A DNA stretch of 26,021 bases from the NCBI GenBank assembly GCA_013378385.1, contig JACAFS010000007.1, positions 1 through 26,021 of the forward strand, given 5' to 3'. Both the position numbers and the translations under genes were made by a program. This document shows positions 1-26,021 of the stretch, piece by piece. Below the pieces are notes generated by a model. That model was not told where the DNA came from and made no database searches. It saw nothing but the letters and a program-made list of their open reading frames with translations. How positions within the stretch are numbered: the stretch's first letter is position 1; every line of letters begins with the position of its first letter. This DNA is from Nitrososphaerota archaeon (lineage in GTDB: Archaea > Thermoproteota > Nitrososphaeria > Nitrososphaerales > UBA57).

Positions 1-1149
1 TGGAGATGGTTTTCCGTACCTCCATCAGGAGGAGATCCTGAATGGGGATTAAATGACGTAAGTAAGGGTAATATCAATCCATATCCTGGAGATTGGGGAA
101 ACACTGATTTGATTGGAGGAGGAGCTGTCTGGAGTATGTTTGGAGTGGATCATGAAGAGAGAACAATATATTTCACAACAGGAAGTAGTTCTGGAGTATT
201 TGACGCAGCATTAAGGCCTGGTCCAAATTTGTTTGCAAGTTCAATAATTGCATTAAATGTAGATAATGGAGAAATGAAATGGTATTATCAAGTTGTACCA
301 CATGACATAAATGACCATGAAGTTGGTTGGAGTGTAATTCTTGCAGAAACAGAAATTAACGGAGAAATGAAAAAAGTTGTAATGGCAGGTTCAAAAACAG
401 ACCATGTTTTCATTCTGGATGCCGATAATGGAAAGCCATTACATACGCCCCTTATGCTAGGAAATAATGCTTTCAATGTACCAAATGATGATGCAGGAAA
501 CAATGCAGATTTAACAATATCGCAGAGATCTTTAGTAGGCAAGTCATTTTGTCCTGGAGGAAACGGTGGAATTGAACATGCAGGAGCATTTTCATCAGGA
601 ATATTATACTACGTAAGTCAGAAAGTCTGTTGGACAGTTACAGAGGGACCGGTAGACTATAAAGGAAAAGATATTCAAGGATTCATTTATGGTTCGGTGC
701 CAGGGGAAAGGCAGAATTCAACGTTGTTCTCAATTGATGTAAATGACATGAGTATTAATTGGGTATTTGAAATGCCAAACCGATATCAAAGTTCAGGAGT
801 AATGGTCAGCGGAGGAGTAGTATACTTAGTAGACAGAGCTAGTGTAATGTACGCGGTAGATGTAGAAACAGGCAAGGAATTACGTAAGATACAATGGGGA
901 GGATTAGGAGCTGGAACAGTCACATTAGGTGCAACGGCAAGAGGTGATATGATGTTATTCGTGCCATCTGGAGGAGGTCAAGTTGCTGCAAATACACCCG
1001 GAATAATTGCAGCTTTCAAGTTACCAGATGATGGAACAGGGCAAACAAACATAATTGGAGATGCTCAAGAAAATATATTCATATTGATTGCATTAGCGGC
1101 AGTAAGTATAGCAATTTATTCGGTTTACAAGAACAAAAATAGAGGTTGA
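1..1149 (+). CDS. PQQ-repeat beta-propeller quinoprotein dehydrogenase-like protein; 5' end lies outside the window; C-terminal TM anchor
   Basis: Frame 1 is open from base 1 with no stop before the track ORF at 109, so the gene continues upstream. WYYQVVPHDINDHEVGWSVIL resembles the W-x-x-Q-x-x-PHD-x-WD-x-x-GV segment of PQQ alcohol/methanol dehydrogenases. Blade-like turns are present (ILDADNGKPL, VDVETGKEL). The hydrophobic tail IFILIALAAVSIAIYSVY is followed by KNKNRG. Confidence 0.75.
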   Translation, partial: WRWFSVPPSGGDPEWGLNDVSKGNINPYPGDWGNTDLIGGGAVWSMFGVDHEERTIYFTTGSSSGVFDAALRPGPNLFASSIIALNVDNGEMKWYYQVVPHDINDHEVGWSVILAETEINGEMKKVVMAGSKTDHVFILDADNGKPLHTPLMLGNNAFNVPNDDAGNNADLTISQRSLVGKSFCPGGNGGIEHAGAFSSGILYYVSQKVCWTVTEGPVDYKGKDIQGFIYGSVPGERQNSTLFSIDVNDMSINWVFEMPNRYQSSGVMVSGGVVYLVDRASVMYAVDVETGKELRKIQWGGLGAGTVTLGATARGDMMLFVPSGGGQVAANTPGIIAAFKLPDDGTGQTNIIGDAQENIFILIALAAVSIAIYSVYKNKNRG

Positions 1150-1150
1150 A

Positions 1151-1936
1151 ATGAACGAGGTATTAAGAAATAGTCACAGCGACGTGCGTTTTCTTAGTAC
1201 AAAAATAACACCGTTTGTAACTGCGGCGGTTTTGTTATTTTTATTATTGCAGATTGTACAAAGTGCAGGTTTGTCTCAATCGCAAATTGGTTCAGAAGAT
1301 GATCAATTTAGCAATAATGATGTTCCTTCAGGTTTTGGTGATGAGAATCTGTATACATTAGAAGTGAATATAATTTTAAAAGAAGAAGTTGAACCATATC
1401 TACGACCTGTCAATGAACAATTAGTAGAGATATTCTGGGATATGAGGGATTTAGAGACTCAGGAAATGAAGGAATTTACAGTTTCAGCGAATACCGACAT
1501 AGATGGAAAAGCAGTGTTTGATTTATTTCCTGGAGAATATACATTAAGAATAGACTATAACGGAATTTCCAAGAATGAATCAATTATAATAAACCCAGGA
1601 AATGAAAACAACGTCGATTGGGTAATATCAAAATATGCATTGAAAGAATATAATTTAGAATTTAGAGACAGAAATGGAGGAATCATATATCCAGAAGAAA
1701 CCATCAGAATGATATATACTGGACCGCCGCAATTAATTGATCCTTCTTCTATTCAATTATCTTCTGATTTAGACGGAATTAACTTAGTATTCAATGTAAA
1801 AGAAGTTACAAATAGAGCAGAAATTTCAATAATGGAGCTTAGTCCAAGAGAAAGTTTCATAGTTGGAATATTTTCGCCAGACAATCCTCCAAAAGCATTA
1901 ATCTATTCAATAGATGTGGATAAGAGATCAAGGTAG
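1151..1936 (+). CDS. Hypothetical signal-anchored extracytoplasmic protein with a beta-sandwich (carboxypeptidase-regulatory-like) segment
   Basis: The ATG lies 1 nt after the upstream TGA. N-terminal hydrophobic helix ITPFVTAAVLLFLLLQIVQSA. DIDGKAVFDLFPGEYTLRIDYNG resembles the P-G-x-Y beta-sandwich motif. No recognisable catalytic motif. Confidence 0.6.
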   Translation: MNEVLRNSHSDVRFLSTKITPFVTAAVLLFLLLQIVQSAGLSQSQIGSEDDQFSNNDVPSGFGDENLYTLEVNIILKEEVEPYLRPVNEQLVEIFWDMRDLETQEMKEFTVSANTDIDGKAVFDLFPGEYTLRIDYNGISKNESIIINPGNENNVDWVISKYALKEYNLEFRDRNGGIIYPEETIRMIYTGPPQLIDPSSIQLSSDLDGINLVFNVKEVTNRAEISIMELSPRESFIVGIFSPDNPPKALIYSIDVDKRSR

Positions 1937-1941
1937 TATGT

Positions 1942-2424
1942 ATGGAAATTATTTCAAGTTCTCTACTTATTCAGTTGCTGATTGCAGTTGTAATAGCTTT
2001 GGGAGTAGTAATTGTTTGGGGAATATATTTTCCTCAGATTAAATTAAGATCAAAAGGAATAGAACCAGAAAGAAAAGCTGCATTTGGAAGTAATGAGATG
2101 TTCGAACAACTAAATTATTTTAATTCTAGGGGGAACTTTAATGAAGGGATAGTATTCGCTTATAACCTATTGAGAAAGAACTTATCTAATATGGATAAAT
2201 ATCCAAATGATGATTCTCTGACTGAATATGAAACTATAAAAAAGACAGTAAGTGACATTCCTGAACTAGCTAATGTTTCGGCGTTGTTGTTATCAGCGTA
2301 TGAACAATATGAATTAGCAAGATTTAGAACAATAACGGATTCGGGGAATTTAGATAATATGAACAGTATATTAAGAGATATAACAGAAAACAACAATTTC
2401 ATACTACGGAGGAATGATCAATAA
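1942..2424 (+). CDS. Small membrane-anchored protein, DUF4129-like helical C-terminal domain
   Basis: N-terminal TM LLIQLLIAVVIALGVVIVWGIYF. The C-terminal LTEYE...LLLSAYEQYELARFR resembles the DUF4129 pattern (T-x-x-E ... Y-E-x-A-R-F/Y) that often accompanies MoxR/DUF58 genes. Assignment is from memory of the family, not a search. Confidence 0.5.
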   Translation: MEIISSSLLIQLLIAVVIALGVVIVWGIYFPQIKLRSKGIEPERKAAFGSNEMFEQLNYFNSRGNFNEGIVFAYNLLRKNLSNMDKYPNDDSLTEYETIKKTVSDIPELANVSALLLSAYEQYELARFRTITDSGNLDNMNSILRDITENNNFILRRNDQ

Positions 2425-2759
2425 TGGATATGTACATAATATTAACTGTGTCATTATCTCTGGCAGCAGTAGGTTATTCATTCATTAAAAGAAGAGAAAT
2501 TGATTCCTACATACAGAACAATCAGAGTAGTTTTACCTATGATGCGTTTTTAGATCTAAATGGTAAGGAACCAAACTATTATCGAGTAACGCAAATATTG
2601 CTACAAGAACTAGATGGTATAAATTTACGTCAAGAAAGTATAAACAATAATGATTTACGTATAATTTCAAATTCAAAGAGAATGGTGGAAAAGGGATTTG
2701 TAGATGAAAGGATGTTCACAAAAATTAAATTCTTACATTCGATGTATACTAGGAATTAG
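2424..2759 (+). CDS. Hypothetical small single-TM protein
   Basis: TAATG overlap with the upstream stop. N-terminal TM MYIILTVSLSLAAVGYSFI. No recognisable motif. Supported mainly by operon position and codon style. Confidence 0.45.
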   Translation: MDMYIILTVSLSLAAVGYSFIKRREIDSYIQNNQSSFTYDAFLDLNGKEPNYYRVTQILLQELDGINLRQESINNNDLRIISNSKRMVEKGFVDERMFTKIKFLHSMYTRN

Positions 2760-2771
2760 GAGTTGGATTGA

Positions 2772-3734
2772 ATGTTAGCAATGGAAATTCATGATAAAAT
2801 TATTGAACAAGTATCTGGTAAAATTATAGGAAAAGCGTTTGAGACCAGATTATTAACAATTGCTTTGTTAGCTCAGGGGCATGCAATAATTGAAGGCGTA
2901 CCAGGTATAGCAAAAACTCTATTAGCAAAATCATTCGCGAATATTCTTGAACTTGAATTTAAACGAGTGCAATTGACATCAGACATGCTGCCGTCAGATA
3001 TAACTGGAACATTTGTATTCAATGTAAAAGAACAAGAATTTTTCTTTAGAAAAGGTCCATTATTTTCAAACATAGTATTAGCAGACGAGATAAACCGAGG
3101 AATACCAAAAACACAATCTGCATTATTAGAAGCCATGCAAGAATACCAAGTGACTGTAGAAGGACAGACAGAAAAACTTTCTCAGCCATTTATGGTAATT
3201 GCAACTCAAAATCCATTAGAAATGAGAGGAACATATCCACTACCAGAGGCGCAATTAGACAGATTTATGTTCAGAATAATCATGGGACTGCCAGACAAAA
3301 CAGAAGAATTAGAGGTGCTAAATACATACGAAAAGGATTCAGAGAGAAACTTAGAATTCACTACGATTAATACAGATATATTAGCCGCAAGAGATGAGAT
3401 TAAATCAAATATAACAATGTCAAAAGAGATAAAAGAATACATAATATCAATAATGAATGCAACAAGAAAAGAAACAGAAGAAATTAATTTAGGAGCAAGT
3501 CCACGTGCATCATTGCATTTAATGCGTGCGTGTAAAGTAAATGCGGCACTAGATGGACGCGATTATGTAACACCTGATGATGTGAAATTGTTATTGTTTC
3601 CAGTACTGAATCATAGATTAATAGTGAATCCAGACTACTTACTTCGTAATACTAAACCATCAGAAGTGTTTAATTATTCAGCCATTAAAGAAATCATAGA
3701 CAAGGCAGCAAATAGTGTAAATCCTCCAAGATGA
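2772..3734 (+). CDS. moxR: MoxR-family AAA+ ATPase (AAA_3)
   Basis: Walker A GVPGIAKT, Walker B VLADEINR, sensor ATQNP, RVQLTSDMLPSDITG and LPEAQLDRF segments. The 320 aa length is typical of MoxR. Confidence 0.93.
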   Translation: MLAMEIHDKIIEQVSGKIIGKAFETRLLTIALLAQGHAIIEGVPGIAKTLLAKSFANILELEFKRVQLTSDMLPSDITGTFVFNVKEQEFFFRKGPLFSNIVLADEINRGIPKTQSALLEAMQEYQVTVEGQTEKLSQPFMVIATQNPLEMRGTYPLPEAQLDRFMFRIIMGLPDKTEELEVLNTYEKDSERNLEFTTINTDILAARDEIKSNITMSKEIKEYIISIMNATRKETEEINLGASPRASLHLMRACKVNAALDGRDYVTPDDVKLLLFPVLNHRLIVNPDYLLRNTKPSEVFNYSAIKEIIDKAANSVNPPR

Positions 3735-5026
3735 GAAAGTTGATAACAAGAAGAGGGTATTCAGTTCTCAGTTCACTCTTCGTGTTTATTACTATTTCTA
3801 TTATTGCAAGTGAATTTATGTTTCTAACAATATCTATATTTATATTTTCAATATTTTTGGTAGAATTACTAATCTTCATATTTTCAGTCAGAGAGCTATC
3901 AAGGGTAAAAATAATTAGAGAGATTTCAAGAAGAAGGTTGTTTGTTGGAGATATAATATCATCGTCGTTGGTTATTCAAAATGACGGATATAGAACAATA
4001 GGATTATTGAAATTGTCAAAAGATGTTCCAGAAGAATTTCAGAGTTTAGAAAATGTAAGTCCATATGCAATGAACTTCACACCAGGAGAGAAAATCAGAT
4101 TTGAATATAAATTGGAGGCATTACAAATGGGAAGAATTAATTTTGGGAAACTAGAATTGAATCTATTCGATAAGTTCGGTTTATTTTACAAGACAAGGGA
4201 GGTAGATAATAAAGATCTAGTATCCGTGTTACCAGATGTAAGGATAGGCAGAGGAAGAATTGATGAGAGTGTGCAAATAGGTTCACTTTCTTCTACAACA
4301 AGATCTAATCCCCTAGGCTCAGATTTTGCAGGAATAAGGGAATATACTTCAGGGGATGAATATAGAAGGATAGCTTGGAAATATATGGCAAAATCATCAA
4401 ATCAGGAACCAAGAATAAAACAATTTGATTTAGATCAGAAAATTGACGTGAATTTAGTAATACTGAATAGTAAATCTATGAACGATGGATCAATTGGCGA
4501 GAGAAAATTAGATTCAGTAATTCAGGCAGCAATAATGATATCATCAGTAGTAGATAACGCAGGAGGAAGGTTAAAGGTAATATTTAGTGACAATAATATA
4601 CCAAAGACAATAAGCGGAAATCAATATGAATTATGCAATAACATATATCAAATAAAGGCGGAAAGTTCATTCAATCCACAAACATTAATCAATCATGCAA
4701 TAACGTATGCAGATCCAGCTTCAATTTTTCTATTTGTTGCAGACAGTCCATTTCCAGAAGACATAGAAATGGATAATTTTAAGAGATTGTTTAATAAGAA
4801 CTTGGTCAACTTGTTTTTCTTAGATACTACATCGTACATATCAACAAAAAACAATTCTAAATTACAACAGAACATTTCAGTATTATTTGAGAATGAAAGA
4901 AAGCATTTACGAAAACAATTAGATATAGGTAGGCAGAAAAGGTTCAGAGTAGATTTATGTACAAAAGACAACATATCAAAGAAGATTTTAGAGAGTTTTA
5001 GCAGGATACAAATTCTAAATGAGTGA
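3731..5026 (+). CDS. DUF58 family protein (N-terminal TM hairpin, vWA-like C-terminal region)
   Basis: ATGA overlap with the moxR stop. Hallmark DUF58 motif DFAGIREYTSGDEYRRIAWK. Two N-terminal TM helices. The vWA-like strand VNLVILNSKSMNDG has N where MIDAS D-x-S-x-S normally has D. Confidence 0.9.
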   Translation: MRKLITRRGYSVLSSLFVFITISIIASEFMFLTISIFIFSIFLVELLIFIFSVRELSRVKIIREISRRRLFVGDIISSSLVIQNDGYRTIGLLKLSKDVPEEFQSLENVSPYAMNFTPGEKIRFEYKLEALQMGRINFGKLELNLFDKFGLFYKTREVDNKDLVSVLPDVRIGRGRIDESVQIGSLSSTTRSNPLGSDFAGIREYTSGDEYRRIAWKYMAKSSNQEPRIKQFDLDQKIDVNLVILNSKSMNDGSIGERKLDSVIQAAIMISSVVDNAGGRLKVIFSDNNIPKTISGNQYELCNNIYQIKAESSFNPQTLINHAITYADPASIFLFVADSPFPEDIEMDNFKRLFNKNLVNLFFLDTTSYISTKNNSKLQQNISVLFENERKHLRKQLDIGRQKRFRVDLCTKDNISKKILESFSRIQILNE

Positions 5027-5985
5027 TTGATATGGATACAAGATACAAATTATTACTTTTATTAGGAATTTCTCTGCCGTATATAATTCAGTTTTATTAT
5101 GTAGGATATTATAGATTTTTATTCTCTTTAGTAAGTAGTGTGTTTGGAGCAAGCCTGTATTCTTTTTCAGCATTAATGGCATTATTGACTATTTTTACTC
5201 TCGTAAATAGGATTTCAAAGGGTCCAGGTGCTTTACAAGATTCATTAATAATTACTACGCTGACAACTCCTGTAGTGTTTCCGTCACTAATCATGGTAGT
5301 ATTATTAATCACATCATTCGGAAGCTTGCCTAGTCAGTATTTTGGTGCTGCGGCAGACTTGTATCTAGTAGGAATAGCGTCAATGGTGATAGTTCTGCCA
5401 ATATTAGGAATAATTATACAATGGTCAGGCATGATAAAATCTCGTGGAACGCCATTTTCTCATATAATTTACACAATGATAATATTCAGTTTGTTGAATT
5501 TTGTAGCATTTAGTAGTTTCATAGGTGAAGGCATAAATCAACAATTAATTGGACATGGAACAAACATAGTACTTAACGCGATATTTATCATTCAAGTAAT
5601 AATTGCAAATATATTTCAGACAGATCTACCTGTTGCATCAAGGCTAAATCCGATTCAGCCATTTATTGGTACCGTACCCGTCAATACAATATTTGCATTA
5701 TCGTCGGCATTGTATCTGTATATGAGATTATTTGGAAGGCATACAATAGATAAAGTAGAGACAGATGGAATAAACACACAAACATTCTTGAATATGAACA
5801 ATTTAGGAAGAATAAGCATAACATTAATTTTTGCAATATTATTGAATTTTACTTTGATTTTAGGAATATCTACAATTATTGGATCAGTAGCAACAGTAAT
5901 AAAAACAGTAAGTCTGATGATTGTATCGTCATTCATAATAATCATATTATTTTATAGTTATCAATGGAGGAAAGAATTATCATGA
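5023..5985 (+). CDS. Polytopic integral membrane protein (about 8 TM), unknown family
   Basis: The GTG start overlaps the DUF58 TGA; an alternative ATG lies at 5032. The protein is almost entirely hydrophobic helices with no soluble domain. Confidence 0.6.
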   Translation: MIDMDTRYKLLLLLGISLPYIIQFYYVGYYRFLFSLVSSVFGASLYSFSALMALLTIFTLVNRISKGPGALQDSLIITTLTTPVVFPSLIMVVLLITSFGSLPSQYFGAAADLYLVGIASMVIVLPILGIIIQWSGMIKSRGTPFSHIIYTMIIFSLLNFVAFSSFIGEGINQQLIGHGTNIVLNAIFIIQVIIANIFQTDLPVASRLNPIQPFIGTVPVNTIFALSSALYLYMRLFGRHTIDKVETDGINTQTFLNMNNLGRISITLIFAILLNFTLILGISTIIGSVATVIKTVSLMIVSSFIIIILFYSYQWRKELS

Positions 5986-7676
5986 AAATATTTGTAATAT
6001 TTTTAGCGTTACTACTAATTATTCCATTAGCGCATTCACAAGTTCAGGTAGAGAATTCAGCAAGCTTTAGGATTGGTTATTCGTCGGAGAAATTATTTAG
6101 TAGCGATTTAGGAATGCTTTCATATGTACGTGGTGAAACAATCTGGTTACAGGTTTCTGGTTCTCACATGATTGAACTACATAATAAAGAAGGAATTGTA
6201 GTTTCAGGATACGTATATGATGGGCGTCAGACTTCAATATACACATTTGAAGAATCAGACATATTGGGAACGTGGAGATTAATCATTGACAACAGTGTTT
6301 ATGAGTTAGAATTAGTAGACCAATCATTAGAAGTAGAAGAAAATATTGTAGAATTCCTATTAATGAATGATTCATTAATCGTCAAGGGTGAAATTAGGCC
6401 TATATTTACAGATATTCCTCTAGAATCAGAGATAATTATAGCGAAAAATAGAAAATCAGATTTTACAACCGTGCAAACAGAATTAGTGATAGAACGAGCA
6501 AACACCAATATTGGAATAACATACAATGTTGGTGAGAAAGAAACAACACTATTCATACAGCCATATATAGACAACATTAGAAGTGAGGGAGAATATTCAG
6601 AAATCGGTCTACAGAACATATATGCCTGGGCAGAATTGACGTCAGAGATTGCTTTAGTAAAGAAAACTGAGAGTTCTAGATTTACTACCTATGTTGATGA
6701 ACCGATTGTTGAAACAGATAGAACTTATTTTGAGATAACTGATGTGGCGAGAAAAGGAATTAATATGACAATTCCAGGACCGGGATTGACGGATGAACCA
6801 TGGACAGTGCCACTCAAATATGGAAGAGCTTTATTGTCAGTATATCTGGAATTTGAGGGGCAGATATTTGTAAACAGAATACCTGTAATAATTTTAGAAG
6901 ACAAGATAATAATCAATCCAGAATTAATTATACCGGTAAGTTCATTTGAAGGCAAGATAGAGTATAGAGAAATAATAAGCATAGAGGAAAACATGGAATT
7001 AGAATTTCTTTTGATAAGTAAGATAAATGGAATAGATAGAATTTTTTATGATACAGACAGACCTGCTTTGACAAAAATTAATGTAATAGATAGAACAAAC
7101 AACGAGAAGTTGGATAAGTATAATATAGTATTTGAAGAGAATGTAGAAGCGATAAAGATTAATCAAACCACATACATTATTGGGAATCAAGAATTAATCA
7201 ATAATTTTGCATCGTCCTGGAGTATAACCAATGCGAAATTATTCATAAATTCGTTCAGCATATTGGATTCAATTTTGGACAGTAGAATGAATGAAGATGG
7301 AACTATTGAGATAATTGCAAATGTAGGAATAGCAAGAATTCAAGTAATTGATTCTACAGGCTCAATATCAGGAAATGGAGAGATAGTAATAAGAAAATTA
7401 GGTTCAGATATGGAAGAGTTTTTGATTACAGAATGGAATGGAAGCGATGTAAAAATAATATTACCAGAAGGAAGATATTTGGCCAGATTAGAAAGTGAGA
7501 ATATACAAGGAGAGACAGAATTTGAGATATCCATGGATGAGAAAGAGGTGTTAATCATAGTAGATTCAATGTATGGAATGTCAACAAACATATGGATTTT
7601 CATATTATCAACAATAATTACAATAGAAATCGTGATAATATACACGATTTGGAAGAAAAATATAAAAGGAATATAA
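5982..7676 (+). CDS. Large predicted surface protein: signal peptide, beta-rich ectodomain, C-terminal TM anchor
   Basis: The ATG at 5982 overlaps the upstream TGA (ATGA) and yields a signal peptide MKIFVIFLALLLIIPLAHSQ. The track start at 5964 is also possible. C-terminal TM IWIFILSTIITIEIVIIYTIW is followed by KKNIKGI. VKIILPEGRYLARLESEN resembles the beta-sandwich motif in ORF 1151-1936. Confidence 0.6.
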   Translation: MKIFVIFLALLLIIPLAHSQVQVENSASFRIGYSSEKLFSSDLGMLSYVRGETIWLQVSGSHMIELHNKEGIVVSGYVYDGRQTSIYTFEESDILGTWRLIIDNSVYELELVDQSLEVEENIVEFLLMNDSLIVKGEIRPIFTDIPLESEIIIAKNRKSDFTTVQTELVIERANTNIGITYNVGEKETTLFIQPYIDNIRSEGEYSEIGLQNIYAWAELTSEIALVKKTESSRFTTYVDEPIVETDRTYFEITDVARKGINMTIPGPGLTDEPWTVPLKYGRALLSVYLEFEGQIFVNRIPVIILEDKIIINPELIIPVSSFEGKIEYREIISIEENMELEFLLISKINGIDRIFYDTDRPALTKINVIDRTNNEKLDKYNIVFEENVEAIKINQTTYIIGNQELINNFASSWSITNAKLFINSFSILDSILDSRMNEDGTIEIIANVGIARIQVIDSTGSISGNGEIVIRKLGSDMEEFLITEWNGSDVKIILPEGRYLARLESENIQGETEFEISMDEKEVLIIVDSMYGMSTNIWIFILSTIITIEIVIIYTIWKKNIKGI

Positions 7677-7679
7677 TTA

Positions 7680-8801
7680 TCAGGTATTAGAATCTGCGTA
7701 AGAACGTGGAGAATGACCAACGTATTTTGCCCGAGGTCGAATTAATCTATTGTCATCTAGCTGCTCCAAGATTTGTGCACACCAACCGGATATTCGTGAA
7801 CAAGCAAACAAAGGAGTAAACAAAGTTGAATCGAGATTAAGCATTGAATAAACGGATGCGGCATAGAAATCAACATTTGGTTTTAGGTCTTTTTGTTCGA
7901 GAACGGTTTGTTCGATTGCATAAGATAAATCATACATATTACCGCCAAATTCATTTTGAAGATTTTTAGACATTTCCCGAAGAACAGTAGCGCGAGGATC
8001 AATAGTGAGGTATACTCTATGACCAAATCCCATGATTTTTTCTTTACGTTGAAGTTTTTCAGAGATGTAATTAGGAATACTTTCTATATCCTGAATTTCT
8101 TTCAACATCTTCAGGACTGATTCATTAGCGCCTCCATGTAATGGACCTTTGAGAGTTCCAATAGCAGACGTTACTCCAGAATGTACATCTGAGAGTGTAG
8201 AAACGGTAACTCGAGCAGAGAAAGTAGATGCATTGAATCCATGATCCGCATGTAGGATAAGACATTTGTCAAGACATTGTGAAGATAATTTATCAGGATG
8301 ATTTCCAGAGATCATATACAGGAAGTTAGAAGCGAAATCAAGGTTATCGTCAGGATGAATTATTTCAAGATTATTGCGTAGTCGATGATAGTATGACAAA
8401 ACAGTAGGCATTTGTGCAAGTAAGCGTATTGATTTATTCAGATTAGCTTGATGAGAATGATTGTCTTTATCAGAATCAAAAATAGACAAGTATGACACAA
8501 CAGTTCTGAGAAAATCCATGGTATTGGAATTAGATGGAAATTCCCTAATTAGATTAATAATTTTATCGTCGACTTCACGATTAGAATATATAAGATTTTT
8601 ATGTTCAGAAAATTCAGATTGATTTGGAAGGTTCCCATAAAAGAGCAAATATGTGAGTTCTTCAAAAGTACTATTTTCAGCTAAATCAGATATTTCATAC
8701 CCGCAATGGAATAAGTTACCCAATTCGCCGTTGATTGATGTTATTTTAGTTTGGGAAACAACTACATCAGCTAATCCCTTGGTTGGTTGGTCATTTACCA
8801 T
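7680..8801 (-). CDS. gltA: Citrate synthase
   Basis: LILHADHGFNASTF and GFGHRVY catalytic-His motifs and the C-terminal RPRAKYVG segment. The 373 aa length is typical of archaeal/small citrate synthases. Confidence 0.93.
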   Translation of the reverse strand: MVNDQPTKGLADVVVSQTKITSINGELGNLFHCGYEISDLAENSTFEELTYLLFYGNLPNQSEFSEHKNLIYSNREVDDKIINLIREFPSNSNTMDFLRTVVSYLSIFDSDKDNHSHQANLNKSIRLLAQMPTVLSYYHRLRNNLEIIHPDDNLDFASNFLYMISGNHPDKLSSQCLDKCLILHADHGFNASTFSARVTVSTLSDVHSGVTSAIGTLKGPLHGGANESVLKMLKEIQDIESIPNYISEKLQRKEKIMGFGHRVYLTIDPRATVLREMSKNLQNEFGGNMYDLSYAIEQTVLEQKDLKPNVDFYAASVYSMLNLDSTLFTPLFACSRISGWCAQILEQLDDNRLIRPRAKYVGHSPRSYADSNT

Positions 8802-8820
8802 ACATGTTAAGCGTTTTTCG

Positions 8821-8833
8821 TTAAATATATTAT
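8821..8833 (-). promoter_or_regulatory. Candidate TATA box for citrate synthase (leaderless geometry)
   Basis: The minus strand reads AATAATATATTTA, centred about 26 nt upstream of the ATG at 8801. Confidence 0.4.
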
Positions 8834-8848
8834 TTCAGTTTTGAATTC

Positions 8849-8863
8849 TTAAATATTTATATT
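8849..8863 (+). promoter_or_regulatory. Candidate TATA box for the ferredoxin gene (leaderless geometry)
   Basis: TTAAATATTTATATT is centred roughly 21-26 nt upstream of the tandem ATG ATG at 8876/8879. Confidence 0.4.
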
Positions 8864-8875
8864 GAATATAAATAG

Positions 8876-9310
8876 ATGATGGAAAAGAAAATACAGCAAT
8901 TGATTATTGATTTGGCAATGTTTTCAATTGGTTTGGCATTAACAATTGCAGGTGTATTTCTAACTGACGGAATATGGTTAGTTAGTGGAGTAATATTAGT
9001 AGCTATTCCTGTTATAAGATCCAAGGGGTTAGGTAGTTTTTCAAAAATAAGTGGAATAAATAATATAAACATAGATGTAAATATTGAAAAAGAAGCATGC
9101 ATGGGAGTAGGAAGTTGCGTGGCAATAGCGCCACAAGTATTCAAAATTGACGAAGCGAGTTTAAAATCTTCATTCATGGCATATGCACCACTCGAAGTAT
9201 TGGATAAGAAAGGAGCCAGTAACCAAACAATTTTAGAAGCTGCACAATCCTGTCCATATAAAGCCATAATAGTTGAAGATAAGGATTCAAACGAACAGAT
9301 TTTTCCATAA
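8876..9310 (+). CDS. Membrane-tethered single-cluster ferredoxin (two N-terminal TM helices plus a Pyrococcus-type Fd domain with three Cys ligands)
   Basis: CMGVGSCVAIAPQVF ... AAQSCPYKAI matches the C-x2-X-x2-C ... C-P pattern of monocluster ferredoxins, with Val at the variable second-ligand position. N-terminal hydrophobic helices are FSIGLALTIAGVFL and IWLVSGVILVAIPVI. Confidence 0.75.
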   Translation: MMEKKIQQLIIDLAMFSIGLALTIAGVFLTDGIWLVSGVILVAIPVIRSKGLGSFSKISGINNINIDVNIEKEACMGVGSCVAIAPQVFKIDEASLKSSFMAYAPLEVLDKKGASNQTILEAAQSCPYKAIIVEDKDSNEQIFP

Positions 9311-9396
9311 AATCGACATATTTTGCTACTAATATTTAATTGTTGAACCTAAGGTTTTTATTGTTACAATGTTGAGTTTTAATGTGGTAAATGTAA

Positions 9397-9969
9397 ATGT
9401 CTAGTCGCGTAGAAACTGAGAAAGTAGCAACGTGGTTTGTATATGTTGCAGTAATTAATACAATTTTATCATTACTATATGTTACAGTATTTTTACTTCC
9501 AGATACAATTGGAAATGGAAACATCCCACCTAAAGGAGATTTATTTTCGCTATCCACGGCGGTGGCGACTTTTCCTGGAACTTGGTTATTAATAGCATTC
9601 CTCATACACGTTTCTGTAGGAATATTAGGAATGGTAGGATGGGCAGGAACTTACTATATATCTTCTAGAGTAATGAATAAGAAAACTACTAACAAATTAT
9701 TGGCACGAGGTCATCTTGTTGTCACCGCATTAGGAGTTTATGTTACAACGACATTCTTTGCATTAGCAGGTTTCATAGGAGGGCGAGCAATGCTTCCTGA
9801 TACAGCTTGTGTAGTACTTGTTGATCAATGTATGGGAGCTGGTATGGCAATTGTTCAGACTTTAATTACATTCACGGTAATTCCAACAGGTGCAGGAATG
9901 GGATTGGCACTGACTGGAACGGCAATAGGAATAATAAATATACTAGTAACGCTAAGACAAGAACAGTAA
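9397..9969 (+). CDS. Four-TM membrane protein, paralogue A of a tandem pair, unknown family
   Basis: Shares INTI...LLP...FPGTWL...G(I/V)(L/I)GM(V/L)GW...PTG...L(I/V)G(I/V)(I/L)NI with the next ORF. Hydrophobic throughout. Confidence 0.6.
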   Translation: MSSRVETEKVATWFVYVAVINTILSLLYVTVFLLPDTIGNGNIPPKGDLFSLSTAVATFPGTWLLIAFLIHVSVGILGMVGWAGTYYISSRVMNKKTTNKLLARGHLVVTALGVYVTTTFFALAGFIGGRAMLPDTACVVLVDQCMGAGMAIVQTLITFTVIPTGAGMGLALTGTAIGIINILVTLRQEQ

Positions 9970-9975
9970 ATTCGT

Positions 9976-10470
9976 ATGTCAGATTTAATTGAAACAAATT
10001 TAGTGTCAAAGTATTTTCTAATACTTGCTTTAATTAATACAATCGCAGCTATTTGTTTTACTTTACCAATACTGCTTCCTACTTCAGGACTTCCATTAAT
10101 TATAGGTGCTTTTCCTGGAACATGGCTCATAGTAGGATATTTTGTATTCCTAATAGTAGGAGTGATTGGAATGCTAGGATGGAGTATAGTTTATAGTTCT
10201 ATGCCATCAATGTTCAATAAACATCAAACATCTAAGAGATTATCAATAATTCAGATAGTATTCAGTGAACTTGCAATATACGGTGTTGCGTCAACAATTT
10301 CATTTATAGGATGGCAAGGCGGTCAAGCATTAAGACAGGGTTTGTCCATTGCATCTGTAGGATTTTTAATTGAACCGTTTGTTTTACCTACAGGAGTATT
10401 TGTTGCACTGGTATTATTAGGACAATTAATTGGCGTGTTAAATATATTTTCGACAATCAGGATGAAATAA
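9976..10470 (+). CDS. Four-TM membrane protein, paralogue B of a tandem pair, unknown family
   Basis: Starts 6 nt after paralogue A's stop. Collinear similarity to A, for example AFPGTWLIVGYFVFLIVGVIGMLGWS versus TFPGTWLLIAFLIHVSVGILGMVGWA. Confidence 0.6.
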   Translation: MSDLIETNLVSKYFLILALINTIAAICFTLPILLPTSGLPLIIGAFPGTWLIVGYFVFLIVGVIGMLGWSIVYSSMPSMFNKHQTSKRLSIIQIVFSELAIYGVASTISFIGWQGGQALRQGLSIASVGFLIEPFVLPTGVFVALVLLGQLIGVLNIFSTIRMK

Positions 10471-10475
10471 TATAA

Positions 10476-12017
10476 TTATTTAGATTTGCCATGGTATACA
10501 TCATTAATTCGTAGAATAGAATTAGCAGCTTCAGTAGCAGTAATTAACATTTGTCTCTTCATATAGGAAGACTCGATAATTTTTGGGTTTTTTGTAGATG
10601 ATAACTTCCTATTTACATAATCAAGGCAGACATACTTGTCAGATGACGGTTGAGAATTCCTAGCCGCCACAATTAGGTCAATATTATTAAAACCTGCATT
10701 GAGTGCAAGAGTGATCGGGATTAGTTCTATAGCGTTAGAATATGATTTAATTGCCAATTGTTGGAGACCGTCAATAGGAACGGAAAATGAGCGAAGTTGA
10801 TTTGAAAGAATAAACTCGAACCAACCACGTCCGAATACTGCATACGGATTTTGTAGGGAAACTTGGATCAATGATAGAATTCTAGTAAGAATATCCTCAT
10901 AAAGATCACTATATCGTTGTGTTTCGGTACGAATTAGGATAGTATTGGATTTATGATTAGATCCATGATCAAGTACAAACCAGTTTTTATCATACATTTT
11001 CATAGATGTTAGATTTGAACAATAACCAACAGTATTTGAAGTTATTTCTTTCACATTGTTTGTTATAATACAACCAGTAGATTTTTCAATAAGTTCAAGA
11101 GATTTCATCGGAACACGTTTTACTGTAAGAATACCTAATGAATCAAGTTTAGAAATTAATGAATCATCAATAGTTTTATGACTAAATAATACATTTATGC
11201 CAGCGTCAATTAATGGTTTAATAGAATCAGATAATATTTGTTTTTCAGTTTTTTTGAATTCTCCCAAAAGATTTGGGTCGTCAATCGTAATTTCTTTTTT
11301 TATTCCGTCCGTAGAGATTGCCAAAGGTGATGAAAGAATTGCGATTCTTGCATCGGTAATTGGCAAGTGTTCAGATTTAGATAATGGGTCTCCATCAAAA
11401 ACAATTCCGTCGACCAATCTACTATTCAATGTAGAATCTCCTCCATGGCTCAGTATGTTTACATAATTGGTAGTCTTATAATCAGATAAAGAAGGATCAA
11501 TACTAGAGATCGCATCTATTGTTAATTGTGAAAGTTTGTCAGATTCCAATTTTCCAAACTTAGAAGATAGAGAGGAGTAAACAAGAGTTTTCCATTGAGA
11601 TTTACTTTTGATGGGAAACTTGAGAGAATCAAGTAAAGATAGAGAAAAATCTAGAGATTTGTTATATCCGTCAACAATAATATTGGGATGGATGCCTTTT
11701 TCCAGATTGAGGCGTGCCTGTTCAAGTAAAAATGAAGTAAGAAGAATGGCAGAAATTGTACCATCGCCCACGTGTTTTACCATGGTTTCCGAGACGTCCA
11801 ACAGGATTTTAGCAACAGGATGGTCTAGTTCGGATTTCTCAAGAATAGAATTGCCATCACGAAGAACGAATGCATCGCCATAATTATTCACGGTTAATTT
11901 TTCAAGTCCAAATGGTCCAAATGTACTAAGAGTCATTTGACCAATCAATTTTGATGCGTCAAAAAGATTCTGTCTGGAAGAATTTAATTTAGATTTAGAA
12001 TAATTGTTTTTGTTCAT
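10476..12017 (-). CDS. Group II chaperonin (thermosome/CCT) homologue with degenerate ATP-site motifs
   Basis: Collinear with thermosome subunits: GPFGLEKL (canonical GPKGMDKM), RDGNSIL (NDGATIL), HPVAKILLDVS, VGDGTIS (GDGTTT), GIHPNIIVDGY, VKRVPMKSLELIEKSTGC, AIELIPITLALNAG, ILRINDV. The GGGAxE position reads GRGWFE. Confidence 0.85.
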   Translation of the reverse strand: MNKNNYSKSKLNSSRQNLFDASKLIGQMTLSTFGPFGLEKLTVNNYGDAFVLRDGNSILEKSELDHPVAKILLDVSETMVKHVGDGTISAILLTSFLLEQARLNLEKGIHPNIIVDGYNKSLDFSLSLLDSLKFPIKSKSQWKTLVYSSLSSKFGKLESDKLSQLTIDAISSIDPSLSDYKTTNYVNILSHGGDSTLNSRLVDGIVFDGDPLSKSEHLPITDARIAILSSPLAISTDGIKKEITIDDPNLLGEFKKTEKQILSDSIKPLIDAGINVLFSHKTIDDSLISKLDSLGILTVKRVPMKSLELIEKSTGCIITNNVKEITSNTVGYCSNLTSMKMYDKNWFVLDHGSNHKSNTILIRTETQRYSDLYEDILTRILSLIQVSLQNPYAVFGRGWFEFILSNQLRSFSVPIDGLQQLAIKSYSNAIELIPITLALNAGFNNIDLIVAARNSQPSSDKYVCLDYVNRKLSSTKNPKIIESSYMKRQMLITATEAANSILRINDVYHGKSK

Positions 12018-13495
12018 TTATTTCCACGAATTAGAGCTATAAAGATGCCAAGTACGGCAATTATAAAGCCAATAAAGAAAGCTTGACTAAGGCCTCCGAC
12101 ATATTGTGTAACGGATATTGATCCACCCACATTATAGATGTCTTCAGAAAGAAACAATCCAACGGTAGAAGCTCCAATAGCAAGACTTAGAGCCTGTCCA
12201 AGATGTCTCATTGTTCCTAACATACCATTGGCTAAACTTCGGTCCTCAGAGCTTACTGACGAGAGATTTGCATTAGTATTTGGTGCAGCAAACAAGGAAA
12301 GACCAATTCCCATAATCACGAGTGAGACTTCGATGAATAATATCGAAGACGACATAGTAAGACGACTCATTAAAAGGAGAGAGACAGCTACAATTGCCAT
12401 CCCTAAAGCACTAAGTTCTCGAGAAGATATGAGTTTAGAGTATTTGCCAACGGCAATAGAAGTAATTACCACTGTAAAAGGAAATGCAGAAATCATAAAA
12501 GCGGCTTCAATTGGATCGATTAGTCTGATCAGTTGTAAATAAAAAGAAATCATAACAAGAGCATTGTAATGTGAAGTATACATAAACAAAGCAGTAAGAT
12601 TAGTAGACAAAAATAACCTATTTTTACTAAGCATTTTGATATCAAGTATAGGATTTTTGGCTTTAAATTCAACTATAATGAATACAAGCAGAAATGCTAG
12701 TGAGAGTATGGGAAGAATCAGTAATGGAATTGATATAGCAATGCGTGACCAGATATGAAAATTACCTAACATTGGAAGAAATATCTCTTCGATGTAGAGA
12801 TCTACACTAGTCCAGCTTTCCCTAGGTCCAAATGTAATGGCAATAAGAAGGCATGATAAGGAAGATGCAAAAAAGAAAGAACCAAGCCAATCCATAGATT
12901 TATTGAGAGATTTTTTACTTTCGGTAAGTTTAGATGATACAACAGGAAGCAGAGCAAGTCCCAAAGGAACATTTATGAAGAAAACATTCCTCCAGCCAAT
13001 ATATTCAGTAATTACTGCGCCTAATGCGGGACCAGTAGCTATTGCAAGGTATATTACAGTAACATGAATACTCATTGCCATTCTTCGTTCTTCAGGAGGA
13101 AAAGCGTCAGTAATTATTGCACGACTATTAACTAATAATAGTGCAGCCCCGATAGCCTGAACAATTCTGAATATTAATAATTCCGCAATAGTTTGTGACA
13201 TTCCACTAAAAAATGAACCTATTACAAATATTCCCAATCCAATTACAAAATACTTTTTTCTTCCATGAATATCAGAGAATCGACCAAAGCTGGTCATAAA
13301 AGTTGTAAGTATAATCAAATAGATTACAGAAACCCATATTGCAATTTCAATTCCAGTTTGGAAATCTCTTGCAATATTTGGTAACACCAGTGCAACAATA
13401 CCGGTATCTAGAGGTGCCAAAAATGTAGCTATATTGACAACGACCAGAGTCATCCATTTATGTTCAGAAAGATAATCAGAAAGAGATTTGGACAT
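12014..13495 (-). CDS. MFS transporter, DHA2 (EmrB/QacA-like, 14-TM) type
   Basis: LDTGIVALVLPNIARDF, GRFSDIHGRKKYFVIGLGIF (MFS motif A-like), RIVQAIGAALL and WRNVFFINVPLG are typical of the DHA2 drug:H+ antiporter family. The 493 aa sequence has many TM helices. Confidence 0.88.
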   Translation of the reverse strand: MSKSLSDYLSEHKWMTLVVVNIATFLAPLDTGIVALVLPNIARDFQTGIEIAIWVSVIYLIILTTFMTSFGRFSDIHGRKKYFVIGLGIFVIGSFFSGMSQTIAELLIFRIVQAIGAALLLVNSRAIITDAFPPEERRMAMSIHVTVIYLAIATGPALGAVITEYIGWRNVFFINVPLGLALLPVVSSKLTESKKSLNKSMDWLGSFFFASSLSCLLIAITFGPRESWTSVDLYIEEIFLPMLGNFHIWSRIAISIPLLILPILSLAFLLVFIIVEFKAKNPILDIKMLSKNRLFLSTNLTALFMYTSHYNALVMISFYLQLIRLIDPIEAAFMISAFPFTVVITSIAVGKYSKLISSRELSALGMAIVAVSLLLMSRLTMSSSILFIEVSLVIMGIGLSLFAAPNTNANLSSVSSEDRSLANGMLGTMRHLGQALSLAIGASTVGLFLSEDIYNVGGSISVTQYVGGLSQAFFIGFIIAVLGIFIALIRGNK

Positions 13496-13559
13496 ATACG
13501 ACTAGATTATAATGAATTAGACTATAAATTGTTCCGAAAAATATTATAAGATATATGAA

Positions 13560-14162
13560 TTAAGTTTTTTCTGATTGTTCACGGATTTCATTTTCTGTGA
13601 CAATAAGTATATCTATACCATCGCCAGATGCAGCATCACGATTTACTGCAGAACGAATAGATTTTATAGCCAAATCAACTGCTTCTTGTTCAGTAAGGTT
13701 TTGCTTATATTCTGATTCAACAACACCTATTGCCAATTCGGCACCAGTGCCAACAGTAGCATATTCATCAGGAATAACAGAACCTAATGGATCAAGAACA
13801 TATACAGCAGGTTTACTATTTTCGATGCCTGCAAGTATCACTTGAGTCATCATAGGAAACCATTTTTGTTGATACATAATTACACCCATTAACTTTGCAA
13901 TAGAATTAGGTGGAACTGGTTGATTTGTCTCTAATTGTAAGATTTTTGTGTGTGCTGTTACTTCACGCATAAGTATATTCATATCAGCAATCATGCCTGC
14001 TGCGACTGCACCCACTGTATCAGTAATTTTGAAGACTTTTTTTCCAGATCGGCTGACAAGATGTGTGCCATAGGAAACGCGTTTTTCTGCGCCTAAAACA
14101 ACTCCGTTGTCAAATGTTATACCAACTGCAGTTGCTCCTGGAATCTGATAAGGCATTGCCAT
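13560..14162 (-). CDS. psmB: Proteasome beta subunit
   Basis: A short propeptide (MAMPYQIPGA) is followed by TAVGITFDNGVVLGAEKR with the N-terminal Thr. GAVAAGMIADMN and TVGTGAELA segments are present. Length is 200 aa. Confidence 0.92.
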   Translation of the reverse strand: MAMPYQIPGATAVGITFDNGVVLGAEKRVSYGTHLVSRSGKKVFKITDTVGAVAAGMIADMNILMREVTAHTKILQLETNQPVPPNSIAKLMGVIMYQQKWFPMMTQVILAGIENSKPAVYVLDPLGSVIPDEYATVGTGAELAIGVVESEYKQNLTEQEAVDLAIKSIRSAVNRDAASGDGIDILIVTENEIREQSEKT

Positions 14163-14187
14163 ATTACAGGATTAATTATTATCCTTT

Positions 14188-15228
14188 TTAAGGATTAATG
14201 GAAACGATATAACAGAATTTATTTTTTTTATCAATTTGATAATTCATTCCGGTAATGAATTTGCATAAATCAAGGTTAGTTTGTAGATGAGAACTAACAT
14301 ATGATGTGGAGAATTGAGATGAAGTTTTTGAGAGTGAGAGAAATGGAATAATCATATCTGCAAGATGGTGATCAACTGTACACTTTGATATATACTCAGA
14401 AAGGAATTTTTTAGAACATTTTTGACCTAACGTTGTTGAGTGGTTGGCATTAGTTTCTAGAACATCAGATCCAATGAAACAATTATTAGAAGTACTAGAA
14501 ATGCAAATGCCTGATGAAAAAGAATCAGATTCATGAGTAGAAGTGTGTATTGAGTCTACAGCAATATTATGTTGTTCCAAGAAAGTTTTTGCATATAAAC
14601 ACTGTTCTTCAATTTTGTTTTGGGACAGAGTATCTGGCGAGTCGGTAGTTATGATTCCGTCAATTTTTATATTTGAATATTCAGGTTCAGTAATGGAAAT
14701 AGATTTTATCTGTGTGGGAGATTTAACCTTGAAGATAATCTTACCGTTGCCTTTAGGGTAGAAACCGCGTTGAACAATTGATGCAGAGATTGAGAATCCA
14801 AATTTTTCTAGTATCGGGATAATAATTTTGCAAAGATAATCAGTAGAAGGGCTCCAATTTACATCGGTGCCGCCCGAAATAGTAAACATAAACGTTTTAC
14901 CAGAAATACTGATTGTTTGTAAAAGAGATTGGAACAGGAGAGTAATACTACCTGCAGTACCAATATTGATGTCAAGGTTTTTTGCAGAAATTTTATCGGG
15001 ATATAGAGAAATTTTAGTAGAATTTAGATGGAGTCCTTCTGCGTCAGAGTTACTGAGTTCTGCAATTGTTTTTATTGATTGTAGATGTTGAGGTCGAAGA
15101 CCAGGTTTAGGTCGATTAGAACGTATATTATCAATCTGTATAGGTTCTCCAAGAGCTGCGGCTAGAGAAACAGAGGTTCGTAAGATTTGACCGCCTCCCT
15201 CTCCTTGTGAGCCGTTAATTTTTATCAT
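14188..15228 (-). CDS. rtcA: RNA 3'-terminal phosphate cyclase
   Basis: GSQGEGGGQILRTSVSLAAALGEPIQIDNIRSNRPKPGLRPQHL is the canonical RtcA N-terminus. VDHHLADMIIPFLSL contains the adenylylated-His region. Confidence 0.92.
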   Translation of the reverse strand: MIKINGSQGEGGGQILRTSVSLAAALGEPIQIDNIRSNRPKPGLRPQHLQSIKTIAELSNSDAEGLHLNSTKISLYPDKISAKNLDINIGTAGSITLLFQSLLQTISISGKTFMFTISGGTDVNWSPSTDYLCKIIIPILEKFGFSISASIVQRGFYPKGNGKIIFKVKSPTQIKSISITEPEYSNIKIDGIITTDSPDTLSQNKIEEQCLYAKTFLEQHNIAVDSIHTSTHESDSFSSGICISSTSNNCFIGSDVLETNANHSTTLGQKCSKKFLSEYISKCTVDHHLADMIIPFLSLSKTSSQFSTSYVSSHLQTNLDLCKFITGMNYQIDKKNKFCYIVSINP

Positions 15229-15250
15229 TAGAACAATAAATACAATGGGG

Positions 15251-15259
15251 ATTTAAATA
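15251..15259 (+). promoter_or_regulatory. Candidate TATA box for the NMNAT gene
   Basis: ATTTAAATA lies only about 13 nt from the ATG at 15268 but about 31 nt from the in-frame ATG at 15286. This favours a near-leaderless transcript beginning MKAGILVGRFQP. Confidence 0.35.
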
Positions 15260-15267
15260 GAATTTCT

Positions 15268-15789
15268 ATGACTAAAATAGGGGATATGAAAGCAGGAATA
15301 CTAGTAGGAAGGTTTCAACCATTACACAAAGGACATGTAGAAGCTATAGAATTCGCAAAAAACAATTCAGATAAACTATACATAATTGTAGGAAGTGCAG
15401 AAAAAAGTAATCAGAAAAGAAATCCTTTTTCATTTGAAGAGAGAAAAAGAATGATTGAATTAGCAATAAATGAAAAAGAATTGCAAGATAATATTTCTAT
15501 TGTTCCAATAAACGACGCAAACAATCATATGGAATGGATAGCATCGATTAAGAATACAATAGGAGAATATAATTTGATTTTCACAAATGATGAATTAACA
15601 GAAAGATTGTTCAAGAAAGAGGAGAAAGAGGTAATAAACGTGCCATTGATAGAGAGGAAGGTACTATCTGCTACAGAGGTAAGAAATAGACTAGAATTAG
15701 ATAAAGAATGGAAGTCATTGGTAATACCTGAAATAGCAGATTATTTAACAGAAATAAATGCAGTAGAACGAATGAGATCTATAATTTAG
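15268..15789 (+). CDS. nadM: Nicotinamide-nucleotide adenylyltransferase, archaeal type
   Basis: GILVGRFQPLHKGHVEAI (H-x-G-H nucleotidyltransferase motif) and the SATEVR C-terminal motif. About 170 aa. The true start may be the ATG at 15286. Confidence 0.9.
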   Translation: MTKIGDMKAGILVGRFQPLHKGHVEAIEFAKNNSDKLYIIVGSAEKSNQKRNPFSFEERKRMIELAINEKELQDNISIVPINDANNHMEWIASIKNTIGEYNLIFTNDELTERLFKKEEKEVINVPLIERKVLSATEVRNRLELDKEWKSLVIPEIADYLTEINAVERMRSII

Positions 15790-16951
15790 AGAGGTTTTTT
15801 AATGCTGCGTTTATTGCTGCGTCAGTATTTGCCTTAAATCCGAGTCGGTTAAGATTATTTGCAATTGAAGAAATTGTAGTCAGAACATAGTATTCATTAA
15901 TCATGCCGAGACTTCCAACTCGGAATATCTTTCCTGCATAATCACCAAAACCTCCAGCAACTACGACACCGTAGTTTTTAGATAATGAACCACGAAATTC
16001 TTTGTCGTCTAATCCCTCAGGATATGCAATAGATACGACTGTATTGGATCGAGCTTTTGGTTCGCCAAAGAGTTGCAAACCCATTGCTTCAAATGCATCA
16101 TAAAATGCCTTAGCGCAAACCTGATGTCGAACATAACGATTCTCCATTCCTTCTTCAATCATAATATCAAATGCTTTGTTCAAAGCAAAATAGACAGGTA
16201 AACATGGAGTGAAAGGAGTTTGTTTTACTTTATCGGACATTTTTATATAACGTGGAAGATTGAGAAAATGAAGTTTCTGAGGATCCTTGAACATTTGTTC
16301 TTTGTATCGTTTACTAAGTGCAATCATAGCTAATCCAGGAGGTGCTGCACAGGACTTTTGACTTCCAGTAGCAATAAAATCAATATTATAATCTTCAAGA
16401 GGCATTTTATCTGCACCCCAATTAGAAACTGCGTCAGCTACAAGAAATGCACCGTACTTCGATGTTAGATCTCCAGCTTCTTTGAGCCAGTGACACATTG
16501 CACCAGATGATGTTTCATTAGTTACGATATACACAGCTTTAGTATCAGGATTTTTTTCCAAAGCGCGTTCTAAATCAGACAAAGAAGGAAAATCTCCGTA
16601 ATCGGCAACTAGTTCAATAGCAGAAGCACCAACACTAGATATTTGTTCGGAAACTCTTCCACCAAATTCTCCACAGACAGTAACTATTGCTTTATCATCT
16701 TTTCGAAGAATGTTTGTTATACTGGCCTCTACGGCTGCAGTGCCAGAAGAGGATAAATAAATGACGTCTTCGTTACATTCAAAGAGAATCTTTCCCTTAC
16801 GAATCATCTCTTTCATGATGGAACTGAAATCAGTTGTTCTGTGTCCAATACTAGGAGCAACCATTGCCTGAGTTACCTCAATAGGCACATTAGTTGGTCC
16901 GGGAAGCATGATTAATTTCTGAAATGTGGCATTGTTTGCATTTATTGACAT
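15779..16951 (-). CDS. Class V PLP-dependent aminotransferase (serine/alanine-glyoxylate or archaeal phosphoserine aminotransferase type)
   Basis: MLPGPTNVP N-terminus, SSGTAAVEA, DAVS, and GSQKSCAAPPGLAMI carrying the PLP lysine. Length is 390 aa. Confidence 0.88.
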   Translation of the reverse strand: MSINANNATFQKLIMLPGPTNVPIEVTQAMVAPSIGHRTTDFSSIMKEMIRKGKILFECNEDVIYLSSSGTAAVEASITNILRKDDKAIVTVCGEFGGRVSEQISSVGASAIELVADYGDFPSLSDLERALEKNPDTKAVYIVTNETSSGAMCHWLKEAGDLTSKYGAFLVADAVSNWGADKMPLEDYNIDFIATGSQKSCAAPPGLAMIALSKRYKEQMFKDPQKLHFLNLPRYIKMSDKVKQTPFTPCLPVYFALNKAFDIMIEEGMENRYVRHQVCAKAFYDAFEAMGLQLFGEPKARSNTVVSIAYPEGLDDKEFRGSLSKNYGVVVAGGFGDYAGKIFRVGSLGMINEYYVLTTISSIANNLNRLGFKANTDAAINAALKNLSKL

Positions 16952-17013
16952 ATATTTTCAGAATAATATAATCCATAGATACAGATAACTTTTTCGAAGT
17001 TTCGTAAGCACTA

Positions 17014-17026
17014 ATTTATTTTTATA
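17014..17026 (+). promoter_or_regulatory. Candidate TATA box for the FKBP gene (leaderless geometry)
   Basis: ATTTATTTTTATA is centred about 27 nt upstream of the ATG at 17050. Confidence 0.4.
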
Positions 17027-17049
17027 CTTCCACTGTAAGATAATAATCT

Positions 17050-17907
17050 ATGAAGAATGGAGATTTAATATTACTAGATTTTACTGCAAAAGTGAAAGAT
17101 ACAGGGGATCTTATAGAAACAACCATAGAAGAAGAAGGTAAGAAAATAGGTGAATTTGATGAGGATTTCGTTTTTAAGCCTAGATTAGTAGCAGTTGGAG
17201 CAAGTTGGGTTCTAAAAGGCCTAGATGAGGCATTAGAAGAAGCTGAAGTAGGAAATCAAGTAAATATAGAGATTTCGCCTGAGAAAGGATTTGGAGTTAG
17301 AGATACTTCGAAGACTAGACTTATACCGTTGAGAAAATTTAGAGATAAAGCAGATCAAGTCACTGTGGGTGCAGAAATCGAAATAGATGGAAGAATAGGC
17401 ATTGTCAGATTTGTCGGATCAGGGAGAGCTCAAATAGATTTTAATCACAGATATGCAGGAAGAACATTAGAATATAACTTTACAGTGGTCAAGAAGATTG
17501 AACAGAATGAAGAAATGATTAATGAGATAATTGAAAGAAGAATTCCAAATAGCATCGGAAAAATCAATGTAAAAGTTGAACAGAATATTGCAAGCATAGT
17601 AATTCCCGATGAATATTTCTTATTGGAAGGTTTGCAAATAATTAAGAGAGCTATTGCAAATGAAATTATGAAATATGTGAATGATGTAAATGAGGTATCT
17701 TACATTGAACAGTTTAAGGAAGATAAGAAAGATGCAGAAAAATCGGTAGCGGATGAATCATTAGAAGAAACATCTTCAGATGATTCGGTAAAAGAAGTTC
17801 AGGATGATTCGGTAAAAGAAGTTCAGGATGATTCGGTAAAAGAAGTTCAGGATGATTCGGTAAAAGAAGTTCAGGATGATTCGGTAAAAGAAGTTCAGAA
17901 GGACTAA
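17050..17907 (+). CDS. Long-type archaeal FKBP peptidyl-prolyl isomerase with IF insert and an acidic repeat tail
   Basis: GDLILLDFTAKVKDTGDLIETT, VLKGLDEALEEAEVG and IDFNHRYAGRTLEYNFTV are typical of SlyD/archaeal FKBPs. The C-terminus carries 5 x DDSVKEVQ. Confidence 0.9.
   Translation: MKNGDLILLDFTAKVKDTGDLIETTIEEEGKKIGEFDEDFVFKPRLVAVGASWVLKGLDEALEEAEVGNQVNIEISPEKGFGVRDTSKTRLIPLRKFRDKADQVTVGAEIEIDGRIGIVRFVGSGRAQIDFNHRYAGRTLEYNFTVVKKIEQNEEMINEIIERRIPNSIGKINVKVEQNIASIVIPDEYFLLEGLQIIKRAIANEIMKYVNDVNEVSYIEQFKEDKKDAEKSVADESLEETSSDDSVKEVQDDSVKEVQDDSVKEVQDDSVKEVQDDSVKEVQKD
17779..17898 (+). repeat. Perfect 24-bp tandem repeat, 5 copies (GATGATTCGGTAAAAGAAGTTCAG), coding for DDSVKEVQ
   Basis: Five head-to-tail identical units can be read directly in the sequence, in frame with the FKBP CDS. 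Confidence 0.97.
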
Positions 17908-17916
17908 GTAATCTGA

Positions 17917-18984
17917 TTATATACAATTAGTGTCAGAAAGCAGTTTATGAATATTATCTCGGTCTAAATCAGTAGTATTAAGTATAGTATAACGATCAGG
18001 ACGAATTGTAGGAGCTAAATTTATAGCTTCAATCATTTCATCGTCGCTAATGCCTAAATCATGAATATTAGTAGGGCAATTGACTCGTTGAAGTGCATCA
18101 CGAATTTCTTGCCAATCTAAACCGTGTAATTTTGACATGGCTATAGAAGAAATGCCACATTTTTCTCCATGAAGACCATTATTAGGTGAAATTATATCTA
18201 GGGCATGACTAATCAGATGTTCAGAACCACTACATGGTCTACTGCTACCAGCAATTCCGGCTGCAACGCCAGTACTGATTAGTGCTTCGACGATATTTCG
18301 TACGCTATCATTTTTATTGGTAGTAAAATTCAAGGATTCGTCAAATAAGATTCGAGAGCTCATATAAGAAAGACTGGCAGCATAGTTGCCGAATCTTTCA
18401 CCAGAATTATCACGTGCAAGTTCCCAGTCTTTAACTGCAGTAATTTTTGCAATTAAATCTCCGCAACCACTAGATAATAATCGATCAGGGGCTTGCGATA
18501 TTATTTTGATGTCGGCAAAGATGCCCAGAGGGGGACTAGCTACGAAAGAATAAGGTCGATCGGATCCTTTGAGTGAAGCAAATGGACTAGCGATTCCGTC
18601 ATGTGACGCACTGGTAGGAAAGCTAACAAAGGGGATTTTTGCTTGGTAAGAAGACAATTTAGCAACGTCGACGGATTTACCTCCGCCAATACCGACAATA
18701 ATACCATAATTATTAGATTTACAAAGTTCAGATACTTCATCGGTAATTGAGGTTGTTGCATTATCAATTATTTTCCAGTCAGATTTAAGTTGTGAAATTT
18801 CCAATGATTCAGTAATAGAACTTTTGACTACATTTTGAACATTTTTCCCGCTAACAAACAATACGGGTTTATCCACGCCAAGATCGTTTAGAAAACTGCC
18901 AAATTCTCCAATAATATCATGTCCTATTAATACACGATTAGGCAATTCCATTAAATGGCCTTTTTTAACAGAATTCATTAGCAT
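17917..18984 (-). CDS. egsA: Glycerol-1-phosphate dehydrogenase [NAD(P)+]
   Basis: GIGGGKSVDVAKL, PTSASHDGIASPFAS and GSEHLISHAL...HGEKCG are iron-ADH-fold G1PDH motifs. This is the archaeal lipid backbone enzyme. Confidence 0.9.
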   Translation of the reverse strand: MLMNSVKKGHLMELPNRVLIGHDIIGEFGSFLNDLGVDKPVLFVSGKNVQNVVKSSITESLEISQLKSDWKIIDNATTSITDEVSELCKSNNYGIIVGIGGGKSVDVAKLSSYQAKIPFVSFPTSASHDGIASPFASLKGSDRPYSFVASPPLGIFADIKIISQAPDRLLSSGCGDLIAKITAVKDWELARDNSGERFGNYAASLSYMSSRILFDESLNFTTNKNDSVRNIVEALISTGVAAGIAGSSRPCSGSEHLISHALDIISPNNGLHGEKCGISSIAMSKLHGLDWQEIRDALQRVNCPTNIHDLGISDDEMIEAINLAPTIRPDRYTILNTTDLDRDNIHKLLSDTNCI

Positions 18985-19013
18985 AAAAAAGTTCTAATCT
19001 TTTATATCTATTT

Positions 19014-19400
19014 TTAATTGCGATTAGAATTGATATGAACTTGCTGAAATTTGATCCAATGAATTATCAAATCTACTGCAAAATCTATCTGATCAGGTGT
19101 GAGTTCGAGGCCTTTTGGAACATTATACCATTTATTCATACATTTACGACAGCATGTAGCAGTAGCATGTTGGGCCACAAAAACAGGATGGTTTTTGAAT
19201 GGCGTTTGTTTCCCATCATTAATAGGATATGCGGGAGATAATCGATCAAGAATAAATTTATGAGCATGGTCTATGATTTCAGAAATTCCATGTTTTTCTA
19301 AATAATCATAATCTTTCACACTAAGCGTGAAACTACTACGAAATTTTGATTTTTGGAGTTTGGAAAGGTGATAATCAAGAATTGATTTAGGCAATAACAA
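19014..19400 (-). CDS. DUF4186 domain protein
   Basis: NDGKQTPFKNHPVFVAQHATATCCRKCMNKWY matches my recollection of the DUF4186 signature (HPVF-x-AQHATATCCR-x-C). The start codon is uncertain (TTG at 19400 or 19394; no early ATG). Confidence 0.65.
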   Translation of the reverse strand: MLLPKSILDYHLSKLQKSKFRSSFTLSVKDYDYLEKHGISEIIDHAHKFILDRLSPAYPINDGKQTPFKNHPVFVAQHATATCCRKCMNKWYNVPKGLELTPDQIDFAVDLIIHWIKFQQVHINSNRN

Positions 19401-19455
19401 TTAAAAATAACGTAATCCCTATAAGTAATCTCTCAAATTAAAGTTGCAGATATAA

Positions 19456-20121
19456 TTGGGTATTATCAAATTCGATGTTTACAGGAATCCGAATATAGGA
19501 GTATTTTTTCAAGCGAATGATAATTTTTTAATTAGTCCACCAGGAGTGACTTCCTCAAAAATATCAAAAATCACAGGACATCTAAAAGTATCAAATGTGT
19601 CAACGTCAATTGGGGGATCCAGGCTTATAGGAGCTTTAGCTGCAATGAATAGTAATGGAATAATTGTTTCAAAATTAATTGAAGGGTTTGAAGAAAAAAT
19701 AATAACCAAAGAGACTGGATTATCTTTACAAAAATTGAACTCTAGATTTACTTCTGCAGGAAATCTTATTGCTGCAAATGATTATGGAGCGATTGTTTCA
19801 AGTCTGATTAGTGAAGAAGAATCAAAGAATATTTCAAAAATTTTAAAAGTGCCTGTGAAAAGAATGAATGTTTCATCTATGTATTTGATTGGAGCGATGA
19901 TCAAGGCGACAAACACGGGAGCAGTAGCTCACCCCATAATTAATGATAATAATTTGAAGATAGTAAGGGACGTTCTGCAAGTAGATGTAAAAAATACAAC
20001 TGTAAATAGGGGAGTGCCTTATGTTTCGTCAGGAATCATTTCAAACACTCAAAATATATTAGTCGGGAGTCAAACTAGCGGATCTGAATTGGTAATAGTC
20101 ACTAATGCATTTGGTATTTAG
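19456..20121 (+). CDS. eif6: Translation initiation factor 6 (aIF6)
   Basis: NPNIGVFFQANDNFLISPPG and repeated five-fold pseudo-symmetric segments (GSRLIGALAAMNSNGIIV, GNLIAANDYGAIVS, IGAMIKATNTGAVAHP). Apparent TTG start. Confidence 0.88.
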   Translation: MGIIKFDVYRNPNIGVFFQANDNFLISPPGVTSSKISKITGHLKVSNVSTSIGGSRLIGALAAMNSNGIIVSKLIEGFEEKIITKETGLSLQKLNSRFTSAGNLIAANDYGAIVSSLISEEESKNISKILKVPVKRMNVSSMYLIGAMIKATNTGAVAHPIINDNNLKIVRDVLQVDVKNTTVNRGVPYVSSGIISNTQNILVGSQTSGSELVIVTNAFGI

Positions 20122-20177
20122 AGAATTTAACACTCAGTCATAAATGTTTTAAATAAGAAGAACGAAAAAAGAATAAA

Positions 20178-20600
20178 ATGAACGTTGATCAACAAACTCA
20201 AGTATTGCTTCAGCAAATGAAGCAGCTAGAATCATACCTAACTGACATCGGTAACAGAGAAAATATGTCAATGAATGCGATAGTAGAAAGCAGAGCTTCT
20301 GTCAAAGCAACGGAAATTTTAAGCGACACTGAACCAAAAGAGATATTATTCCCAATTGGATCAGGGCTATTAACTAAGGTAGGGGATGAAAAAGCATTCT
20401 TTGTCAATATAGGTGCAGGAATTACGGTAGAAAAAGACAAAGAGGAAGTGAAAGAATTTCTCAATGAGAGAATTAAAGATATAGAAAAATCTATAGAAAC
20501 ATTAAGTATACAAAAGAAGGACATGGCACAGCAATACAACAGTATTAGAGCTGCATTGAACAATATTGTACAGGGCCAACAAAATGTTAGACAAAGTTAA
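20178..20600 (+). CDS. pfdA: Prefoldin alpha subunit
   Basis: Coiled-coil ends flank ILFPIGSGLLTKV...AFFVNIGAGITVEKDKEEVKEFL, the alpha-type double beta-hairpin. It sits in the conserved archaeal eif6-pfdA-ftsY order. Confidence 0.85.
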   Translation: MNVDQQTQVLLQQMKQLESYLTDIGNRENMSMNAIVESRASVKATEILSDTEPKEILFPIGSGLLTKVGDEKAFFVNIGAGITVEKDKEEVKEFLNERIKDIEKSIETLSIQKKDMAQQYNSIRAALNNIVQGQQNVRQS

Positions 20601-21483
20601 AAACGCAGTATCAAATATTTCAAAAATAGCTGTAGAAAAGCAAATTTCAGAAAAAGAATTAGACAAAGTAATGGAAAATTTAACAATAGAGTTATTGGAA
20701 TCAGAGATACCATTTGATCTAGTAGAACAAATATCAGAAAATATAAAGAAACAAATGATTGATAAGAAATTTGCCAGAAGCGATGAATTCAAAGAAATAA
20801 TTAAAAGTGAATTTACAAGCACCATTAAAAAAATATTTCAGAAAGTAGAAGACGTTGATTTAATTCAATTAATTAATTCAAAAGAAAGTAAACCATTCAA
20901 GATATTAATTGTTGGAATAAACGGATCTGGAAAAACAACGACGGTGGCAAAAATTGGTCATCTGTTAAAAGAAAACAATATTTCTTCAGTAATAGTTGCA
21001 GGGGATACGTTCAGATCAGGGGCAATAGAACAAATAAAAGAACATGCAGATAGATTAGAATTAAAGTTAATATCACAAAAATACGGTTCAGATCCAGCTG
21101 CAGTAGCAAGAGATGGAGTAGAATACTCTAAGACTCACAACATAGATGCAGTAATAATTGACACGTCTGGAAGGGTTCAAACAAATAGCAATCTAATGCA
21201 GGAAGTATTGAAGATAAAAAATGTAGTTAATCCAGATTTTACTGTGTTCATAGGGGATTCTCTTGCAGGTAATGACCTAGTATCGCAAACACATGAATTT
21301 TTTAAGTTTACAGAGTTCAATGGATCGATTTTGACGAAGGTAGACGCAGATGTAAAAGGAGGAGCAATATTATCAATATTGAGTGAAACTGGAAAACCAA
21401 TAATATATATAGGGACTGGACAAGAGTATAAAGACCTTGAAAAGTTTAATGAAGAGAGATTCTTATCAGGGCTATTTCAGTAG
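20584..21483 (+). CDS. ftsY: Signal recognition particle receptor FtsY
   Basis: GINGSGKTTT, AGDTFRSGAIEQ, DTSGR and TKVDADVKGG are the SRP GTPase G1-G4 motifs. I prefer the ATG at 20584 to the TTG at 20566. It overlaps the pfdA 3' end by 17 nt. Confidence 0.92.
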   Translation: MLDKVKNAVSNISKIAVEKQISEKELDKVMENLTIELLESEIPFDLVEQISENIKKQMIDKKFARSDEFKEIIKSEFTSTIKKIFQKVEDVDLIQLINSKESKPFKILIVGINGSGKTTTVAKIGHLLKENNISSVIVAGDTFRSGAIEQIKEHADRLELKLISQKYGSDPAAVARDGVEYSKTHNIDAVIIDTSGRVQTNSNLMQEVLKIKNVVNPDFTVFIGDSLAGNDLVSQTHEFFKFTEFNGSILTKVDADVKGGAILSILSETGKPIIYIGTGQEYKDLEKFNEERFLSGLFQ

Positions 21484-21495
21484 CAAGATGTGAAT

Positions 21496-22410
21496 ATGAT
21501 GAAAAATTTGATGACCGTGAGTGAATTAGATGCAAAAGACATATCGGAGATGGTAAGAATTGCGAGAAAATTTAAGAATGGAAAGGATGTATCGTTAAAA
21601 AAAGTCAAGAATAAAACTCTAGCATTGATTTTTCAAAAACCTTCAACAAGGACAAGATTGAGTTTTGAAATTGCCATGAAACAAATGGGAGGAAATTCAA
21701 TATTTCTCAGTGAATCAGATTTACAGATATCAAGAGGGGAATTAATGAAAGATACTGCAAGGACATTATCAGAATATGTCGATATTGTAGCAATGCGTAC
21801 TTATCATAATTCAGACATACAAGAGTTTATCGACAATTCTTCTATTCCAGTAATTAATGCATTGTCAAATACAAATCACCCATGTCAGGCATTGTCAGAT
21901 ATACAAACAATAATAGAGAAAAAGAAGTCATTACGTAACCTAAAGATAACTTGGATAGGAGATAGCAATAATGTATTAAATGACTTCTTGTTTGCGGCAT
22001 TAAAATTGGGAGCCGATTTCTCCATTGCATGCCCAAGCAAATATTCACCAAATAAAGGAATAATTGAGGTTGCGAAGAAGATAATGAAGAAGAATGAATC
22101 ATCATTATCGATTAGTACAGATCCAATGAAGGCAGTAATAGATTCTGATGTAGTAGTTACAGATAAAATAGTTTCAATGGGAGACAAAAATAAAGAAGTA
22201 AAGAAGAAAGTATTTCTGCCAAAGTACAGAGTTACGGATAAGATAATGTCAAAAGCTAAGGATGATGCAATATTCATGCATTGTCTGCCAGCAGTACGTG
22301 GAGAGGAAGTATCATAAAGTGTAATCGACGGTGAGAATTCAGTAATTTGGCAACAAGTTAATAATAAATTACATATGCATAAGGCCTTGATATGGTCTAT
22401 GTTAAAATAG
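21496..22410 (+). pseudogene. argF: Ornithine carbamoyltransferase interrupted by a single in-frame TAA at 22315-22317
   Basis: STRTRLSFE, HPCQALSD, TDKIVSMGD and [14 protein letters not shown] are OTCase motifs. After the TAA the same frame continues as [30 protein letters not shown] to a TAG at 22408-22410, matching the usual OTCase C-terminal helix. Confidence 0.85.
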
Positions 22411-22432
22411 AGAATTAGTATTTATAATGCCG

Positions 22433-22448
22433 TTATATATATAAATAA
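22433..22448 (+). promoter_or_regulatory. Candidate TATA box for the Tat-signal protein gene
   Basis: TTATATATATAAATAA is centred about 27 nt upstream of the second in-frame ATG (22468). This suggests a leaderless mRNA beginning MTNIESDKQNRRDFIKY. Confidence 0.4.
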
Positions 22449-22455
22449 GCCGGTT

Positions 22456-23187
22456 ATGGATTATAGTATGACAAACATTGAATCTGATAAGCAAAACAGA
22501 AGAGATTTCATAAAATATGCGGGGGGAGCCGCAGTAGGTCTAGGAATAGGCGGATTAGGATTTCTAAGTTCCAATGGCAACCTAGCAGAAGAAAGAGACA
22601 AGAATTCCCAGTTACAAACCGACATAAGCGATTTGAATGATAAGTTAGAAGATCTTCAAAGATGGTCAATATTTGGCGGTGGAAGTAATATAAAGAATAT
22701 GCCCAATATAGTTGACAGACAACCAACTGTAGAAATGAATGAAACATTTTATTTTGATCAAAAAAATGCTTTTTGTAGAGTTGATAATAATCCTGAAGCA
22801 TTCATAATGCCCACATATCTAATGGGTGAAGTCCCAATTGAAGCAAATACGTTCTTCATGTTGATGTCGACATCAACACTTCATGTGAAATCGATTGATG
22901 AATCAGAAAACTCAACATGTATTTTAGAAAGTGATTCAGGAGACTGTTTTACTGAAGCATCTGCTGGAGGAAACATATATGGTTCGAGAGTAGAACCTGA
23001 ACCATTCAAATCAGAGATTGTTGCAGTAGATGAAAAAGCATTTTCCTATACAGCGTTCTTTGATGAAAACGAAGCGCCAGTTAATTATGCAATATTCGGT
23101 CCAAGGTTTACATTTACTGGAGAATTAACTATTGGTTCAGTAACTGTAAAGAGAGTAGAACAATTAGCAAAATCACTTCCGAAGTAA
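22456..23187 (+). CDS. Hypothetical Tat-exported protein
   Basis: Twin-arginine motif NRRDFIKYAGGAAVGLGIGGLGFL, then a short coiled-coil-like stretch (LQTDISDLNDKLEDLQ) and an unassigned about 170 aa domain. The start is possibly at 22468. Confidence 0.6.
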   Translation: MDYSMTNIESDKQNRRDFIKYAGGAAVGLGIGGLGFLSSNGNLAEERDKNSQLQTDISDLNDKLEDLQRWSIFGGGSNIKNMPNIVDRQPTVEMNETFYFDQKNAFCRVDNNPEAFIMPTYLMGEVPIEANTFFMLMSTSTLHVKSIDESENSTCILESDSGDCFTEASAGGNIYGSRVEPEPFKSEIVAVDEKAFSYTAFFDENEAPVNYAIFGPRFTFTGELTIGSVTVKRVEQLAKSLPK

Positions 23188-23212
23188 GATAATTAATGAA
23201 AGAGTATAACAA

Positions 23213-24940
23213 ATGAAAAAAATAGTAATATTAACAATTGGGTTGTTAATATTACTGCCATCATTTGCATTAGGGCAATATCAATCAATTAGTTTATCAG
23301 ACTCGTATAGTTTTAATGGTTCAAATAATAACAAAGAAAATTTAGAGTGGGGGGAGGCAAATTTAACTCTTCGAAGATTAGTTAATCAGGCTTATTCAGA
23401 CGGAGTATCAGAATTATCTAATTCAGGAAGTCCCAATGTCAGAGTCATAAGCAATACAATATGCGATCAACAACCAGGCTTGAATATTATTGATGAAAGG
23501 AATTTATCAGATATGAACTGGGTATGGGGTCAATTCATTTCTCATGACATAGATTTCACTCCGACGGCAGTTTTTGATACAAGGTTACAGAGTTTAGAAA
23601 GAATTCAGATTATTGCGCCAGAAAATGACCAGTATTATAGAGAAAATCAAACAATGATGTCGGTATTTCGTAGTCTATATGATGTAAGGACAGGATTATC
23701 TAGAGAGAACAGCCGTGAACAAATAAACACGGTTACTCCTTGGTTGGATGGCAGTGTAGTATATGGAACGTCAGAACAACGTGTAAATGAATTAAGAACA
23801 TTTGAAGGGGGTAAATTAATTACAACAGAACATGATAATGGAGATTTATTGCGGTTAGCTCCTGTAAATTCAATAGAAGAACAGCGGGTAAGAGGTTTGG
23901 CTTTCTTTTCAGGAGATACAAGAGCGAATGAGAACATTGCACTTACAGCAGTAAATACGTTGTTTGTGAGAGAGCATAATCGTATTGCTGAAGAGATATT
24001 GAATGACAATCCTGAATTCAGTGATGAGGAGATATTTCAGATGGCAAGAAAGATAAACACGGCAATAATCCAATCAATAACATATAATGAATTCATACCA
24101 TCACTAGGGATAGAACTAGAGCCCTATGTTGAATATGACAAATCGGTGGACCCACAAATCTCGCATTTGTTTTCTGTTGTAGCATTTAGAATTGGACATA
24201 GTCAGATAGGTGAACAATTCGTTATAGTAAATGAAACAGACATAAAACAAACTATTCCAATGCAAGAGGGTTTTTTCAATCCGTCAATTATTCAGAAACA
24301 TGGGATTGATTCGATAATAAAAGGACTTTTTGTGACAAAGCAACAAGCGAGTGACATATATTATCACGATAGCATTAGGAACTTTTTATTTGGAGAGCCT
24401 CAGAGAGGAGGTTTAGATTTATGTGGATTAGATATCATAAGAGCGAGAGACCATGGAATACCAGATTATAATACAATACGAAAAGAGATTGGTCTAATAC
24501 CTATAACGGAATTTGATGAAATAAATTCAGATCAAGAAGTAATCAGACGATTAAGTCAGACCTATAGAAATGTTGACGAATTGGATCCAATTATTGGGAT
24601 ATTAGCAGAAGAACATATAGAGGATTCAACACTTGGAGAAACTGGATATTATATAATTAAAGAACAATTTGAAAGGACAAGAGACGGAGATCGTTTATTC
24701 TATTTGAACGACCCTGACTTGGAAGATTTAAGAGAAGATATTTCAAACACTAGATTATCAGATGTTATTGAAAGGAATACAAGAATAGATAATGTTCCAG
24801 ACAACGTATTTTTTGTATCTGAAATCAAAAATAATAATTTAAGAACTGATAATCAAATTTCATTTGCGTACATCGCGGTATTTTTGATAGTGGTTTTTGC
24901 TATTTATGCGCAGCAGAAAAGTAGTAGAATATCAAAATAA
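23213..24940 (+). CDS. Animal-type heme peroxidase (peroxidase-cyclooxygenase superfamily), signal peptide plus C-terminal TM anchor
   Basis: Distal WGQFISHDIDFT; Ca-site TPWLDGSVVYG; FSGDTRANENIALTAVNTLFVREHNR; proximal FRIGHSQI; RARDHGIPDYN. Signal peptide MKKIVILTIGLLILLPSFALG. C-terminal TM FAYIAVFLIVVFAIY. Confidence 0.88.
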   Translation: MKKIVILTIGLLILLPSFALGQYQSISLSDSYSFNGSNNNKENLEWGEANLTLRRLVNQAYSDGVSELSNSGSPNVRVISNTICDQQPGLNIIDERNLSDMNWVWGQFISHDIDFTPTAVFDTRLQSLERIQIIAPENDQYYRENQTMMSVFRSLYDVRTGLSRENSREQINTVTPWLDGSVVYGTSEQRVNELRTFEGGKLITTEHDNGDLLRLAPVNSIEEQRVRGLAFFSGDTRANENIALTAVNTLFVREHNRIAEEILNDNPEFSDEEIFQMARKINTAIIQSITYNEFIPSLGIELEPYVEYDKSVDPQISHLFSVVAFRIGHSQIGEQFVIVNETDIKQTIPMQEGFFNPSIIQKHGIDSIIKGLFVTKQQASDIYYHDSIRNFLFGEPQRGGLDLCGLDIIRARDHGIPDYNTIRKEIGLIPITEFDEINSDQEVIRRLSQTYRNVDELDPIIGILAEEHIEDSTLGETGYYIIKEQFERTRDGDRLFYLNDPDLEDLREDISNTRLSDVIERNTRIDNVPDNVFFVSEIKNNNLRTDNQISFAYIAVFLIVVFAIYAQQKSSRISK

Positions 24941-24948
24941 CAAGTCAT

Positions 24949-24956
24949 CTATATAT
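24949..24956 (+). promoter_or_regulatory. Candidate TATA box for SRP RNA
   Basis: CTATATAT is centred about 25 nt upstream of the predicted 5' end of the SRP RNA terminal stem. Confidence 0.45.
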
Positions 24957-24975
24957 CAGGAAAATAATTACAATA

Positions 24976-25289
24976 ATGGCAACAGGTAGGGTTGGGGGGA
25001 TAGCCGTCCTCCTCGCTGAAACCGGCTATACGCAGCACCAGTAACCAGTGGTTAAAGTATAATTTTCAGGTACCTGCCATCTTGCTTGAATGAAATCACG
25101 CCGTGATTGGTGGTCACAAGAGATATCTATTTCGAAGGAAATAGTGATTCTTCAACTACTGAAACCGGACAGGTCCGGGAGGGAGCATCCGTATAGTGGG
25201 GTGGTTGCGCTTTCACGTCTACGTGAATGACTTTGTAGGATTGGAAAAGGACCCGGGGATCGTATGAATCCCATTGGTGCTGTTGCCAT
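24976..25289 (+). ncRNA. Signal recognition particle RNA (archaeal 7S)
   Basis: GC-rich island in an AT-rich window. The 5' ATGGCAACAG pairs with the 3' CTGTTGCCAT. ACAGGTCCGGGAGGGAGCATCC matches the universally conserved helix 8 (compare E. coli 4.5S CAGGUCCGGAAGGAAGCAGCC) with a GGGA tetraloop. A CTATTTC-GAAG-GAAATAG hairpin fits helix 6. The about 314 nt length fits archaeal SRP RNA. End coordinates are accurate to roughly 5 nt. Confidence 0.88.
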
Positions 25290-25327
25290 TAATCTTAAAC
25301 GTCTTTAGGCGTATATACATTATAACA

Positions 25328-25987
25328 ATGGCGGAAAATATCAAAGTAAGAAAGTTTGGATTAGTAGGGATAGCTAGTCCAATAATCGGAATTTTAGCAG
25401 TATTAGTTTCCATTTATTTCTCGCCGTGGTTTGAATGGCCGATACATGCGCTAAGTGACTTGGGTGTTGCACAAGAAGGAAGACTCATCTCACAATTTGC
25501 ACAAGAAGGTGACACACAGATTGCAGTATGGACATTTAATGGAGGCATGATTGTAGCAGGACTTTTAATAGCAATTTTCGTTTCTTCGACCAGAAAAACC
25601 ATTCCAGATAATTTAATGAGTAAAATAGCATATTCGCTAATATTTATCGGTGGAATAAATCTGGCATTAGTGGGAGTATTTCCATATAATATTTCTGGTA
25701 CGATTCATCAAATTGTAGCAATAATTTACTTTATCTTTACGCCGATTGGGTTAATCATGATTGGAATAGAAAGACGTTCAAAGGATAGGAATTTTGCGAT
25801 ATTTTCGATTGTATCGGGAATAGTTTCATTGGTAGTAATTGGAGGTGCAGTTCTTGGAATATTGGGAACGCCAATAGTTAGCATTTATCCCGAAGGAGTG
25901 GCGATTCCTGAATTTTTAGACGCATTAATTCTTGGTCTTTGGATAGGAATAGCAGGAATAAGAGTTTTCAGAACAGGAAAATTCTAA
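25328..25987 (+). CDS. DUF998-like six-TM membrane protein
   Basis: I use the ATG at 25328 because the track TTG start at 25274 would overlap the SRP RNA. FSPWFEWPIHALSDLGV resembles the DUF998 N-terminal signature. Six hydrophobic helices. Confidence 0.6.
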   Translation: MAENIKVRKFGLVGIASPIIGILAVLVSIYFSPWFEWPIHALSDLGVAQEGRLISQFAQEGDTQIAVWTFNGGMIVAGLLIAIFVSSTRKTIPDNLMSKIAYSLIFIGGINLALVGVFPYNISGTIHQIVAIIYFIFTPIGLIMIGIERRSKDRNFAIFSIVSGIVSLVVIGGAVLGILGTPIVSIYPEGVAIPEFLDALILGLWIGIAGIRVFRTGKF

Positions 25988-25999
25988 TTAGTTTATATA

Positions 26000-26018
26000 T
26001 TTTTTTTCAATTTTTTTT
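26000..26018 (+). terminator. Candidate archaeal oligo-T terminator
   Basis: Two runs of eight T (26000-26007 and 26011-26018) begin 13 nt after the stop at 25985-25987. Confidence 0.35.
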
Positions 26019-26021
26019 AAA

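Follow-up and report, generated by a model that had tools for sequence, protein, structure and literature searches.

A group II chaperonin paralogue of heterotrophic marine Thaumarchaeota that has probably lost canonical ATP hydrolysis

The chaperonin-like gene in the window, by which we mean the whole 26,021-nucleotide stretch of DNA analysed here, encodes a thermosome-type protein in which the catalytic aspartate of the intermediate domain is replaced by arginine, and it belongs to a paralogue family under purifying selection. From the fold, motif states, clade, selection and gene context we infer, with a probability of about 0.5 for the reading as a whole, a functional group II chaperonin paralogue that is specific to the heterotrophic marine lineage of Thaumarchaeota, has lost canonical ATP hydrolysis and acts as a specialised stand-alone holdase or assembly platform. 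The parts of this reading are not equally strong: that canonical hydrolysis was lost while the gene stayed functional is probable judging from the sequence, and that the protein works alone and not within mixed rings is put forward tentatively. As far as its residues tell, the product is most likely a non-hydrolysing chaperonin-like protein.

Fold, family and selection

The 513-aa protein matches the Pfam family Cpn60_TCP1 (PF00118) with 349 bits (gathering cut-off 34.3), residues 27-508 corresponding to profile positions 3-486 of 490, and HMMER pairwise comparisons with PDB thermosome chains gave 1e-65 to 3e-81. The AF2 model (pLDDT 85, pTM 0.83) was matched by Foldseek to closed Mm-cpn with TM 0.88-0.90 over 500-518 columns; equatorial, intermediate and apical domains with the built-in helical lid are all present, and the lid region is free of gaps in the alignment. 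The initial annotation, which had described a thermosome paralogue collinear with group II chaperonins over all three domains including the lid, is thus borne out by Pfam, PDB alignments, AF2 and Foldseek, and the short length on which it had remarked is real: in a MAFFT alignment of 13 sequences the N-terminus is approximately 9-15 residues shorter than in typical subunits and the C-terminal tail of 20-40 residues is missing. The N-terminus also carries a family-specific motif, KLNxxQ[QE]N.

Assignment to the other chaperonin groups was not supported. GroEL models scored 17-39 bits over the N-terminal 100-190 residues only (cut-offs 352-600), which does not make a group I protein. Group III (bacterial, archaeal-like) chaperonins have a shortened intermediate-domain loop, lack the nucleotide-sensing loop and carry Arg in place of the sensing Lys (PMC5635000), whereas in the window protein this loop is full-length and gapless with an invariant Lys153. 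CCT models reached 171-254 bits against 339-343 for thermosome models, and the top matches are archaeal thermosomes. All NCBIfam thermosome scores nevertheless lie below their cut-offs (thermosome_alpha 343.2 vs 450, thermosome_beta 339.3 vs 400, thermosome_arch 341.8 vs 671.1). NCBI names of family members vary between “hypothetical protein”, “TCP-1/cpn60 chaperonin family protein” and “thermosome subunit beta”.

The paralogue family comprises 14 representatives in four sublineages and is monophyletic on a long branch with a neighbour-joining bootstrap of 100; root-to-tip distance is 1.2 for the family and 0.41-0.44 for canonical thermosomes, so that the long-branch thaumarchaeal clade that had been proposed as a check is indeed recovered. 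In a pattern scan of genome contigs, the query alignment of which included canonical thermosomes, the family loci L014 and L015 were among the matches listed, and a further word-based search of proteins, queried with the family profile, brought up the candidates of the first search again and none new. Overall identity to canonical subunits is 27-33%, and by domain it is 31-33% in the equatorial domain and 17-26% in the other two.

The gene evolves 2-4 times faster than its neighbours: compared with the most distant marine relative, the chaperonin-like protein is 46% identical, while the MFS transporter, TM190 and a proteasome subunit are 77-88% identical, and the divergence is about even over the three domains (identities of 0.47, 0.45 and 0.43). 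Such a long branch, together with motif erosion that is progressive within the marine subclade, could be expected of a relic, that is, a thermosome duplicate that has lost its function and is on the way to becoming a pseudogene. We regard this as highly improbable, because dN/dS is 0.098 at an unsaturated dS of 0.78, four sublineages, with identities as low as 30%, have intact open reading frames of 508-530 aa, an 11-sequence family alignment has 66 invariant positions, and of 10 nucleotide differences among near-identical environmental copies 8 are at the third position of a codon. In addition, the gene is kept in genomes estimated at ~0.84-1.05 Mb (PMC7300363). Pseudogene status was therefore ruled out by the dN/dS of about 0.1 and the intact reading frames.

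The catalytic acid and the nucleotide site

The motif changes reported by the initial annotation (GPFGLEKL, GDGTIS, EDILTRI and GRGWFE) are all present, and they lie opposite the canonical GP[KR]GMDKM, GDGTT[TS], ERxxxD[AS] and GGGAxE (Table 1). Further changes, additional to those, are TNDG to LRDG in the stem loop, the GMDK Asp to Glu, and VIEP to IIES. The motif register was taken from four independent alignments (HMMER pairwise to PDB chains, MAFFT with 13 sequences, MAFFT with 178 sequences, and L-INS-i with 23 sequences), and the motif positions were also verified by translating the exact coordinates.

In the catalytic helix, Arg379 takes the place of the Asp, and one turn before it Asp375 stands where Arg is canonical, which amounts to a charge swap. 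Since the distance from the invariant Arg363 to Gly396 is 33 residues in the window protein as in T. acidophilum thermosome beta, with no gap in either, Arg379 sits exactly on the catalytic Asp; a register shift that would restore the Asp was excluded by this gapless stretch between two invariant anchors and by the four alignments. The acidic residues closest to Arg379 are Asp375 (-4) and Glu374 (-5). The swap is common to all 14 family members, in two of them (L094/L097) as E-D-x-x-R-S, so that the catalytic position itself holds R in 12 of 14 and S in 2 of 14. Among 145 closest other group II representatives it holds D in 105, N in 24 and R in none, the catalytic Asp being missing in 40 of them. 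The alignment of the catalytic Asp with Arg was therefore correctly read, and the residue of canonical hydrolysis is gone across the whole clade.

The stem loop is changed as well: the Thr position is L, I or V in 14/14 family members and T or S in 145/145 others, and in the window protein the flanking Thr-Asn has become Leu-Arg. Of the 14 members, 12 still have the second catalytic acid, Asp54; P0069/L015 have lost it, and their loop reads QAG. In the canonical two-Asp model the water molecule for the attack on the gamma-phosphate is activated by a pair of acids, one in the stem loop and one in the intermediate-domain helix, and the roles of the stem-loop Asn/Asp pair have been described for Ch-CPN (PMC5635000). 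Removal of the helix Asp in Mm-cpn (D386A) leaves ATP bound and not hydrolysed, with the ring staying open (PMC5019054), while Ch-CPN D373A retains 4.7% of activity (PMC5635000). With the helix Asp replaced by Arg379 and the stem-loop Thr-Asn by Leu-Arg, two-acid water activation would be lost in the window protein, and the intrahelical salt bridge would probably be preserved by Asp375, one turn before Arg379. The protein's own ATP-driven cycle of opening and closing would then be absent.

The residues that hold the nucleotide behave differently across the family. Gly34-Pro35, Lys40, Gly84-Asp85-Gly86, Lys153 (the equivalent of Lys165, with a role described in PMC5635000), Gly396, Gly398, Glu401 and Glu482 are invariant in the family, whereas damage to the GGG loop (G[RLSC]GW[FY]E) and loss of Lys/Arg36 are found only in the window's own marine subclade. 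The deeper members keep GGG[AS]xE, and one sublineage keeps GDGTTS; the window protein itself has neither the canonical GDGTT[TS] P-loop nor the GGGAxE loop. GDGTIS alone says little, since Ile occurs at the same P-loop position in 15 of 145 other group II representatives. The claim of eroded ATP binding accordingly stands for the GGG loop and Lys/Arg36 of this subclade and falls for the core binding residues. The family ancestor is reconstructed as having kept Gly-Pro, the P-loop Asp, the sensing-loop Lys, GGG and Glu482, so it probably still bound nucleotide without turnover. In the window's subclade Arg and Trp would then have entered the GGG loop and Lys/Arg36 would have been lost, and because of these changes nucleotide binding by the window protein may be weak or absent. 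If the family had no dealings with nucleotide at all, such strict conservation of the nucleotide site among its members would be surprising.

Residual or alternative catalysis is possible, as Asp54, Lys153 and the P-loop Asp are kept and Asp375 lies one turn from the lost acid. In its most explicit form, Asp375 (or Glu374) and the stem-loop Asp54 would activate the water, with Arg379 and Arg53 acting like arginine fingers, and the protein would still cycle, possibly with altered kinetics. Asp/Glu375 is co-conserved with Arg379 across the family (as E-D-x-x-R-S in L094/L097), Asp54, Asp85 and Lys153 are retained, and hydrolysis by Ch-CPN needs a basic gamma-phosphate contact, Arg155 (PMC5635000). 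We nevertheless hold such a relocated acid to be quite unlikely for the following reasons: an i-4 helix residue lies ~6 Å from the original position; the pattern is broken in two sublineages, by the missing Asp54 of P0069/L015 and by the E-D-x-x-R-S of L094/L097; the Arg and Trp in the ribose-contacting GGG loop of the window's subclade look like decay of the site and not like retuning; and preservation of a salt bridge is the simpler account of an i/i+4 charge swap.

Table 1. Coordinates of the chaperonin-like gene, its motifs and the neighbouring genes in the window.
Feature	Position	Strand	Remarks
Ferredoxin-like protein (4Fe-4S, single cluster)	8876..9310	+	Pfam Fer4_13/Fer4_15; first gene of the fdx-TM190-TM164 run
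TM190	9397..9969	+	TM164 paralogue (35% identity); four predicted transmembrane helices, conserved Cys pair
TM164	9976..10470	+	Membrane protein, no assigned family; converges on the chaperonin-like gene, 5 nt between stop codons
Chaperonin-like gene, complete ORF	10476..12017	-	513 aa, thermosome-like (group II chaperonin) paralogue; ATG start
IIES, aa 480-483	10569..10580	-	Replaces V-I-E-P; Glu482 kept
GRGWFE, aa 396-401	10815..10832	-	Canonical GGGAxE ribose/adenine loop, now with Arg397 and Trp399
EDILTRI, aa 374-380, intermediate-domain catalytic helix	10878..10898	-	Canonical E-R-x-x-x-D changed to E-D-x-x-x-R
LSSKF, aa 150-154, nucleotide-sensing loop	11556..11570	-	Gamma-phosphate Lys153 kept, invariant in 14/14 family members
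GDGTIS, aa 84-89, phosphate-binding loop	11751..11768	-	Gly-Asp-Gly invariant; second Thr changed to Ile
VLRDG, aa 51-55, stem loop	11853..11867	-	Canonical [IV]-T-N-D-G changed to V-L-R-D-G; Asp54 kept
GPFGLEKL, aa 34-41	11895..11918	-	Gly-Pro and Lys40 kept; Lys/Arg36 changed to Phe; GMDK Asp changed to Glu
MFS transporter (EmrB/QacA type, 493 aa)	12014..13495	-	Upstream; stop overlaps the chaperonin-like start codon (ATGA)

Gene neighbourhood, host lineage and mode of action

Pairing of the chaperonin-like gene with the MFS gene is kept in two sublineages; L094/L097 have an ABC substrate-binding protein instead, and in L099 the pairing is absent. The MFS transporter was therefore rejected as a conserved functional partner, the TM190/TM164 pair being the more constant neighbour: the pair is found in three of the four sublineages, and in three of four TM164 adjoins the chaperonin-like gene at every locus with enough flank. 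TM190 and TM164 gave no Pfam family even at E=10. Their AF2 model consists of four long helices, for which the best Foldseek match was a part of cbb3 oxidase subunit I (E=0.023), treated as not significant as no match reached 0.001 or below. The ferredoxin-like protein is putatively membrane-anchored, judging from a hydrophobic N-terminal stretch only. Urease genes were absent from the 26-kb window.

The host is a heterotrophic marine thaumarchaeon. The window gene corresponds to cluster_214 of Aylward and Santoro 2020, an orthologous group of 8 genomes scored as gained on the branch to heterotrophic marine Thaumarchaeota (HMT) (PMC7300363 Data Set S3), matched here indirectly, by length, Pfam score and gene order and not by sequence alignment. 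Its representative (514, apparently with the stop codon counted, and 345.2 bits for Cpn60_TCP1) is on NODE_12_length_17648, and a 17,648-nt contig also bears a fragment of the neighbouring MFS gene that shares a 90% cluster with the MFS of the window. Lengths and contig order of the peroxidase (576), the 564-aa protein (565), the ferredoxin (145) and the MFS (494) match the HMT MAG tables; the ferredoxin-like gene is cluster_966, listed as gained in the heterotrophic lineage, and the MFS gene is named in Data Set S3/S4 (PMC7300363). The orthologous group is already in a 2020 supplementary table of lineage gains, where it was left unanalysed, and the text supplements of PMC7300363 gave no match for expression data on the chaperonin-like gene.

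As to the mode of action, we prefer a specialised holdase or assembly platform, which would work as a homo-oligomer or even as a monomer, to a general foldase. Fast evolution in all domains, shortened termini, which normally take part in the inter-subunit sheet, and the family's own N-terminal motif give no hint of an interface constrained by canonical partners that evolve slowly. This argument against mixed rings is indirect, since CCT subunits are only ~30% identical to each other and yet co-assemble.

It is conceivable, though on balance rather doubtful, that the protein is a silent subunit of mixed rings, which would co-assemble with canonical thermosome subunits, perform no hydrolysis of its own and be closed by its neighbours, with an asymmetry like that of the low-ATP-affinity half of CCT. 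[quoted passage not shown] On the other hand, all domains evolve fast, the termini have been remodelled, and the identity of 27-33% to canonical subunits is roughly half of that between archaeal paralogues known to co-assemble. Furthermore, neither cluster names nor the contexts of P0024 and P0072 linked canonical thermosome genes to the same genomes. To our knowledge there is also no exact precedent for a silent subunit, the catalytic Asp being kept in all eight CCT subunits.

A further reading, speculative and in our view improbable, would make the protein an archaeal counterpart of the BBS type: a nucleotide-latched or nucleotide-independent pseudo-ATPase gained with a new membrane module of ferredoxin-like protein, TM190 and TM164. 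In the energy metabolism of these heterotrophic archaea it would be dedicated to assembling or holding that module. A direct pairing of Arg379 with the stem-loop Asp54 may in this case keep the intermediate domain down with no need for ATP to be hydrolysed.

Significance and comparison with known systems

Group II chaperonins are textbook ATP-driven machines. In our paper searches we found no description of an archaeal group II paralogue without the catalytic Asp, the known ATPase-degenerate relatives being the eukaryotic BBS/MKKS proteins. If the family is hydrolysis-dead, a thermosome paralogue kept by selection in archaea of ~0.84-1.05 Mb would mean that the fold is used independently of ATP in archaea too, and it would offer a simple, independent system for studying how chaperonin rings tolerate or exploit inactive subunits, with a bearing on the evolution of the eight-subunit CCT. 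There is also an annotation problem, as the labels within the family are inconsistent and the catalytic Asp is moreover missing in the 40 other group II representatives mentioned above.

Canonical thermosomes (T. acidophilum alpha/beta 1A6D, Mm-cpn 3KFB and Thermococcus KS-1 1Q3R) have the same three-domain lidded fold (TM 0.87-0.90, with 27-29% identity over ~500 residues) and share Gly-Pro, the Gly-Asp-Gly core of the P-loop, the sensing-loop Lys, G-x-G and Glu482 with the window protein. Unlike them, the window protein has the Arg/Asp helix swap, LR in the stem loop, Glu for the GMDK Asp and the GRGW loop; it has no C-terminal tail and a shorter N-terminus, falls below all NCBIfam thermosome cut-offs and sits on a branch approximately three times longer. 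Mm-cpn D386A and Ch-CPN D373A lack the same Asp as the window family, but they are single laboratory Ala substitutions in otherwise canonical proteins, while the Arg of the family is natural, fixed and accompanied by co-adapted neighbours. With the low-ATP-affinity subunits of eukaryotic CCT/TRiC the shared idea is that of ring subunits giving little or no ATP turnover, mixed assembly being hypothetical here.

Other extra thermosome-like genes of Thaumarchaeota, compared by description only, are the urease-locus Hsp60 homologue of Nitrososphaerales/Nitrosocaldus (PMC5797428) and the thermosome of the hadal MAG MTA1 (PMC7265257). They are likewise extra, phylogenetically distinct and tied to one gene neighbourhood, but their loci are those of urease or of a Na+/solute symporter, while the window gene lies between a transporter and a membrane-protein pair.

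The resemblance to BBS6/MKKS that had been suggested holds as an analogy and not as a relationship. BBS6/MKKS, BBS10, BBS12 and CCT8L keep Gly-Pro and have degenerate hydrolysis motifs, and their hydrolytic activity is thought to be lost or changed (PMC2846930). The window family is likewise derived from group II chaperonins, with an invariant Gly34-Pro35 and a degenerate hydrolysis motif, which makes the likeness a functional one only. Whereas the vertebrate proteins originated independently from eukaryotic CCT, the window family forms its own clade that arose inside archaeal sequences, and while MKKS keeps the Asp of the catalytic triad (PMC2846930), the window family has replaced it.

Altered nucleotide site of the chaperonin-like protein

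The start codon of the chaperonin-like gene overlaps the stop codon of the upstream gene as ATGA. Pfam Cpn60_TCP1 covers the full length of the window protein (349 bits, residues 27-508), and solved thermosome and CCT chains match it in HMMER with E-values from 1e-42 to 3e-81. The three NCBIfam thermosome models gave 339-343 bits, which is under all curated cut-offs (400, 450 and 671 bits), and because of this the NCBI names within the family are inconsistent, varying from "hypothetical protein" to "TCP-1/cpn60 chaperonin family protein" and "thermosome subunit beta".

Coordinates of genes (nt) and of nucleotide-site motifs of the chaperonin-like protein (aa)
Feature	Position	Strand	Remark
PQQ-dependent dehydrogenase, C-terminal part	109-1149	+	gene extends past window start
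MoxR-DUF58 run	2772-7676	+	co-directional genes
TM190	9397-9969	+	membrane protein
TM164	9976-10470	+	membrane protein
Chaperonin-like gene	10476-12017	-	intact ORF, 513 aa, ATG start
MFS transporter	12014-13495	-	
Proteasome beta subunit	13560-14162	-	protein-homeostasis gene
FKBP26-type prolyl isomerase	17050-17907	+	protein-homeostasis gene
Prefoldin alpha	20178-20600	+	protein-homeostasis gene
Animal-type haem peroxidase	23213-24940	+	575 aa; Pfam An_peroxidase 483 bits
GPFGLEKL	aa 34-41		opposite canonical GP[KR]GMDKM
VLRDG, stem loop	aa 51-55		opposite canonical [IV]TNDG
GDGTIS, P-loop	aa 84-89		opposite canonical GDGTT[TS]
LSSKF	aa 150-154		opposite canonical sensing-loop Lys
EDILTRI	aa 374-380		opposite canonical ERxxxD
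GRGWFE	aa 396-401		opposite canonical GGGAxE
IIES	aa 480-483		opposite canonical VIEP

Motif positions were read by translating the exact ORF coordinates, and their correspondence was taken from four alignments, each built differently; both confirmed the motif changes listed in the initial annotation, to which the replacement of TN by LR in the stem loop and that of VIEP by IIES can be added. The stretch from the invariant Arg363 to Gly396 comprises 33 residues without a gap, in the window protein and in T. acidophilum thermosome beta alike, and therefore Arg379 falls exactly on the catalytic Asp position. A register shift restoring this Asp, which had been left for an alignment to decide, is ruled out by the same stretch.

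Extent of the family and residues lost and kept

When 1.84 billion cluster representatives were searched exhaustively with HMMER, 3770 relatives of the window protein emerged, few of them close: P0009 (45% identity), P0069 (38%), P0073 (30%) and fragments of the query's own group, all others being at or below approx. 31% identity. A further sublineage (loci L094 and L097, 508-509 aa) was retrieved via the neighbouring membrane-protein gene, and a metagenome scan with family-specific patterns gave 16 loci in all; the family is narrow. Neighbour-joining of 159 group II sequences places its 14 representatives in a single clade (bootstrap 100/100) with root-to-tip distances of 1.0-1.3, against 0.41-0.44 for canonical thermosomes and a mean of 0.74 ± 0.16 for the other sequences in the set, so that the long-branch clade anticipated earlier is borne out. 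The deeper position of the clade involves very short internal branches, and long-branch attraction is likely there.

Residues were counted in the 14 family members versus 145 other group II representatives. The catalytic Asp position of the intermediate domain is occupied in the family by Arg (12/14) or Ser (2/14), with the two Ser-bearing members having an Arg one position before it, whereas the other representatives have Asp in 105 cases, Asn in 24 and Arg in none. Four positions earlier, the family has Asp in 13 members and Glu in one, while 122 of the 145 others have Arg. The stem-loop Thr is Leu, Ile or Val in all 14 members but Thr or Ser in all 145 others, and both the stem-loop Asn (R, K, Q or D) and the Asp of GMDK (E, N, K, A, S or T) are changed throughout the family. 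Invariant in all 14 are Gly34-Pro35, Lys40, Gly84-Asp85-Gly86, the sensing-loop Lys153, Gly396, Gly398, Glu401 and Glu482, and stem-loop Asp54 is retained in 12. Altered only in the window's marine subclade are Lys/Arg36 (to Phe), the middle Gly of GGG (to R, L, S or C), the next Ala (to Trp) and the Pro of VIEP (to Ser).

According to the published structure of Ch-CPN, a related chaperonin, activation of the lytic water is the task of two Asp residues, and Mg2+ together with Asp and Thr of the P-loop keeps the beta- and gamma-phosphates in place; contacts to the gamma-phosphate come from the sensing-loop Lys and those to the ribose from the GGG backbone, and the Pro forms part of the lining of the adenine pocket (PMC5635000). 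From these roles and the residue pattern it follows that the ancestor of the family altered the two elements closing on the gamma-phosphate, with its ground-state binding site left as it was. Damage to the binding site began later, in the window's subclade, so that the erosion was stepwise. The initial annotation had read both ATP binding and hydrolysis as eroded: for the hydrolysis residue the loss is solid and clade-wide, while ATP binding may have been lost in the window's subclade alone.

The catalytic Asp is also missing in 40 of the 145 nearest group II representatives (24 Asn, the rest Lys, Ser, Thr, Cys and others); uncultured archaea may often carry paralogues of this kind, and divergent sequences are over-represented in the sample. 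A 564-aa paralogue with a His-rich C-terminal tail (P0012-P0030) goes under the annotation of an ordinary thermosome subunit, has the P-loop GDGTIS and is without both catalytic acids (stem loop ITKHG, helix Asp to Asn), which its 580-582-aa sister group (P0031-P0034) keeps. Its sole organism-named member, P0015, is "thermosome subunit alpha [Candidatus Nitrosotenuis sp. DW1]", from an ammonia oxidiser. Two predicted proteins, P0068 (1057 aa) and P0071 (1047 aa), each contain two complete thermosome-like halves, being either tandem fusions or run-on gene calls.

Host lineage and gene neighbourhood

Heterotrophic marine Thaumarchaeota (HMT) have genomes estimated at approx. 0.84-1.05 Mb with many PQQ dehydrogenases (Aylward and Santoro 2020, PMC7300363), and such dehydrogenases adjoin the chaperonin-like gene in locus L099 and lie two genes off in L015. 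The animal-type haem peroxidase in an archaeal genome corresponds to cluster_2470, scored as gained on the HMT branch (PMC7300363). Since lengths and contig order of the window peroxidase, the 564-aa protein, the ferredoxin-like protein and the MFS transporter match the tables of that study, we conclude that the window derives from the HMT lineage. Data Set S3 of the study lists cluster_214 (Cpn60_TCP1 345.2 bits, length 514, 8 genomes, representative on NODE_12_length_17648) in the sheet for orthologous groups that the HMT branch gained, and we conclude from lengths, scores and gene order that the paralogue had already been recorded there among the gained genes, but without analysis. No account of the state of its catalytic site turned up in literature searches. 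According to a passage of a review, a thermosome is present in all archaea (PMC5220055), and two copies are reported for marine Thaumarchaeota (PMC7265257); cluster names and the gene contexts of P0024 and P0072 linked no canonical thermosome gene to the HMT lineage. Two other extra thaumarchaeal paralogues lie in urease or Na+/solute-symporter loci (PMC5797428, PMC7265257); no urease genes were found near the chaperonin-like gene in the 26-kb window.

In the marine subclade and the higher-GC sublineage (L015, L114), the MFS and chaperonin-like genes follow each other on one strand, and the ferredoxin-like gene, TM190 and TM164 converge on them from the opposite strand. The stops of TM164 and the chaperonin-like gene are 5 nt apart in the window (10470-10476), and in other lineages they have 0-7 nt between them or share 4 nt; as this leaves no room for terminators, the transcripts probably overlap. 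L094 and L097 have an ABC substrate-binding protein upstream and retain TM190 and TM164, while in L099, of the P0073-type sublineage, neither transporter nor TM pair adjoins. The paralogous TM190 and TM164 (35% identical, four predicted long helices) share the motifs FPGTW, GxxGMxGW and PTG, with a conserved Cys pair in TM190, and no Pfam family was found for either. The TM190 model had no significant structural match, its weak resemblance (lowest E 0.023, TM 0.54-0.66) being to a stretch of four helices in subunit I of haem-copper oxidase. In a search of limited sensitivity, TM190 homologues were seen only in lineages with the chaperonin-like gene, and the ferredoxin-like protein is likewise scored as gained in the HMT lineage (PMC7300363). 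This suggests a functional link with the ferredoxin/TM190/TM164 module, of which the neighbourhood is no proof, since the whole region owes its synteny to common descent and the arrangement of the genes is convergent, not that of an operon.

The MoxR-DUF58 run encodes a MoxR-type AAA ATPase, a DUF58 protein and two family-less proteins (approx. 317-320 and 564-570 aa), the 564-aa one being cluster_2805, scored as gained in the HMT lineage (PMC7300363). The three protein-homeostasis genes, none of them more than 9 kb from the chaperonin-like gene, probably reflect ordinary conserved synteny.

Selection, fold and probable mechanism

In the least saturated orthologue pair (dS 0.78), the chaperonin-like gene has a dN/dS of 0.098, with 0.048 for MFS and 0.031 for the proteasome subunit, and near-identical environmental copies differ at 8-10 nt, all but two at third codon positions. 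The gene is alive and under purifying selection, and a relic gene is highly improbable. The AlphaFold2 model (21-sequence alignment; pLDDT 85, pTM 0.83) shows an intact fold, with low confidence limited to the N-terminus, residues 31-50 and the lid tip, and Foldseek places it on closed Mm-cpn, KS-1 and T. acidophilum thermosome subunits with TM 0.87-0.90; its closed shape is no evidence on the real state, because the best-matching solved structures are mostly closed forms.

The intact fold is accompanied by clade-wide loss of one of two catalytic acids and by retained nucleotide-holding residues, with extra damage in the binding loop of the window's subclade. To hypothesize, the swap of Arg and Asp between positions i and i+4 of a single helix would most simply be a reversed intrahelical salt bridge; that Asp375 of this pair serves as a relocated catalytic acid, leaving the protein an ATPase, is improbable. 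We hold it about 75% probable that canonical hydrolysis has been lost and that the gene is functional.

As for what the protein does, it is 46% identical to its most distant marine relative, against 77-88% for TM190, TM164, MFS and the proteasome subunit and 57-64% for citrate synthase, RTC and MoxR, and the domains diverge evenly (equatorial 0.47, intermediate 0.45, apical 0.43). Because divergence is fast and even and the termini are remodelled, we tentatively favour a non-cycling chaperonin-like protein that would act alone as a holdase or assembly platform. The main alternative, a silent subunit in mixed rings, would have to accommodate the same divergence and seems rather unlikely.

Mutants of the same residue lose hydrolysis: Mm-cpn D386A binds ATP, does not hydrolyse it and stays open (PMC5019054), and Ch-CPN D373A has 4.7% of activity left (PMC5635000). 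We therefore infer that the window protein would not carry out canonical ATP hydrolysis, being a chaperonin paralogue of archaea that naturally lacks the catalytic Asp.
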